Below, in pieces: positions 1 through 64,000 of a stretch of DNA of 64,000 nucleotides. Positions within the stretch are counted from its first letter, which is position 1, and every line of letters starts with the position of its first letter. A program made the position numbers and the translations under genes. Origin of the DNA: an uncultured Candidatus Rokubacteria bacterium (lineage in GTDB: Bacteria > Methylomirabilota > Methylomirabilia > Rokubacteriales > DASRDR01); the NCBI GenBank assembly GCA_963805625.1, contig CAWDVE010000010.1, positions 1,984,001-2,048,000 on the forward strand, given 5' to 3'. Under the pieces are notes generated by a model. The model saw nothing but the letters and a program-made list of their open reading frames with translations. It did no database searches and was not told the origin of the DNA.

Positions 1-59
1 CGCCGCGTAGTCCGCGCAGTACCAGCCGACGGGCCGTCTGCTCGCCGACGTGACGGTCG

Positions 60-1289
60 CTACGCGCGGCCCTTGACTAAGGCGATGAGCCGGCCGAGCA
101 CCCGCTCCCCGTCGGCGCGCAGACCATTGTGCTCGTACTCGTTCGTGATCCACGGACGCATGCCCCGGATCAGGGCTGCGGTCTCCATGGCGAAGTCGCG
201 CTCGACGTACAGGTCGTCGACGTAGATCGTCGCCGCCACGGGGACGTCGTTGTGGCGGAGACGGTCCGCGTCGTACAGCTTGGGCCACGGATGCTCGGCG
301 AGAAGCTCGGCGGCAGGCCGGTGCGGCCGCAGGCGGCCGCAGTCCTCCCACATCCACGGGAAGACGTGCTCGGCCGTGAAGTAGCCGTGCTCCTCCACCT
401 CGGCGGGGAGGACGCGGGCTGCTGACCACCGCGTCGGGTAGCCGTCGGCATAGCTCGACTCGTGGAGAGTCGCGTAGATCGGGTTCCTTCCCCACAGGTT
501 GCCAGCCTCGGTGTCATAGAGGAACGCCGGCGAGCCGAACGGCAGCTCGATGACGTGGTGGAGCAGCTCCCAGCCCGCACTGTCGCCGAGCCAGTTCCCC
601 AGCTGGCGGAACCGGCGAGCGGTGAGCCGATCCCCCGACGGGAGGCGAACGTCCTCGGCCTCGAGCCGCGTGAGGATCTCCCTGACCCTGGCCCGATCGT
701 CGGGATAGCGCTCGAGGTACGCGCGGTTCTTCTCGATGAGCCGGACCGACGTCGCGCTGTACACGTCGTCGGGCGGGCGCCCGACCGGCGACAGGCCGCC
801 CGTGATCAGCGCTTCGCGCAGCCCCTCGGGCGCGAATGACAGATAGGTCATCGACGTGAAGCCCCCGAAGCTCTGACCGAGGACGCTCCAGCGATCGACT
901 CCGAGCTCCCGGCGAATGTGCTCCGCGTCGCGGACAATGGAGTCGGCCCGGAAGTGCGTCAGGTAGTTGGCCTGTTCCTGCGGAGTTCGGCCGGGGATCT
1001 CAGGGCCGACCGGCGTCGATCGACCCGTCCCGCGCTGATCGAGGAGCAGGACCCGGTAGTCCTCGATGGCCCGTTTCATCCAGCCGGACGGCGGGCTCGT
1101 CGGTCGCGTCGCTTCGATGCCGGGGCCGCCCTGAAAGAAGACGAGATACGGGCGTGCTCCACCGTCCGGCGCGGCGACCTCGCGCGTGAAGACGGTGATC
1201 TTCGGCCCCTCCGGTCGCCCGTGATCGAGCGGGACCGAGTGCTCGCGCTCGGTCAGGATTGCGCCGGGGACGCGGTAAGTCGTGGTCAT
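60..1289 (-). CDS. Prolyl aminopeptidase-like alpha/beta hydrolase
   Basis: FFQGGPG, LLDQRGTGRS, FRADSIVRDAE, GQSFGG nucleophile motif, C-terminal EYEHNGL; start taken at MTTTYRVPG. Confidence 0.88.
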   Translation of the reverse strand: MTTTYRVPGAILTEREHSVPLDHGRPEGPKITVFTREVAAPDGGARPYLVFFQGGPGIEATRPTSPPSGWMKRAIEDYRVLLLDQRGTGRSTPVGPEIPGRTPQEQANYLTHFRADSIVRDAEHIRRELGVDRWSVLGQSFGGFTSMTYLSFAPEGLREALITGGLSPVGRPPDDVYSATSVRLIEKNRAYLERYPDDRARVREILTRLEAEDVRLPSGDRLTARRFRQLGNWLGDSAGWELLHHVIELPFGSPAFLYDTEAGNLWGRNPIYATLHESSYADGYPTRWSAARVLPAEVEEHGYFTAEHVFPWMWEDCGRLRPHRPAAELLAEHPWPKLYDADRLRHNDVPVAATIYVDDLYVERDFAMETAALIRGMRPWITNEYEHNGLRADGERVLGRLIALVKGRA

Positions 1290-1445
1290 CGATTCGCATC
1301 CGCGTGTGGACTCGCTGCGACGATCCGCAGTTCCACACTGCCGATACATCCGGGCCTGGTCACGATGGGATCCCCCCGTCATCGGCCGATCTTACCCGGA
1401 CTGCAAACGGGTCAGGGCCCGGCCGAGTTTTCGGACACTACGGCC

Positions 1446-2324
1446 TCAGCCCGGGGCTGGTGAGCCGATCGACATCCAACGCCGGAACAGCAGGGCCTCC
1501 TGCAAGGTCGCCTGGGCCTGCTCGGCACCGGGTAGGGGTGGCATCGGGGCCCGGCCCTCCGCGTGAGCCTTGAGATCCTCGAGGGCAACGTCGAGGCACC
1601 GCACGACGCGCGGCAGCAGGAGGCCCGGGAGAACGACCTGCCGGAATCCCATCACGGCGAGCTCGGCCGGCGGGAGCCAGGTCGGGCGCCCCTCGAACAC
1701 GGCGATCATCAGGTGCACACCGGCGAAGCGCCGGCCGACCTCGCGCAGGCCGGCCACGGTCGGCACGCCGGGAATGAAGATCCCGTGCGCCCCCGCACGC
1801 AGGTACCGGTCCGCCCGGCGCATCGCCGCCTCCAGCCCTTCCAGTTGGCAGGCGTCGCACCGGGCGATGATCTGGATCTCGGTGCCGCGCGTGGCCGTCA
1901 CGGCGACCTCGAGCTTTTGCACCATCTCGTCGATGGAGACCACGCCAACGGCGCCGGCATCGCCCGGCTGCTTGGCCGCTCTCACCTGGTCCTCGAGCAC
2001 GATTCCGCCGACACCCAGCCGCGCGTAGACCTCGACCATGCGGACGACGCTGCGGACGTCACCGTACCCGTCGTCCCCGTCCACCATGACCGGCAGGTCC
2101 GTCGCGGCGACGATGTCCTGGATCCCCGCCGCCATCTCCCCGAGCGCGGCGAGGCCCATGTCGGGGAGGCCGTAGCGGGCAGCGAGCAGGGCTGAGCCGC
2201 CGACAGCGATCGCGCGGAACCCGGCCCGAGCAATGAGCCGGGCGGTCAGGGCGTCGTGCGCCAGCGGCGTGACGAGCGGCCTCTCTTCCGCGACGAGGCG
2301 TCGGAGCGAGATTCGCTCGGCCAC
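1446..2324 (-). CDS. Isocitrate lyase/PEP mutase family protein with atypical active-site loop
   Basis: AHDALTARL, GLPDMGL, DGDDGYG, LEDQ, IIARCDA, GAHGIFIPG; GTG start inferred. Confidence 0.85.
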   Translation of the reverse strand: MAERISLRRLVAEERPLVTPLAHDALTARLIARAGFRAIAVGGSALLAARYGLPDMGLAALGEMAAGIQDIVAATDLPVMVDGDDGYGDVRSVVRMVEVYARLGVGGIVLEDQVRAAKQPGDAGAVGVVSIDEMVQKLEVAVTATRGTEIQIIARCDACQLEGLEAAMRRADRYLRAGAHGIFIPGVPTVAGLREVGRRFAGVHLMIAVFEGRPTWLPPAELAVMGFRQVVLPGLLLPRVVRCLDVALEDLKAHAEGRAPMPPLPGAEQAQATLQEALLFRRWMSIGSPAPG

Positions 2325-2332
2325 ACGACCCC

Positions 2333-2962
2333 CTATCGGATCCGCCGCGCAGCCGGGCGGTGGATCCATGGCCGCCGGGACCGGTCGGCCGCCTGGAACC
2401 GGTCGATCTCCGCCGTCCGGGCCAGCGTCAGGTCCACCTCGTCCAGGCCCAGCAGCAGGGCGCGGCGGCGGCTGTCCTGGATCGCGAACGGCAGGCGGGT
2501 GCCGCCCGGCGCGCCGACGGCGCACGCCTCGAGGTCGACGGTGAGGACCGGGGGGTGCTGGGCGGCGCTCTCCCGCGCGAGCGCGGCCACGTCGTCCGGC
2601 CCCAGCACGACGGGCAGGAGACCGTTCTTGAAGGAGTTCTCGAAGAAGATGTCGCCGAAGCTGGGGGCGATCACGCAGCGGATGCCGAAGCCCAGCAGCG
2701 CCCAGACCGCCTCCTCCCGTGAGCTACCGCAGCCGAAGTTCCGACCCGCTAGCAGGATGCAGGCCTCCCGGTAGGGCGCCTGGTTCAGGATGAAGGCGGG
2801 GTTCTCTGCGCCGTCCAGGGTGTAGCGCCAGCCGCCGAACAGCCCCTTGCCGAGATCCCGCCCGAAGTTGACGATCCACGGGACCGGGATGACCGCGTCC
2901 GTGTTGATGTTCTCCAGCAGCAGGGGCACTGCGATCCCGGTGAGCCTCTCGAACTTCTGCAT
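2333..2962 (-). CDS. leuD: 3-isopropylmalate dehydratase-like small subunit (LeuD family)
   Basis: NINTDAVIP, NFGCGSSREEA, APSFGDIFFENSFKNGLLP, LLLGLDE. Confidence 0.88.
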   Translation of the reverse strand: MQKFERLTGIAVPLLLENINTDAVIPVPWIVNFGRDLGKGLFGGWRYTLDGAENPAFILNQAPYREACILLAGRNFGCGSSREEAVWALLGFGIRCVIAPSFGDIFFENSFKNGLLPVVLGPDDVAALARESAAQHPPVLTVDLEACAVGAPGGTRLPFAIQDSRRRALLLGLDEVDLTLARTAEIDRFQAADRSRRPWIHRPAARRIR

Positions 2963-2985
2963 GTCCCCTCGCTCCGGAGCCGTCG

Positions 2986-4413
2986 CTAGCCGGTCAGGGT
3001 CCGCACGTCGACGATCGCGCCGCTCACCGCCGCGGCCGCCACGCTGGCCGGGCTGCCCAGGTGGGTCCGACTGCCCGGGCCCTGGCGGCCCTCGAAGTTC
3101 CGGTTGGACGTCGAGATGCACCGCTTGCCCGCCGGCACGACGTCGCCATTCCCGGCCACGCACATCGAGCAGCCCGCGGTCCGCCACTCGAAGCCGGCCT
3201 CCCGGAAAATCCGGTCCAGCCCCGCCTGCTCGGCCGCCCGCTTGACCTGCGTCGAGCCCGGCACCACCAGCGCGTGCACCCCCCGAGCAACTTTGCGGCC
3301 CCGCACGACCTCGGCCGCCGCGACCAGGTCGGAGTAGCGGCTGTTGGTGCAGGAGCCGATGAAGGCGTAGTCGATCGCGGTGCCCGCCAGCGGGGCCCCG
3401 GGAACCAGCCCCATGTAGGCGAGCGCCTGCTCGAGGGATCGACGTCGGACCGGATCCGCCTCCGCGGCCGGGTCGGGGACGTGCCCGTCCACCGCGATCA
3501 CGTCCTGCGGGCTCGTGCCCCAGGTCACCTGCGGCGTGACCCGGGCGCAGTCGAACACGCTTTCCACGTCGAACCTCGCGCCGTCGTCGGACCGAAGCAC
3601 GCGCCAGGAGGCCACGGCCTCGTCCCACTCGCGTCCCCTCGGCGCGAACTCACGCCCCGCGAGGTAGTCGAACGTCCGGTCGTCGGGGGCGACCAGGCCA
3701 GCCCGCGCGCCCAGCTCGATCGACATGTTGCAGATCGTCAGCCGCTCCTCGATGGAGAGCTGCGCGATCGCAGGACCGGCATACTCCACGGTGTGGCCCC
3801 GGCCGGCTGCGGTGCCGAGCTGGCCGATCACGTACAGGATGAGGTCCTTCGCGAAGACACCGGGGCCGCGACGGCCGTCGAACCACAGCCGCATCGCCTT
3901 CGGCCTGCGCTGGACGATCGTCTGCGTGGCCAGGACGTGCTCGACCTCGGACGCCCCGATGCCCCACGCCAGCGCGCCGAGGCCGCCGTTGCTGGAGGTA
4001 TGGCTGTCGCCGCAGACGAGCGTGCATCCGGGCAGGGCGATCCCCAGCTCGGGGCCGATCACGTGGACGATCCCTTGTCGGACGTCGTCGATGTCGAAGT
4101 GGGTGACCCCGAACTCCTCGCAGTTCCGGCGCCACATGCGGATGAACGGGAGGCCGGCCGGATTGGTGTCGTCCGCGCGGTCCGGGCTGGTGGCGACGAT
4201 GTGGTCGACCACCGCGAACGTCAGCTCCGGGCTCCGGACGGGGATCCGCCGCCGGCGCAGCCCGTCGAACGCGCGGTAGCTCGTCACCTCGTGCACGAGG
4301 TGCCGGTCCACATGGAGCAGGAAGGCTCCGTTCCCCAGGTCGGCGACGACGTGCTCGTCCCAGATCTTGTCGAGGAGCGTGCGGGGAGAGCCGGCGGCGG
4401 GCGTGTCAGTCAT
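2986..4413 (-). CDS. leuC: 3-isopropylmalate dehydratase-like large subunit (LeuC/aconitase family)
   Basis: [36 protein letters not shown]. Confidence 0.9.
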   Translation of the reverse strand: MTDTPAAGSPRTLLDKIWDEHVVADLGNGAFLLHVDRHLVHEVTSYRAFDGLRRRRIPVRSPELTFAVVDHIVATSPDRADDTNPAGLPFIRMWRRNCEEFGVTHFDIDDVRQGIVHVIGPELGIALPGCTLVCGDSHTSSNGGLGALAWGIGASEVEHVLATQTIVQRRPKAMRLWFDGRRGPGVFAKDLILYVIGQLGTAAGRGHTVEYAGPAIAQLSIEERLTICNMSIELGARAGLVAPDDRTFDYLAGREFAPRGREWDEAVASWRVLRSDDGARFDVESVFDCARVTPQVTWGTSPQDVIAVDGHVPDPAAEADPVRRRSLEQALAYMGLVPGAPLAGTAIDYAFIGSCTNSRYSDLVAAAEVVRGRKVARGVHALVVPGSTQVKRAAEQAGLDRIFREAGFEWRTAGCSMCVAGNGDVVPAGKRCISTSNRNFEGRQGPGSRTHLGSPASVAAAAVSGAIVDVRTLTG

Positions 4414-4487
4414 CGATGGTCACGGTTCCTCCCGCGCCTCCCCCGGCCAGCTCGAGCCTCCGAGGGGCCGCACTGGGGCGCCAGGCC

Positions 4488-5369
4488 TCAGTGGCCCGTC
4501 CACGATTCGGCGCCGCGCCGCCAGTGCAGCATCCGCCGCTCCAGTAGCGCGAGCGCCCCGTTGAAGATCATGGCCAGGATCATCAGGATCGCCAGGGCCG
4601 TGATGGACCCCGCGATGTCATAGACCCCGCTCGTGTGCATGACGTACCAGCCGAGCCCCCGGGCGGAGCCGACCATCTCGCCCACCACCGCACCGATCAG
4701 CGCCATACCGATTCCGATCCGGACGGCGGCGAGCAGCCAGGGCACGAGAGACGGCACGACGACGTAGCGCACCATGGCGCCGCGCGAGGCGTTCATGCTC
4801 CGGAACGCGTCGACCACCTCCCGGTCGATCCCCCGCACGCCCTCGCGCACGTTGAACAGCACGACGAACAGCACGATCGACGCCACCAGGGCGACCTTCG
4901 CGAACAGGCCGATCCCGAGCCAGATGATGAACAGCGGCGCCAGCGAGACGCGGGGCAGGCTGTAGAAGCCCATGATGACCGGATCCACCGCGTCCGACAG
5001 CCGCCGCCAGCTCCCCAGCACCACGCCGCCGACCACGCCGACGGCCACCCCGGCGACCAGCCCCACGAGCGCTTCCTTCAGGGTCTCCCAGGTGTGCAGC
5101 CAGAGCGAGCCATCGCCCGCCATCGACCACACGCGGCCCGCCACCTCCACGGGGCTGCTGATCCACTTCCCCCCGCTCCACCCCATGGCCAGCACCTGCC
5201 ACGCGACGAGCGGGATGAGGACCGCGACGGCGCGATCGACGGTCAGCCGCCGCCGCACATGGCGGGCGAGGGCCGCGCGCCGCGCCTCGAACGCGTCGCC
5301 GGCCTCCGGGAGGGCGCCCACCGGCGCCCGGGCGCCGCCCGCACCCGGCTCAGGCGTGGCCGTCGTCAC
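4488..5369 (-). CDS. NitT/TauT-type ABC transporter permease
   Basis: Hydrophobic helices, PRVSLAPLFIIWLG, GAVVGEM; GTG start inferred. Confidence 0.85.
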   Translation of the reverse strand: MTTATPEPGAGGARAPVGALPEAGDAFEARRAALARHVRRRLTVDRAVAVLIPLVAWQVLAMGWSGGKWISSPVEVAGRVWSMAGDGSLWLHTWETLKEALVGLVAGVAVGVVGGVVLGSWRRLSDAVDPVIMGFYSLPRVSLAPLFIIWLGIGLFAKVALVASIVLFVVLFNVREGVRGIDREVVDAFRSMNASRGAMVRYVVVPSLVPWLLAAVRIGIGMALIGAVVGEMVGSARGLGWYVMHTSGVYDIAGSITALAILMILAMIFNGALALLERRMLHWRRGAESWTGH

Positions 5370-6186
5370 CGAGCACTCCCTGCATCTCCCGTCGCAGGAT
5401 CTCCCAGATGCGCCCCTGGAGATCACGGAACCGGGGCTCGAAGCGGGACCCGTAGTAGTCGCGCGGCCGCGGCAGGTCGATCACGAAGTTGGCCGCGATC
5501 CGGCCGGGAGACGCCGTCATGACCAGCACGCGGTCCGCCATGGCGATGGCCTCGTCGATGTCGTGCGTCACGATCAGCACCGTCTGGCCGAGCGTCTCCA
5601 GGACCCGGAGGAAGCGGTTCCCCACGTAGATGCGCGTCTGGGCGTCGAGCGCCGAGAAGGGCTCGTCGAGCAGGAACACGGTCGGCTCGTACGCCATCGT
5701 TCGTGCCAAGGCAACCCGCTTGCGCATGCCGCCTGACAGCTCCGCCGGATACTTGTGGAGCGCCTGCCCCAGGCCGATGTCGACGAGGAGGGCCTCCGCG
5801 CGCCGTCCCGCCTCGCCCGGGGCCTTCCCCGCGAGGATCGCGCCGATCGCCACGTTCTCCCTGGCGGTCTTCCACGGCAGCAGCGCGTCAGACTGGAACA
5901 GGAACCCGATGCCCGGCGGCACCCGGGTAACAACCCGGTCGTCGATCCGCACCGTGCCCTGCGTGGCCGCGAGCAGGCCGCACACCACCCGCAGCAGCGT
6001 GCTCTTCCCACAGCCGCTCGGGCCGAGGATGGCAACGAACTCGCCGGGCGCCACCCGGACCGACACCCCGGAGAGGGCCAGGTTCGAGCGCTGCTGCTGG
6101 GTGGACGCCGCGAAGCGGACTGAAATGCCGTCGACGTCGATCTTCGCGACGCCCGCCGTCGTCTCGGTCCCCCGCGCCGGGGTCAC
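5350..6186 (-). CDS. NitT/TauT-type ABC transporter ATP-binding protein
   Basis: GPSGCGKST, LSGGMRKRV, LLDEPFSALD. Confidence 0.92.
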   Translation of the reverse strand: MTPARGTETTAGVAKIDVDGISVRFAASTQQQRSNLALSGVSVRVAPGEFVAILGPSGCGKSTLLRVVCGLLAATQGTVRIDDRVVTRVPPGIGFLFQSDALLPWKTARENVAIGAILAGKAPGEAGRRAEALLVDIGLGQALHKYPAELSGGMRKRVALARTMAYEPTVFLLDEPFSALDAQTRIYVGNRFLRVLETLGQTVLIVTHDIDEAIAMADRVLVMTASPGRIAANFVIDLPRPRDYYGSRFEPRFRDLQGRIWEILRREMQGVLGDDGHA

Positions 6187-6232
6187 CGGGCCGTGGCTCG
6201 TGCTGATGGTGCAACCGCCCCGCGCGGCGGTC

Positions 6233-7210
6233 CTACTTGACCGGGAGACGCACGACCAGCGTGTCGAAGGCAGGCATCTCCGCCTTGCTGACCCGTCCTG
6301 AGCCCACCAGGATGTCCACCGCCTGGTCGTAAAGCTCCCGGGTCATGTCGCCGTCGCCCTTCCAGTACACCTTGGCCGCGAAGTCCAGCTGCTGCGACAG
6401 CTCCTGGGGCGAGATGGTGGGGTAGGACTGCCTCGCCATCTTCATCGCGAACTCGCGGTCGGTCTTGAACCGGTGGATCACCGCCTTCATCGCCGACTGG
6501 AACCGGATGAACTTCTCCGGATTCTCTTCCAGGTCCTTGGTGCGCGCGATCGAGACGAGGTTCGGGAACTGCATGGCCTCCCAGTCCCCCACGACCCGCG
6601 CCATGCCGGAGTCGATCGCCTTGGTCAGGAACGGCCGCACCAGTACGGCGGCGTCGACCCGAGCGTTCTCTAGGCCGGCATAGAGGTTCGCGGGCGACCC
6701 GAGCGCGATCAGCGTGACGTCCCGGTCGGGATTGAGACCCGCCTTGTTCAACGCCCAGCGCATCAGCATGTCCGAGGAGGAGCCGGGACCGGAGATCCCG
6801 ACGGTCTTTCCCCGGAGATCGGCCACGGTCTTGATGTCGGACTTGGCCGACGCCACCAGCGACCAGTTCATCGAATGCAGGATCACGCCGAACGTCTTGG
6901 CATCGACCAGCTTCTTCGCCGCGAACCCGACCGGCTTGTCAAAACCGGACGTCATGATGTCCCCGTGGCCGCCCGCGAAGATCTGGCCGGCCTCGCCCCC
7001 GCCCTGGATCTGCAGCGTCTCGACCTGGAGACCGTACTCGGCGCCGAGCGTCTTCAGCGCGGTGACGGGCAGACTGTGGAACGCCGGCGTGGCCTCGATG
7101 ATGGAGATCTTGATCGGCTTAGCCGGCTGCGCGTCCGCCCACGGCGCCGTCACCATCGCCAGCGCCGTCACGGCCAGGGTAGCTAGAATCCTTACGGGGT
7201 GCGCTCGCAT
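6233..7210 (-). CDS. NMT1/SsuA-type ABC substrate-binding protein
   Basis: Signal peptide, DLRGKTVGISGPGSSS, GLNPDRDV; first gene of the ABC operon. Confidence 0.85.
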   Translation of the reverse strand: MRAHPVRILATLAVTALAMVTAPWADAQPAKPIKISIIEATPAFHSLPVTALKTLGAEYGLQVETLQIQGGGEAGQIFAGGHGDIMTSGFDKPVGFAAKKLVDAKTFGVILHSMNWSLVASAKSDIKTVADLRGKTVGISGPGSSSDMLMRWALNKAGLNPDRDVTLIALGSPANLYAGLENARVDAAVLVRPFLTKAIDSGMARVVGDWEAMQFPNLVSIARTKDLEENPEKFIRFQSAMKAVIHRFKTDREFAMKMARQSYPTISPQELSQQLDFAAKVYWKGDGDMTRELYDQAVDILVGSGRVSKAEMPAFDTLVVRLPVK

Positions 7211-7318
7211 CGTCCCCTCCACGGTCTCTCCGGCTTCGGCTGTCACGTCGCTCTCACTCCATCGTACAGGTCCCGCACGCCCGTCGAGGTAGATGACGTC
7301 AGCGGCACCGGCGCGAGC

Positions 7319-7347
7319 ACGATAGCAACGGCTGCGAGAGGGGTCAA
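7319..7347 (-). promoter_or_regulatory. Putative sigma70 promoter of the ABC-leuCD-lyase operon
   Basis: TTGACC-17 nt-TATCGT on the minus strand. Confidence 0.55.
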
Positions 7348-7402
7348 GGCAACCGCCCGCGCCGGGCTTCCGTCCGGGCCCGCGGTGGGCCCCGGGGACG
7401 AC

Positions 7403-8767
7403 CTACGTCAGGAGCGCGAGGGGCTCGTCGACCAACTCGGCGAGGGCCGCGAGGAACTGGGCGCCCCGGGCGCCATCCAGCGCGCGGTGGTCGCAGGACA
7501 GGGTCAGCACCATCATCGGCTGGACGGCCGGCTGGTTGTTGACGGGCACGACCCGGTCGACGATGCGGCCGACGGCGAGGATGGCGGCCTGTGGCGGGTT
7601 CACGATGGCGGTGAACCCGTCGACGCCGTACATCCCGAGGTTGCTGATCGTGAAACTGCCGCCCTGAATATCAGCCGGGCGCAGCCGGCCGGCCTGGGCG
7701 CGGCCCACCAGGGCTTCCCGCTGGGCCACCAGCTCGGTGAGGCCGAGCGTGTCGGCGCGGTGGATGACGGGCACCACGAGGCCGTCGTCCGTGGCCACCG
7801 CCAGGCCGATGTTGATCTCAGCGTGCCGCACGATGGCGCCGTCCCGCCACGACGCGTTCACGCCCGGGTGCCGCGCGATGGCGGCGGCGACGAGCTTCAC
7901 GAGCAGGTCCGTGTAGGTGACCCGGACCCCGGTCTGCTTGACTGCCCGCTCGCGCCACGCGACCAGGCGGCTCGCATTGACCTCGCGGACGAGGTGGAAC
8001 TGGGGGGCCGTCGTCCAGCTGGCCGTCATGCGCTCGACCATGACCCGCCAGATGGTGCCGACGCGTGGCGCGTCGGCGGCGGGCACGGACGCCGCCGCGG
8101 CAGCGACGTCGACGGCCGGCGCCCGGGGACGCTCGGCGGCCAGGACGTCGGCCACGAGAACGGCGCCCCCGGGGCCCGAGCCATTGAGGTCCGCGACGTC
8201 GAGGCCGCGCTCGGCGGCGAGCCGCCGGGCCTTGGGCGAGGCCGGCAGGAGCCGGAGCGCCGGCCCACCAGTCGTCCCCGGCGCGGCCCGGCGCTCGACG
8301 TAGGCGAGGACGTCCGCCTTCTCGATTCGCCCGCTGCTCGACGTCACCTGCGCGAGATCCACGCCGTGCTGCTCCGCGACCTTCCGGGCCAGCGGCGACA
8401 CCCGCACGCTCGCGGCCGGGGCGGCGGGGCGGGCAGCCGCCGCGGCGGGCGGCGCGGACGGGCTGGCGACGGTCGGCGGCACCGGTCTCGCCGCCGGGCC
8501 GGTCCCGGGGCCGGCCGCCCCGGTCTCGTCGGCTCCGAAAATCAACGCGATCGTCCGGCCGACGGGGATCACGTCGCCCTCCCGCGCGGTCACGTCGCGG
8601 AGCACGCCGGAAGCCGGCGCCTCGATCTCGACGGTGGCCTTGTCGGTCTCGATCTCCACGATCGGCTCGCCCTTCCGCACCGTGTCGCCGGGAGCCTTCA
8701 GCCAGTGCAGGACCTTGCCGGAGTCCTGCGCCAGCTCGAGCGCCGGCATGATGACGCTGGCCGGCAT
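7403..8767 (-). CDS. Dihydrolipoamide acyltransferase (E2) of a 2-oxoacid/acetoin dehydrogenase
   Basis: Lipoyl motif ETDKAT, two E3-binding repeats (SPLARK, SPKARR), catalytic DHRALDG. Confidence 0.92.
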   Translation of the reverse strand: MPASVIMPALELAQDSGKVLHWLKAPGDTVRKGEPIVEIETDKATVEIEAPASGVLRDVTAREGDVIPVGRTIALIFGADETGAAGPGTGPAARPVPPTVASPSAPPAAAAARPAAPAASVRVSPLARKVAEQHGVDLAQVTSSSGRIEKADVLAYVERRAAPGTTGGPALRLLPASPKARRLAAERGLDVADLNGSGPGGAVLVADVLAAERPRAPAVDVAAAAASVPAADAPRVGTIWRVMVERMTASWTTAPQFHLVREVNASRLVAWRERAVKQTGVRVTYTDLLVKLVAAAIARHPGVNASWRDGAIVRHAEINIGLAVATDDGLVVPVIHRADTLGLTELVAQREALVGRAQAGRLRPADIQGGSFTISNLGMYGVDGFTAIVNPPQAAILAVGRIVDRVVPVNNQPAVQPMMVLTLSCDHRALDGARGAQFLAALAELVDEPLALLT

Positions 8768-9768
8768 CAGATGTTCCGGCAGAGGGCCACGGCCGTCTCG
8801 AAGACCGTCTTCTCCGTCGGCACCGTGAGGTCCTCGAGGACCGGCGAGAACGGCACCGGCACGTCCATGGCGCCCATGCGCTTGACTGGCGCGTCGAGGT
8901 AGTAGAAGGCGCCATCGGCGATCACCGACGCGATCTCGGCGGTAACGCCGTAACGCTCGTAGCCCTCGTCGACGACGAGGGCCCGCGAGGTTTTTTTCGC
9001 GGAGGCGATCAGCGTCTCCTTGTCGAGGGGCGCGGTCGTCCGCGGATCGATCACCTCGGCGCTGATTCCGGTGTCCTCGAGGAGCTTGGCGGCGCCCAGC
9101 GCCACCTGCACCATGCTGCTGGTGGCGACGATGGTGATGTCGCGCCCGGCACGCTTGACGTCGGCCACCCCGAACGGGATCGTGAAGTCGCCCTCGGCCA
9201 CCGGGCCCTTCATGCGGTACATCATCTTGTCCTCGAAGATGACGACCGGGCTGTCGTCGCGGATCGCCGCCTTCATCAGGCCCTTGGCGTCGTGGGGCGT
9301 CGACGGCAGCGCCACCTTGAGCCCGGGGACGTGGCTGACCCACGCCTGAAGGGACTGCGAGTGCTGGGCGGCCGAGCGGCGAGTGGCGCCCAGCGTCGTC
9401 CGGAAGACGATGGGCACCTTGATCTTGCCGCCCGACATGTAGTGCGCCTTGGCGGCTTGGTTCACCATCTGGTCCATCGTCAGCGTGATGAAGTCGCCGA
9501 ACATGATGTCGACGATGGGGCGCATGCCGGTCATGGCCGCGCCTACGCCGATCCCGGCATAGCCGGGCTCGGAGATCGGCGTGTCGATGATCCGATCGGT
9601 TCCGAACTCCTGCACCAGCCCGAGCAGCACCTTGAAGGGATGGCCGGCCTCGGCGACGTCCTCGCCGATCACGAACACGCGCGTGTCCCGGCGCATCTCC
9701 TCGGCGATCGCCTCGCGGACCGCCTCGCCGTACGTCAGCTCTCGCACCCCGGCTTCAGGCGTAGACAT
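8767..9768 (-). CDS. 2-oxoacid/acetoin dehydrogenase E1 beta subunit
   Basis: IGEDV, DTPISE, AQHSQS, EVIDPRT. Confidence 0.92.
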   Translation of the reverse strand: MSTPEAGVRELTYGEAVREAIAEEMRRDTRVFVIGEDVAEAGHPFKVLLGLVQEFGTDRIIDTPISEPGYAGIGVGAAMTGMRPIVDIMFGDFITLTMDQMVNQAAKAHYMSGGKIKVPIVFRTTLGATRRSAAQHSQSLQAWVSHVPGLKVALPSTPHDAKGLMKAAIRDDSPVVIFEDKMMYRMKGPVAEGDFTIPFGVADVKRAGRDITIVATSSMVQVALGAAKLLEDTGISAEVIDPRTTAPLDKETLIASAKKTSRALVVDEGYERYGVTAEIASVIADGAFYYLDAPVKRMGAMDVPVPFSPVLEDLTVPTEKTVFETAVALCRNI

Positions 9769-10744
9769 CCTGGGTGACCTCGCTCGGCTCGGGATAGGCG
9801 GCAGCCAGCGCGTACTGCACGGCGCTGTCGATCTCGGTCTTCACGTCGCCGAGGATGCGCTCGAACACGCCCGCCTCGGAGAGCCCCTGGCCGATGAGCC
9901 GCTCCGACAGGGTCTCCAGCGGGTCGTGCTTCGTCATCCACTCGCGCTCCTCGTCGCGTGACCGGTACTCCCGGTTCACGTCGCCGACGTGGTGCCCGTA
10001 GTACCGGTACGTCTTGCACTCGAGGAACGCCGGCCCCTCGCCGCGGCGCGCCCGCTCGACCAGCCGCCGCATCGCTCGGTTGACCGCCTGGACGTCCTGG
10101 CCGTCGACGCTCTCGGCGTGCACCCCGAAGGCGCGCGGGCGGGCGAGGATCTCGCCGGCCACCGTCTCGCTGCACGAGGTGTACTCGCCGTAGAGGTTGT
10201 TCTCGCAGACGTAGATGACGGGCAGCTTCCACAGAGAGGCCATGTTCATGACCTCGTAGAGGAGACCCTGACCGAGCGCGCCGTCGCCGAAGAAGCACGC
10301 CACGACCTGCCCGGTTCCGCGCATCTTGGCCGACAGCGCCGCACCCGTGGCGATCCCGGCGGAGCCGCCCACGATTGCGTTGGCGCCCAGGTTTCCCGTC
10401 TCGGGATCAGCGATGTGCATCGAGCCACCCTTGCCCCGGCAGTAGCCGGGCCCCTTACCGAGCAGCTCGGCAAACATCCGGTCGACCGCGGCGCCCTTGG
10501 CCAGGCAGTGGCCGTGCCCCCGATGGGTGCTCGTGATGAAGTCGTCCCTCCGCAGGGCCTCGCAGACGCCGACGGCGACGGCTTCCTGGCCGACGTAAAG
10601 GTGCGCCAGGCCCGGCATCTTCGCGCCCTTGTACAGCTCCTGCACCTGCTCCTCGAAGGCGCGGATCTTCGCCATCTGGCGGTACATGTGGAGGTGCTGC
10701 TCGAGCTCCATCCTGGGTTCGATCGTATGCGTCGTCATCGACAC
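9755..10744 (-). CDS. 2-oxoacid/acetoin dehydrogenase E1 alpha subunit (AcoA-like)
   Basis: HLYVGQEAV, STHRGHGH, GKGGSMH, TPP motif GDGA...ENN, TYRYYGH. Confidence 0.92.
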   Translation of the reverse strand: MSMTTHTIEPRMELEQHLHMYRQMAKIRAFEEQVQELYKGAKMPGLAHLYVGQEAVAVGVCEALRRDDFITSTHRGHGHCLAKGAAVDRMFAELLGKGPGYCRGKGGSMHIADPETGNLGANAIVGGSAGIATGAALSAKMRGTGQVVACFFGDGALGQGLLYEVMNMASLWKLPVIYVCENNLYGEYTSCSETVAGEILARPRAFGVHAESVDGQDVQAVNRAMRRLVERARRGEGPAFLECKTYRYYGHHVGDVNREYRSRDEEREWMTKHDPLETLSERLIGQGLSEAGVFERILGDVKTEIDSAVQYALAAAYPEPSEVTQDVYA

Positions 10745-10800
10745 GTCCCTTCGAGTAGTCGGGATCCCGGCGCGCCCTTGCGATCCGCCGGCTCCCGCTG

Positions 10801-10829
10801 ATGCTCCACCGAGGGTGGGGCGGAGTCAA
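10801..10829 (-). promoter_or_regulatory. Possible sigma70 promoter of the E1/E2 operon
   Basis: TTGACT-17 nt-GAGCAT on the minus strand; weak -10 element. Confidence 0.35.
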
Positions 10830-10917
10830 GTAGCGGCGGTGGTTGTCCTTCCCGGCGCGCCTGGCCGCCATGCGGGCGAACGCGCGGCCCCGAGGGACCA
10901 GGTCGGCGCCCTCGCTG

Positions 10918-11412
10918 TCAGTCCGGGTGGTACTTCAGCATCATCGCGCGCAGGTCCTGACGTAGCTCTTCGAGGGTGGGGCGGCCGACGAACCAGCCAC
11001 CGTCGTAGATCTTGTGGATGGCGAGATCTGGCCCCACCGAGAAGCTGTAGGGGATCGCGATGCGAGGGTGCGCTCGGTCGGTCTCATCCACGATGTCCAG
11101 CCCCATGATGGCCCGACGCTCGTGATCACTCAGGAACGCGAACGTCGCGCCCAGCCCGGCACGCAGGGCCCCGCACACCTCCGGGGGATCCGTGCTGATC
11201 ACCGCGAGGTGGCAGTAGTTCACGTCGAGCTCGCGCTGGAAATCGGTCAAGTGCCGCAACTGGCACTGGCACTTCGGTCACCAGTAGCCGCGGTAGAAGC
11301 TGACGATCAGCGGGTACCCGGCGGCCAGCTCGGAAAGCCTCACCGGCACCCGGCGATGATCGGGGAGTTCAAGGTCGGGAAGGTGGCTACCTATCACCAG
11401 ATCAGCGCGCAT
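10918..11412 (-). CDS. AhpC/TSA-like redoxin with in-frame UGA (putative selenoprotein, UxxC)
   Basis: GGGAGG SD then ATG at 11412; MRADLVIGSHLPDLELPD...FYRGYW-TGA(11278-11280)-PKC continues in frame into ORF 10918..11259. Confidence 0.85.
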
Positions 11413-11869
11413 GCCGGCCTCCCATGACGTCAGGGGTCATCGGTCGCCTCTCCGTTGCTTCTCGTACCCGGCAGATTTGAACCAAAGCCTGTCCTGCCCC
11501 TTCGCCAAGCCTACCGGTAAGTCAGTTTGGCGCGTTCCCAGCGTGGCCGGAGTCTAGCGCGCCGCGGGCCGCCTCGGACAGGCCCGGGGCGATCATCCCG
11601 GTTCCGGGCGGTACACGGATCTCACTGGGGCGGTGCGTGCATCGAGGGAGACGGAGCGTCGCATTGTCACACTCCCAGTGCGCTGGGGTGGTCGCGGTGC
11701 CTCGCGGGTGCGACGATGGCACCGCCGCGCAGACCGGAGCAAGGGTGCGGGATAGCCGTGTGATGCATAGAGATCATTTGCGATGCAGGATCCCCCCCAC
11801 GACGCGATTCCTCCTGGTGATCTACCGCCGCGTGGCCCGGTCGCGAGTGGCGCCGGCGCCTAATCCGGC

Positions 11870-11962
11870 GCCGGCCGCCTCGTAGAACCTCGAAATCGCT
11901 CGCGAGGCGCGGCGGAGCCCTCCACACGCGCTGTCCGCCGCCGCCCGGGCGGGTTCCGTCAA
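11870..11962 (-). pseudogene. Possible MarR-family regulator N-terminal remnant
   Basis: ACGGLRRASRAISRFYEAA resembles MarR-type CxxxxLRRAARAxxxxYD; breaks off afterwards. Confidence 0.35.
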
Positions 11963-12074
11963 GAGGACGGACGGATCCCCGGCCGTGCCCCCCAGTCTTA
12001 GGTGTCGCGCACGAACGCGAGCACCCCGCGAGCCACGAACATACGCCCCCCGGGAGCCAGAGGACGTACCGCGC

Positions 12075-12398
12075 CTACGGTGTCGGGGCTTGAGGCGGCA
12101 AGCCCGGCGGCAGGGGGGGCGGTTGCCCCGGGGGAGTTGACCCCGGCGGAGGCAGCGCCCGCGCCGAGGGGGCCCAGTATGCGGGACGCCAGACCCACGC
12201 CGCCCCACCCCAGACCCACTGGGCCGGGACGTACACGTATCCCGGAGGAGCTCCAACGGGGGCCGGGGTGACATAGGGCGGTGGCGCGGGCCCCACGTAG
12301 TAACACCCGGCGAGGATCAGGCCGATGCCGAGCAGCAGCGCGACCACGACCACGCTCTCGCTACCGAGGAGCCTGGGACCCGGGGCGCGCCACCCCAT
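12075..12398 (-). CDS. Small proline-rich lipoprotein with YXWGXW-like repeat
   Basis: Hydrophobic stretch with LAGC lipobox; YVYVPAQWVWGGAAWVWRPAYW. Confidence 0.6.
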   Translation of the reverse strand: MGWRAPGPRLLGSESVVVVALLLGIGLILAGCYYVGPAPPPYVTPAPVGAPPGYVYVPAQWVWGGAAWVWRPAYWAPSARALPPPGSTPPGQPPPLPPGLPPQAPTP

Positions 12399-12400
12399 GG

Positions 12401-12943
12401 CTACTGGCAGATTTGCTGACTGTAGGCGGGAATCCAGGCCGTGACGCGCTGCCCGTTCTGGAGCGTCCGGGTCTCATAGTGCCCTTGGACAGTCACCGTC
12501 TCACAGGCCTGGCCGCCGCTCGGAGCCGAGCCCTGGGCGGACGCCTGCGGAGGATTCTCCGGCGGACTGCCATAGTTCAAGCTAGCTGACGGATCCGCCT
12601 GGCCCCCTGCCCCTGGGACTGGCGGCGGGGCATAGACCGGAGGTGAGTAGGTCGGATAGCTGTAGGCCGGATACGGGTAGGTCGGGTACGCGTAGGCCGG
12701 GTACGGGTAGGCCGGGTAGGCGTACGGGTATGCGGGATACGCATAAGCTGGGGGATACCAGTAGGGGGACGTAGCAAGGGCGCCGATCCCCAATCCGAGG
12801 GCGAAGCCCCCCCAGCCGTACCCACCCCCATGCCATCCACCATGCCCGCGCCAGCCCCCGCCGCGAACCCACGCTTGAGCGGGTCCCGCCAGGAGCGGCA
12901 CGAAGAGCACGGCTACGAGCACGATCGCTGTCAGCTTCCTCAT
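12401..12943 (-). CDS. Secreted Gly/Tyr/Pro-rich low-complexity protein
   Basis: Signal peptide ending AQA, GGWRGHGGWHGG, tandem YPAY/YPT repeats, C-terminal Cys pair. Confidence 0.7.
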   Translation of the reverse strand: MRKLTAIVLVAVLFVPLLAGPAQAWVRGGGWRGHGGWHGGGYGWGGFALGLGIGALATSPYWYPPAYAYPAYPYAYPAYPYPAYAYPTYPYPAYSYPTYSPPVYAPPPVPGAGGQADPSASLNYGSPPENPPQASAQGSAPSGGQACETVTVQGHYETRTLQNGQRVTAWIPAYSQQICQ

Positions 12944-13115
12944 GTTCCGCCTTCCTCTACAGGGTTCGACGACTGTAACGCGCCTCCGATTCTCCTCCGA
13001 GGCGGGTCCCTCGGGGCGCGCATAGTCCAATGGATCATGTCATGCCGGGATCGGGGATGACCGCCGCTTGACGTGCCGCTCGTGGCCGCATAGAGTCGGG
13101 CTAGCCGGGTCCGTG

Positions 13116-14699
13116 ATGGAGGCGCTCCCGAGCCGCCCGCAGGCCGCCCTCGCTCTCTTCCTCGAGGTGAGCCGGTCGTTCCACGCGCTGGTCGAGCCGG
13201 GGGAGCTCCTTTCTCTGATCACCGAGCGCGTTCGAACGCTGCTCGACGCCGAAGCGTGCTCCGTGATCCTGTACGATCCGGACCGTGGCGACCTCTACAT
13301 TCCGGTGTCCAGCGATGCGCGGATCGAGTCGCCCGACCGGCTCCGCGAAGTGCGCTTTCGCGTGTCGGAGGGCATTGCCGGGTGGGTGTTCCGCGAGGGT
13401 CGCTCTGTCTTGGTGCCGGACGTCGCCAGCGATCCTCGCTTCTACGATGCGGTCGACCGTGAGACGGGCACCGCCAGCCACTCCCTGCTATGCGCCCCTC
13501 TCCTGACGCGGTCGGGGACCATCGGTGTTACCCAGGTCATCAACAAGAGGTCCGGGATCTTCACGCAAGACGACCTCGATCTCCTCGATGCCATTGCTGG
13601 GACCATTGCAGTGGCCCTCGAGAACGCCCGGCTCCACGAAGCCTTAAGACGCGAGACGGAGCGGATCCAGGGGGAGAACCTCGAGCTGCGGCGGGCCGTC
13701 GGCGAGCACTTCCGCGGGATCCTCGGGACGAGCTCGACGCTCCGGCGAGTCCTCGAACAGGCGGCTCAGGCGGCCCCGACGCGCGCCACCATCACGCTGC
13801 TGGGCGAGACCGGCACGGGCAAGGAGCTATTCGCGCGTTCCATCCACGCGGCCAGCGATCGCGCAGCAGGGCCATTCGTGGTGGTGAACTGCGCTGCGAT
13901 CCCTACCACCCTGCTGGAGGCGGAGCTGTTCGGTTTCGAGCGCGGCGCGTTCACCGGAGCGGTGGCGTCGCGCCGAGGGCGCTTCGAGGTAGCGCACGGA
14001 GGTACGCTTTTCCTTGACGAGATCGGGGAGCTCGAGCCAGCCCTGCAGGCGAAGCTCCTCCGTGTATTGGAGTCTGGCGAGGTACAGCCGCTCGGCAGTG
14101 AGCGAGCGCATCGCGTAGACGTTCGAATCGTCACGGCCACCAACCGCGACCTGCAGAAGCTTCTCGCCGCCGGGAGCTTTCGCGAGGACCTCTACTGGCG
14201 GATCAACGTCATCACGCTCGAGCTACCGCCTCTCCGCGAGCGGCGCGAGGACCTGCCGCTCTTGATCCATCACATCCTGGGCCGGCTCGACGCCGAGCTG
14301 GGGCGCGGCCACCGCGTGCGCACAGATGCCGAGGCGGTGCTCTTGGCGTACGACTATCCGGGTAACGTGCGCGAGCTGGAGAACATCCTCCGTCGCGCGG
14401 CCACCCTCGCCACGGGCCCGGAGATCACTCCGGAGGATCTCCCGCCCCACGTGACGGCGCGGGACGAGTACGTGACCCCAGCGACGAACGTCGAGCTGAA
14501 GGCCGCGAAGGCCGCGGCCGCGGCGGCGGCGGCCCAGGCGGTCGAGCGGCGCTTCCTCACTCAGCTTCTGCGGGACACAGCCGGGAACGTGTCAGAAGCC
14601 GCGCGGCGGGTGGGCATGAACCGGACCTGGCTCCACCAACTCCTCTCGCGGCACCGGATCGACGCCAAAGGATTCCAGCCCCCCGCCTCCGCCGGATAG
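13116..14699 (+). CDS. Sigma54-dependent activator (GAF-AAA+-Fis HTH)
   Basis: GAF domain, GETGTGKE, GAFTGA, LFLDEIGE, YPGNVRELEN, GNVSEAARRVG. Confidence 0.93.
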   Translation: MEALPSRPQAALALFLEVSRSFHALVEPGELLSLITERVRTLLDAEACSVILYDPDRGDLYIPVSSDARIESPDRLREVRFRVSEGIAGWVFREGRSVLVPDVASDPRFYDAVDRETGTASHSLLCAPLLTRSGTIGVTQVINKRSGIFTQDDLDLLDAIAGTIAVALENARLHEALRRETERIQGENLELRRAVGEHFRGILGTSSTLRRVLEQAAQAAPTRATITLLGETGTGKELFARSIHAASDRAAGPFVVVNCAAIPTTLLEAELFGFERGAFTGAVASRRGRFEVAHGGTLFLDEIGELEPALQAKLLRVLESGEVQPLGSERAHRVDVRIVTATNRDLQKLLAAGSFREDLYWRINVITLELPPLRERREDLPLLIHHILGRLDAELGRGHRVRTDAEAVLLAYDYPGNVRELENILRRAATLATGPEITPEDLPPHVTARDEYVTPATNVELKAAKAAAAAAAAQAVERRFLTQLLRDTAGNVSEAARRVGMNRTWLHQLLSRHRIDAKGFQPPASAG

Positions 14700-14909
14700 C
14701 GGCCGCGCCCGGAGCCGCCCAGGCTGTCGTCTGATCCCCAGATACTGTCGCCGTCGAACAGACAGCCTGTAACCAGCTATTGTCGCTGGTCAATCAGCTC
14801 CTCTGGACCGTCATGGGCTTCCGAGGTGACGGGCGCGGACGAACAGGCCCGCGCTCCGGGCGATCGCCTAAGTCAGCGTCATTTCTAGCCTGTCGAATCG
14901 TCGGCCTCT

Positions 14910-14925
14910 TGGCAGGCCACTTGCT
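14910..14925 (+). promoter_or_regulatory. Sigma54 -24/-12 promoter
   Basis: TGGCAGGCCACTTGCT, GG-N10-GC, about 57 nt upstream of ATG 14982. Confidence 0.75.
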
Positions 14926-14981
14926 CCCTTCGACCAGTTGTTCGGATCGACCCTGACCTCTTCGGGGAAGGGGGAAGTTCC

Positions 14982-15509
14982 ATGAAGGTGTCCTTGGCAC
15001 TCGCACCTGCCTTAGTTGGTGTCCTGATCGGCGGCGCCACGACACCCACCGTGACGCCCGAGAGTGGCGTGCCTACAGCCCGTTCCCTGCAGGTGTCCGT
15101 GGAGGCCGCCCTCGAGCATGGGGATTTCTTGACGGCCCTGCGTACGACCAAGGCCGCGCATCGCCGGGCCACCCGCGATCGTCGGTGGGAGTCCTTGATC
15201 GAGGTCGGCGACGCATACTACCGCATCGCCAGCCGAACGGCAGCACCTGAAGCGGCAAGCCTGAGGGCACATGATGCCTACCAGGCCGCCCTTCGCAGCG
15301 CGCGTCATGCGGAATCTCTCGACGGGGTGCTCCGTGCGGCCGAGGCCTTCGCTCAGCTCGGTAACATGGACGACGTGGAATTGAGCCTTCTCGTCGCACG
15401 CGACCTGGCCGGTTCCGATGCCGAAGCGGTAGACGATGTGAAGGCGACGGCCGGGCGGCTCAGCGATCTGCTCGCCCACGCGGCGACGATTGACCGACCG
15501 AGGAGGTAG
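14982..15509 (+). CDS. Hypothetical exported helical (TPR-like) protein
   Basis: N-terminal hydrophobic segment, amphipathic helices, downstream of the sigma54 promoter. Confidence 0.65.
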   Translation: MKVSLALAPALVGVLIGGATTPTVTPESGVPTARSLQVSVEAALEHGDFLTALRTTKAAHRRATRDRRWESLIEVGDAYYRIASRTAAPEAASLRAHDAYQAALRSARHAESLDGVLRAAEAFAQLGNMDDVELSLLVARDLAGSDAEAVDDVKATAGRLSDLLAHAATIDRPRR

Positions 15510-15511
15510 CC

Positions 15512-15766
15512 ATGACCACACGGCTGTTCAGAGTGATCGACACGGTGAGGGCGGTTCGACAAGAAACACGGGTGTGGGTCCATCACCTCACGGGCGAGGG
15601 CCCAACCACGGTCCGACGGCAGCGGGCGGCCGTCGGGCAGGCGCTTCTCGCTGCCCCGCTGGCTCCTTTGGCTCGTCGCGCATCGGCATACGAGAGGTTC
15701 GGCCGCCCCGAGGCGCCAACCGTGGGTGCCACCCCCGGGCGGCGAGCCGCCTTCACCACCCGCTGA
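15512..15766 (+). CDS. Small hypothetical protein
   Basis: GGAGG SD, starts 2 nt after the previous stop. Confidence 0.45.
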   Translation: MTTRLFRVIDTVRAVRQETRVWVHHLTGEGPTTVRRQRAAVGQALLAAPLAPLARRASAYERFGRPEAPTVGATPGRRAAFTTR

Positions 15767-15904
15767 CCGGTCCGGCGCAGAGGGGGCGAGCTTTTCGGGG
15801 ACTCCCGGCCCGCGATCGCCGGCGCTCCCGGCTCCCGGGATCCCGACCTCGACGCACTTCGGCGTGAGGGCATCACTTGAAGGTTCGCTGAAAGGAGACT
15901 CGCC

Positions 15905-17023
15905 ATGGGGCGCACGTACAACATCATCGACGCCGATGGACACGTGCTCGAGCCCGTGGACATGTTTGACAAGTACATCGATCCGGCATACCGCGATCGC
16001 GCGCCGCGGATGATCGTGGACACCGATGGCAAGGAACGCCTCCTGATCGAGGGTCGGGTGCTGGGCAGCCCAAAGGGCCTCGGTCTGCTCGGGGGGATCG
16101 GCGCTCGGCAGGGCGCGATAGACGACGTCACCATGAAGTATGTCGAGGGCCGGAAGGGCGGCTTCGACCCGCATGCCCGGATCCCCGACATGGACCTCGA
16201 CGGTATCGACGCGGCATTCCTCTATCCGAGCATCGGTCTCTTCACCGGCGCGATCCAGGATCCTCAGCTCGCAGCGGCCACGTGCCGCGCCTACAACCGC
16301 TGGCTGGCCGAGTACTGCCGCCCCTATCCCGACCGCCTCTTCGGCGTGGCCATGCTACCCATGCAGTCGATCGACGCCGCAATCGAGGAGATGCGTTACG
16401 CGCGAAAGGAGCTCGGCATGCGCGCAGGGTTTCTCCGACCCAACCCGTACAACGGTCGCATGCTGCACCACCCGGACTACGCGCCGTTCTGGACGGAGGT
16501 GCAGGAGCTCGACTTCGCCATCGGCCTGCACGAGGGCGCCGGCGGCGGCATGCCGCAAGTCGGTGTCGACCGGTTCACGACGCGGGGGGCGCGGCACATC
16601 ATCTCGCACACGATGGAGATGATGCTGGCCGCCCTGAGCGTGATCTGGGGCGGCGTATGCGATCGCCATCCCGGCGTGCGCATCGCGTTCCTCGAGTCGG
16701 GGGGTGGGTGGATCGCGCCCTGGCTTGACCGGATGGACCGGCACTTCGACGACAAGGGGTTCAACGACTCCGGCCTCACCATGCGCCCGAGTGAGCTCTT
16801 TCGGCGGAACTGTTGGATCTCCTTCGAGCCCGTGGAGGGGAGCCTCTCCGCGCTCGCCGAGTACATCGGCCCGCACAAGATCCTCTGGGCCACCGACTAC
16901 CCTCATCCCGACGGCTTCTTCCCTGGCGCGCCCAAGTTGATCGCCGACCGGCCGGAGCTCTCGGCCCAGACCAAACGCGAGATTCTGGGCGGCGGCGCCA
17001 AGCGGTTCTACCGGCTCAACTAG
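15905..17023 (+). CDS. Amidohydrolase_2 family protein
   Basis: IIDADGHVLEP, FLYPS, AYNRW, LESGGGW, WATDYPHPD; AAGGAG SD. Confidence 0.92.
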   Translation: MGRTYNIIDADGHVLEPVDMFDKYIDPAYRDRAPRMIVDTDGKERLLIEGRVLGSPKGLGLLGGIGARQGAIDDVTMKYVEGRKGGFDPHARIPDMDLDGIDAAFLYPSIGLFTGAIQDPQLAAATCRAYNRWLAEYCRPYPDRLFGVAMLPMQSIDAAIEEMRYARKELGMRAGFLRPNPYNGRMLHHPDYAPFWTEVQELDFAIGLHEGAGGGMPQVGVDRFTTRGARHIISHTMEMMLAALSVIWGGVCDRHPGVRIAFLESGGGWIAPWLDRMDRHFDDKGFNDSGLTMRPSELFRRNCWISFEPVEGSLSALAEYIGPHKILWATDYPHPDGFFPGAPKLIADRPELSAQTKREILGGGAKRFYRLN

Positions 17024-17402
17024 CGTCAGGCGGTATCCGCTCCGTCCTCGCCTGAATGGCGAGCCTGTTCGGGGCCATCGTGTCACCGACGGGGGTGGCG
17101 CGGTGCGCGCTGGAACCCGAGTGGTTTCCCGCGGTCGAACCGCGGCGGAAGGGGTGTTCGTCCAGCTTCGCACGGCGGCCATGAAGAGCGCCGCCGTGAT
17201 CCGGGCGAAACGGTGGGGCGGGCCGGGTCGAGGGCGCCTCGAGAACCTGGTCCCGGGCCCCGGACAACCGGGTACTTCTCGCCGCTAGGATCGAGTCGAA
17301 ATGGCGGGCCAGGGTGTCGGGTCAACCCAGGGTAGGAGGGCCGGCCAAGTGGCCGGTTGTCCGTGCTACCCTGGCCGCACTCCGGCAAGGGAGGCGCCTG
17401 GC

Positions 17403-17580
17403 ATGGAGTGTCCCCGGTGCCAGCACGAGAACGCCCCGACGATGAAGTTCTGCAAGGAGTGCGGCCCCCCCCACGGCCAATCCGAGCGGCCAGCCAGCGC
17501 TGTCATACGCGGAGATCACGAGCGCTCTGAGTGAGGCGCTGGACCAACAGAGCGCCACGGCCGAGATCCTGAGGCTCTCC
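17403..17580 (+). pseudogene. Remnant of a double-zinc-ribbon/GAF signalling protein
   Basis: MECPRCQHEN...FCKECG, frameshift in a poly-C run, then ALSEALDQQSATAEILRLS, truncated. Confidence 0.6.
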
Positions 17581-18071
17581 CGCTCGAGGAGGCGTCGTTC
17601 GACGCCACAATTGCGAGCATGGTCATCCACTTTTGTTGCAGCCCCGAGCGGGCCCTGCAGGAGCTCAAGCGGGTCTTGGTCCCCGCCGGACGCATCGCGG
17701 TCTCGGCACCGGCACGCCCGGATCTCGACCTGGCGATCGCATTCCAGGTCGCCGCCGAGCTGTGTCCAGACGAGGCGGATGACATCCGGCGCATGTGGTT
17801 GTTCGCCCCTGCCGGCAAGTTGGTGGGCGTTCTCGAGGCCGCGGGGTTCCGGGAGGTTGCGGAAGAGTCGGTCGACCTGACGATCGGGCCGATGTCGTTC
17901 GAGGAGGCCTGGGCGCTGCAGAAATGCTCGGCTCCGCTGCGCACGGCGGTGGAGCGCGTCGGCGAGGAGCGCTTTCTCGGCGCCTACCGCCCGCGCATTC
18001 GCCACTGCGTGGCATCTGGCGATATCGTCACCCTGTCTTTTGCGTGTCGCATCGCGTCGGCGCGGCGTTGA
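17577..18071 (+). pseudogene. 5'-truncated class I SAM methyltransferase
   Basis: LPLEEASFDATIASMVIHF...ALQELKRVLVPAGR; motif I absent. Confidence 0.6.
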
Positions 18072-18428
18072 TTCCGAAGTGTCATCAGCCGTCGTTCAGC
18101 GTTCGCCGGTGATCCACGAGAAAGTCGGCGCCGCAACCGCCCACCGGGCCCCACGGGGCGGGGCCGGCGTCGGGGGAGGTCAGACCTGCCGGCGGACGCA
18201 TGCCTGCCGCCCGGACATCCGGATCACACGTCCGGTTCGTGAGTACGGGGACCCATTCGTGGTCCCGTACGAACCGGACGGACAGGTTCTTTCCTATAGG
18301 GTGTCCGCTTGTCCGCTTCGAACGGTAGCGCGGCGCGTCAACTCTCGACCGGAGGTTCTGTCCATCCGGCGCCGCAACGCGCGCCGATCCGAGCCTCTCG
18401 CTCTACGCCGCGCTCGCCTCGTCGGCTA

Positions 18429-18452
18429 GCGGGATTCGAACCCCGTGTTTCA
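18429..18452 (-). other. tRNA 3'-end (T-arm) remnant, att-like
   Basis: CGGGATTCGAACCCCGTGTT is the reverse complement of a tRNA T-arm (Glu-like); TCCCCCGACGGGATT recurs near 18542. Confidence 0.45.
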
Positions 18453-18900
18453 GTCACGATCGCCTCTTGGCCCATCGATTCGCGCGGTTAGAACACACGT
18501 GGCCCGCCAGAAAGGACGGGAATCGAACCTCACGAGTTCGATCCCCCGACGGGATTTGGCCATTCGGGGCCACCTTCGTGGTGGAGGGCCGCGCCGCGGC
18601 GTAAGGTCGCGGTTAGCCTGAGCGGCATCCCACCCGCCGACCGGCGTCGCCGTCTCCGTCTGTTCGCACGCTCGGCCCTCGCCGCCACCGCCTGGCCGCT
18701 CTTGTCGACCTGATAGTCGCACGCTATGGTACCTGCGGCGCCCGAGGGGGCCTCCACCTGCGGCAGGCCGGTGACGAGGGGCACGGACGCGGACCGAGAA
18801 ACCTACCTGGCACTTCAGGTTCTTTCGTTGGTGGCAGGCTTGGCCTGGCACGGTCGTCCGATGCGCTTTTTGTGGACCCGCGTCGGTCCAGGAGGAGACG

Positions 18901-19854
18901 ATGACCAAGTCGCCGGGCGTGTTTGTGGCAGCCGCGATCGCACTGGCCGCATCGAGCCTCGCATTCGCCGAAGCAAAGACCCTCTTCCCCGAGATTGCCG
19001 ACACTTCGCACGCCTCACCGCAGGCGCGCCAGTTCTTCCACTCGTTCTTCACCGCCAAGAGCCGCCACAACCCGACGGAGACGATGAAACATTTCTCGCC
19101 GAAGCAGATCACTTACATCGATGCGACGCTCGGCTGGCCGTTCTACGATTTCAAGTCGCTGAGCGGCGTGTTCGAGCAGTTCATGCCGAAATGGCCCGAG
19201 AGCGGGAAATCCTACCCGACGCGCATCCTCGGCGACACCAAGAGCGCGCTTGTCGCGTTCACCGACACACCGGAATTGTTCGGCGGCGAGATCCGCATCC
19301 TTGCCGCGATCGATTTCAGGGACGGCAAAGTCATCCGCTGGATCGACTATTGGGACGGTCGGCACTTCGGCGCCGCTACGGCTGCGAAGATCCGCACGCC
19401 CGAGGACAAGTTCCCGAAGGAGTTCAGCGAGAAGGCCGTGGGCGAACACGCCTCCGCTAAGATGCGCACCGTGGCCGAGAAGCTCGCCAAGGCGCTCGCC
19501 GGCGGCGATGCCGACGCGGCTTCTGCCCTCTTCACCTACGATGCGGTCTATGAGGATATGACGCTGCGCGCGCAAGTCCTCGGGCGCATGGCGATCAAGG
19601 ACTACCTCGCCCGCGCTGTGGCGAAGCTCCCCTATGGCCAGAGCGCCGAGCTCGTCCACGTCGTCGGCAGCGACCAGGGCGGCGGTTACGAGTGGCGGGC
19701 CACGCCCGCCTATGCCGCCAACGTCAAGCGCGGCGTCACCGCGCTCGAGCTCGACCGTGACGGCCAGATCTCGCGCTTCATCACGGTCTGGGACGGCTCC
19801 GTGGTGAGCGATGCCGACATCTTGGGGCTCGCAGCGCTGTCGATCGAGAAGTAG
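18901..19854 (+). CDS. Secreted tandem SnoaL/NTF2-like protein
   Basis: AGGAGG SD, signal peptide, two NTF2-like repeats (RWIDYWD, RFITVWD). Confidence 0.8.
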   Translation: MTKSPGVFVAAAIALAASSLAFAEAKTLFPEIADTSHASPQARQFFHSFFTAKSRHNPTETMKHFSPKQITYIDATLGWPFYDFKSLSGVFEQFMPKWPESGKSYPTRILGDTKSALVAFTDTPELFGGEIRILAAIDFRDGKVIRWIDYWDGRHFGAATAAKIRTPEDKFPKEFSEKAVGEHASAKMRTVAEKLAKALAGGDADAASALFTYDAVYEDMTLRAQVLGRMAIKDYLARAVAKLPYGQSAELVHVVGSDQGGGYEWRATPAYAANVKRGVTALELDRDGQISRFITVWDGSVVSDADILGLAALSIEK

Positions 19855-19898
19855 CGCGCATTCAAGGGGACTGCGGGGCACAGCGCCGACGTCCATGG

Positions 19899-20771
19899 CT
19901 ACGCCCATCGCGGGACGAACGTGTCGCCCTTGGCATCGACGTGGCAGACGAACGGCGCACCGAAGTGCGTCGGCATGAGCAAGGCTCCCGATCCGGCACA
20001 TTTCTCGAGGACGAGGCGCCGGCTCCCGCGGGCGTTGACCTGATCCTGGCACCCGAGGCTGTTCCACTCCGGGTGGAAGATCTGGATCGCCTGGTGGAGG
20101 ATGTCACCGCAGAACACCGCGCGTGCTCCGTGCGACGCGAGCGTGATGAACATCGTACCAGGTGTGTGACCGGGTGCCGGCTCGAGCGTCAGATGCTGGT
20201 CGACGGTGTGCAGGCCCGACACGAGATCGGCGAGTCCGGCCTCGGCGATCGGCGCCACGCTGTCCTTGTACGCGGCCGCGCCGGCCGGCGACTTCTGGGG
20301 ATCGATCGTCTTGAAGTGCTCAAAGTCCGCGCGGCTGAACAGGTAACGCGCGTTCGGAAACGTCGGCACCCATCGCCCGTTGGTCAGGCGCGTGTTCCAG
20401 CCGACGTGATCGCTGTGGAGATGCGTGCACATCACGAGGTTCACGTCCTCCGGCTTGGGGCCGGCCTGCGCGAGCCGATCGAGGTACGGCGTCTTCAACC
20501 GGTGCCACAGAGGAAAGAACGGACGGTCCTTGTCGTTGCCGACGCACGTATCGATGAGGATGTTGCGGCCGCCGACTTGCACGAACCAGCTGTGCACGCT
20601 GAGCTTGAGCTTGCCGCTGGCCGGATCGTAGTGGTTCGGCAGCATCCAGTCGCGATGACGCTCCACGACGTCCGGCTGCCAGTCGGGAAAGAACCACTTC
20701 GCGTCGAAGTTCGGCTCGTACGTCTCTTCGATCCGGGTGATCTTCGCGGCGCCAATCGTGAACGTGCTCAC
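19899..20771 (-). CDS. MBL-fold metallo-hydrolase
   Basis: LIDTCVG, THLHSDHVGWN, PTFPNARY, GHTPG, GDILH; GAGGAG SD with GTG. Confidence 0.9.
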   Translation of the reverse strand: MSTFTIGAAKITRIEETYEPNFDAKWFFPDWQPDVVERHRDWMLPNHYDPASGKLKLSVHSWFVQVGGRNILIDTCVGNDKDRPFFPLWHRLKTPYLDRLAQAGPKPEDVNLVMCTHLHSDHVGWNTRLTNGRWVPTFPNARYLFSRADFEHFKTIDPQKSPAGAAAYKDSVAPIAEAGLADLVSGLHTVDQHLTLEPAPGHTPGTMFITLASHGARAVFCGDILHQAIQIFHPEWNSLGCQDQVNARGSRRLVLEKCAGSGALLMPTHFGAPFVCHVDAKGDTFVPRWA

Positions 20772-20784
20772 GGCATCCTCCTCA

Positions 20785-21074
20785 GCGAGAATTTTGCGTC
20801 GATCCGAGCGGCCACGGCGTTCACCTACGTCGGCGGCCCTCTCGCCACGTCCACCGGCACACTGTCCACGGGGAACGTTCAGGGCTACGTCGACATCGAG
20901 CGCACGGCAACGAAGCTTCCGTCTTTGCGCTACTACCGCCACTTCTACGTGAAAATGGTCGACGGCCGCGTATTCCATGCCGGGCCGATTAAGGATCTCG
21001 AGTACGAGCGTCACCGCGAGCAGAGGCCGGGATGGTTCGTTTCCTACTTTACGAGATCGACGTCCACGAGTTGA
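20785..21074 (+). pseudogene. 3' fragment of an unknown gene (cassette-like)
   Basis: Protein-like open frame without a start; stop followed by GTCCAAC. Confidence 0.35.
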
Positions 21075-21090
21075 TGTCCAACCTCACGCT

Positions 21091-22305
21091 AAGGACCCGG
21101 TGCGAAATAAATGGACCAGATGCTATCGCTTTGCCGACTGGGTGGGAAGGATCGTGTAGTTCCAGTCCCCGTGAAACGGATCGGGCCGCAGGCGGACGGC
21201 CTCCAGGGTGGCGCGACTGACCTTGAGGCCCGAGGGATACCGGGTCGTGTCCAGCCGCGCCCGCACGCGGAGGCCCGTGGTGGTCGTGGTGGCCGCGATC
21301 AGATTCACAATGACCGCGTGACTGAGCAGGGGCTGGCCGCGCCAGTTCTGAGTGATGAAGGAGAACAGGCGGTGTTCGATCTTGTTCCACTTGCTCGTGC
21401 CGGGCGGGAAATGACACACCGTGATGGGCAGGTGGAGGCGGTCCGCCAGTTTCTGCAGCTCGACCTTCCACAACCGCCGGCGGGCGCCGTTGCTCCCGCC
21501 GGCGTCGGCCGTGATCAGCAGCCGCCGGGCGTGAGGATAGGCCCGGCGCCCCATGGCCTGCCACCAGTGGCGAATGCTCGCGACGGCAAACGCCGCCGTG
21601 TCGTGGTCGATGCCGACACTGACCCAGCCGGTGTTGGCGCCCAGATCGTAGACCCCGTAGGGAATGGCGCGCCCCAGCTCCGGCTGCACGAAGTCGTGGA
21701 CCCGCACCGGCCAGCCCGTGGGCCCGCCATTCGCGACCGGCATTCTTGAACGGCCCCACGAGCTCCTTCTTCTTGGTATCGACAGAGATCGCCGGCTGGC
21801 CCTGGCGCAGCGTGGCCTGGACGCGGGCGGCGATGTGCTCGAACTGGGCATTGCGATCGGGGTGCCGGGTGCCCTCGATCGTCTTCCGATTGGCCTGCAG
21901 GCTGTACCCCAACTGCTGGAGCAACGCGGCGACCATCCGATGGCTCGTGCGATGCCCTTGGCGGGTCAGCTCGGCGGCCAGGCGCCGGACGCTCTTGCAG
22001 GTCCACCGCAGCGGGGACTGCGGATCCCCGCGCGTCGTGGGTTCGATCAGCGTTTCCAAGTCCGTCACCAACGTCGGATCCTGGTCGACCGTGCGCTTGC
22101 GCCCGCCTCCGGGACGCCGGATCCGCCCCGGGGCCAGGGCCGCTGCGCCACGGGCCTTCAGCTCCGTGACCCCAGCGCGAATGGCGCGCCGGGACACTCC
22201 GGTGGCCCGGGCCACCGCCGACACGCTGTCCGCGGCCGCGACTTCCGCCGCGGCCACCAGCCGGCGCAGCCGCTCGTCCAGGTGCGGCTCGATCAGCCGG
22301 AGCAT
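21091..22305 (-). mobile_element. ISAzo13-family transposase, frameshifted near 21715 and N-terminally damaged
   Basis: LDERLRRL, RGDPQSPLRWTCKS, ISVDTKKKELVG in one frame; VHDF, DAGGSNG, PPGTSKWNKIEHRLF, FHGDWNY in another. Confidence 0.88.
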
Positions 22306-22402
22306 TCACTCGACGCCGGTCAGCCCGTGGGGTCTCCACTGATCGCTTGCGTCGGCAAGGTGCGGCCGCACGAGTGAGCGACCTGGCTAATCGGCCGAAC
22401 CA

Positions 22403-22790
22403 TGAAGAGGAAGCAGAAGCGACGCCCCTCGGCGAGGAGCCGCGCGCTCAGCGCCGCCACGCACGCGGTCGCGTAGCCGCGGCCCCGGTGCTCCGGCGGC
22501 GTGTAGACCCCGTTGACCCGGATCCCGTTCGGCGTGGGCCCTGTGGCCGACGCCATCGACACGGGGCCGCCGTGATCCCACACGAAGAGCCAGCCGGCCC
22601 CGAAGTTGTGGCGGGCGACCTTCATGCCCGTCTGGCCCGCCAGGCCTCCGCCAGCCTCCGTCCATAACGCCTCGAACCACGTGGCCAACTGTTCGAGTTC
22701 GGCCTCCTGGGCCTGGCGGAACTGGCCTGGGGTGCTCGGCACGGCTATCACGCGGGTCAGTTCATGGATTCGGAGCGTCTTGGTCAGCCG
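22403..22790 (-). pseudogene. GNAT acetyltransferase fragment
   Basis: GPTPNGIRVNGVYTPPEHRGRGYATACV...FCFLF; both ends missing. Confidence 0.7.
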
Positions 22791-22863
22791 ACTGTATCCG
22801 GCACGGGGCCCGTAGGCGGCATCGTCGGCATATGAGCGGATCCGAAGCCCTCTCGGCCGAGGG

Positions 22864-22896
22864 GAATCTACCACGAATCCACAACTGAATCCGCAA
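22864..22896 (+). repeat. Three short direct repeats, GAATCY-x-CMA
   Basis: GAATCTACCA, GAATCCACAA, GAATCCGCAA at 11-12 nt spacing. Confidence 0.55.
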
Positions 22897-23046
22897 CACC
22901 GACGTCCGACGCGTTGGACCACACGTTTCCACAGCGAGCCGGCCGGAGCTGTTCTTCCCATCAATTCGCCCGGTTCTACGGGGGCTCGGGCACGGCCTTT
23001 CGCCTGGCCTAGCCCTTGCCTCCTCACGCCACGCTAGGACGAGTGG

Positions 23047-24420
23047 ATGAGTTTCGAGGACGACCAGCGCTCAACGCTCTCGGTGGCCGTGGGGAGCCCC
23101 CGCGCCCGGCTGGATCCGCGCTGGCCGCGGCTCGCTCCGGAGGCGTTCCATGGCCTCGCCGGGCGTCTCGTCGAGACAATCGATCCTTACACCGAAGCCG
23201 ACCCCGTCGCGACGCTCGCCCATATCCTGGCCGCTGTCGGGAACCTCATCGGCCCCGGCCCGCACGCGCGGGTCCAGCACGACCGGCATCCGTGCCGGCT
23301 CAACGTCGCGTTCGTGGGTCGCACCGGCAAGGGCCGGAAAGGCACCGCGTGGAGCACGCCGCGCCACCTGCTCGCGCAGGTCGACCCGGTATGGGCTGCG
23401 CGCCGGGTGACGACGGGCCTCTCGAGCGGCGAGGGCCTCGTTTACCACGTCCGCGACGCTCGGCAGGAGTCGTTGCCGGTCCGAGAGCGCGGCCGGGTGG
23501 TCGGGCACGAAGCGGTCGAGGTGGACGCCGGCGAGCCGGACAAGCGCCTCCTGGTGATCGAGCCCGAGCTCGCCGTCGTGCTGCGGGTCATCGCCCGCGA
23601 GGCGAACATCCTCTCGGGCCTGATTCGCCAGGCGTGGGACGCCGGCGACCTCGGGACCCTCACGAAACACAGCCCCCTCCGGGCCACCGGCGCCCACGTG
23701 AGCCTCATCGGCCACATCACCGAGGAGGAGGTGCGGCGCTACCTCACCGAAACCGAGCGGGCCAACGGCTTCGCCAACCGGTTCCTCTGGCTCCTCGTCC
23801 GGCGATCCAAGGCCCTCCCCGACGGCGCGCCGGTCCCTGATGCGGTCCTGGCCCCGATTCTCGACGCGCTCCGCCAGGTCGTGGCGTTCTCGGAGACCGT
23901 GGGCGAGCTCGGCCGCGACGGGGAAGCGCGCGCGCTGTGGCGCGAGGTCTACCCGACGCTCAGCGAGGGCGAGCCCGGGATGGTCGGGGCCATCCTCAAC
24001 CGGGCCGAGGCCCAGGTCCTCCGGCTCTCGACGCTCTACGCCGTTCTGGATCGCTCCGCCGAGATCGGCGTCGCCCACCTCCGCGCCGCGCTCGCGGTCT
24101 GGGACTACGCCGAGAGCAGCGCGCGCCGGATCTTCGGCCGGCGCCTCGGCGTGCCCCTCGCGGACGTCCTCCTCGAGGCGCTCCGAGCGCGGGGGCCGCT
24201 CACCGCGACCGCCATCTCCGGGCTCTTCGGCCGCCACCGGTCCGCGGAAGAGCTCCACCAGGCGCTTGACCTTCTCTGCGACCTCAGACTGGTGGTGCGA
24301 CGAACCGATCAGACCGGGGGTCGACCGGTCACCCTGTGGGTGGCTGTGCTGAATGCGAAACAAGCGAAACAAGCGGATAAAGGTGCACGCCACGCCGCTT
24401 GTTTCGCTTCCTTCGCTTGA
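23047..24420 (+). CDS. DUF3987-like mobile-element replication/P-loop protein
   Basis: AFHGLAG, TEADPVA, VGRTGKGRKG, GLSSGEGL, RQAWD, NGFANRFLW, C-terminal GGRP wHTH. Confidence 0.8.
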   Translation: MSFEDDQRSTLSVAVGSPRARLDPRWPRLAPEAFHGLAGRLVETIDPYTEADPVATLAHILAAVGNLIGPGPHARVQHDRHPCRLNVAFVGRTGKGRKGTAWSTPRHLLAQVDPVWAARRVTTGLSSGEGLVYHVRDARQESLPVRERGRVVGHEAVEVDAGEPDKRLLVIEPELAVVLRVIAREANILSGLIRQAWDAGDLGTLTKHSPLRATGAHVSLIGHITEEEVRRYLTETERANGFANRFLWLLVRRSKALPDGAPVPDAVLAPILDALRQVVAFSETVGELGRDGEARALWREVYPTLSEGEPGMVGAILNRAEAQVLRLSTLYAVLDRSAEIGVAHLRAALAVWDYAESSARRIFGRRLGVPLADVLLEALRARGPLTATAISGLFGRHRSAEELHQALDLLCDLRLVVRRTDQTGGRPVTLWVAVLNAKQAKQADKGARHAACFASFA

Positions 24421-24425
24421 TTCGC
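24355..24425. repeat. Inverted arrays of 9-bp iteron-like repeats (putative ori)
   Basis: GCGAAACAA x2 and GCGGATAAA, then TTGTTTCGC, TTCCTTCGC, TTGATTCGC. Confidence 0.7.
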
Positions 24426-24568
24426 TGGGCTCAGCGGACGCGCTGATATGAAATCGGACGACGACCTGTCGGCGTCGCCGTCTCTCTCGCTTCCATCGCG
24501 CCCGCGTGCCCCGCTCCCCTGGCGCGCGGCCCAGCCTGGCATGGTCGGCGAGCGCGGCGGCACCGCCC

Positions 24569-24597
24569 TTGACGGGTGGGTGGTGCCTCCCCATACT
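24569..24597 (+). promoter_or_regulatory. Putative sigma70 promoter of the integrase
   Basis: TTGACG-17 nt-CATACT. Confidence 0.55.
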
Positions 24598-24645
24598 GCC
24601 GCCGGGCAAAGAGGTGATCGTGGCTCGGGTAGGAGGACCGAGACC

Positions 24646-25464
24646 ATGACACAACCGCTCGTCGAACTCGTCGAGCAGTTCTGCATCTATCAACGCAAGC
24701 AGCGCGGCCGATCGGACGGAGGGGTGAGGACCTACCGGTGGATCCTGGAGCAGTTCCTCCGGTTCGTGCGGACGCGCCAGGGCCGCGTGGCCCGAGCCTC
24801 GGACCTGACCGGCGCCATGATCCAGGGCTGGATGGACCATATGGCGGCGGCAGACCTGGGGCTCAACACCCTGCGCTGTCGGCTCGCGACCCTGTCGAGT
24901 CTCTGCACCTGGCTCGTCAAGCGCGGCAACCTCAGCGCGAACCCCGTCGCTCGGATCGATCGCCCACCCCGCCAGCACGAGACTCCGGCGGTCGCGGGGC
25001 CCGCCATCATGGACGCGCTGATCGACGCGGCCAGGCACCGGGGCCGGCCGCGGGATCTCGCGATCTTCCTGTTGCTCCGGTTCACGGGGATGCGCCGCGG
25101 CTCGGTGGCGGGCCTCCGCGTGAGACACCTCGACGACACCTGGGGTCTTCGCGACGTCCGGCAGAAGGGCGGAAAGAAGCAAGACATCCCGTTGCCGGCC
25201 GCGGTGGTGCGGTTCCTGCGTGTCTACGTGGACCGCGCGCTCTCGCCCGAGTGCGAAGCGCTCACGCCAGACACGCCACTCTTCTGGTCCACCTGGGGCA
25301 AGCGCACCGTCGGAAGGACGCGCGCGCCCATGACGCCGAAGAACATCTGGCGCCTCTGCAAGACGTACGGAAAGCTGATCGGCTACCCGGAGCTCAAGCC
25401 TCACGACCTGCGCCACGGCGTCGCGGTCGAGGTGCTCGAGCAGCGACACGACCCAATCCTGTGA
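24646..25464 (+). pseudogene. Tyrosine recombinase/integrase, C-terminally truncated
   Basis: AGGAGG SD; SAM-like N-terminus, TGMRRG, KGGK, HDLRH; stops before LGH and the catalytic Tyr. Confidence 0.82.
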
Positions 25465-25503
25465 GGACCCGTCACGGTACGGCGTGTGTTCTGTGCACAG
25501 GCC

Positions 25504-25645
25504 ATGCCCCGCGTCTGCGCAACCACGGCGACCGATCAGTCCCGCCAGCCCGTGGACCCCGTGCTCTCCCGGGCCGTGAAGGCCCACCTGAAGACCTTTC
25601 TCGTTCACACGGCCTGGGATGCCGAGCACGGCGACGCCGGGATGA
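25504..25645 (+). pseudogene. Possible IS91-family transposase N-terminal remnant
   Basis: SRQPVDPVLSRAVKAHLKTFL resembles the R-x-P...LYRxVxxHLETFL start of IS91-type transposases. Confidence 0.35.
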
Positions 25646-25974
25646 GTTGCACAGTTTTGTGCGCACCACTGCCCTCTTTTCTTGACATGGCCATGACGCA
25701 GTGCGCCCTCGCGTGGAACGGCGGCGCAACCGCCGTTGCGCCGCGGACTTCCGTGACGCCTGGCACCCGGACGCAGCGTCCGGACGGTGCCCCGGACCGA
25801 ATGCATTGCACAGGAAACTGTGCAGTCGTCCTCGGCGCGATTCCCTCGATGCGCGCCAACTCTCGATGAACACGACCAGGACCCTCGTGGTCTCGTTCTT
25901 GCGTCGGCCTGGCCCGACGTGAGTGCGAAGCGTCTCCGGTTCGATTCACCATCCGTCGACGAAAGGATTCGCCG

Positions 25975-27267
25975 ATGACACGCCGTCGCCGGCCCTCGTT
26001 GATCACCTGTGTGCTCCTGGTGGTGGCCCTCGCGGAGGTCCAGCGCACCGCCGCACCGGCGGCGGCCCAGCCGGGTCCGCCGACCGTGGTCTATCGCTCC
26101 GAAAGCTTCGAGCGGACCACGGGCCAGCCGAACGCGTTCCAGGCCACGTTCCCTGCGTGCGACCCGACCAGCGTCCATCGGCTTCTGGTCGAGAACGGGC
26201 CGCAGGGCGCTCGCCGGGTCTCGAGCGGGACGGTCATCCTCAACGGTACCGTGGTGATCGATGCGAGCGACCTCAACCCGCAAAACGGCGAAATCGTCCG
26301 GTCGATCTCGCTGCTTCCCGAGAACACGCTGGCGCTGCGCCTTGGCGGGGGGCCGGCCGGCCAGGTGCGCATCACCGTGGACGGCTATCCGCGGTGCGGG
26401 CTCCAAGTGCGGATCACGGCGCCGCCATCCGGCGCGACGCTCCAGCACCCGGCAACGCTCGTCCAGGGGGAGCTGGAATCGGCAGCGCCGGCCACGCTCC
26501 GACTCCTCGTGACCGTTCCCTTCAACGGGACGACCCTCGAATCGGCCGTGCCCGTGGAGGTCCACCGCGGGCGGTTCGCGGCCTGGGTGCCGCTCACCGG
26601 CGGCATCGTCCAGGTGAAGGCCGTCGCGACGGATGACGTGGGGCGCACTGCCGAGGACCTGATCCAGCTCGCGGTCGACGCGTCACCGCACGTCCGGGTG
26701 AGCCGCCCGGAGATCACGCCGACCGTGGGGTTCGCCCCGCTCACGGTCACGATCGAGGGCCGGCCCGCCTCCGACCCCGACATCGACCTCTTCGACGTCG
26801 ACCTCGACGGGGATGGCCAGCCGGACCTGCGGAAGGCCGACTTCGCGGCCGCGCCTCATCAGAGAACGCATACGTTCCCGACCGAGGGGCTCTACATTGT
26901 CACCGTGACGATGCGCCACGGCACGACCGGGGAGACGCTAAGCAGTCAGGTCCCCATCAGCGTGATCCCGCGCCCCGACGTGGCCGCGATCTGGGACTCC
27001 TTCCGGGCGGCCCTGGGCCGTGGCGACATCGACGGCGCCCTGCGCTTCGTCGCCGACGGGGCGCGCGAGCGCTACCGCCGCGCGCTGCTGGACCTCGCCC
27101 CCGACCTCCCGGCCGTCGCGGCGTCCTTCCGGGACGTGACCGTGCAGGTCGTGGAGGCCGAGTACGCGATGGCGTCGACGCTTCGGACGGTGGACGGCAT
27201 GACCGATGGATTCATCATCTCGTTCCTCCGCGACCGCGACGGAGTCTGGCGGATCGCCAGCATGTAG
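25975..27267 (+). CDS. Secreted Ig/PKD-like multidomain protein with C-terminal NTF2-like segment
   Basis: Signal peptide, ITAPPSGATL, GFAPLTVT, DLDGDG, GLYIVTVT, FLRDRDGVWRI. Confidence 0.78.
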   Translation: MTRRRRPSLITCVLLVVALAEVQRTAAPAAAQPGPPTVVYRSESFERTTGQPNAFQATFPACDPTSVHRLLVENGPQGARRVSSGTVILNGTVVIDASDLNPQNGEIVRSISLLPENTLALRLGGGPAGQVRITVDGYPRCGLQVRITAPPSGATLQHPATLVQGELESAAPATLRLLVTVPFNGTTLESAVPVEVHRGRFAAWVPLTGGIVQVKAVATDDVGRTAEDLIQLAVDASPHVRVSRPEITPTVGFAPLTVTIEGRPASDPDIDLFDVDLDGDGQPDLRKADFAAAPHQRTHTFPTEGLYIVTVTMRHGTTGETLSSQVPISVIPRPDVAAIWDSFRAALGRGDIDGALRFVADGARERYRRALLDLAPDLPAVAASFRDVTVQVVEAEYAMASTLRTVDGMTDGFIISFLRDRDGVWRIASM

Positions 27268-27278
27268 GGAGGGGCCCG

Positions 27279-27968
27279 ATGCGAGGCGTCATCCCCCACC
27301 GGCCGCGACCACTCATGCTGGGTCTGATCGCGGCGCTCGCGATGGCTCCCGCCGTCGCCCTCGCCACGGCCCCCGACACCTACTCGGCGGCCCCCATCCA
27401 CGGCAGGGTGGTCGACGCCGAGACGAAAGAGCCTCTGGAGGGCGTGCACGTGGTGGCGCAGTGGATCCTCCAGACCGGCCTCCTCCACGGCCAACACACG
27501 ACCCGGCTCCACATCATGGAGACCGTGACCGACCCGAGAGGCGCGTACCATTTCCCCGGTTGGGGGCCGAAGCCACGGCCGTTCCTGTCGTCGCTGGACG
27601 TATTCGATCCGATGCTGACCTTCTTCAAGCCCGGCCACGTGCCGCTCGACCGGACGAACTTCCATCCACCACAGACAGGCACGCTTCGAACTTCCGTCTG
27701 GGACGGGAAGACGATCGAGCTGCAGCCGTTCCGAGGCACCCCACGGGAGTGGCTGCGCTACCTCCGCCACATGCAGGGCCGTCTCGCCTGGGGCCAAGTC
27801 GTTGGGGAGGTGCCGCAGCAGGTCAATGACTACTGGAAGCACTTTCCCCGAGCGATCCTGGCTGTCTTGAAGGAACGCGAGCGGATAGCCCCCGATCTTC
27901 GCCCCTACGTATCCGATCTGACTTCATGGCATGTGACCGAAGAACAGCTACGAGCCCTGATCGAGTAG
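27279..27968 (+). CDS. Secreted carboxypeptidase-regulatory-like domain protein
   Basis: Signal peptide, GRVVDAETKEPLEGVHVVAQW, ETVTDPRGAYHFP, FFKPGH. Confidence 0.78.
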   Translation: MRGVIPHRPRPLMLGLIAALAMAPAVALATAPDTYSAAPIHGRVVDAETKEPLEGVHVVAQWILQTGLLHGQHTTRLHIMETVTDPRGAYHFPGWGPKPRPFLSSLDVFDPMLTFFKPGHVPLDRTNFHPPQTGTLRTSVWDGKTIELQPFRGTPREWLRYLRHMQGRLAWGQVVGEVPQQVNDYWKHFPRAILAVLKERERIAPDLRPYVSDLTSWHVTEEQLRALIE

Positions 27969-27982
27969 AAAGGGTCCGATCG

Positions 27983-29920
27983 ATGACAAGATCTCACCCT
28001 GCGCTCCTTGCGCTCACTCTCGCAGCTTTCAGTGCCTTGACCAGCACAATGGCGTACGAACGAGAGACGCATCGCGCATTGTCTGCCGAGGCGCTCACCG
28101 AAGCAAAGCTATCCGCCGCCCTCGCCCGTCTGGGTATCGGCCCCAATGATACGTTCAAGGCGAAGGCGTTCAGCATGGCCAAGGGCCCGCACACCGCAGC
28201 CGACTGGATCACGGAGGGCGGTGCGGACGAGGACGCGCCGCCTTGGCGAGTCGTCAATCACTTCTATGACCCCATCAACCAGACCGGCATGGTCTTCGGT
28301 GTGCCCTCGCTGGAATGGGCCTTCGAACTGAGAGGCGACGAGCCAAGTCAGAGCCACTCCTACCCGGACGCGCGACGAGCGCTCTATCGCGGGCTGACGG
28401 CGGCGGATCCGAGCGAGCGGAACCGCGAACTGGGCCACGCCTTCTACGCACTCGGTCACGTGATCCACCTCATTCAGGACCTGGCTCAGCCTCAGCACAC
28501 GCGCAACGATGCCCACCTGCCGCTCGGCTGGGACCAGAGTCTGCACGAGACGTATGTCGAGGCGATCATCGCCCAACTGCCGCTTCACGGCGGAGCGCTG
28601 CCACGGCTCCCATCTCAGGTTCCAACCGCCATGGGGCTATGGACGGGTCCCCTCGGATTCTCGGAGTTCAGCAACAGCAACTTTGTATCGGAGGACACGA
28701 ACTTCACCGATCTGGCCCAGGGCGCCACCGGCGGCGGCTACCCCAAGCCAATCCTCGACCTCGCATTCACGAGCAGCCTCCCGCCAGGCGTCTCCTGCCG
28801 GAACGGTGTCGGTGTACCCACCCCCATGACATTCCACGGAAACCGATTCATCGATCCGGTCACCAGCGGTCTCGTCGAGAACCCGCGAATGACCACGTAC
28901 TCCATCTTCGACCAGCACCTCATCAAGAACGGAAGCCAGCCGCTCTTCGCCTTGAACTGCCTCAACATCGAGGCCGCCGCGGACATCCTGCTGCCCCGCG
29001 CGGTTGCGTACTCCGCGGCGCTCCTCCAGTACTTCTTCCGCGGCCAGCTCGAGGCGCGGGTCGAGCTCGACTACTCGATCACGCCCCCCGTCCACCGGCT
29101 CCGGGTGACGAACCGCACCGGCGGCGAGGCCATGACGGGTGACTTCACCCTGCACTACGACGCCACCGACGGCACCCGGAAGATCCTCCAGCAGTGGGGC
29201 CCCCTCACGCTCGCCCCCGACCAGACGAGCGATCCGCTCCCGCTGCCAACGCCGGCCGATCAGGCCGATCCCGGTCGCTACCTCGTCGTGTTCCGCGGCC
29301 AGCTCGGCGACGAGCCCGATGCCGTGGTCGGCCACTGGCTGGGCGCCGGCGTCTATCGCGTGAGCCTCTGGTACGACACGTTCTATCCGCTCGAGGACGG
29401 AGCCGTCGACTTCGTGCCCGCGCCCCTGCCCACCGTGTGGGACCACACGGTCTACGTGTCCGCCCGTGCCTCTCAGACGCGATGGGCCTTCTATGAGGGG
29501 GCGAGCGGCGAGTCCCGCGCCGAAGACGTGGTCTACGTCTACCGACCGCTCGAGGCCCTTCCGGGAAATGCGGCCGCCCTGCGGTTCCGTGGCCACTGCT
29601 ATTGGACGGAACCCGTCATGGCGGAGCTCGTCGAGCTCGAGCCGCCGCCCGATCTCGGCACCCTGCAAGCCTACACGTGGTCCACACGGCCCGTGGTCCA
29701 ACGCGTGCTCCACCCCTTCAACGTCCTCGCCGGGACCTGGGCCGACGCGGCCACGGCCACGGTCGATCTCGACGGTGCGAAGTTCCTCGGGCTCCGCCTG
29801 CTCGGCGCGCCGGCGGCCCCCGCGCCCTCGCCGCCGGGCCCGTTCCCCCCGTTGAGCACGAGTTATGCCGAGTGCGTCGCCGAGATGCAGGTGCGCATCC
29901 CGCCGCCCCCGGAGCCTTGA
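27983..29920 (+). CDS. Secreted protein with phospholipase C/P1-nuclease-like zinc domain
   Basis: Signal peptide, then YERETH, GADED, NHFYDP, LGHVIHLIQD, PQHTRND, HETY. Confidence 0.75.
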   Translation: MTRSHPALLALTLAAFSALTSTMAYERETHRALSAEALTEAKLSAALARLGIGPNDTFKAKAFSMAKGPHTAADWITEGGADEDAPPWRVVNHFYDPINQTGMVFGVPSLEWAFELRGDEPSQSHSYPDARRALYRGLTAADPSERNRELGHAFYALGHVIHLIQDLAQPQHTRNDAHLPLGWDQSLHETYVEAIIAQLPLHGGALPRLPSQVPTAMGLWTGPLGFSEFSNSNFVSEDTNFTDLAQGATGGGYPKPILDLAFTSSLPPGVSCRNGVGVPTPMTFHGNRFIDPVTSGLVENPRMTTYSIFDQHLIKNGSQPLFALNCLNIEAAADILLPRAVAYSAALLQYFFRGQLEARVELDYSITPPVHRLRVTNRTGGEAMTGDFTLHYDATDGTRKILQQWGPLTLAPDQTSDPLPLPTPADQADPGRYLVVFRGQLGDEPDAVVGHWLGAGVYRVSLWYDTFYPLEDGAVDFVPAPLPTVWDHTVYVSARASQTRWAFYEGASGESRAEDVVYVYRPLEALPGNAAALRFRGHCYWTEPVMAELVELEPPPDLGTLQAYTWSTRPVVQRVLHPFNVLAGTWADAATATVDLDGAKFLGLRLLGAPAAPAPSPPGPFPPLSTSYAECVAEMQVRIPPPPEP

Positions 29921-30424
29921 CGCTGGGGACGCGACGCCGAGGAAGAACGTGACCGCGGCCGCCGCGGCGACCACGCCGCCGATCGTGCTCCCGAAGGAGC
30001 AGCGGGCGATGGCCTGGGCCGGGGGGCGCCGCCCAGCTAGCCCGGATCATGCCCGGACGCCGCAATGAGCGCGGCCCGAGTACTGCCCGCGCTAAGTGCG
30101 CAAATGGGGCGGAGCGCCTTCAGCCCGATCGCGTTCACTACAAGGGCATCGGTCTTGGCGAGAAGGCCGGTGGCTCGCGCAAAGTCACGGATCTGCGGGG
30201 ATTGACGACCAGGCGGGGAGGCCGGCGCTGGCCAGGGTGGCGCCCGTGGTCTCCAGGACGACGAGCGCAGGAGTCAGAGTTCGCAGGTGGAAGGGCTGGG
30301 GCATGTCTCCGGCTCGGACGGAAAGCGGTGGCCCGCCTTCCACCCGGCCTCCCCGCTCCAGCCGGACCCACGAGAACGCGGTGGCATGGCTCCGCAGGGC
30401 CAGCGGGTAGCCGGACCCAGGCGG

Positions 30425-30796
30425 CTACATCGGCGTCGTCGAAGAGCCGGCGCCCGAATAGTGCACGGCGAGCCACACCGTCGGCTCGCGCGAATCGGTC
30501 CATTCCACCCGGTGCCGTCGGTGCGCCGGGATCACGAGATGATCCCCGGCGTGCATCACGTGCGCCTCCGCCTCTCCCTCGAACCGCACGCCCGCGCTGC
30601 CGCGGAGCACGACCACCCACTCGTCACGATCCTGGTCGTGCCACGCTCCGGGCGGTGTCGCGTGTCCGGTCGAGATGATCCGCTCCAGCCTCAGGGCTGC
30701 TCCGTCCACGAGCACATCGATGCGCTCGGCGGCGAGCCGACCCGCGACATCGTCGAAGAGGTTGCGGATCAGAGGCCCCTGCTCGTGGCCGGACAT
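30425..30796 (-). CDS. Cupin domain protein
   Basis: ERIISTGHATP, DQDRDEWVVVLRG, IPAHRRHRVEWT. Confidence 0.85.
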   Translation of the reverse strand: MSGHEQGPLIRNLFDDVAGRLAAERIDVLVDGAALRLERIISTGHATPPGAWHDQDRDEWVVVLRGSAGVRFEGEAEAHVMHAGDHLVIPAHRRHRVEWTDSREPTVWLAVHYSGAGSSTTPM

Positions 30797-30825
30797 GCCG
30801 GCGTCGTAGCCACTGTCCAGCCGTC

Positions 30826-32805
30826 TCAGGAAGCGTTGAGCTTCCGCGCCAGCTCGACGAAGAACCCGAGGGACTCGGGGTTCGCCATCGCGTCGGCGCT
30901 CACGACTTTCTCGATGGGATGGCCGAGCAGCAGCTTGCGGACCGGCAGCTCCAGCCGCTTGCCGGAAAGCGTGCGCGGAATATCGCTCACGGCGAAGACG
31001 TCGTTGGGGACGTAGCGTGTCGATAGGTGCTCCCGAACGCTCGACTTGATCCGGGCCACCAGCGCGTCGTCGAGCGTCACGCCGGGTCGCAGCACGACGA
31101 AGAGCGGCATGTAGGACTCACGTCCGAGGTACTCGAGATCGACGACGAGGCTGTCGAGCACCTCGGGGACGTGCTCGACGGCGCGGTAGATGTCGCTCGT
31201 GCCCATCCGGATGCCGAAGCGGTTGATGGTCGTGTCCGAGCGGCCGAAGATCACTGAGCGGCCGTCGGGCGTGACGCGGATCCAGTCCCCGTGGCGCCAC
31301 GTGCCCGGGAACATCTCGAAGTAGCTGTCCCGGTAGCGGGCGCCGCCCGGATCGTTCCAGAAGTAGAGCGGCATGGACGGGAATGGCTCGGTGATGACTA
31401 GCTCACCGACCTGGTCGGTGACCGGCTCACCGTCGTCGCTGAACGCCTGCACGGACAAGCCGAGCATGCGGCACTGGATCTCGCCGGCCGTCACCGGCAG
31501 CAGCGGACAGCCGCCGACGAACCCCGTGGCGGGATCCGTGCCGCCGCTGACCGAGGCGACCCAGACGTCGCTCTTGACCGCCTCGTAGAGCCACGCGAAG
31601 TTCTCCACGGTGAGTGGCGACCCGGTGGAGCCGATCTGCTCGAGCGCGGAGAAGTCGAGCGTCTTGCCCGGTTCGAGGCCCGCCTTCATGCCCGAGTTGA
31701 AGAAGGCGGCGCCGGCCCCGAAGCATCGCGTGCGCGTCTCGGCGACCGCGCGCCACAGGGTGGTCGCCTCGGGGTAGGCAGGGCTTCCGTCGAAGAGGAC
31801 GCACGTGGCGCCGACGAGCAGTCCACCCACGAGCAGGTTCCACACGATCCATCCCGTGGTCGTCATCCAGCAGAACCGGTCGCCCGGCCGAAGGTCCAGG
31901 TGAAGCGCCAGGAGCTTGAGATGCTCGATGACGATGCCGCCATGGCCGTGCACGATGGCCTTCGGCAAGCCGGTCGTGCCCGACGAGTAGACGATCCACA
32001 GCGGATGGTCGAAATCGACCTGGGCGAAATCGAGCGGGATCGTGCCGCCCAGCAGGCTGGCCCACGGGCGTCCGTTCCGGAGCGCGTCGGCGCGGGCATC
32101 GGGATCGAGGTGCGGCAGCAGGACGACGCGCTCGAGTGTCGGCATCGCCCGCACGAGCTCCTGGATCGCCGGCCGGCGGTCGAAATCCCGACCTCCGTAG
32201 CGGTAGCCGTCGACGGCGAACAGGACCTTCGGCTCGATCTGCTTGAACCGGTCGATCACGGCGCCCGACCCCATGTCCGGCGAGCAGCTCGACCAGATCG
32301 CACCGAGGCTCGCGCACGCGAGGAACGCCGTGATCGTCTCCGGGATGTTCGGCATGTAGGACACGACCCGGTCGCCCGGGGCGACGCCCATGGCGCGCAG
32401 GGCGGCGGCGACCGATGCGACGTCGTCCTGGAGCTCGGCCCACGCGATCTCCCGGCGGGCGCGGCCCTCCGACACCGCGATGAGCGCGGGGTGCTCGGCC
32501 GATGCGTACCGCAACGCGTGCTCGGCGTAGTTGAGCCTGGCGCCCTCGAACCAGCGGGCGCCCGGCATCGTGTGCGCGTCGAGCACCCTTACGTCCGGCG
32601 CCGCGGCCTGGATGGCGAAGTAGCTCCAGAGCGACGTCCAGAACGCTTCAATGTCCGTGACGGACCACCGCCAGAGGGCCTGGTAGGAGTCGAACGCGAG
32701 CCCCTCGTGCTCCATGAGCCAGCGCATGTAGTCGGCCATGCGGCTCGCGGCGCGACGCTCGGAGGACGGCTCCCACAATACGGTGCCCTCGGTCACTGCC
32801 GCCAT
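30826..32805 (-). CDS. Acetoacetate--CoA ligase
   Basis: WFEGARLNYAE, YSSGTTGLPKAIVHGHGG, SGGTD, WRHGDW, GRSDTTINR. Confidence 0.92.
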   Translation of the reverse strand: MAAVTEGTVLWEPSSERRAASRMADYMRWLMEHEGLAFDSYQALWRWSVTDIEAFWTSLWSYFAIQAAAPDVRVLDAHTMPGARWFEGARLNYAEHALRYASAEHPALIAVSEGRARREIAWAELQDDVASVAAALRAMGVAPGDRVVSYMPNIPETITAFLACASLGAIWSSCSPDMGSGAVIDRFKQIEPKVLFAVDGYRYGGRDFDRRPAIQELVRAMPTLERVVLLPHLDPDARADALRNGRPWASLLGGTIPLDFAQVDFDHPLWIVYSSGTTGLPKAIVHGHGGIVIEHLKLLALHLDLRPGDRFCWMTTTGWIVWNLLVGGLLVGATCVLFDGSPAYPEATTLWRAVAETRTRCFGAGAAFFNSGMKAGLEPGKTLDFSALEQIGSTGSPLTVENFAWLYEAVKSDVWVASVSGGTDPATGFVGGCPLLPVTAGEIQCRMLGLSVQAFSDDGEPVTDQVGELVITEPFPSMPLYFWNDPGGARYRDSYFEMFPGTWRHGDWIRVTPDGRSVIFGRSDTTINRFGIRMGTSDIYRAVEHVPEVLDSLVVDLEYLGRESYMPLFVVLRPGVTLDDALVARIKSSVREHLSTRYVPNDVFAVSDIPRTLSGKRLELPVRKLLLGHPIEKVVSADAMANPESLGFFVELARKLNAS

Positions 32806-33131
32806 GGAGTGACATGTAGCATAAGATGGCCCCCCTTGGGGGAACCGGCGAAGCCCGAGCGCCCATCGCAATGGCAACGAAGTGACAACGAGCCCAAACG
32901 CTCACTGAGCGCGGCCCGAGTACCGTCCCACCCTGACGTGGCGCAGCTTCCTCGGTTAGCCGGTCCCTCACCGACGCCCTTGTCCCGGATGCATTGGCCA
33001 TGACCAATCTCCACGAGGTGAACCAGACCTCTCGATCCGCCTCGGCGGATCGGGGCCAGCCACGTTTTCCCTGTGCAATAGCCTGAGGACGCCCGAGTCT
33101 GGGCTGCGACGGGTGCCGCCCGGTGCCGTCC

Positions 33132-33161
33132 TTGACACCGCCCGCGCCGACCGCGCACCAT
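33132..33161 (+). promoter_or_regulatory. Possible sigma70 promoter upstream of the nitrile hydratase leader
   Basis: TTGACA-18 nt-CACCAT; an alternative TACAAT lies at about 33322. Confidence 0.35.
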
Positions 33162-33379
33162 CGAGGTCGAACGGGTCATGGCTGACTTCGTCCGCCAGCC
33201 CTCTCTGGGGGGAACGGAGGAAACGGCCGAGACGGGGCTGTCTGTCGACTACCCCCTCGACGAAGTCCTCAGCTCCCGGCCCTGAGCTCCCCGGGCGTCG
33301 CGATCGGCCTGGCGCACGGGCTACAATCCCGAGCGACTGACTCGGACGACTGGCCGGATCGACGGGAGCGAGCGAGGAC

Positions 33380-34051
33380 ATGGACGGGATCCACGACCTG
33401 GGAGGCATGCACGGGTTCGGCCCGATCGACGCCGACCCCGCCGAGCGGGGATTCCACGCCTGGTGGGAGCCGCACGTGGTGGCGTGCGTCGACGCCGGGA
33501 TCGCCTGGCCCCTCTTCAGCATCGACGAGTATCGCCACAGCCGTGAGCGCCTGCCGCCCGTCCACTACCTCGAGGCCAGCTACTTCGAGCAGTGGCTCGA
33601 CTCGGCGTGTCAGCTCCTGGTCGAGAAAGGCATCGTGAGCCGCGAGGAGCTAGAGGCCCGGGTCCAGCTCTTCGCGGCCCGCCCGGAGAGCGAGGCGACC
33701 GTGGCGATCACGCCCCGGGAGCCGCCTCCCCGGGACGGGGTCGCCCCGGCCACCTTCCGCCGTCCGATGGCCGCCCGGCCGCGGTTCAGCGAGGGCGACC
33801 GCGTGGTCACCCGGAACCTGCACCGGGCCGGCCACACGCGGCTTCCCCGCTACGCGCGGGGCAAGCGAGGAGTGATCGCCTCCCGACGCGGCGGGTGGGT
33901 CTTTGCCGACACCAACGCCCACGGGCTCGGCGAGGATCCCCAGCACCTCTACAGTGTCCGCTTCGAGGCCGACGAGCTGTGGGGCGAGTCGGCCGAGGCG
34001 CGGGCGGCCGTCTACCTCGACCTGTGGGAGAGCTATCTCGAGCCCGCGTGA
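33380..34051 (+). CDS. nthB: Nitrile hydratase beta subunit
   Basis: MDGIHDLGGMHGFG, RHSRERL, YLEASYFEQW, HTRLPRYARGKRG, DLWESYLEPA. Confidence 0.93.
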   Translation: MDGIHDLGGMHGFGPIDADPAERGFHAWWEPHVVACVDAGIAWPLFSIDEYRHSRERLPPVHYLEASYFEQWLDSACQLLVEKGIVSREELEARVQLFAARPESEATVAITPREPPPRDGVAPATFRRPMAARPRFSEGDRVVTRNLHRAGHTRLPRYARGKRGVIASRRGGWVFADTNAHGLGEDPQHLYSVRFEADELWGESAEARAAVYLDLWESYLEPA

Positions 34052-34671
34052 GCGGGCGGGCGGAGAGTGCCGTGGGCAAGAATCACGCGAAGGTCGACCC
34101 CTACGTGGTGTCCCGTGTCCGTGCCCTGGAGTCCCTGCTCCTCGAGCGGGGCGTGCTCGCCCCCAATGCCGTGGACAAGGTCGTCCGCCGCTACGGCGAG
34201 GCCACGGGACCGTTGCTCGGCGCCAGGGCGGTGGCCCGGGCCTGGGTCGATCCCGCGTACCACCGGCTCCTCCTCGAGGACTCCCGTGCGGCGTTGGCTG
34301 CCCTCGGCCTGAACTACGACCGGCTGATCGTGGTCGAGAACACGCCAGCCGTGCACAACCTGGTCGTGTGCACGCTCTGCTCCTGCTACCCGTGGGAAGT
34401 TCTCGGGCTTCCCCCGACCTGGTACAAGCTCCCGGCCTACCGCTCGCGCGCCGTCTCCGAGCCCAGACAGGTCCTCCGGGAGTTCGGACTCGACATCCCG
34501 CCGACCCGGGACGTTCGCGTGTGGGACTCCAGCGCCGAGGTGCGGTACATGGTCCTGCCCCAGCGCCCGGCGGGCGCGGAGGGTCTCGGCGAGGAGGCGC
34601 TCGTCCGGGTGATCCCCCGAGATGCGCTGATCGGGGTGGCCGAGGTGACGCTCACGCCGGCCCCGGCTTGA
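34048..34671 (+). CDS. nthA: Cobalt-type nitrile hydratase alpha subunit
   Basis: VARAWVDP, VCTLCSCYPW (Thr/Tyr signature of the Co type), WDSSAEVRYMVLP; start 34048 or 34072. Confidence 0.93.
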   Translation: MSGRAESAVGKNHAKVDPYVVSRVRALESLLLERGVLAPNAVDKVVRRYGEATGPLLGARAVARAWVDPAYHRLLLEDSRAALAALGLNYDRLIVVENTPAVHNLVVCTLCSCYPWEVLGLPPTWYKLPAYRSRAVSEPRQVLREFGLDIPPTRDVRVWDSSAEVRYMVLPQRPAGAEGLGEEALVRVIPRDALIGVAEVTLTPAPA

Positions 34672-35525
34672 TCCGGCCGCCCGTGTACGAGCGGCAGCGC
34701 AACATCGTCGTCCGTCCCGACGGGAAGCGCGTCAACGTGGCGCGCTTCCGCGGCCAGCTCTTCGTGTGCGCGAGCGGCTGTTGCTGCGGCCGCACGGAGG
34801 ACGGCTTCGCTCCCGTCCCCGCGGAGACCCTCCACCGGGAATGGGAGCGCCGCCGACTCCGGAACGTGGTCCATCTCACCATGGGCGGCTGCCTCGGGCC
34901 CTGTGCGCTGGCCAACGTCGCGCTCCTCCTCTTCGACGGGGAGGCCCAGTGGTTCCACACCATCGACTCCGACGCCTTGGCGGTGGCGCTGTACGACCAC
35001 GTCGAGCGGATGCTGGACGCCGACACCGTTCTCCCGCCCTCCGCCGCCCTGGCCGCCCACCACTTCACCGCCTCGTCATGGCAGCCGCGCCCCGACGGGC
35101 AGCCTGTCGACGATGCGCGCCTGTGGCGGGCCGCACGGGGGACCCACGGCTGCGCACCGTCGGCCTCCGGCCTCGCGGTCGGGACCAACCAGCTCACGGT
35201 GGAGCGCGTGGTGAGCGCGATGAGTGGGGAGGCGGCGCTCCCCCGGAAGAACGGCGAGCTGGTCTTCGAGGAGCCCTGGCAGGGCCGGGTGTTCGGGATG
35301 GCGGTGGCACTCCATGAAGGAGGGCTGTACGAGTGGGAGGAGTTCCGCCAGACGCTGATCGCCCGCATCTCCGCCGCCGAGGCGCGGGGCGGGCCGTTCG
35401 CCTACTACGAGGTCTGGCTGGAGACCTTCGAAGCGCTCCTGGGCCGCAAGGGGCTCATCACCCGTGAAGAGCTGGACGAAACCACTTACCAGTTCGAGTT
35501 CGGCGAGCGGGACGAGGTGTTCTGA
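34668..35525 (+). CDS. Fusion of a thioredoxin-like (2Fe-2S) ferredoxin domain and a nitrile hydratase accessory protein
   Basis: VCASGCCCG...GCLGPC at the N-terminus; PRKNGELVFEEPWQGRVFG...WEEFR...YYEVWLE at the C-terminus, one frame; start 34668 or 34683. Confidence 0.82.
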   Translation: MIRPPVYERQRNIVVRPDGKRVNVARFRGQLFVCASGCCCGRTEDGFAPVPAETLHREWERRRLRNVVHLTMGGCLGPCALANVALLLFDGEAQWFHTIDSDALAVALYDHVERMLDADTVLPPSAALAAHHFTASSWQPRPDGQPVDDARLWRAARGTHGCAPSASGLAVGTNQLTVERVVSAMSGEAALPRKNGELVFEEPWQGRVFGMAVALHEGGLYEWEEFRQTLIARISAAEARGGPFAYYEVWLETFEALLGRKGLITREELDETTYQFEFGERDEVF

Positions 35526-35798
35526 GCAATCGGGCCGACAGGGACCTGCCCACCCACCGTGTCGACCAGTCTCCGGTGGGGGATCGGGTCGGCGGCGATA
35601 ACCAGGCCGGCGGCGAAGCGCGGCGACGGCTGATTGTAGCGGAGCGGCGCGCCGTCGAGGTCGGTCGTGGCGCCCCCTTCGGGGGAACGGCCGAGAAGGA
35701 GCCTATGCCGACTACCCGCGCTCCGGTACCGCCTTCGCGCAAGAACCGAATCCCTTCATCGGCAACTGAAAGCTCGTAACACACGAGGGAGGACAATC

Positions 35799-36872
35799 AT
35801 GAACCTATCGCTGGTAGTGGCGCGGGCGGCGGCGAGTTTCGCACTGCTCCTGGTCGCGATTGCGGCGGCGGCGCAGCAGAACTGGCCGGCGCCCAAAGAG
35901 GCCGACTGGATCGCCAAGGACTTCACGTTCCACAGCGGCGAGACGATGGATCTGCGCGTGCACTACACGACGGTCGGCGATCCGTCCGGAATGCCGGTAC
36001 TGATGCTGCACGGCACCACCGGCTCCGGCATCGGCTTGCTGACGCCGGCCTTCGCGGGCCAGCTGTTCGGCCCCGGCCAGGCGCTCGATGCCACCAAGTA
36101 TTTCGTCATCCTCCCCGACGCGATCGGCCACGGCAAGTCGTCGAAGCCGTCGGACGGCCTGCGCGCCAAGTTCCCACAATACAATTACGACGACATGGTT
36201 GCGGCCCAGTATCGTCTCGTCACCGAAGGCCTCGGCATCCGTCATCTGCGCCTCGTCATGGGCAACTCGATGGGCGGCATGCACACCTGGATCTGGGGCG
36301 TCAGGCACCCCGAGTTCATGGACGCGCTGGTGCCGATGGCCTCGCAGCCGACCGCGATGTCGTCGCGCAACTGGATGCTGCGCCGCCTCATCACCGAGAC
36401 CATCCGCCGCGACCCGGACTGGAACAACGGCAACTACGCGACGCAACCGAAGGGTGCGCAGTTCGCCAGCGTGTTCTACGGCATCGCCACCGCCGGCGGC
36501 ACGCTCGCCTACCAGAAGCAGGCGCCGACGCGCGAGCTGGCCGACAAGGTCGTCGACGACCGCCTCAACGCGCCGTTCGCCGGTGACGCCAACGACGTGC
36601 TCTATCAATGGGCTTCGTCGGGGGACTACAATCCGGCCCCGGGGCTGGAGAAGATCCAGGCGCCGCTGCTTGCCATCAACGCCGCCGATGACGAGCGCAA
36701 CCCGCCGGAGACCGGCCTGATGGATAACGCGCTCAAGCGCGTGAAGGGCGGCAAGCTTTACCTGATTCCGGCCAGCGAGGACACGCGCGGCCACAGCACC
36801 ACCGGCTTCGCCAAGTTCTACGCCAAGCAGGTCAGCGACTTCATGCAGACCGCGCCGAAGGGCACCAGGTGA
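35799..36872 (+). CDS. Secreted homoserine-acetyltransferase-like alpha/beta hydrolase
   Basis: GGAGG SD, signal peptide, LHGTTGSG, GHGKSSKPSDG, GNSMGGM, TRGH. Confidence 0.88.
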   Translation: MNLSLVVARAAASFALLLVAIAAAAQQNWPAPKEADWIAKDFTFHSGETMDLRVHYTTVGDPSGMPVLMLHGTTGSGIGLLTPAFAGQLFGPGQALDATKYFVILPDAIGHGKSSKPSDGLRAKFPQYNYDDMVAAQYRLVTEGLGIRHLRLVMGNSMGGMHTWIWGVRHPEFMDALVPMASQPTAMSSRNWMLRRLITETIRRDPDWNNGNYATQPKGAQFASVFYGIATAGGTLAYQKQAPTRELADKVVDDRLNAPFAGDANDVLYQWASSGDYNPAPGLEKIQAPLLAINAADDERNPPETGLMDNALKRVKGGKLYLIPASEDTRGHSTTGFAKFYAKQVSDFMQTAPKGTR

Positions 36873-37003
36873 CTGATTCTTTCCGTCACCCCCCGACTTG
36901 ATTGGAGCCCAGACTCTCTGAAGAAGATGGACCCTGGACTCTCGCGCCCCAGTTTCTTCTCGGAAGACACCTCCGCAGGATCGGGGACGATCTGTCCAGA
37001 GGG

Positions 37004-37092
37004 CAGCGCGCGGAATGCACCTGACCGCGCGCTCAGGCTTTGGGAGTTCAGATTGTCACGGCCACCGCGGCAGGTGAGCTCGGTCGTTGGGT
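37004..37092 (+). mobile_element. Degenerate integron attC-like site
   Basis: CACCTG-A-CCGCG ... CGCGG-CAGGTG inverted repeat with one extra base, ending in GTTGGGT; left core poor. Confidence 0.5.
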
Positions 37093-37114
37093 CTCGTTCA
37101 GCACGTCGTGAGAA

Positions 37115-37391
37115 CGGGCCGTTCGGCACTTACACTGACCCCACTGCACACGTCGCAGGCAGAAAGGAGCTCGTCGATCACATCGGCGGGTTCTTTGAGC
37201 AGTTCCCGGGGGCCCACTTTGAGCTTATCAGTGGGATCGATACGCATCACGAGAAGCTTCGCTTCGCCTGGCGTATGGTGCTTGCGGATGGGAAGGTGTT
37301 TGTGGAGGGAATTGACTTCGGTGAGTTGTCCCCCGATGGCAAGCTGCATCGCATCGTCGGGTTCTTTGGGCCGCTTGCGCCAAGGCCATAG
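37115..37391 (+). pseudogene. 5'-truncated SnoaL-like protein
   Basis: YTDPTAHVAG...DTHHEKLRFAW...GIDFGE...RIVGFFG; no start codon; lower GC. Confidence 0.65.
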
Positions 37392-37534
37392 ACCGTGGCC
37401 GTAACTCGGCTTGACGCGATGCTCCCCGTAGTGGTCTTTTGACGGTGGATGAGGTTCCCCCGCGAGGCGGGCCGGCCATCCGGCGCGCCCCGGCGCCTGA
37501 CCGCCGCTCAGGCACGCGCTCCGTCTGCCGTGCG

Positions 37535-37966
37535 CTAGCGGCCCGGTCGGCTGTACTGCTGGGCGCGGACCACGCGGAGCCGGAACTCCCTTTCCCGACC
37601 TTGCTGAACGAGCTCCACCGCGAAGGCCGTCGGGCCTGCGCCAAACCCCGGACGGATGATGCTCGAGCCCTGGCTGACAACCTGCCCCTGTTCGTCCAGC
37701 CCCTCGAACGCAATCGTCGCGTCCCACTGGCTGCCGGCGGTCGACTCTGCCATCCCCACCGCCCGGACCGCCCCGCCTACGCGTTCGAGCGCCCAGCGGA
37801 GTGTGAGGAACTGCTCCCGCGTCGTGTTCGGCAGCGTCGGCGGAACCTCGATCCGAGCGCTCCGCACGCAGCCACCCGCGACGAGCGTGGAGGCAAGGAG
37901 CAGCCCGACCCAGCCAAGTCCGCCCGCCGCGCGCGAGAATCCGGCCACCCTGGGCTTCTTCGACAT
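37535..37966 (-). CDS. Hypothetical lipoprotein
   Basis: GGAGG SD, hydrophobic segment with VAGGC lipobox-like motif. Confidence 0.6.
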   Translation of the reverse strand: MSKKPRVAGFSRAAGGLGWVGLLLASTLVAGGCVRSARIEVPPTLPNTTREQFLTLRWALERVGGAVRAVGMAESTAGSQWDATIAFEGLDEQGQVVSQGSSIIRPGFGAGPTAFAVELVQQGREREFRLRVVRAQQYSRPGR

Positions 37967-38762
37967 GGCGAAACCTCCGGCCCAGTCGGCGGGTCAGCCT
38001 CTCCAGCCTGGGCTTGGTTTGGGGGTGTCCCGACGTGTGTTCAGAGTTCTAGACCGCCGTCGTCGCCTGATCGGCGCCGAGGGTCGCCCGCGTCATGTCC
38101 CGATCGCCGACACTCGTCCCAGTCGGCCGAAGTGCAGGTGGTCTCCTGGCACTCGAATTCACAGACCAGCCATCGCGCCAGCCTCACGATTGGGTCGATC
38201 ATGGCAGCCTCCGTCCCGGGCGACACTTTCGTCGGAAACCGACGCTGATAGTCACTTGAGTGCAAGCCGAATACCGCACGTCTACTCTCTCACCGCAAGC
38301 CCCATCGGGAGGGATGTATGGTGGAGCCTTCCGGCCGGGCCTCGGGTAATCAGCGCGCGTTCCGCCACCCTCCTGACGCCCGCCGTCGAAGCGATCGTCC
38401 AGGAGATGCTCGCCGCCGCCCGACGGCCGAGAATACGGCGGTGCCGCGTCGAGCCGGTCTCCGGGCGGAGTCGGCCGGATCGCGTTCACGCCGCAAGCCG
38501 ACGGGAGGGTGGAGTTCGTGGGCTGCGTGTCGATCGGGTCGCTGGACGCCGGGGCGGAGCTCGCGGGGCTGAGTAAAGCGGGCGTGTCCCCGACGTGATT
38601 CGCAGGCTTGTGGAAGCAGGAATTCCAAGGGTTTATCAAGATCGCCTGACAACCGCCTGGTCGTCCCCGGAAGCCCGCGAGGACCCGGGCGCCCGGCCCG
38701 CTTGCACGGCGACCGGAAGCTCGCCATGATCGGGAACGAGCCGAGGCACGGAAAGGAGCGTC

Positions 38763-40307
38763 ATGACCGAGCACGAGTACGACGCGATCCTCGTGGGGGC
38801 CGGCCACAACGGGCTGGTCACCGCCTACTACCTCGCAAAGGAAGGCCTATCGGTCCTCGTCCTCGAGCGCATCGAGCGGGTAGGCGGCGGCATCGGGACC
38901 GAGGAGCTCTATCCGGGTTTTCACGTGCCCTACTGCGCCTACATCTGCCACATGCTCCACGGGAGGATCATCGACGACCTGGAGCTCCGCCGGCATGGGT
39001 TCGACCTCTATCCGGTCGACCCCTGGAGCTTCCACCCGTTCCCTGACGGCACCCACCTCCTCGGCTGGCAGGACACGAAGAAGTTCGTGCGGGAGCTCCG
39101 GAAACTGTCCGCCCACGACGCCGAGGCCTATCCCGACTGGGTCTCGTTCTGGGACCGGGCGTGCGGGATCGTCTACCGGTACTTCCTCGCCGACCCGCCG
39201 ACCTTCGCCCAGGTCGCCGCCGAGGTCCGCGGGACCGCCGACGAGGCCGTCTGGGAGACGATGCTGACCGTTCCGGTACGGGACCTGCTCGACGAGCACT
39301 TCGAGGACCCACGGGTCAAGGCGTACTTCGTCAACGCTCAGGACGCCGGCGACCCGAGCGTGCCGGGCAGCATCCTCTCCGTCGCCTATATCCGGAGCGG
39401 CATCCTCGGCAAGCCCGAGAACCGCGGGATCCCCAAGGGCGGCATGGGGCGCGTGTCCGAGGCGATGGCCCGGGCGGCCCAGGCCCAGGGGGTGGAGATC
39501 CGGACCGGCGTGACGGTCGACCGGATCCTGGTCGAGGACGGTCAAGCCCGCGGGGTGCGCCTCGGCGACGGACGCGAGCTCCGCGCCTCGCTGGTGATCT
39601 CGAACGCCGACCCGAAGCGCACGTACCTCTCGCTCGTCGATCCGAAGGATCTCGACGAGGGCTTCATCCGCCGAGTCCGGAACCTGAAGACTCGGGCAAA
39701 CTGCGTGAAGGTCCTGGTCGCCCTGCGGGAGTTCCCGGATTTCAGCCGCTGGCTCGGCCCGGGCTTCGACCCGCGACTCGCCGCCTACGTGAAGATCTGC
39801 CCGTCCGTCGAGTGGTTCCAGGCGAGCTGCGATGCGGCGAAAGCCGGGCGCCTCTCCGAGACACCCATCATGTACGTGCAGTTCCCGACGGTCTACGACC
39901 GCACCCTTGCGCCGAAGGGCATGCACGTGATGTCGAGCTGGTCCCTGTACTACCCGGCCCAGCCGGCCGCCGGCCCGTGGGACACGGCGAAGAAGAAGGC
40001 CCTCGGCGAACTCCACGTGGAGATCCTGTCCCGGTACGCCCCGAACTTCAGGGATGCGGTCCTGGACGTCACGGTCGAGACACCGCTCGACATCGAATCC
40101 CGGATCGGGATGACCGACGGCAACATCCGGCATCTCGACATCACCCCCCAGCAGTTCTTCGCGCGGCGGATGCCGTATCGTGCGCCGATCAAGGGCCTCT
40201 ACCTCTGCGGCGGGGGCACGCATCCGGGCGGCGAGCTCACGGGGGCCCCCGGTCACAACTGCGCCCGTGCGATCCTGCGCGATCTGGAGGAGACGGCACC
40301 GCGCTAG
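38763..40307 (+). CDS. Phytoene dehydrogenase-like FAD-dependent oxidoreductase
   Basis: VGAGHNGL, PKGGMG, TPLDIE, GLYLCGGGTHPGG. Confidence 0.9.
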   Translation: MTEHEYDAILVGAGHNGLVTAYYLAKEGLSVLVLERIERVGGGIGTEELYPGFHVPYCAYICHMLHGRIIDDLELRRHGFDLYPVDPWSFHPFPDGTHLLGWQDTKKFVRELRKLSAHDAEAYPDWVSFWDRACGIVYRYFLADPPTFAQVAAEVRGTADEAVWETMLTVPVRDLLDEHFEDPRVKAYFVNAQDAGDPSVPGSILSVAYIRSGILGKPENRGIPKGGMGRVSEAMARAAQAQGVEIRTGVTVDRILVEDGQARGVRLGDGRELRASLVISNADPKRTYLSLVDPKDLDEGFIRRVRNLKTRANCVKVLVALREFPDFSRWLGPGFDPRLAAYVKICPSVEWFQASCDAAKAGRLSETPIMYVQFPTVYDRTLAPKGMHVMSSWSLYYPAQPAAGPWDTAKKKALGELHVEILSRYAPNFRDAVLDVTVETPLDIESRIGMTDGNIRHLDITPQQFFARRMPYRAPIKGLYLCGGGTHPGGELTGAPGHNCARAILRDLEETAPR

Positions 40308-40443
40308 CTCGCTCGGCACGAGCACGATCTTCCCGGCGACGTCGGCTCGCTCCAGCATCCGGTGGGCTCTCCCGATCGCGTTGGCTCACATGGACACGGC
40401 AGCATCCATGTGAGCGAGGGCCGTCGGAGCTCCGGGAGGCGGT

Positions 40444-40788
40444 TCAGGCCGGCCCCACGGCGAAGCGCGGCGGCCCGAGGTGCTGACCCCGGCAGACCGG
40501 GCAGGCCGAGGGCCGGTCGAGGCGGGCCCGCTTCCTGAAGACGAAGCCGCAGCCCAGACACCGGGCCGGCTCCATGCGGAGCCGCTCCGCCGTCGGCCGG
40601 AGCGAACGGGCGACGTGGGCGAGGTGATCGGCAACCTGCTTCTCCGGGATCCCGACGAGGCCCGAGAGTTCGTGGGCGGTGCGCGGACCCTCGCGGAGGT
40701 GGCGGAGGAGCGCTTCACGGACGGTGACCGAGCGCTCCGCCGGGGGGCGCTCACGTCGCGGCGCGGCCACGCCGCCAGGATACCGCAT
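40444..40788 (-). CDS. HTH plus Zn-ribbon transcriptional regulator (COG3357-like)
   Basis: ELSGLVGIPEKQVADHLAHVARS, CLGCGFVF, PSACPVC. Confidence 0.75.
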   Translation of the reverse strand: MRYPGGVAAPRRERPPAERSVTVREALLRHLREGPRTAHELSGLVGIPEKQVADHLAHVARSLRPTAERLRMEPARCLGCGFVFRKRARLDRPSACPVCRGQHLGPPRFAVGPA

Positions 40789-41047
40789 GTCAGCCCCGAC
40801 CCGGCAGGCCACCCCGAGCGATCGGGACACCCGATGGGTTCACGCGGTGATCAGGACTGTACCGCAGTGTTCGTTATGCACTCGTGAGACGTGAGAAATC
40901 TCGTTTCGGGGAATCCCCTCCGGCACAGTCCCCGCCTGCACGGGCGGCCGTCCGTGAACCGGATGTGAATTCAGTCAGGTGGTCGTGCTGATTTGGCCAC
41001 CGTCGTGCGAGACTCGACTGCCGGCCGCGATCGTGCGGCGCGAGCCG

Positions 41048-41623
41048 TCAGGGGGACCGGGGCGCCCCGGCACGGGCCTCGGCCAGGTCGTTCCAGACAC
41101 GTTGGTCGACGAGCTGGCCGTCCCGCACAGTGAAACGGTCGACGAATCGGATGCCGGAGAACGGGCTGCCGTCGAGCCACTCGCCCGCGAGCGTCCCGTA
41201 GCAGTACACGGCGACCCCATCGTCGCCCGGCGCCTCGTCGAACCGCTCGTAGATCTTCCTGGCGAATCGGTAGCGCTGCCGGGCCCACTCGACCAGCTCC
41301 CCGAGTCCGGAGAAAGTCCGATCCCCGGGAAAGGTCATGCGGAAGCCCTCCGCCAGCATCGCCTGGGCCCCGTCCAGGTCCCGCATCTCGACCGCGCGAA
41401 GAAAGGCGCGCACGAGCTCCGCGGGAGCGAGTGGGTTCGGGTCCCCGGCCCGGGCGCCGACCGCCGCCGGCCGGCGCGCATCGGCGGTCGCACCGAGAAC
41501 CACGACGACATCCTCCGGCCGGAGGCCGAGTACCTGCCCGACCGCCCCGGACAGGCTGGGGGCGAGCCCATCCTCGAGCTGCCGCTCGGACAGCCCCGTC
41601 AGGGTCACGGTGACGACCGTCAT
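41048..41623 (-). CDS. Tautomerase-like plus SnoaL-like fusion protein
   Basis: N-terminal beta-alpha-beta (VLGLRPEDVVVV); C-terminal GTLAGEWLDG, IRFVDRF, QRVWND. Confidence 0.7.
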   Translation of the reverse strand: MTVVTVTLTGLSERQLEDGLAPSLSGAVGQVLGLRPEDVVVVLGATADARRPAAVGARAGDPNPLAPAELVRAFLRAVEMRDLDGAQAMLAEGFRMTFPGDRTFSGLGELVEWARQRYRFARKIYERFDEAPGDDGVAVYCYGTLAGEWLDGSPFSGIRFVDRFTVRDGQLVDQRVWNDLAEARAGAPRSP

Positions 41624-42516
41624 GAGTACCTGGCCCGCGCGTCCTCCGGCACGCCGTAGGACTCCTCGAGCCGCTGCACCTCGGTCATGCCGAGCAGGTC
41701 GAAGAACTCCGTGAAGGACGCCACCTCGCCGACCAGGCCAGCGACGGAGCCGGTGTGGCGAAGGCGCCGGAGAACCTCTCGCGATGCGCGGATCGAGGCG
41801 AGGATCAGCCAGTTGGGGTAGATGACGAGCTTGAAACCGAGGGCGTCGATCTCGTCGATGCCCAGGAGGGGGGTCTTGCCGCTCGACGCCATGTTATAGA
41901 GGTGCGGCTTGGCGACCCGCAGCGGGATGGCGGCGAGCTGCTCGTGGGTCCTGGGCGCCTCGACGAAGATGACGTCTGCCCCTGCCTCCCCGTACCGCTG
42001 GGCGCGATCCACCGCGCATTCGAAACCCTCCACCGCGATGGCGTCGGTCCGTGCGATGAGCACGAGGTCACCGTCGAGGCGTGCGTCCGTGGCTGCCTTG
42101 ATCTTGGCCAGCATCTCCTCCGTGGAGATGAGCTGTTTGCCCGCGAGATGCCCGCACCGCTTAGGTAGGACCTGATCCTCGAGGTGCAGCGCCGCCACGC
42201 CGGCCTTCTCGTAGGCCTGGACCGTCCGGCGCACGTTCAGGGGTCCCCCGTAGCCGTTGTCGGCGTCGGCGATCAAGGGAAGTCCGGCAGCGTCGACGAT
42301 CCGGGCGGCGTTGTCGGCCATCTCCGTCATGGTGAGCAGGCCCACGTCGGGCATGCCCAGCCGCACGGCCGTCGTGCCGGCGCCGGTCATGTAGAGCGCG
42401 TCGAAGCCCTCCTGGGCCACGAGGCGGGCATTGAGCGCGTCGGCGACGCCGGGAGCCATGACGACCCCCGGCCGGGCGAGGAGCTCGCGCAAGCGGGCGG
42501 TAGGACGGACACTCAT
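41620..42516 (-). CDS. Isocitrate lyase/PEP mutase family lyase (PrpB/Dml-like)
   Basis: DADNGYGG, LEDQVLPKRCGH, IARTDA, GADVIFVEAP. Confidence 0.9.
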   Translation of the reverse strand: MSVRPTARLRELLARPGVVMAPGVADALNARLVAQEGFDALYMTGAGTTAVRLGMPDVGLLTMTEMADNAARIVDAAGLPLIADADNGYGGPLNVRRTVQAYEKAGVAALHLEDQVLPKRCGHLAGKQLISTEEMLAKIKAATDARLDGDLVLIARTDAIAVEGFECAVDRAQRYGEAGADVIFVEAPRTHEQLAAIPLRVAKPHLYNMASSGKTPLLGIDEIDALGFKLVIYPNWLILASIRASREVLRRLRHTGSVAGLVGEVASFTEFFDLLGMTEVQRLEESYGVPEDARARYS

Positions 42517-42734
42517 GGGCGCACACTCCCGGGTGATGGGTGTCATCGGCCTGGCCGGTCCTCGTACACCGCTACGGTAGCGCAAGTCGGCGGGCGCGGA
42601 AACGGGACCGACGCCCCTCCCACCGCGGGTGACGTTGTCCTCGCTCGGGGACACCCCTATACTTGGCATCGACATCCGGTGGCCACGACCGACGCAACGA
42701 GAGCGGGCGACGAGCCCGAGAAGGACGGCCAAGC

Positions 42735-43964
42735 ATGGACACTCTGGGCAAGGAGCGGGACTCGCAGATCTCCCGGCGTCAGTTCGTGGTCGCGACGGCG
42801 GCGACCGCCGTCGCAGCCTTCCCGGCGATCCTGAGGGCGCAGGCGGCCCCTGTGAAGGTTGGCATCATGCACCCCATCACGGGGTTCCTCGCGTACTCAG
42901 GTAACCAGTGCCGCGCCGGCGCCCTGATGGCGGTGGAGGAGATCAACGCCGGCGGGGGCATCAAGGCCCTCGGCGGGGCCAAGATCGAGCCCCTGCTCGC
43001 CGACAACCAGTCGAAAGTCGACGTCGGCGCGTCGGAGTTCGAGAAGCTGAACGAGGCAGGCATCTCGGCCTTCGTGGGACCGTACGCCAGCGCGATCGGC
43101 ATCTCCACCTCCCAGGCCGCCACGCGCTACGCCCTCCCTCACGTCTGCGACGTCACGGTGTCGGACCGGGTCGTGGCCAAGGACAAGCCCACCACGTTCC
43201 GCTTCAGTCCGGGATACACCTCGATCGCCGAGACGGCGATCTCCCGGCTCGACGAGATCAACAAGTCGGCCGGCGGCATCGCCAAGAAAGTCATGATGGT
43301 GCACGAGGAGTCGGAGTCCGGCGCCGGCACCCAGAAGATGCTCGCCAAGGAGCTGCCGAAGTACGGCTTCGACATCGTCGAGACCGTCCTCCACCCGAAC
43401 CCGACGCGGGACTTCAGCAACATCGTCCTCCGCATCCGCGCGCGCAATCCGGACATCTTGATCATCGGCAACTACTACGACGAGTACGTGCTCCTGGTCC
43501 GGACGTTGCGTCAGCAGCAGGTCCGGCTCAAGGGCATCTACTCGGTCCTCGGCGGCGGGGCGTCGAGCTACCGCTTCGTGCGGGAGTCCGCGGAGGCGGC
43601 CCAGCACATCATGGACACCAACCACTGGTACAACCCGCTCAACCCGAAGGCCCTCGACCTGCGGAAGCGAGTGGAAGCTAAGGGGCTCGACTTCTCCTAT
43701 GAGGTGTACCTGAACTACAACGCGGTCATGTGGCTGGCCGACTCCATCGAGCGGGCGCGCTCCGCCAAGCGAGAGGCGATCGTGGAGGCGCTGGCCACCA
43801 GCACCTGGAGCGGCCACATCCTGCCGTACGGGCCGACGAAGATCGTCGACGGCCAGAACACCGGCGCCATGGCCGCCACGCTGCAGGTCCAGGGGAACGA
43901 CATCCAGGTGATCCTGCCGAAGCAGTTCGCGTCGGCCAAGATCGTCTTCCCCGCCCCGGCCTGA
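42735..43964 (+). CDS. HAAT (Liv-type) ABC substrate-binding protein with Tat signal
   Basis: SRRQF Tat motif, EINAGGGIKALGGAKIE. Confidence 0.88.
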   Translation: MDTLGKERDSQISRRQFVVATAATAVAAFPAILRAQAAPVKVGIMHPITGFLAYSGNQCRAGALMAVEEINAGGGIKALGGAKIEPLLADNQSKVDVGASEFEKLNEAGISAFVGPYASAIGISTSQAATRYALPHVCDVTVSDRVVAKDKPTTFRFSPGYTSIAETAISRLDEINKSAGGIAKKVMMVHEESESGAGTQKMLAKELPKYGFDIVETVLHPNPTRDFSNIVLRIRARNPDILIIGNYYDEYVLLVRTLRQQQVRLKGIYSVLGGGASSYRFVRESAEAAQHIMDTNHWYNPLNPKALDLRKRVEAKGLDFSYEVYLNYNAVMWLADSIERARSAKREAIVEALATSTWSGHILPYGPTKIVDGQNTGAMAATLQVQGNDIQVILPKQFASAKIVFPAPA

Positions 43965-44040
43965 GCCGGTCGATCCTCCGGACCCCGGCCTGCCCGCCGG
44001 CCGGGGTCCGGCCGGGTCGGCCACCGCGCCTGATCCGCTC

Positions 44041-44913
44041 ATGCTCGAGCTGACGATCCTGGCACCGGCCCTGATCAACGGGGCCATGACGGGTGCGGTC
44101 TACGCGCTGATCGCCCTCGGCCTGACTCTGGTCTTCGGCGTGCTGCACATCATCAACTTCGCCCACGGCAGCCTGCTGATGGTCGCCATGTACGGCGTCT
44201 TCTTCCTCAACCGCCACCTCGGGCTCGATCCGTACCTGGCCATCCCCATCATGACGGCGGCCATGTTCGTTCTCGGCTTCGGGCTCCAGAAGAGCGTCAT
44301 CAGCAGGGCGAGCCACGGCCGCGACGAGATGATCCTCCTCGTCACGCTCGGCATCTCACTGATCATCGAGAACCTGGCGCTCTACCTGTGGTCGGCAGAC
44401 ACCCGCAACGTCCAGCTCCCTTACGGCTTCGCCGTGGTCAACCTCGGGGTGGCGCTGGTGTCGCGCACCCGCCTGATCGCGTTCGTCGCGGCCGTCGTGC
44501 TGTCCGCCCTGCTCTGGCTGCTCATCGACCGCACGGATCTGGGCAAGGCGATCCGCGCCGTCGCCCGGGAAAAGCAGGGCGCCCGGGTCGTCGGCATCGA
44601 CGTGGAGCACATCTACGCGATGAGCTTCGGCATCGGCGTCGCATGCCTGGGAGCCGCCGCGTGTCTCCTGCTCCCGATCTACTACGTCAACCCGCAGGTT
44701 GGCAACGTGTTCGTGCTGGTGGCCTTCACCATCGTTGTCCTGGGCGGCATGGGCAGCTTCGTGGGCGCGTTCGCGGGGGGGATCATCATCGGCATCGCGG
44801 AATCGCTGGGGGGGCTGTTCCTGGGCGAGAGCTTGGGCCAGATCGGCATCTTCCTCATCTTCATCGCCATCCTGCTGTTCCGGCCGACCGGTCTCTTCCG
44901 GGCAAGGGCGTAG
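44041..44913 (+). CDS. livH: HAAT ABC permease
   Basis: YALIALGLTLVFGVLHIINFAHG, GKAIRAVA, VVLGGMGS. Confidence 0.88.
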   Translation: MLELTILAPALINGAMTGAVYALIALGLTLVFGVLHIINFAHGSLLMVAMYGVFFLNRHLGLDPYLAIPIMTAAMFVLGFGLQKSVISRASHGRDEMILLVTLGISLIIENLALYLWSADTRNVQLPYGFAVVNLGVALVSRTRLIAFVAAVVLSALLWLLIDRTDLGKAIRAVAREKQGARVVGIDVEHIYAMSFGIGVACLGAAACLLLPIYYVNPQVGNVFVLVAFTIVVLGGMGSFVGAFAGGIIIGIAESLGGLFLGESLGQIGIFLIFIAILLFRPTGLFRARA

Positions 44914-44922
44914 AGGCGGGCG

Positions 44923-45903
44923 GTGGGGAGAAACGCGGTGGTCGGGGCGGTGGCGCTGGGACTCGCCCTGGCCGTTCCCCTGATCGTGCAGTCGGGCTTT
45001 TGGCTGAACCTGCTGACCCTGATGCTGTTCTTCGGCTATCTCGGCGGGTCCTGGAACATCCTCGGCGGGTACGCGGGCCAGTTCTCGTTCGGCCACGCCG
45101 CCTTCTTCGGGACCGGGGCCTACGTCACCGCAATCCTCCAGCTCACCCTCGGCCTGAACCCCTGGGTCACCATGCTCTTCGCCGCGGTCGGAGGCGCCTC
45201 GGTCGGTCTCGTGACCGGCTTCCTCAGCTTCCGCTACGGCCTCCGGGGCAGTTACTTCGCGCTGATCACGCTGGCCTTTTCCGAGGTGCTCCGCGTCCTA
45301 GCCACCACAGCCAAGATCACCAACGGCGGCCAGGGACTGGTCATCCCGTTGAGGACCGGGTTGGGAAACTTCCAGTTCGCCGGCAAGGCCGGCTACTACT
45401 ACGTCGCCCTGGCCATGACGCTCATCTCGCTGGCGGCGGCCTGGTGCCTCGAGCACTCGCGCTTCGGCGCCCGGCTCATGGCGGTGCGCGAGAACGAGGA
45501 CGCGGCGGAAGCCCTGGGGGTGAACGCGTTTGGGCACAAGCTGGCCGCGATCACCATCTCCGGGATGATGGCCGGCGCCGGTGGCACCTTCTACGTGCAG
45601 ATGTTCTTCTACGTCGACCCCGCCATCGCGTACGGTCCGGCGATGTCCGTCGAGAGCTTGCTGGTCTCGATCATCGGCGGGATGGGCACGGTCGCGGGGC
45701 CCCTGCTGGGCTCGATCGTCCTGCACCTCGTCGGCGACCTCACACGGAAGGTGCTGGCGAACGCTCCCGGGATCAGTCTCGTCCTCTACGGCGTGCTGCT
45801 CATCCTCATCCTGCGCTACCTCCCGAACGGGCTGATCGGGGGCGCCCGGGCCCTGGCCGGACGGGTGGGGCTGGGGACCGCCCGATCCGGGTCGACCGGG
45901 TGA
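44923..45903 (+). CDS. livM: HAAT ABC permease
   Basis: GYAGQFSFGHAAFFG, YFALITLAF, AVRENEDAAEALG. Confidence 0.88.
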   Translation: MGRNAVVGAVALGLALAVPLIVQSGFWLNLLTLMLFFGYLGGSWNILGGYAGQFSFGHAAFFGTGAYVTAILQLTLGLNPWVTMLFAAVGGASVGLVTGFLSFRYGLRGSYFALITLAFSEVLRVLATTAKITNGGQGLVIPLRTGLGNFQFAGKAGYYYVALAMTLISLAAAWCLEHSRFGARLMAVRENEDAAEALGVNAFGHKLAAITISGMMAGAGGTFYVQMFFYVDPAIAYGPAMSVESLLVSIIGGMGTVAGPLLGSIVLHLVGDLTRKVLANAPGISLVLYGVLLILILRYLPNGLIGGARALAGRVGLGTARSGSTG

Positions 45904-45908
45904 CCGCG

Positions 45909-46667
45909 ATGCTCCGGGTGTCCGCGCTCAGCAAGAGCTTCGGCGGCCTCCGGGCGGTCGACGGCGTCTCGCTCCAGGTGGACGAGGGGCGGATCGTGGC
46001 TCTCATCGGACCCAACGGAGCCGGTAAGACGACGCTGTTCGCCATGATCTCGGGGTTCCTCAGGCCCGACGGCGGGACGGTCGCGTTCCTCGGCGTCGAC
46101 ATCACCGGGCTGGCCCGGCACCGGATCTGCAACCTCGGGCTGGTTCGCACGTTCCAGCTGGTCCAGCCCTTCGCGGGGCTGACCGTGCGCGAGAACATCG
46201 CGATCGGGGCCCACGTCCGGCTCGCGCGTCGCCGTGACGCCCTGGCCCGAGCGGCCGAGGTGGCGCAGCGCGTGCACCTGGTCCGCCAGCTCGACGAGCC
46301 GGCGGCTCGCCTGACCGTGGCGGGCCGCAAGCGGCTGGAGCTCGCCCGCGCCCTCGCCACCCAGCCGAAGCTCCTCCTCCTCGACGAGGTGATGGCCGGG
46401 CTCACCCCGACGGAGACCGAGGAAGTGGTCCAGATCATCCGGACGATCCGGGACTCGGGCGTGACCGTCCTCCTCATCGAGCACGTCATGCAGGCGGTCA
46501 TGCGGCTATCCGAGCAGGTCTATGTCCTGAGCGACGGACAAATCATCGCGGAGGGGCGGCCGGCCGACATCGCCGCCGACCCGACGGTGATCGAGGCCTA
46601 CCTCGGGCGCGGGGCCGCCGCACGGATGGCGGCCGCCGCCGGGACGGAGCCAGCCCGTGGCCGCTAG
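45909..46667 (+). CDS. livG: HAAT ABC ATP-binding protein
   Basis: FGGLRAV, GPNGAGKTT, RTFQ, LLLDE, VIEAYLG. Confidence 0.9.
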   Translation: MLRVSALSKSFGGLRAVDGVSLQVDEGRIVALIGPNGAGKTTLFAMISGFLRPDGGTVAFLGVDITGLARHRICNLGLVRTFQLVQPFAGLTVRENIAIGAHVRLARRRDALARAAEVAQRVHLVRQLDEPAARLTVAGRKRLELARALATQPKLLLLDEVMAGLTPTETEEVVQIIRTIRDSGVTVLLIEHVMQAVMRLSEQVYVLSDGQIIAEGRPADIAADPTVIEAYLGRGAAARMAAAAGTEPARGR

Positions 46668-47373
46668 GCGCCTGCTCGACGTGGAGCGGCTGTCGGCGGG
46701 CTACGGGCCCGTGCAGGTGCTGTACGACGTGTCGATCGCGATCGACTCGGGAGAGATCGTGGCGGTGTTGGGCAGCAACGGCGCCGGCAAGTCCACGCTG
46801 ATCAACGTCGTCACCGGGATCGACCTCCCGCGCGGCGGGACGGTCCGCTTCGATGGCCGCCCCATCCCGCCGGGGGTGTCGTGGGCGTGCGTGGCGGCCG
46901 GCATGGTGCAGGTCCCGGAGGGCCGCCGCATCTTCCCCAACCTCACGGTCCGCGAGAACCTGGAGCTCGGGAGCTACCGCCGGGGCAAGGCGAACCGCGC
47001 GCGCAATCTCGAGCGGGTGACCGGGGTCTTCCCGCGTCTGGCCGAGCGCATCGGCCAGTCCGCCGGAACGCTCTCCGGGGGCGAGCAGCAGATGCTCGCG
47101 ATCGGTCGGGGCCTGATGGCCGAGCCGACCCTCCTGATCCTGGACGAGCCGTCGCTCGGCCTGTCTCCCCGTCTGGTCGACGAGATCTTCGCGCTGATCC
47201 AGAGCATGAACCGGGACGGGCTCACGATCCTGCTGGTGGAGCAGAACGTGATGCAGTCCCTGTCGATCGCGCACCGGGCCTACGTCATCGAGAACGGCCG
47301 CCTGACGCTGTCGGGCAGCGCCGCCGATCTCATCGAGAACCCCGAGGTGAGACGGTCGTACCTCGGGCTTTGA
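46657..47373 (+). CDS. livF: HAAT ABC ATP-binding protein
   Basis: GSNGAGKST, VPEGRRIF, LSGGEQQML, DEPSLGL, LVEQN. Confidence 0.9.
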   Translation: MAARRLLDVERLSAGYGPVQVLYDVSIAIDSGEIVAVLGSNGAGKSTLINVVTGIDLPRGGTVRFDGRPIPPGVSWACVAAGMVQVPEGRRIFPNLTVRENLELGSYRRGKANRARNLERVTGVFPRLAERIGQSAGTLSGGEQQMLAIGRGLMAEPTLLILDEPSLGLSPRLVDEIFALIQSMNRDGLTILLVEQNVMQSLSIAHRAYVIENGRLTLSGSAADLIENPEVRRSYLGL

Positions 47374-47395
47374 AAACCGGGAGGCAAGGGAGACC

Positions 47396-48070
47396 ATGGA
47401 GACATCCGACAAGACGGCCCGGCAGCTGTACGAGGAGCTCAAGGCGCGGCCGACCCGTCCCCGCTTCGGCTTCGGGCGGAAGGCGGCGATCGTGAACATC
47501 GACCTGCAGAAGTCGTACACGAACGTGGGGGAGTTCGTGACGGCCTACGAGACGCACCCCCGGCAGGTCGACTACGTCAACCAGATCTCCGACCTGGCCC
47601 GGGCCAAGGGCCTGCCGGTCGTCTGGACCTACGTCGCCTACATGGAGTCGGGGGAGGACTGCGGCGTGTGGGGCACCCGGACGGCCACCCCGGACTCGCT
47701 CCAGAACATCAAGGTGGGCTCCCGCCGGGCCGAGCTCGACGACAGGCTGCACGTGGACCGGGTCAGGGACGTGATCGTCAACAAGCGCATGGCGTCCGCC
47801 CTTCACGAGACTCACCTGGCGTCGCTGTTCATCTGGCACCGGGTCGACACGCTGATCGTGACCGGCGGCTCCACGTCGGGCTGTGTGCGGGCCACGGTCG
47901 TCGACAGCCTGAGCCACGGGTACCGGACGATCGTGCCGGAGGAGTGCGTGGCCGACAAGCACGAGAGCCCGCACTTCGCCAACCTGTACGACATGGCGCT
48001 CAAATATGCCGACGTGGTGCCGGCCGCGGACGTCCTCCGGTACCTGCGGGACTACCAGCCCGGCGCGTGA
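47396..48070 (+). CDS. Isochorismatase-family cysteine hydrolase (maleamate/N-carbamoylsarcosine amidase-like)
   Basis: FGFGRKAA, IDLQ, KRMASA, STSGCVRATVVD. Confidence 0.88.
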   Translation: METSDKTARQLYEELKARPTRPRFGFGRKAAIVNIDLQKSYTNVGEFVTAYETHPRQVDYVNQISDLARAKGLPVVWTYVAYMESGEDCGVWGTRTATPDSLQNIKVGSRRAELDDRLHVDRVRDVIVNKRMASALHETHLASLFIWHRVDTLIVTGGSTSGCVRATVVDSLSHGYRTIVPEECVADKHESPHFANLYDMALKYADVVPAADVLRYLRDYQPGA

Positions 48071-48079
48071 GGGGAGACC

Positions 48080-48994
48080 ATGAGGAGCGATCCCGGACTC
48101 TACGACTACTGGCCCTACGTCGATCGCCCGCGGCTCACCTGGCCCAACGGGGCCCGGATCGCCTTCTGGGTGGCGCCGAACATCGAGTTCTACGAGCTCG
48201 ATCCGCCCGTCAATCCCACGTGGAAGGGGACGTGGGCCCGCCCGGTCCCCGACGTGCAGGCGTACTCCCACCGCGACTACGGGAACCGGGTCGGGGTGTG
48301 GCGGATGATGGAGGCGATGGACCGTTATGGCGTGCGGGGCAGCGTCTCGCTGAACGTCGCGCTCTGCGACCACCATCCGGAGATCATCGAGGCGTGCGCC
48401 GCGCGCAACTGGGAGCTCTTCTCGCACGGGATCTACAACACGCGGTTCACCTACGACATGTCGCGAGAGCAGGAGCGGGAGATCATCGAGGATTCCAAGC
48501 GGACCGTCAAGAAGTACAGCGGGCAGGACCTGGCCGGCTGGCTGGCCCCGGCGCTGACCAACACCGAGCACACGATGGACCTGCTCGCCGAGTGCGGCCT
48601 CCAGTACACCTGCGATCTCTTCCACGACGACCAGCCGGCGCCCGTCCACGTTCGGAGCGGCCGGCTCATCAGCATGCCGTACTCCCTCGAGATGAACGAC
48701 GTCATCGTGTACACCTACTACTTCGGGACGCCCCGCCACTACCGCGACCTCATCAAGGCGCAGTTCGACCAGCTGTATGCGGAGGGCGCGCGCTCGGGGA
48801 CGGTGATGTGCGTCCCGCTCCATCCGTTCCTGGTCGGCCAGCCACACCGCGTGGAGGCGTTCGCCGAGGCCCTCGAGTACGTCACGGGCCACGACGGGGT
48901 CTGGGTCACGACGGGCCGCGAGATCGCGGACTGGTACTATGCGCACCACTACGACACCGTCGCGGCGGCCATCGCCGCGCGGGCGGGAGCCTGA
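48080..48994 (+). CDS. Polysaccharide deacetylase-fold (PuuE-like) hydrolase
   Basis: WPNGARIA, RDYGNRVGVWR, DDQP, PYSLEMND, LHPFLVGQPHR. Confidence 0.88.
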   Translation: MRSDPGLYDYWPYVDRPRLTWPNGARIAFWVAPNIEFYELDPPVNPTWKGTWARPVPDVQAYSHRDYGNRVGVWRMMEAMDRYGVRGSVSLNVALCDHHPEIIEACAARNWELFSHGIYNTRFTYDMSREQEREIIEDSKRTVKKYSGQDLAGWLAPALTNTEHTMDLLAECGLQYTCDLFHDDQPAPVHVRSGRLISMPYSLEMNDVIVYTYYFGTPRHYRDLIKAQFDQLYAEGARSGTVMCVPLHPFLVGQPHRVEAFAEALEYVTGHDGVWVTTGREIADWYYAHHYDTVAAAIAARAGA

Positions 48995-48998
48995 CGCC

Positions 48999-49922
48999 AT
49001 GCCGGTGCCGGCGGACTACCTGCGCTACCCTCACCGATCCCGCGGGATGGACCACGACCGGTACGAGTGGTCGATCCTGGTCCGGCGCAAGCCGGTGGAG
49101 TGGCCGGGCCGCGCCCGGATCGCGTTGCTCGTGATGCCGGCGCTCGAGTGGTTCCCCCTCGACATGACCGGGAAGCCGTTCCGCGCTCCCGGAGGGCTCG
49201 AGCGTCCCTACCCCGACTACCGCTACTACACGAGCCGCGACTACGGCAACCGGGTCGGGGTGTTCCGGGTGATGGAGGTGCTGGACGATCTCGGGGTCCG
49301 GGCCTCGGTGGCGGTGAATTCGGCGCTGGCGGAGCGCCATCCGTTCCTGATCGACGAGGTGGCCCGCCGGGGGTGGGAGATCGTCGCCCACGGCGTCCAC
49401 ATGGACCGGCTGCACCACGGCGGCCTGCCGGTCGAGCAGGAGCGCCAGCAGGTGCAGGAGTCGGTCGGCACGCTGCGCCGGCGGTCCGGCCAGCCGGTCA
49501 CCGGATGGCTGTCACCGGCCCGGTCGGAGTCGCAGCACACGCTCGACCTGGTGGCCGCCGAGGGAATCGCCTACGTCTGCGACTGGGTCAACGACGACAT
49601 GCCCTATCCCATTCGCACCGCGCACGGCCCCATCTACGCGATGCCTCACTCCCACGAGATCGACGACCGGGTGATCCTGCTCGACCTCCACCACACGGAA
49701 GCCCAGTTCGTGGAGCAGGTCTCGGACCAGTTCGACGCGCTGTACCGGGAGGCCGGGCGCCACGGCGGCCGGATCATGGCCATCACGCTCCACCCCTGGG
49801 TGATCGGCCAGCCCTATCGGATCCGCGCCCTGCGGGCCGCCCTCTCGCACGTCCTGCGCCACGCCGGGGTCTGGTCGGCAACCGCAGCCGAGATCCTCGC
49901 CGCGTTCAGGGCCCAGACCTGA
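48999..49922 (+). CDS. Second polysaccharide deacetylase-fold (PuuE-like) hydrolase
   Basis: RDYGNRVGVFR, GWLSP, DWVNDDMP, LHPWVIGQPYR. Confidence 0.88.
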   Translation: MPVPADYLRYPHRSRGMDHDRYEWSILVRRKPVEWPGRARIALLVMPALEWFPLDMTGKPFRAPGGLERPYPDYRYYTSRDYGNRVGVFRVMEVLDDLGVRASVAVNSALAERHPFLIDEVARRGWEIVAHGVHMDRLHHGGLPVEQERQQVQESVGTLRRRSGQPVTGWLSPARSESQHTLDLVAAEGIAYVCDWVNDDMPYPIRTAHGPIYAMPHSHEIDDRVILLDLHHTEAQFVEQVSDQFDALYREAGRHGGRIMAITLHPWVIGQPYRIRALRAALSHVLRHAGVWSATAAEILAAFRAQT

Positions 49923-49958
49923 CGGCCGCCGCCGCCCCCTGGCCCGGGCGCCGCGAGA

Positions 49959-50567
49959 TCAGGGCAGCCAGGGATGCTCGGCCCGGTAGCGCTCCTCGAA
50001 GGCGGCGATCCGGTCCTCCAGGCCGAGCGTGCGGCCGATCTCGTCCAACCCCCTGAGCAGCGCTTCCTTCCAGAAGGCGTCCAGGGTGAAACGGTGGATC
50101 GCGCCATCGGCCGCGATCACGCTCTGGTCCGGCAGGTCGACGACGAGACGGCTGCCGGGATGGGCGGCGAGGCCCGAGCGGAGCGCCGCGACCGTGGCCG
50201 CCGGCAGGCGCACCGGGAGGAGGCCGTTCTTCAAGCAGTTGTTGTAGAAGATGTCGCCGAAGCTCGGCGCGATGACGGCCCGGAAGCCGTAGTCAAAGAG
50301 CGCGTACACCGCCCCTTCCCGCGAGGAGCCGCAGGCGAAGTTCTCGTTGGCGACCAGGATCCGTGCCGGCCGGTACGCCGGCCGGTTGAGGAAGAATTCG
50401 GACCTTTCCACGCCGGCGTCGTCGAGCCGCAGGTCGTGGAACAGGAAGCGCCCGTACCCGTCCTCTCGCGGGTACTTCAGGAACCGCGCGGGGACGATCT
50501 GATCGGTATCGACGTTGATCTCGTCGTAGGGCGCGGCGACGGCGTCGAGACGCGTGAACGGTTCCGT
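49959..50567 (-). CDS. leuD: LeuD-family small subunit with ACG at the expected start
   Basis: (ACG)EPFTRLDAVAAP...NVDTDQIVPARFL, in frame with NFACGSSREGA and APSFGDIF. Confidence 0.8.
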   Translation of the reverse strand, partial: TEPFTRLDAVAAPYDEINVDTDQIVPARFLKYPREDGYGRFLFHDLRLDDAGVERSEFFLNRPAYRPARILVANENFACGSSREGAVYALFDYGFRAVIAPSFGDIFYNNCLKNGLLPVRLPAATVAALRSGLAAHPGSRLVVDLPDQSVIAADGAIHRFTLDAFWKEALLRGLDEIGRTLGLEDRIAAFEERYRAEHPWLP

Positions 50568-50568
50568 C

Positions 50569-51978
50569 TCAGGCCCCCTCCAGCAGGCGTCGCACGTCCG
50601 TCAGCCGTCCCGTCACCGCGGCGGCCGCGGCCATGGCCGGGCTCATCAGGTGGGTGCGGGCGCCCCTGCCCTGTCGACCCGGGAAGTTGCGGTTCGAGGT
50701 CGACGCACAGCGCTCCCCCGCCCCGACCGCGTCGCCGTTCATCGCGACGCACATGGAGCAGCCGGCCTCGCGCCACTCGAAGCCGGCGTCGGTGAAGGCC
50801 CGGTGCAGCCCCTCCGCCTCGGCCTGGGCCTTGACCTCGCCAGACCCGGGCACCACGATGGCCGGCACCATCGCCTTCCGACCCCCGAGCACGGCGGCCG
50901 CGGCCCGGAGGTCCTCGATCCGGCTGTTCGTGCACGACCCGATGAACACCCGATCGATCGGGAGCCCGCTGAGCGGAGTGCCCGGTGTCAGCCCCATGTA
51001 CGCGAGGGCCCGCTCCACCGCGCGCCGCGCGTCGGCGGTGGCGACACTCGCCGGATCCGGCACCCGGCCCCCGATGGGCACGCTCTGCCCCGGCGTGATC
51101 CCCCAGGTCACCATCGGCGCCATCTCCCCGGCGTCGACGGTCACCTCGGCGTCGAAGCGAGCGCCCTCGTCGGTCGGGAGGGTGCGCCAGTAGGCCAGGG
51201 CCCGGTCCCACAGCGCGCCGGAGGGCGCGAACGGGCGGCCCTCGAGGTACCGGTATGTCGTGTCGTCGGGCGCCACCATGCCGGCCCGGGCCCCCGCCTC
51301 GATCGACATGTTGCAGACGGTGAGCCGCTCCTCGACCGACATGGCCGAGATCGCCGGACCGGCGTACTCGACGACGTGCCCGACCGCGCCGTCGGTCCCA
51401 ATCCGGGCGATGATCGCCAGGATGACGTCCTTGGCGCTCACCCCGCGGGGCCGCCTGCCCTCGACGGTGATCCGCATCACGCGGGGTTTGACCTGCCAGA
51501 TCGTCTGCGTGGCCAGGACGTGGGCGTTCTCCGACTGGCCGATCCCGAACGCGAAGGCCCCCAGGGCCCCGTGAGTCGAAGTATGGCTGTCCCCGCAGAC
51601 GATGACGAGCCCGGGCTGGGTGATGCCCTGCTCGGGACCGACCACGTGCACGATCCCCTGGCGCCGGTCGCCAAGCGGGAAGAGGTGGATTCCTCGACCT
51701 GCCACGTTCCGGTCGAATGTCTCGACCATCCGGCGGATCTCGGGCGTCGGGGCGTCCGCGAGCGACCGGCTGACCGTCGGCACGTAGTGGTCGGGCGTGC
51801 CGTACGTCTGGCCCGGTCGGCGCAACCCGAGCCCGCGCCGGCCGAGGTCCGCAAAGGCGTGGAACGAGCCGTCGTGGATGATGTGGCGATCGACGTAGAG
51901 CAGGCAAGGCTCGTCGCGGCGAGCCAGCACGAGGTGGCTCTCCCAGATCTTGTCGAACAGGGTCCGCGGTTCCGCCAT
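50569..51978 (-). CDS. leuC: LeuC-family large subunit (second paralog)
   Basis: [38 protein letters not shown]. Confidence 0.9.
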
Positions 51979-53021
51979 GGATGGCCCAAACTATAGCACC
52001 GATGGCGGACCGCCCGCTGCCGCGCATCCGTCTCGTCGTGCGTGCTGACCATCACAACGGATGCGGCCCGATGATTCAATCAGGGTCTGGGCAAAGAGCA
52101 CGAGAGCGGACCACGTCGCTTTGACCTGGGCATGCCGCTCTAACGAATACCTGGATCCCCGCTCGTATCGGGCTTTCGCCACCGGCTCGATGGCGGCGAG
52201 CCTGCCCGATCTCAACCCGACCGGCGTCTTCGAGCAAGGCCGCGCTGAATGCGCTCAAACCGAAGCCTCCGTTCCCGGTGCTCACGATGAGCGAGGAGTG
52301 CCGGCTCGGGCGCGAGCAAATCGAGACCGCGTACGCGCTGAAGCAAATCGACCCAGCGCCACCAGCACCACGACGGCAAGCCGGCCCCGGGTTGGATCGC
52401 GCCAGGCGGGGCGGCTCTCAGAAGTGGAGAAGCGGCTGCAAGGGCTGCAAGCCCAGCACCATACGGCCTGCATCCTCGTGCTGTTGAGGGCCATGCCGAT
52501 ATGCTGGAAGAGGGGCTGGTGACGGTAGTGAGCACTCATCAGAAAAATGAGGAATTCGGCACATTGCCGCGCGTGCCAAAGAGCGGCTGAATGGGGCCTG
52601 CGGGGAAGAGGATCCCGCGTGGGTAGCCTCAATCAAAGGAGGGGCATGGAGGACGCTCCACCCGGCCCTAGAGAAGCACCGCCAGGCGGCGTTGGTCCTT
52701 CGTGCCGAGAGTCGCCCAGCGGTGCCGAGTACGTAGTACCAGGATCCTGGCACTTGCCGGGACGGTGCAGGCGAGAACCTGCCCAGACCAAAAGGGCGGC
52801 CGGAGCGGTTGGCCGCCCTAGTTCTTTCTACGGGTCGCCCGCTCCCGAACCAGGGTCAGGGCATTGGCGGTGGACAGATGGAACCGCCCCAGCTCCAGCC
52901 GTCCAGCCTTCACCTTGGAGAGGTCAACGTCTCCGCCGACGCCGACCCGGTCACCAGGGTCAGCACGACGGCGAAGACCAGCAGCACCCGCGTTCGCTGT
53001 CGTTCCGCGGGTCCGAGCATG

Positions 53022-54755
53022 TCAGGAGAGGGATTTGGACACGCTCGCCTCTCGCTCAGCTCCCGCAGCGTGCATCGCCGCGAGGTACCCGAACGTCATC
53101 GCCAGTCCCAGTTGCGACCCGGCGCCCGGGTACTCGCCGCCCATGACGGAATGCATGTCATTCCCGCACGCGTACAGACCCGTGATCGCTCGGCTGGAAC
53201 CATCGAGCACTTGGGCGTGAAGGTTCGTGCGCAACCCCAAGCTGGTGCCGAGCGGGGTCGGGACGACCGCGACCGCGCAGTACGGTGGCTTCGTCAGCGG
53301 TCCGAGACACGGGTTCGGCGAATACTCAGGATCGCCGTTTGCGCGGTCGTAAGCGTTGCTCCCTTTGCCGAAGTCGGCGTCCACTCCGGTCCGGGCGAAC
53401 ACGTTGTGCGCCCTGATCGTCTCGACCAGGCCCGCGGCGTCGACGCCTATCTTGCGGGCCAGGGCCTCCACCGAGTCCGCGACGTGGAGGTAGCCGCTGT
53501 CGACAAACCGCTTCAATCTGAACGTACGAGGTCTGATCGTCCCCAAACCGTACTTCCAGAGGAACCGTCGGTCGCAGACCAGCATGGCGGGGATGCTCGG
53601 AACGCTCCGGTGTGAGCGGTACATCGCGCGCGTGAACTCGTGGTACGACACCGCTTCGTCGACGAACCTCTGTCCCGCCGAATTGACGGCCACCAGACCC
53701 GGCTTCGCGCGGTCCAAAACGATGTGCGGGTACACCGCCGTCGACCCGTCCTTGCGGGTCGCGATCGAGCTCGGGAACCAGAGCGCGTTGTCCGCTCCCG
53801 AAGGGCCGAGGGAGGCGCCGATCTCCTGGGCCAGCAGCAGCGTCTCTCCCACGCACCCCTCGAATGCGGCCGTATGCTGCGCCACTGGCTTGGGCAAGTA
53901 GCGCTCGCGGAGCCCCGGGCTCGCGGGGAAGCCTCCACCGGCGAGCACGACTCCGCGCGTCGCGCGCACCCGCACCTCCGAGCCGTCTCGCTCGACGACA
54001 AGACCGTCGGCGCGCCCGTCCTCCGAGATGAGCCGCGTGGTCCGGCCGTTGAACCAGATCGCGACGCGGCGATCGAGTAAGCTCTTGAAGAGTCTCGCCG
54101 CTAGCGCGTTCCCCAGCACGAGTCGCGTCCCACGCGTGTGACGCCAGCGATCCCGGACATAGCGCGCACTCAACGTCACTCCCAGCCGCAATGCATCCCA
54201 CGATCTCGGGATCCGCAAGAGGCGTGCCACCTCGCCGCGGGTCACCATCATCCCGCCGAACAGCATGAGCTCCGGCAGGGGCCAGCGCACCCGATCGAAC
54301 GCCTGGCCCAGCGTGCGCCCGTCGAACGGCAGTGGCTCCAGCGGCCGCCCGCCTTCCGCTGCCCCCGGCAGCTCCTGGCGATAGTCCGGATGGTGACGAT
54401 AGATCTGGAAGCGGACATCTGCGCGGGTCTCAAGATACTCCAGCATCTGGGGTCCCGCGGCGATGAAGGCCTCGCGTAACGTGCGATCTGCGCGGCCGTC
54501 GACGAGCGCATCCAGGTAGCGGAGCGCCGCCTCTGCGTCGTCGGTGATGCCGAGGCGGCGTTGCTGCGCATTATTCGGAATCCACACGCTCCCAGACGAA
54601 CGGGCCGTGGTCCCGCCGATTTGATCGCTTCTTTCGATCACGAGGGTACGCATACCCTCGATCGCCGAGACGAGCGCCGCGGTCATGCCGCCCGCGCCGG
54701 CGCCGAGGACGACCAGGTCGTACTCCTCATCCCAGCGTGACGCCGTCGATCTCAC
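53022..54755 (-). CDS. FAD-binding dehydrogenase (3-ketosteroid dehydrogenase/SdhA-like family)
   Basis: VLGAGAGG, GGTTARSSG, GGFP, RFVDEA, GLYACGND, YPGAG. Confidence 0.88.
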   Translation of the reverse strand: MRSTASRWDEEYDLVVLGAGAGGMTAALVSAIEGMRTLVIERSDQIGGTTARSSGSVWIPNNAQQRRLGITDDAEAALRYLDALVDGRADRTLREAFIAAGPQMLEYLETRADVRFQIYRHHPDYRQELPGAAEGGRPLEPLPFDGRTLGQAFDRVRWPLPELMLFGGMMVTRGEVARLLRIPRSWDALRLGVTLSARYVRDRWRHTRGTRLVLGNALAARLFKSLLDRRVAIWFNGRTTRLISEDGRADGLVVERDGSEVRVRATRGVVLAGGGFPASPGLRERYLPKPVAQHTAAFEGCVGETLLLAQEIGASLGPSGADNALWFPSSIATRKDGSTAVYPHIVLDRAKPGLVAVNSAGQRFVDEAVSYHEFTRAMYRSHRSVPSIPAMLVCDRRFLWKYGLGTIRPRTFRLKRFVDSGYLHVADSVEALARKIGVDAAGLVETIRAHNVFARTGVDADFGKGSNAYDRANGDPEYSPNPCLGPLTKPPYCAVAVVPTPLGTSLGLRTNLHAQVLDGSSRAITGLYACGNDMHSVMGGEYPGAGSQLGLAMTFGYLAAMHAAGAEREASVSKSLS

Positions 54756-54867
54756 ATTGACGCCTCGATCGGTGCCATATCCATCGCTCCCCCGCATGGT
54801 CACGGAGCTCCCCTGCGTTCGCCGCGATGTCGCCGGGCACCACGGTCGGCGAGGGCGACGGAAGCGG

Positions 54868-55275
54868 TCATGGTTTGCGGCGGCCGTCGACGGGCTTCGC
54901 CTGGGGCATGTCAGCCGGGGGGGATGCCACCACAATGAAGATCAGGTCCTCCAGCCCCGTGTTGAAGATCCCGTGCCGCACTCCGGCGGGGATGTGCACG
55001 ACCATGTGGGGCTCCACGAGATGCCTCTTCCCGTCCAGTTCCACCATCCCCTTGCCCTGAAGGACGTAGTAGATGTTCTCCGCGACCTCGTGGACGTGGA
55101 CCTCGGCGTACCCCTTCGGCTGATAGCTGGAGATCCGGAAGTCGAAGTACCGCGTGTCCGCATTGCTCGGATGCACCAGCATCTTCGAGAAAGCCTCGAA
55201 GTGTCCGGGAGGCTGCTCCCAGAAGGCCTCCTCGGCTCGCATCACCTTCGCTTTGGGTTTCGTCCCTTTCCTCAT
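54868..55275 (-). CDS. Cupin domain protein
   Basis: GGAGGA SD; HVHEVAENIYYVLQG, IPAGVRHG. Confidence 0.85.
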   Translation of the reverse strand: MRKGTKPKAKVMRAEEAFWEQPPGHFEAFSKMLVHPSNADTRYFDFRISSYQPKGYAEVHVHEVAENIYYVLQGKGMVELDGKRHLVEPHMVVHIPAGVRHGIFNTGLEDLIFIVVASPPADMPQAKPVDGRRKP

Positions 55276-55764
55276 GGCTCCTCCCTGGGCTCGGATTTCA
55301 GACGGAACCGGGCCCCGTCCGAGCCACGGGATCCATCCGGCCCGGCTGGCCCTGGCACGCGGCCACGCAATCCGCGCGTCCTCAGACAATCCTCTCGTGG
55401 CGCGAGCACGCTTACGCGACCGATTCGAGCGACACACGGCACCCTTGACGTCCCATGGCCATGAAGGGTACGCCGCATGATCGCCTGGCATGCCGACGAC
55501 GGACGGCCTCCGGGCCTCATCGAAGGAGTCTTCCCGAGAGTCCGTCGACCCGCCGTGGTGATAGTCCCTCGACGCGGTGCACGGTCGGCCGTCAAGCGCC
55601 GCCGCCTCGTCCGGCTCGGGCGGGAAATCACCTCCGTCGGAAGTCGTCGCCTCCATCGCGCGCGGGAAGCGGAGCTTCCCCCGGTGAGTCGAATGACGGA
55701 CGTACCCACGACCTCCGGGGCCTGCCCGGTGCTCCGATCCCCGTAACGGCTGCCGGGGCGCCAA

Positions 55765-57555
55765 TCATCGATCGGATCGCACTCGATACGTGGGGACAAA
55801 TGGCTTGAGAGGAGGCAGCACCCACCCCCCAGTAGCGACTGGACGCTCGTCAGACTGCACCGGAACGTCGATGACGGACGGACCGTTGGAGGCGAGTGCG
55901 GCAGCCAGGGCCTCACCGAAGTCGTTGGGCTTCTCGACCCGGTACCCGTCCGCCCCCATGGCCCGGGCCAGCGCGGCGAAGTCGGTGCTCACGAGATCAC
56001 CCGTGCGCCCGTCGCGAAAGCGCGTGGCCAGCTCGCGCGGACCAAACGCCCCGACCTGAAGATCGCGAATGGACACATAGCCGCCGTTATTCCACACGAC
56101 CCACACCGCCGGGACATGGTACTCCACGGCCGTGGCCACGCTATGCGCAGCCATCAGAAAGCCCCCATCGCCACACACCGCGATAGCCGGGCGCTCGGGC
56201 GCGGCGAGCTTGGCGCCCACGACGCCGCAGACGGCGAAGCCCATCGATCCGAAGCCCCAGGACTGAAGAAACGATCGGGGCCCCCGCACCTTGAGGCGCT
56301 GGACCAGCCAGTTGTGGTGCACGCCGACGTCGGAGAGCACGATGGCTTGGTCGTCCAGCACGCGCGACAAGGTCGCCACCACGCGTTCCGGGTGGAGCGG
56401 AACGCCTTCAGTCTCGGCCAGCGGGCCCCGGTCCATTTCCCAGAGGTCCCGGGCGGCCGCCAGACGCTTGACCCACTCCGCGTGCCGTCCCTTCGGGGTC
56501 TCGCGGTGCTCGATCTGCGCTATGAGCTGGCGCACCACGGTCCGGGCGTCGCCGAGGACACTGACGGCCACCGGGTAGTTTCGGCCGATCTCGGAAGGAT
56601 CCACATCCACCTGGATGAGCTTGGTCGGCGGAATGCTGAACGTGTATCCGGAGATCCAGCTGCTCGACATTCGATCGTCGAACCGCGCGCCAAGGGCCAG
56701 GATCACATCGGCATTGCGGGTCGCCTCGTTGGCGGCGTAGGCGCCGTTGCGGCCGACGTTGCCGAAATACAATGGATGGTCGGCGGCAAGGACGCCCGCG
56801 GCCAGCGGTGTACTCACGGTTGGCACGTTGAGACGCTCGGCCAGCGCCTGCACGTCCCGCTCGGCTTCGGAGAGCACGCAACCTCCGCCCACCAGCACCA
56901 CGGGCTTCGTGGCTCCGAGCAGAAGCTCGAGTGCCGCCAACAGCCGCTGGTCTTCCGCAGCGCTTCGGGCGCGCGCCACATCCCCGACCGGTTGCTCCCA
57001 CTCGTCCCCGGCCTCGACCCTCTCCACGAACAGATCGAGCGGCACGTCGACCTGCACCGGACCCGGGCGTCCACCGAGCATCTCCTGAAACGCCAGCCGC
57101 ATCGCCAGCGCCAACTGGTCAGGCCTGGTCGGCTGGAAACTGCGCTTGACATACGGCCGAAGGACCGACGGAAAGTCCGCCTGATGGTGCCGGTACGTCT
57201 CCTGGAACGCGCCACGGTTGAACTGAACACTCGGCACGTTGCCCGTGATGGCGAGGAGCGCGGAGGAATCCATCATGGCTGACGCGATGGCCACGGGGAG
57301 ATTCGCCGACCCCGGTCCGCAGGACGTGAACGTGACGGCCGGCCGGTGCAGTACGCGCCAGTACGCGTCGGCCATGTGTCCCGCCGCCTGTTCATGATGG
57401 ACGGACACGGTCCGGATCTGATCCTGGACATCGTAAAGCGCGTCCAGGAGACCGATGTTGCCGTGGCCGCACAGTCCGAACGCGAAACGGACGCCTTCGC
57501 ACAGCAGCCTGTCCACAATGACCTGCGCCCCGGTCTTAGAGAGCGTCGTGACCAT
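55765..57555 (-). CDS. Thiamine pyrophosphate-binding protein (acetolactate synthase-like)
   Basis: GLCGHGN, HEQAAGHMAD, GPGSAN, GDGGF...WNN. Confidence 0.9.
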   Translation of the reverse strand: MVTTLSKTGAQVIVDRLLCEGVRFAFGLCGHGNIGLLDALYDVQDQIRTVSVHHEQAAGHMADAYWRVLHRPAVTFTSCGPGSANLPVAIASAMMDSSALLAITGNVPSVQFNRGAFQETYRHHQADFPSVLRPYVKRSFQPTRPDQLALAMRLAFQEMLGGRPGPVQVDVPLDLFVERVEAGDEWEQPVGDVARARSAAEDQRLLAALELLLGATKPVVLVGGGCVLSEAERDVQALAERLNVPTVSTPLAAGVLAADHPLYFGNVGRNGAYAANEATRNADVILALGARFDDRMSSSWISGYTFSIPPTKLIQVDVDPSEIGRNYPVAVSVLGDARTVVRQLIAQIEHRETPKGRHAEWVKRLAAARDLWEMDRGPLAETEGVPLHPERVVATLSRVLDDQAIVLSDVGVHHNWLVQRLKVRGPRSFLQSWGFGSMGFAVCGVVGAKLAAPERPAIAVCGDGGFLMAAHSVATAVEYHVPAVWVVWNNGGYVSIRDLQVGAFGPRELATRFRDGRTGDLVSTDFAALARAMGADGYRVEKPNDFGEALAAALASNGPSVIDVPVQSDERPVATGGWVLPPLKPFVPTYRVRSDR

Positions 57556-57649
57556 CTTCCGCCTCCCGTCCTCTCGGCCGCCCGGGCCACGGTCTGCCCG
57601 AGGCAGCGAACACGCAAGGACGCGGCCTATCGCACATCCTGTTCAGTGC

Positions 57650-57725
57650 TGAGGGAAGTGAAGGACTCGAACCCGCGACCTCCGGATTGGCGGTCCAGTG
57701 TGCGTAGCGGCTGCACCCCAAGCTC
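57650..57725 (-). pseudogene. Degenerate tRNA-like sequence
   Basis: D stem GTGC/GCAC, anticodon arm CTGGA-CCGCCAA-TCCGG, AGGTC, GCGGGTTCGAGTCC; acceptor stem does not pair. Confidence 0.5.
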
Positions 57726-57901
57726 GACCAGATCGGACCGTATCACGCGTCTCTGGGAGGATCAAACACTGCAGCGTCTGGACGCATCTCACCGCCGCCG
57801 ATACTTGGCCTTGGCTTCGAGGTGGCGCCTACGCGTCCAGCCGTTCTCGGCCAGCCCCTGCGTCCCCACGGGGCATCGCGGCCATCCCTTATGATGAGGG
57901 G

Positions 57902-58708
57902 GTGCCACGGCTCGAGCGCGCGGGGTTGGTCACGGCCTACGCCGTCGAGGGCGCCGGGCCGCCGGTCCTCCTGATCCATGGCGTGGGCGCCCGACTCGAC
58001 GCCTGGGACGGAGTCGTGGCGGCGCTCGGCGGGTGCTTCACGACGATCCGCTTCGACCTCCGCGGCCACGGCGAGTCCTCGAAGCCACCGGGCCCGTACT
58101 CGGCCGCGCTCTTCGCCGAGGACGCGCGCGTGCTGCTCGACCACCTCGGCATCGGCCGGTGCCACGTCGCAGGTCACTCGCTGGGCGCTACGGTTGCCCT
58201 CCGCCTGGCCCTCGACCAGTCCGACCGCGTCGAGGGCCTCGCTCTCCTCAGCGCCGCGGCAGGCCGCACCGAGGAGGAGCGGCAGCGCGTGCTGGAGCGG
58301 CTCGTGATCGTTGAGCACGGCATCCCCGGCGAGCACTTTCGCCGCTCGCTCTCCCGGTGGTTCTCGGACGAGTTCCGGCGCGCCAACCCGGAGCTGCTCG
58401 AGCGATACGCGGCGCGCAATATGGAGAATGACCCGCGCGCTTATGCGGCGGCCTATCACGTCCTCGCCACGACGGACCTCGCCGAGGAGGCCGCGCGGGT
58501 CCGCGTCCCGACGCTCATCGTGACGGGCGAGGGTGACGTCGGCTCAAACCCGCGCATGGCCCGGCTCCTGCACACGCGGATCCCCGGCTCGCGGCTCGAG
58601 ATCCTGCCCGGGCTCCGGCACGCGATACTGATCGAGGCGCCCACGCTCGTCGCGCGACTGCTCGCCGGCTTCTTCGCCGGCTCCCCGAGCGGCGCGGGGC
58701 GGGGTTGA
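57902..58708 (+). CDS. Alpha/beta hydrolase (3-oxoadipate enol-lactonase-like)
   Basis: LIHGVG, DLRGHGES, GHSLG, GEGD, LRH. Confidence 0.85.
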   Translation: MPRLERAGLVTAYAVEGAGPPVLLIHGVGARLDAWDGVVAALGGCFTTIRFDLRGHGESSKPPGPYSAALFAEDARVLLDHLGIGRCHVAGHSLGATVALRLALDQSDRVEGLALLSAAAGRTEEERQRVLERLVIVEHGIPGEHFRRSLSRWFSDEFRRANPELLERYAARNMENDPRAYAAAYHVLATTDLAEEAARVRVPTLIVTGEGDVGSNPRMARLLHTRIPGSRLEILPGLRHAILIEAPTLVARLLAGFFAGSPSGAGRG

Positions 58709-58894
58709 CGCACCTGCCGGCCTGTCCTACGGTGCCTTGCACCGATGCCCGGCCGCCGCCTCATGACCGGCTCCGCGAGCACTTCAGGGGCGCCCAGGCC
58801 GACGAGAGGCAGGAAAAGGTGGGCGCGCCCGACGTACCGCCGGCCGCGCATGCGTGATCGTCGGCGGGCAGTCGGGCGCGCCGCACGGGCCCAA

Positions 58895-59128
58895 TGCCCC
58901 GAACGACTCCTGGAGTACAGCGTCGAGGCGAAGCGCCCGTTTGGAACTGACTGTCCGGTCGCGACGCCGAAGGAGGCGATCGCGCAGTTCCGCGGGTTGA
59001 ACCGGATGGTGGAAGATGCGAACCTGCCCCGGATCCCGGAGCGCGTCATCGGGGCGATGCCCTACGAGCGACCCTTCGAGCTCCTGGGGCTCGCGACGCC
59101 GCACGACGGAGGAGACCGATCACGATGA
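58895..59128 (+). pseudogene. Degenerate C-terminus of an amidohydrolase_2 protein
   Basis: LEYSVEAKRPFGTDCPVATP...LNRMVEDANLPRIPE...ELLGL; stop overlaps the next ATG. Confidence 0.5.
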
Positions 59129-60561
59129 AGTTTGACTACTTCGTGACCCACACGCGGGTGGATGCCGCCGAGCCGTTCGAGCAGGTCTACGCCGGCGGGC
59201 TCGAGCAGCTGAAGCTGTGCGACCAGATGGGACTGAACACCGTCTGGTTCCCCGAGCACCAGTTCACCAACCAGCTCTGCTCACCGGCACCGCTCATCAA
59301 CGTGGTGGACGCCGCACATCGCACCCGTCGCGTCAGGCTCGGCACGGCGGTCGTCATCACACCGTACTACGACCCCCTGCTCCTGGCGGGGCAGGTCGCG
59401 CTGGCCGACCAGCTCACGCAGGGGCGCCTGGACATCGGCTTCGGCCGCGGCGGTTTCAAGTACGAGTACGAGCGGCTCGGGATGACGGAGCCGCTCGCCG
59501 CCGCCCGCCAGCAGGAGGCCCTCGAGATCATCCTTCGGGGGTGGACGGAGACGGACTTCGCCTATTCGGGCACCCATTTCAAGTTCCCCGAGGTGACGGT
59601 CGTCCCGCGCCCGTTCCAGCGGCCGTGCCCGCCCACGTGGATCGCTGCGCGCACGCCGGACAGCCTGCGATTCGCGGCCGAGCACGGCATCGGCATCATG
59701 ATGGCGCCGCAGCGTCAGCCGATCAGCCGCCTTCAGGGCCAGATGCGGCTCCTCGACGCCATCTGCGAGGACCTTGGCGTGGACCGGCCACCGGTGCGCA
59801 TGAGCCGCGAGATCTGGGTGTCGACCAGCCAGGCCGAGACGCGGCGGGTCGCCGAGCTGCTGCGGGAGTACCACACGGTGCAGTGGAACCTCCACCAGAA
59901 CGCCGCGCCGACGGTGGACGGCTTCACGGAGGCCGTCCCGCTCCCCCGGGGCTACGACATCTCACCAGAGGAGCTGATCGCGCGGAGCGTGATGGGCGAA
60001 CCCGAGCAGTGCGTCGAGCGGCTCCGCGAGTACGAAGCCCTGGGCGCCGACGCATTCATCGCCAACTTCGACTGGGGCCAGCCGAAGCGGGACATCCTCC
60101 GGTCGATGGAGCTCTTCGCGGAGCGGGTGCTGCCGCACTTCGCCGACGACCGGCCCGCGGTTCGACCCGTGCCGGACCCGCACGGCCGCGCTCGCACCGC
60201 GGTACGCGAACCGGTGCTCATCGACGTCGAGGGGCTGGCGGGGGACTGGATGCACTGGGAAGCCGACGAGTGGTTCGGACAATTCGAGCGCGTGTCCGGG
60301 GGCGAGCACCGGCGGAGCCACATCTTCGACTTCGCCACCGCGCCAAAGGTGCGGGCACACGCGGACGGCTCGGTCGACGTGCAAGGGCTCCTGCGCCTCG
60401 TCTCGGACGTCGGGTGCCCGGACTGCGGTCGGCCCGTCATCGCGCTGTACCGGCGGTGGGAGGGCGAGGACCGGGCGGCGATCACTCGACATCTCACGGA
60501 GCGCATGCGCGCGCTCCGGTGGCACGAACGACACACGAACCGACGACCGATGGGACGGTGA
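59125..60561 (+). CDS. LLM-class flavin-dependent monooxygenase with C-terminal extension
   Basis: WFPEHQF, RLGTAV, GRLDIGFGRG, SMELFAERVLPHF, then about 135 extra aa containing CPDCG. Confidence 0.88.
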   Translation: MKFDYFVTHTRVDAAEPFEQVYAGGLEQLKLCDQMGLNTVWFPEHQFTNQLCSPAPLINVVDAAHRTRRVRLGTAVVITPYYDPLLLAGQVALADQLTQGRLDIGFGRGGFKYEYERLGMTEPLAAARQQEALEIILRGWTETDFAYSGTHFKFPEVTVVPRPFQRPCPPTWIAARTPDSLRFAAEHGIGIMMAPQRQPISRLQGQMRLLDAICEDLGVDRPPVRMSREIWVSTSQAETRRVAELLREYHTVQWNLHQNAAPTVDGFTEAVPLPRGYDISPEELIARSVMGEPEQCVERLREYEALGADAFIANFDWGQPKRDILRSMELFAERVLPHFADDRPAVRPVPDPHGRARTAVREPVLIDVEGLAGDWMHWEADEWFGQFERVSGGEHRRSHIFDFATAPKVRAHADGSVDVQGLLRLVSDVGCPDCGRPVIALYRRWEGEDRAAITRHLTERMRALRWHERHTNRRPMGR

Positions 60562-60566
60562 CGACC

Positions 60567-60956
60567 ATGGCGACGCTGGAGGAGTATCGCGGGATCGGGC
60601 AAAAGCTGCGGCAGCGGGTGTTCGGGCCGCCGACGGGCGCCAAGAGTCCGACGCAGGAGCTGGCCCCCGACCTGGGGCGGATCAGCGACGAGGTCCTGTT
60701 CGGCCAGATCTGGAGCCGCCCCGGCCTGGAGCTGCCACACCGGAGCATGATCACCATCGCCGCGCTCACGGCGCTGGGACGGGAGACGGAGCTCCGAGCA
60801 CACATCCGGGGAGGGCTCAACCTCGGGCTCTCGCGCGAGCAGATCGTGGAGATCATCTTGCAGATGGCCTTCTACGCCGGCCAGCCGGCGGCCCACGCCG
60901 GCTTCCGTGCGGCCAAGGAGGTCTTCGACCAGCTCGACAAGCAGGGAGGACACTGA
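60567..60956 (+). CDS. Carboxymuconolactone decarboxylase family protein
   Basis: FGQIWSRPGL, RSMITIAAL, ELRAHIRG, YAGQPAA. Confidence 0.88.
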   Translation: MATLEEYRGIGQKLRQRVFGPPTGAKSPTQELAPDLGRISDEVLFGQIWSRPGLELPHRSMITIAALTALGRETELRAHIRGGLNLGLSREQIVEIILQMAFYAGQPAAHAGFRAAKEVFDQLDKQGGH

Positions 60957-60957
60957 C

Positions 60958-62514
60958 ATGCACGCGCATCGCGCTCGGCACGTGCGTAACGCCCGATCCG
61001 CCTGGATCGCCGTCTCGATCGTCGTCCTGTTGGCGGCCGCCGTCGGGCCAACCGCCGCCCAGACGCCGGTGCGAGGCGGCGCCCTCCGCGTGGGCTGGAT
61101 CGCGGACGCAAAGACTCTGGACCCGCACTTCTCGGTGCAGTTCTCGGAGCGCTACGTCCTCTACATGGTCTTCAACACGCTGGTCGGCCTGGACAAGGCT
61201 TTTAACGTCGTGCCCGAGCTCGCGCGTGCCTGGCAGATCTCCCCGGACGGCAAACACGTGACGTTCCAGCTCCAACGGGGCGTGAAGTTCCACGACGGGA
61301 GCGACTTCACTGCCGACGTCGTCAAGTGGAACATCGAGCGCATCCTGGATCCCCAGACGAAGTCCCCGCAGCGGAGCCAGCTGGAGCCGGCCGTGGCCGC
61401 GGTGACGGTGGCGGATCCCCACACGGTCGTCTTCGAGCTGAAGAAGCCGTTCGCGCCGTTGCTGGCCGCGCTGGCCGAGCGTCCGGGGTTCATCGTGTCG
61501 CCGGCGGCCGTGAAGCAGGCCGGTCCCGACTTCGGCCGGCGCCCGGTCGGGACGGGGCCGTTTCGCTTCGTCGAGTGGGTGGCCGACTCCCAGCTGACGC
61601 TCGAGCGGTTCCCGGATTACTGGGACAAGGGCAAGCCCTACCTCGACCGCGTCACGTTCCGGATCGTCCCCGATCCCACGGTGCGGCTCACCATGGTGCG
61701 GACAGGCGAGGTCGACATCGCCACGGACGTGGACGCCAAGGATGTCCCCGCGCTTCAAGGCGAGGCCGCGCTCCGCGTGTCCGAGATGCGACCCCCTGCG
61801 CGGTGGACGGCGCTCCAGTGGCATGTCGACAAGCCGCCCTTCAACAGCAAAGCGCTCCGGCAGGCAATCGCGCTTGGCATCGATCGGAACGAGCTCAAAG
61901 AGGTGCTGCTGCGCGGTTTCGGCGAGCCGGCGCGCGGCCCGGTCGTGCCCGGGCTCTGGTGGTTCGACCCCGGCTTCAAGGGCTTCGGCCACGACGTCGA
62001 GCAGGCCAAGCGGAAGCTCGCCGAGGCGGGTTATCCGAACGGCTTCCGGCACAAGTTCGTCGTCGAGAACACTCCCCAGTGGATTCGCCAGGCGGAGCTG
62101 CTCCAGGGGCAGCTCCAGAAGATCAACGTGACGCTGGAGCTCGAGCCGGTCAACACCGCGGACGCCTATGCCCTCATCGTCCAGCGGAAGACCAACTGGA
62201 CCCACACCCGCTGGACCCAGCGCGCCGATCCCAGCGGGCTGCTCGCCATCCTGTTCCACAGCAAGGGATTCGCGAACTCGACCGGCTACAACAACCCCCG
62301 GGTGGACGAGCTGCTCGACCGCGCGGCGGCGATCTACGAGCCGGAGCGCCGGAAGCCACTCTATCAGGAGGCCGAGCGGCTCATCGTGGACGATGTCCCA
62401 TACGTGTTCCTCAACTACACGACCGAGTTCGCGGTCATGAACCGCAAGGTCCAGAACTGGGGCTGGATCCCCGACTTGATCCCGCGCTTCCGCGAGCTGT
62501 GGCTCGAGCGCTGA
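60958..62514 (+). CDS. Peptide/nickel ABC substrate-binding protein (family 5)
   Basis: TLDPH, PELARAW, GVKFHDG, PVGTGPF. Confidence 0.9.
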   Translation: MHAHRARHVRNARSAWIAVSIVVLLAAAVGPTAAQTPVRGGALRVGWIADAKTLDPHFSVQFSERYVLYMVFNTLVGLDKAFNVVPELARAWQISPDGKHVTFQLQRGVKFHDGSDFTADVVKWNIERILDPQTKSPQRSQLEPAVAAVTVADPHTVVFELKKPFAPLLAALAERPGFIVSPAAVKQAGPDFGRRPVGTGPFRFVEWVADSQLTLERFPDYWDKGKPYLDRVTFRIVPDPTVRLTMVRTGEVDIATDVDAKDVPALQGEAALRVSEMRPPARWTALQWHVDKPPFNSKALRQAIALGIDRNELKEVLLRGFGEPARGPVVPGLWWFDPGFKGFGHDVEQAKRKLAEAGYPNGFRHKFVVENTPQWIRQAELLQGQLQKINVTLELEPVNTADAYALIVQRKTNWTHTRWTQRADPSGLLAILFHSKGFANSTGYNNPRVDELLDRAAAIYEPERRKPLYQEAERLIVDDVPYVFLNYTTEFAVMNRKVQNWGWIPDLIPRFRELWLER

Positions 62515-62604
62515 TCGGTCACGCCGCACACCCTCGGCCCCGGGCGGATCGCGTGACGGTCTGATGATCGGCCCCAGACCGGGGCCGGGCCCGACCACCT
62601 GACC

Positions 62605-63549
62605 GTGCCCGTCTTCGTGCTTCGCCGCGTGGCGGCGATGCTCTTCGCCATGTTGTTCCTTACCGCGCTGATCTTCATGCTGATGCACGCAATCCTGGGC
62701 GACCCGGTGGTCCTGATGCTGGGCCGCGACGCGGACCCGGCCACGGTGACGCGCCTTCGCCAGGACCTCGGCTTCGACCGGCCCGTGCACGTGCAGTACC
62801 TCGACTGGCTGGGTCGACTCTTGCGGGGCGACTGGGGCCGCTCCTTCCGCACGAGCCAGCCCGTGCTGGGCGCGATCGCCGCCCGGCTGCCGGTGACTCT
62901 CGAGCTGACGCTTCTCGCGCTCGGACTCGCCCTGGGGCTCGCCCTCGTTCTCGGCATCCTCGCCGCGGTGCGCCCCCACGGGCCGCTCGACTTCGGCGTC
63001 TCCGTGCTCACCGCGCTCGGGATCGCCATGCCGAATTTCTGGATCGCGATCCTGCTGATCCTGCTCTTCGCCCTCCACCTCCGCTGGCTTCCCTCCTCCG
63101 GCAGCGTGCCGCTGTCGGAGGACCCGCTCGGGAACCTGCGCGCCATGGCGCTGCCGGCGATCACGCTCAGCGCGGCCTACTTCTCCAACCTGGCCCGCCT
63201 GACGCGGGCCCGGATGCTCGAGGCGCTGGAGAGCGACTACGTGCGGACGGCCCGCGCCAAGGGCGTGCAGGAGCGCCGCGTCCTGTGGGCGCACGCGCTG
63301 CGGAACTCGTTCCTGCCGGTCCTGAGCGTGCTCGGCGTCAGCCTCTCGCGGCTCCTCGGAGGCGCGGTGGTCACCGAGACCGTGTTCGCCCTGCCTGGAG
63401 TCGGCGTCCTCCTCGTCGATTCCATCCTGAGCCGCGACTTCCCCGTCGTGCAGGGCGTGATCGTCGTCGTCACCGTCGGCGTCTTCCTCACGAACCTCCT
63501 CGTCGAGCTGGGCTACGGGCTGGTGGATCCGCGGGTGCGGCATGAGTAG
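62605..63549 (+). CDS. Peptide ABC permease (DppB/OppB-like)
   Basis: GDWGRS, DYVRTARAKG, HALRN, ETVFALPGVG. Confidence 0.9.
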   Translation: MPVFVLRRVAAMLFAMLFLTALIFMLMHAILGDPVVLMLGRDADPATVTRLRQDLGFDRPVHVQYLDWLGRLLRGDWGRSFRTSQPVLGAIAARLPVTLELTLLALGLALGLALVLGILAAVRPHGPLDFGVSVLTALGIAMPNFWIAILLILLFALHLRWLPSSGSVPLSEDPLGNLRAMALPAITLSAAYFSNLARLTRARMLEALESDYVRTARAKGVQERRVLWAHALRNSFLPVLSVLGVSLSRLLGGAVVTETVFALPGVGVLLVDSILSRDFPVVQGVIVVVTVGVFLTNLLVELGYGLVDPRVRHE

Positions 63550-64000
63550 GCGGACCGCGCAGGTCGCCGCCGGCGCCGCCGTCATCGGCGCCGCTCTCCT
63601 GTGCGCCGGGCTCGGCGCGCGCCTCGCGCCGCACGACCCGCTGCGCTACGACGTCCGCAGCACCCTCCGCGCCCCGAGCCCGGCGCACCCGCTCGGGACC
63701 GATCCCCTCGGACGCGACGTGCTGAGCCAGGTGATTACCGGAGCTCGCGTCTCGATGGTTGCCGGCGTGGTCTCGGTGATCGTGGGCATGGCGGCCGGGA
63801 CCGCGGTGGGCCTGGTGGCGGGGACCGCCCGCGGCCGCGCGGCCGGCCTCCTGATGCGCGCCATGGACAGCCTCCTCGTATTCCCGTCCCTCGTGCTGGC
63901 GCTGGCCATCACCGCCTTCCTCGGCGTGAGCCTGTGGAACGTGATCGTCGCGCTCGCGGTGACGTTCCTGCCGACGTTCGCGATCCTCGTCCGCGGGGAG
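63542..64000 (+). CDS. Peptide ABC permease (DppC/OppC-like), runs off the window end
   Basis: HPLGTDPLGRDVLSQVITGARVS. Confidence 0.85.
   Translation, partial: MSRRTAQVAAGAAVIGAALLCAGLGARLAPHDPLRYDVRSTLRAPSPAHPLGTDPLGRDVLSQVITGARVSMVAGVVSVIVGMAAGTAVGLVAGTARGRAAGLLMRAMDSLLVFPSLVLALAITAFLGVSLWNVIVALAVTFLPTFAILVRGE

Follow-up and report, generated by a model that had tools for sequence, protein, structure and literature searches.

A redoxin gene of 164 codons on the minus strand of the window (the whole 64,000-nucleotide stretch of Rokubacteria DNA that was analyzed) contains an in-frame UGA at codon 45. This codon is very probably decoded as selenocysteine (Sec) via SelB, tRNA-Sec, and a hairpin located 16 nt downstream. 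We read UGA45 as Sec because the genome contains Sec genes, TGA and Cys codons exchange at this position among homologues, purifying selection is equal on both sides of it, and the hairpin is conserved. In bacteria, Sec recoding uses SelB, tRNA-Sec, and a hairpin 3' of the UGA. The features of the locus are as follows.

11418..11423, minus strand: Shine-Dalgarno sequence GGGAGG, 5 nt ahead of the ATG at 11412, assigned from the sequence
10918..11412, minus strand: gene of a 164-aa Prx-like redoxin (PF00578, AhpC-TSA), with the frame read through TGA45
11278..11280, minus strand: in-frame TGA at codon 45, likely Sec45, the first position of U-P-K-C
11269..11271, minus strand: Cys48, the second position of UxxC and the predicted resolving residue
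11250..11267, minus strand: likely bacterial SECIS, stem AGUGCC/GGCACU (6 bp), loop AGUUGC
11249..11274, minus strand: outer register AAGUGCC/GGCACUU with a 12-nt loop, probably non-functional
10918..11259, minus strand: 113-aa ORF started at TTG, an annotation fragment and the piece reported by gene callers

From 11412 to 10918, the minus strand was read as 164 codons, and TGA45 (RGYW-U-PKC) was the sole interruption of the open frame. The translated frame was MRADLVIGSHLPDLELPDHRR...IVSFYRGYW, TGA (11280-11278), PKCQ, and it was closed by a TGA stop at 10920-10918. An earlier note on this DNA had described an unshifted frame with TGA at codon 45, then PKCQ, and a stop at 10918, preceded by a GGGAGG Shine-Dalgarno sequence. 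The frame was confirmed in all these parts, and the Shine-Dalgarno sequence was found at 11423-11418, 5 nt from ATG 11412. Most Rokubacteria orthologues also had a purine-rich, Shine-Dalgarno-like site, followed by ATG or GTG 44 codons ahead of the TGA. The note was also right that ORF calling truncates the protein to 113 aa, as the ORF list contained only the TTG-started piece (11259-10918) at this locus. The full-length reading corrects an annotation error across the subfamily, since at least 98 database matches, among the 120 listed of 803, were truncated entries beginning past codon 45.

The surroundings of the gene were also scanned. Rfam gave no match in window positions 9000-14000, and the promoter and terminator scan gave no site in 10700-12100. 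In homologous loci, the pyruvate/acetoin dehydrogenase-type E1 genes that lie downstream showed no operon tie with the redoxin gene. Upstream, 12075-13030 on the minus strand contained two small ORFs of 107 and 209 aa, both rich in Pro and Tyr, that had no Pfam or NCBIfam match, and a GAF/sigma-54 activator gene was located beyond them (13068-14699, plus strand).

Codon 45 was compared among homologues. An orthologue at 67% identity or higher was found in 23 of 60 related genomes; two genomes flagged as unpublished (G038 and G055) were counted among these 60 only. Relatives that all carried TGC or TGT had been named by the earlier note as evidence against its reading, but codon 45 was TGA in 24/24 orthologous loci, including the window's own. 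For the best 80 of 111 GTDB matches, it was TGA in 52, TGC in 26, TGT in 2, and TAA or TAG in none. As the note had expected, the TGA was aligned with Cys (52 TGA and 28 Cys loci among the best 80 of 111), and the frame was conserved on both sides of it, which together are the marks of a selenoprotein gene. The 80-locus set overlaps with the 24-locus set, the homologues are mutually related, and the counts are non-independent; no statistical test is claimed. They include genomes flagged as unpublished, namely G130 (L083, in alignments A1 and A2) and G086 and G087 (L117 and L118). Codons 2-44 had a dN/dS of 0.197 and codons 56-164 one of 0.199, as calculated from the window gene and 14 orthologues of the same length.

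These data also bear on the possibility that a Cys gene acquired the TGA by nonsense mutation or through an error in sequencing. The copies in two relatives (G001 and G005) were split and appeared broken in other ways, which speaks for this possibility, but TGA45 was common to 52 loci, down to 51% identity and in several phyla, and dN/dS was about 0.2 on both sides. In addition, the codon was crossed by single contigs in each of two independent soil DNA runs (X1 and X7), and the 4 and 5 differences of these contigs were all outside codon 45, indicating that TGA45 is not an assembly error. The 52-locus TGA, the dN/dS values, and the independent runs rule this explanation out, and we give it practically no chance. 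RNA runs X16-X19 gave short contigs only; one X16 contig crossed the TGA and was possibly DNA.

If TGA45 were a true stop, the locus would encode two short proteins of 44 and 113 aa, the second starting from TTG at 11259. The C-terminal pieces in the database (the at least 98 among the 120 listed matches) and the TTG at codon 52 in 33 of the 52 TGA loci agree with such a split, but codon 52 was GTC in 14 loci and TTA in 5, so 19/52 lacked this start. Codon 45 was never TAA or TAG, whereas the terminal stop of the TGA genes varied (n = 51: TGA 34, TAG 14, and TAA 3). The Cys homologues were single chains, and the full-length ones started at the same place as the TGA frame. The split would also cut the fold of the predicted model at the active site. 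A true stop is thus highly unlikely, and Sec at codon 45 remains our reading.

After the UGA, AGUGCC is repeated, and two 5' arms compete for one 3' arm, GGCACU(U). The earlier note had proposed the outer pairing, AAGUGCC (11274-11268) with GGCACUU (11255-11249), as the hairpin for Sec insertion. This pairing with its 12-nt loop does exist (41-nt fold), but comparison among homologues favored the inner AGUGCC/GGCACU as the SECIS register. The inner loop starts 16 nt past the UGA, and its second nucleotide is G and its third U; the inner hairpin had a folding energy of -9.3 kcal/mol and a z score of -2.5. PMC13188914 describes a bSECIS as having a loop of 3-9 nt with G at its first or second position, a stem of 4-16 bp, a spacing of 16-37 nt, and an MFE at or below -7.5. 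The inner register fits this model (loop 6, stem 6, spacing 16, and -9.3).

As a SECIS, the outer register was rejected. Its complete 7/7 pairing was observed in only 14 of the 52 TGA loci, its covariation of 0.040 was reached in 457 of 500 shuffles, and both its 10-nt spacing and its 12-nt loop were outside the published model. Taken alone, the fold proposed in the note did not exceed chance, with z scores of -1.2 (41 nt) and +0.9 (61 nt). Longer fragments folded no better than shuffles (z +0.9 and +0.4), a point that also counts against the hairpin as a SECIS in general.

A hairpin with its loop exactly 16 nt after the codon and the loop start NG[G/U] was found in 52/52 TGA loci versus 0/28 Cys loci, a spacing criterion that was set after the data were seen. 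In the background, 17% of TGA triplets also passed the wider published model, as did 12/28 Cys genes. At spacing 16, the background was 1.2% of 3000 sampled TGA triplets, and of 3000 trials of synonymous recoding with the codon usage of the genome, 1.0% preserved the spacing-16 hairpin. TTG, the codon used in the loop, makes up 3.1% of Leu codons in the genome. Across the loci, the stem formed in three registers, whose loops had 6, 7, and 4 nt, and the loop G at +18 was invariant in 40 aligned rows. Synonymous variability of codons 49-55 was 0.176 versus a median of 0.367, the lowest of all 7-codon windows. Covariation of the inner register was 0.230, and 0/500 shuffles were as high; this score is weaker than it looks, as it comes partly from rows pairing in shifted registers. 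These sequence comparisons suggested that the inner hairpin at 11250..11267 is likely the bacterial SECIS.

Three Cys relatives had traces at the SECIS position. The stem was complete in L087 (Anaerolineales), with AGAU as the loop, and partial in L086 (Anaerolineales); in L092, the loop was AGUU and the stem was broken. They are possibly decayed or incipient SECIS elements.

The genome (G000) was 99.9% complete with 6.3% contamination. The earlier note had made its reading depend on Sec machinery, and selA, selB, tRNA-Sec (selC), and a TGA-containing selD were all present. The selA match was 505.7 bits, the wing of selB was detected, and tRNA-Sec(UCA) scored 76.9 bits. These three were grouped on contig C21, and selD, with one in-frame TGA, was on the window's own contig (C10).

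A variant tRNA that reads UGA as Cys or Trp instead of Sec would agree with the Cys at codon 45 of the homologues. However, the tRNA with TCA anticodon was typed as SeC by ARAGORN, selA, selB, and seleno-SelD accompany it, and TGA also terminates the window's redoxin gene itself. Such a tRNA is very improbable, and we retain Sec for codon 45.

Sec markers were also searched in the genomes of the homologues. SelB was above cut-off in 45/52 TGA carriers. Among the 7 TGA carriers missing it, 2 had selA and 3 had TGA-containing SelD, one of them also with tRNA-Sec. At least one Sec marker was found in 50/52 TGA-carrying genomes; the other two (G126 and G131, completeness figures not given) had none in the searches run. 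For the Cys carriers, selB was found in 15/28.

Other TGA genes were found in G000. Of its 30 AhpC-TSA matches, 14 contained a single TGA, which was always located at a TxxU or UxxC position. A hairpin with a G[G/U] loop was present in 12 of the 14 TGA redoxins and in SelD (range tested, 14-24 nt). TGA was also present in 2 of 12 CMD/AhpD matches. G000 likely has a large selenoproteome. In an ab initio census, hairpin-bearing candidates were 24/103 for TGA versus 8/103 for TAG; the census was insensitive, as it missed the window's redoxin gene, and no genome total was derived from it. The Sec of FdhA lies outside the PF04879 domain, so the absence of TGA in the PF04879 matches (0/11) is uninformative.

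The 13 further TGA redoxins, the two TGA CMD/AhpD genes, and seleno-SelD were distributed across C4, C10, C11, C13, C16, C17, C19, C21, and C24. Three more candidates were noted at the motif level: C11:99871 (STPT-U-PHC), C14:196816 (CLGTG-U-IP), and C24:81402 (LYCS-U-PN). With about half of the AhpC-TSA redoxins of G000 recoded, the data support heavy selenocysteine use by soil Rokubacteria. This agrees with a Methylomirabilota MAG with 63 predicted selenoproteins, cited in the review PMC13188914.

The read-through protein matched PF00578 with 60.2 bits (cut-off 26; E 2.4e-16; residues 7-132) and PF08534 with 37.3 bits. Its AlphaFold model, built from a 53-sequence alignment, had a pLDDT of 94.8, and residue 45 was located immediately before helix 46-65. 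The best structural matches of the model (VIA-align) were BCP/AhpE peroxiredoxins with Z of 21.6 (BcpB) and 21.2, ahead of ResA-type proteins (17.5). Against 5epf, 154 residues were aligned with Z 21.6 and rmsd 2.5; the sequence match to 2cx3 was weak (E 8e-7). The predicted model thus has a Prx-type thioredoxin fold. The protein is likely cytoplasmic, with no signal peptide apparent by eye.

The residues of a true peroxiredoxin were not found in this fold. In ungapped alignments (2cx3, 5epf, and 2ywn), Arg41 fell on the motif Pro and Sec45 on Thr/Ser. When solved peroxiredoxins were aligned, their peroxidatic Cys corresponded to Cys48 and their catalytic Arg to Pro121. Profile alignments opened a gap of 3 residues and matched the peroxidatic Cys to position 45 instead; they gave no motif Pro and again put Pro121 on the Arg. 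From these sequence comparisons, the peroxiredoxin mapping of position 45 is therefore not unanimous between alignment sets. Both the PxxxT/SxxC(U) motif and the conserved catalytic Arg were missing. Pro121 was invariant in 53 sequences, a position that we take to be the place of the thioredoxin cis-Pro. The protein has a peroxiredoxin-type fold, yet is not a true peroxiredoxin, and we label it Prx-like because the PxxxT/SxxC...R triad is absent. The earlier note had called it a Sec-containing peroxiredoxin-like protein; the Sec UxxC redoxin in this description was supported, but the peroxiredoxin label fails on the missing triad.

Related classes have been described. PMC1088965 reports 22 Prx-like sequences, 21 of which have UXXC in place of TXXU; PMC2398784 counts 225 "Prx-like 1" PF00578 UxxC genes. 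PMC13188914 also lists a Prx-like UxxC class, and PMC3514251 describes PRX-like proteins without the peroxiredoxin triad. The window gene has both defining properties of the UxxC class, PF00578 above cut-off and UxxC (U45-P-K-C48) in place of TxxU. By domain and motif, it can be placed in the "Prx-like thiol:disulfide oxidoreductase" class (PF00578, UxxC) of the literature. PF00578, Sec at the first position of UxxC, and a SECIS directly 3' of the UGA are shared with this class. A difference is that the window subfamily has a distinct RGYW-U-PKC ... GRPTxEELR signature and that its Cys forms are CxxE or CxxD. Glu or Asp was at the second motif position in 28/28 Cys loci, and no CxxC homologue was seen among them. 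In the 52 TGA loci, residue 48 was Cys in 48 and Asp in 4.

With the true peroxiredoxins (BCP/PrxQ and AhpE; Sec form PxxxTxxU), the window protein shares the fold and a weak sequence match. Unlike them, it has neither the Pro nor the Thr/Ser nor the catalytic Arg, and its Sec is at the Thr position. The SelL-related family NF040769 shares the redoxin fold and UxxC, and all 53 aligned members match it weakly, but the window protein had only 26.4 bits versus its cut-off of 120. The CDD family PRX_like2 (cd02970), as described in PMC3514251, is CxxC-type, with the second Cys as the peroxidatic Cys and the other triad residues absent; the window protein resembles it in these qualitative features. 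No NCBIfam model was near cut-off for the window subfamily, and a Cys homologue (P0092) matched unnamed redoxin clusters only in the ESM Atlas. The subfamily could already be in BSepDB. Prx-like UxxC selenoproteins have been catalogued since 2005, and the window gene adds a member, not a new class or recoding mechanism.

For the decoding, SelB would bind the loop G of the hairpin and deliver Sec-tRNA to UGA45, as in established bacterial Sec recoding. The selenolate of Sec45, positioned where helix 46-65 begins, would then attack an oxidized substrate, which may be a disulfide or a sulfenylated thiol and is less likely a peroxide reduced directly. Cys48 would resolve the intermediate as a selenenyl-sulfide, and re-reduction of this bond would fall to a thioredoxin or a small-thiol system. 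Given Sec, we lean toward this thioredoxin-like oxidoreductase cycle, with Sec45 as the nucleophile and Cys48 as the resolving residue, over a direct peroxidase.

A selenoprotein peroxidase is a lesser possibility, in which Sec45 reduces hydroperoxides directly and invariant Arg41 or Arg144 replaces the Prx Arg. The closest folds would suit it, being BCP/AhpE (Z 21.6 and 21.2) rather than ResA (17.5), as would the single Cys of the Cys relatives (CxxE/CxxD), which resembles monothiol peroxidases. Some relatives also adjoin EgtD and an EgtB-like gene, BolA-Grx4, or disulfide reductases. Against it, the triad is not kept, with Arg41 at Pro, Sec45 at Thr/Ser, and Pro121 at Arg, and Pro121 is invariant in the 53 sequences. 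The two cycles differ in function only, and a peroxidase is compatible with Sec recoding; we continue to favor the oxidoreductase.

A tree was built with 86 rows, namely the window, 77 loci with usable frame and start, and 8 database proteins; L061, L085, and L110 were left out, and only a midpoint root was used. It contained a CxxE clade (mostly Actinomycetota), a C/UxxD clade of longer proteins, and several UxxC groups. The UxxC groups were from Rokubacteria and from Binatia/Deltaproteobacteria, and their mutual relations were not settled by the midpoint-rooted tree. The nearest named homologues were from Rokubacteria/Methylomirabilota. The longer proteins of the C/UxxD clade had a C-terminal cold-shock domain. 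Within this clade, four Dehalococcoidia UxxD genes nested beside Anaerolineales CxxD genes (midpoint-rooted tree), which still had a stem, partial or full, at the SECIS place, but with AGAU as its loop. A copy in an Actinomycetota-labelled MAG was nearly identical to a Rokubacteria copy (L048/L049), through mis-binning or recent transfer.

The four Dehalococcoidia genes (L088-L091:3001-3879) had TGA in a U-P-R-D motif and a spacing-16 hairpin, and selB was present in 4/4 genomes. Their C-terminal cold-shock domain was scanned in L088. No literature match was found for a selenoprotein redoxin-cold-shock fusion of Dehalococcoidia, and "UxxD" is absent from the available parts of PMC13188914 and PMC2398784. 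Redoxin-cold-shock fusions were also recorded for two chytrid fungi (P0177 and P0184). Whether these homologues form an uncatalogued redoxin subfamily is rather doubtful; such a subfamily would combine repeated Cys/Sec switching, UxxC, CxxE, and C/UxxD sites, the Dehalococcoidia selenoprotein-cold-shock fusion, the +18 loop G, and the three-register stem. If true, the fusion would link a selenium redox switch to RNA binding. The redoxin family is also a natural test set for SECIS geometry and Cys/Sec exchange.

Gene neighborhoods varied, and none that was conserved across the homologous loci pointed to a substrate. The EgtD/EgtB-like, BolA-Grx4, DCC1-like, and disulfide-reductase neighbors are weak hints of thiol metabolism. 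In a Rokubacteria-dominated subgroup (L064-L066, L071-L074, and L106), an EgtB/OvoA/SenA-like gene, below all cut-offs, was nearby, and the redoxin gene was followed by that of a conserved protein of about 280 aa without Pfam or NCBIfam match. In L066, EgtD was also present near the redoxin gene and was above cut-off. In Binatia/Deltaproteobacteria (L075, L076, L078-L080, and L082-L084), the redoxin gene was followed by BolA and Grx4 genes, 8 loci each; these names were taken from L075. In L097 (3504-4010) and about 25 Cys loci, the CxxE gene was closely followed by that of a conserved 150-170 aa protein without Pfam match, often with overlapping stop and start. A pyridine nucleotide-disulfide reductase was near about 15 of these approximately 25 CxxE loci. 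A second TGA redoxin (LRHYG-U-IFC) was located downstream in convergent orientation in L044, L047, and L111 (L015, L018, and L032), and L044 and L047 had a DCC1-like thiol-disulfide oxidoreductase upstream.
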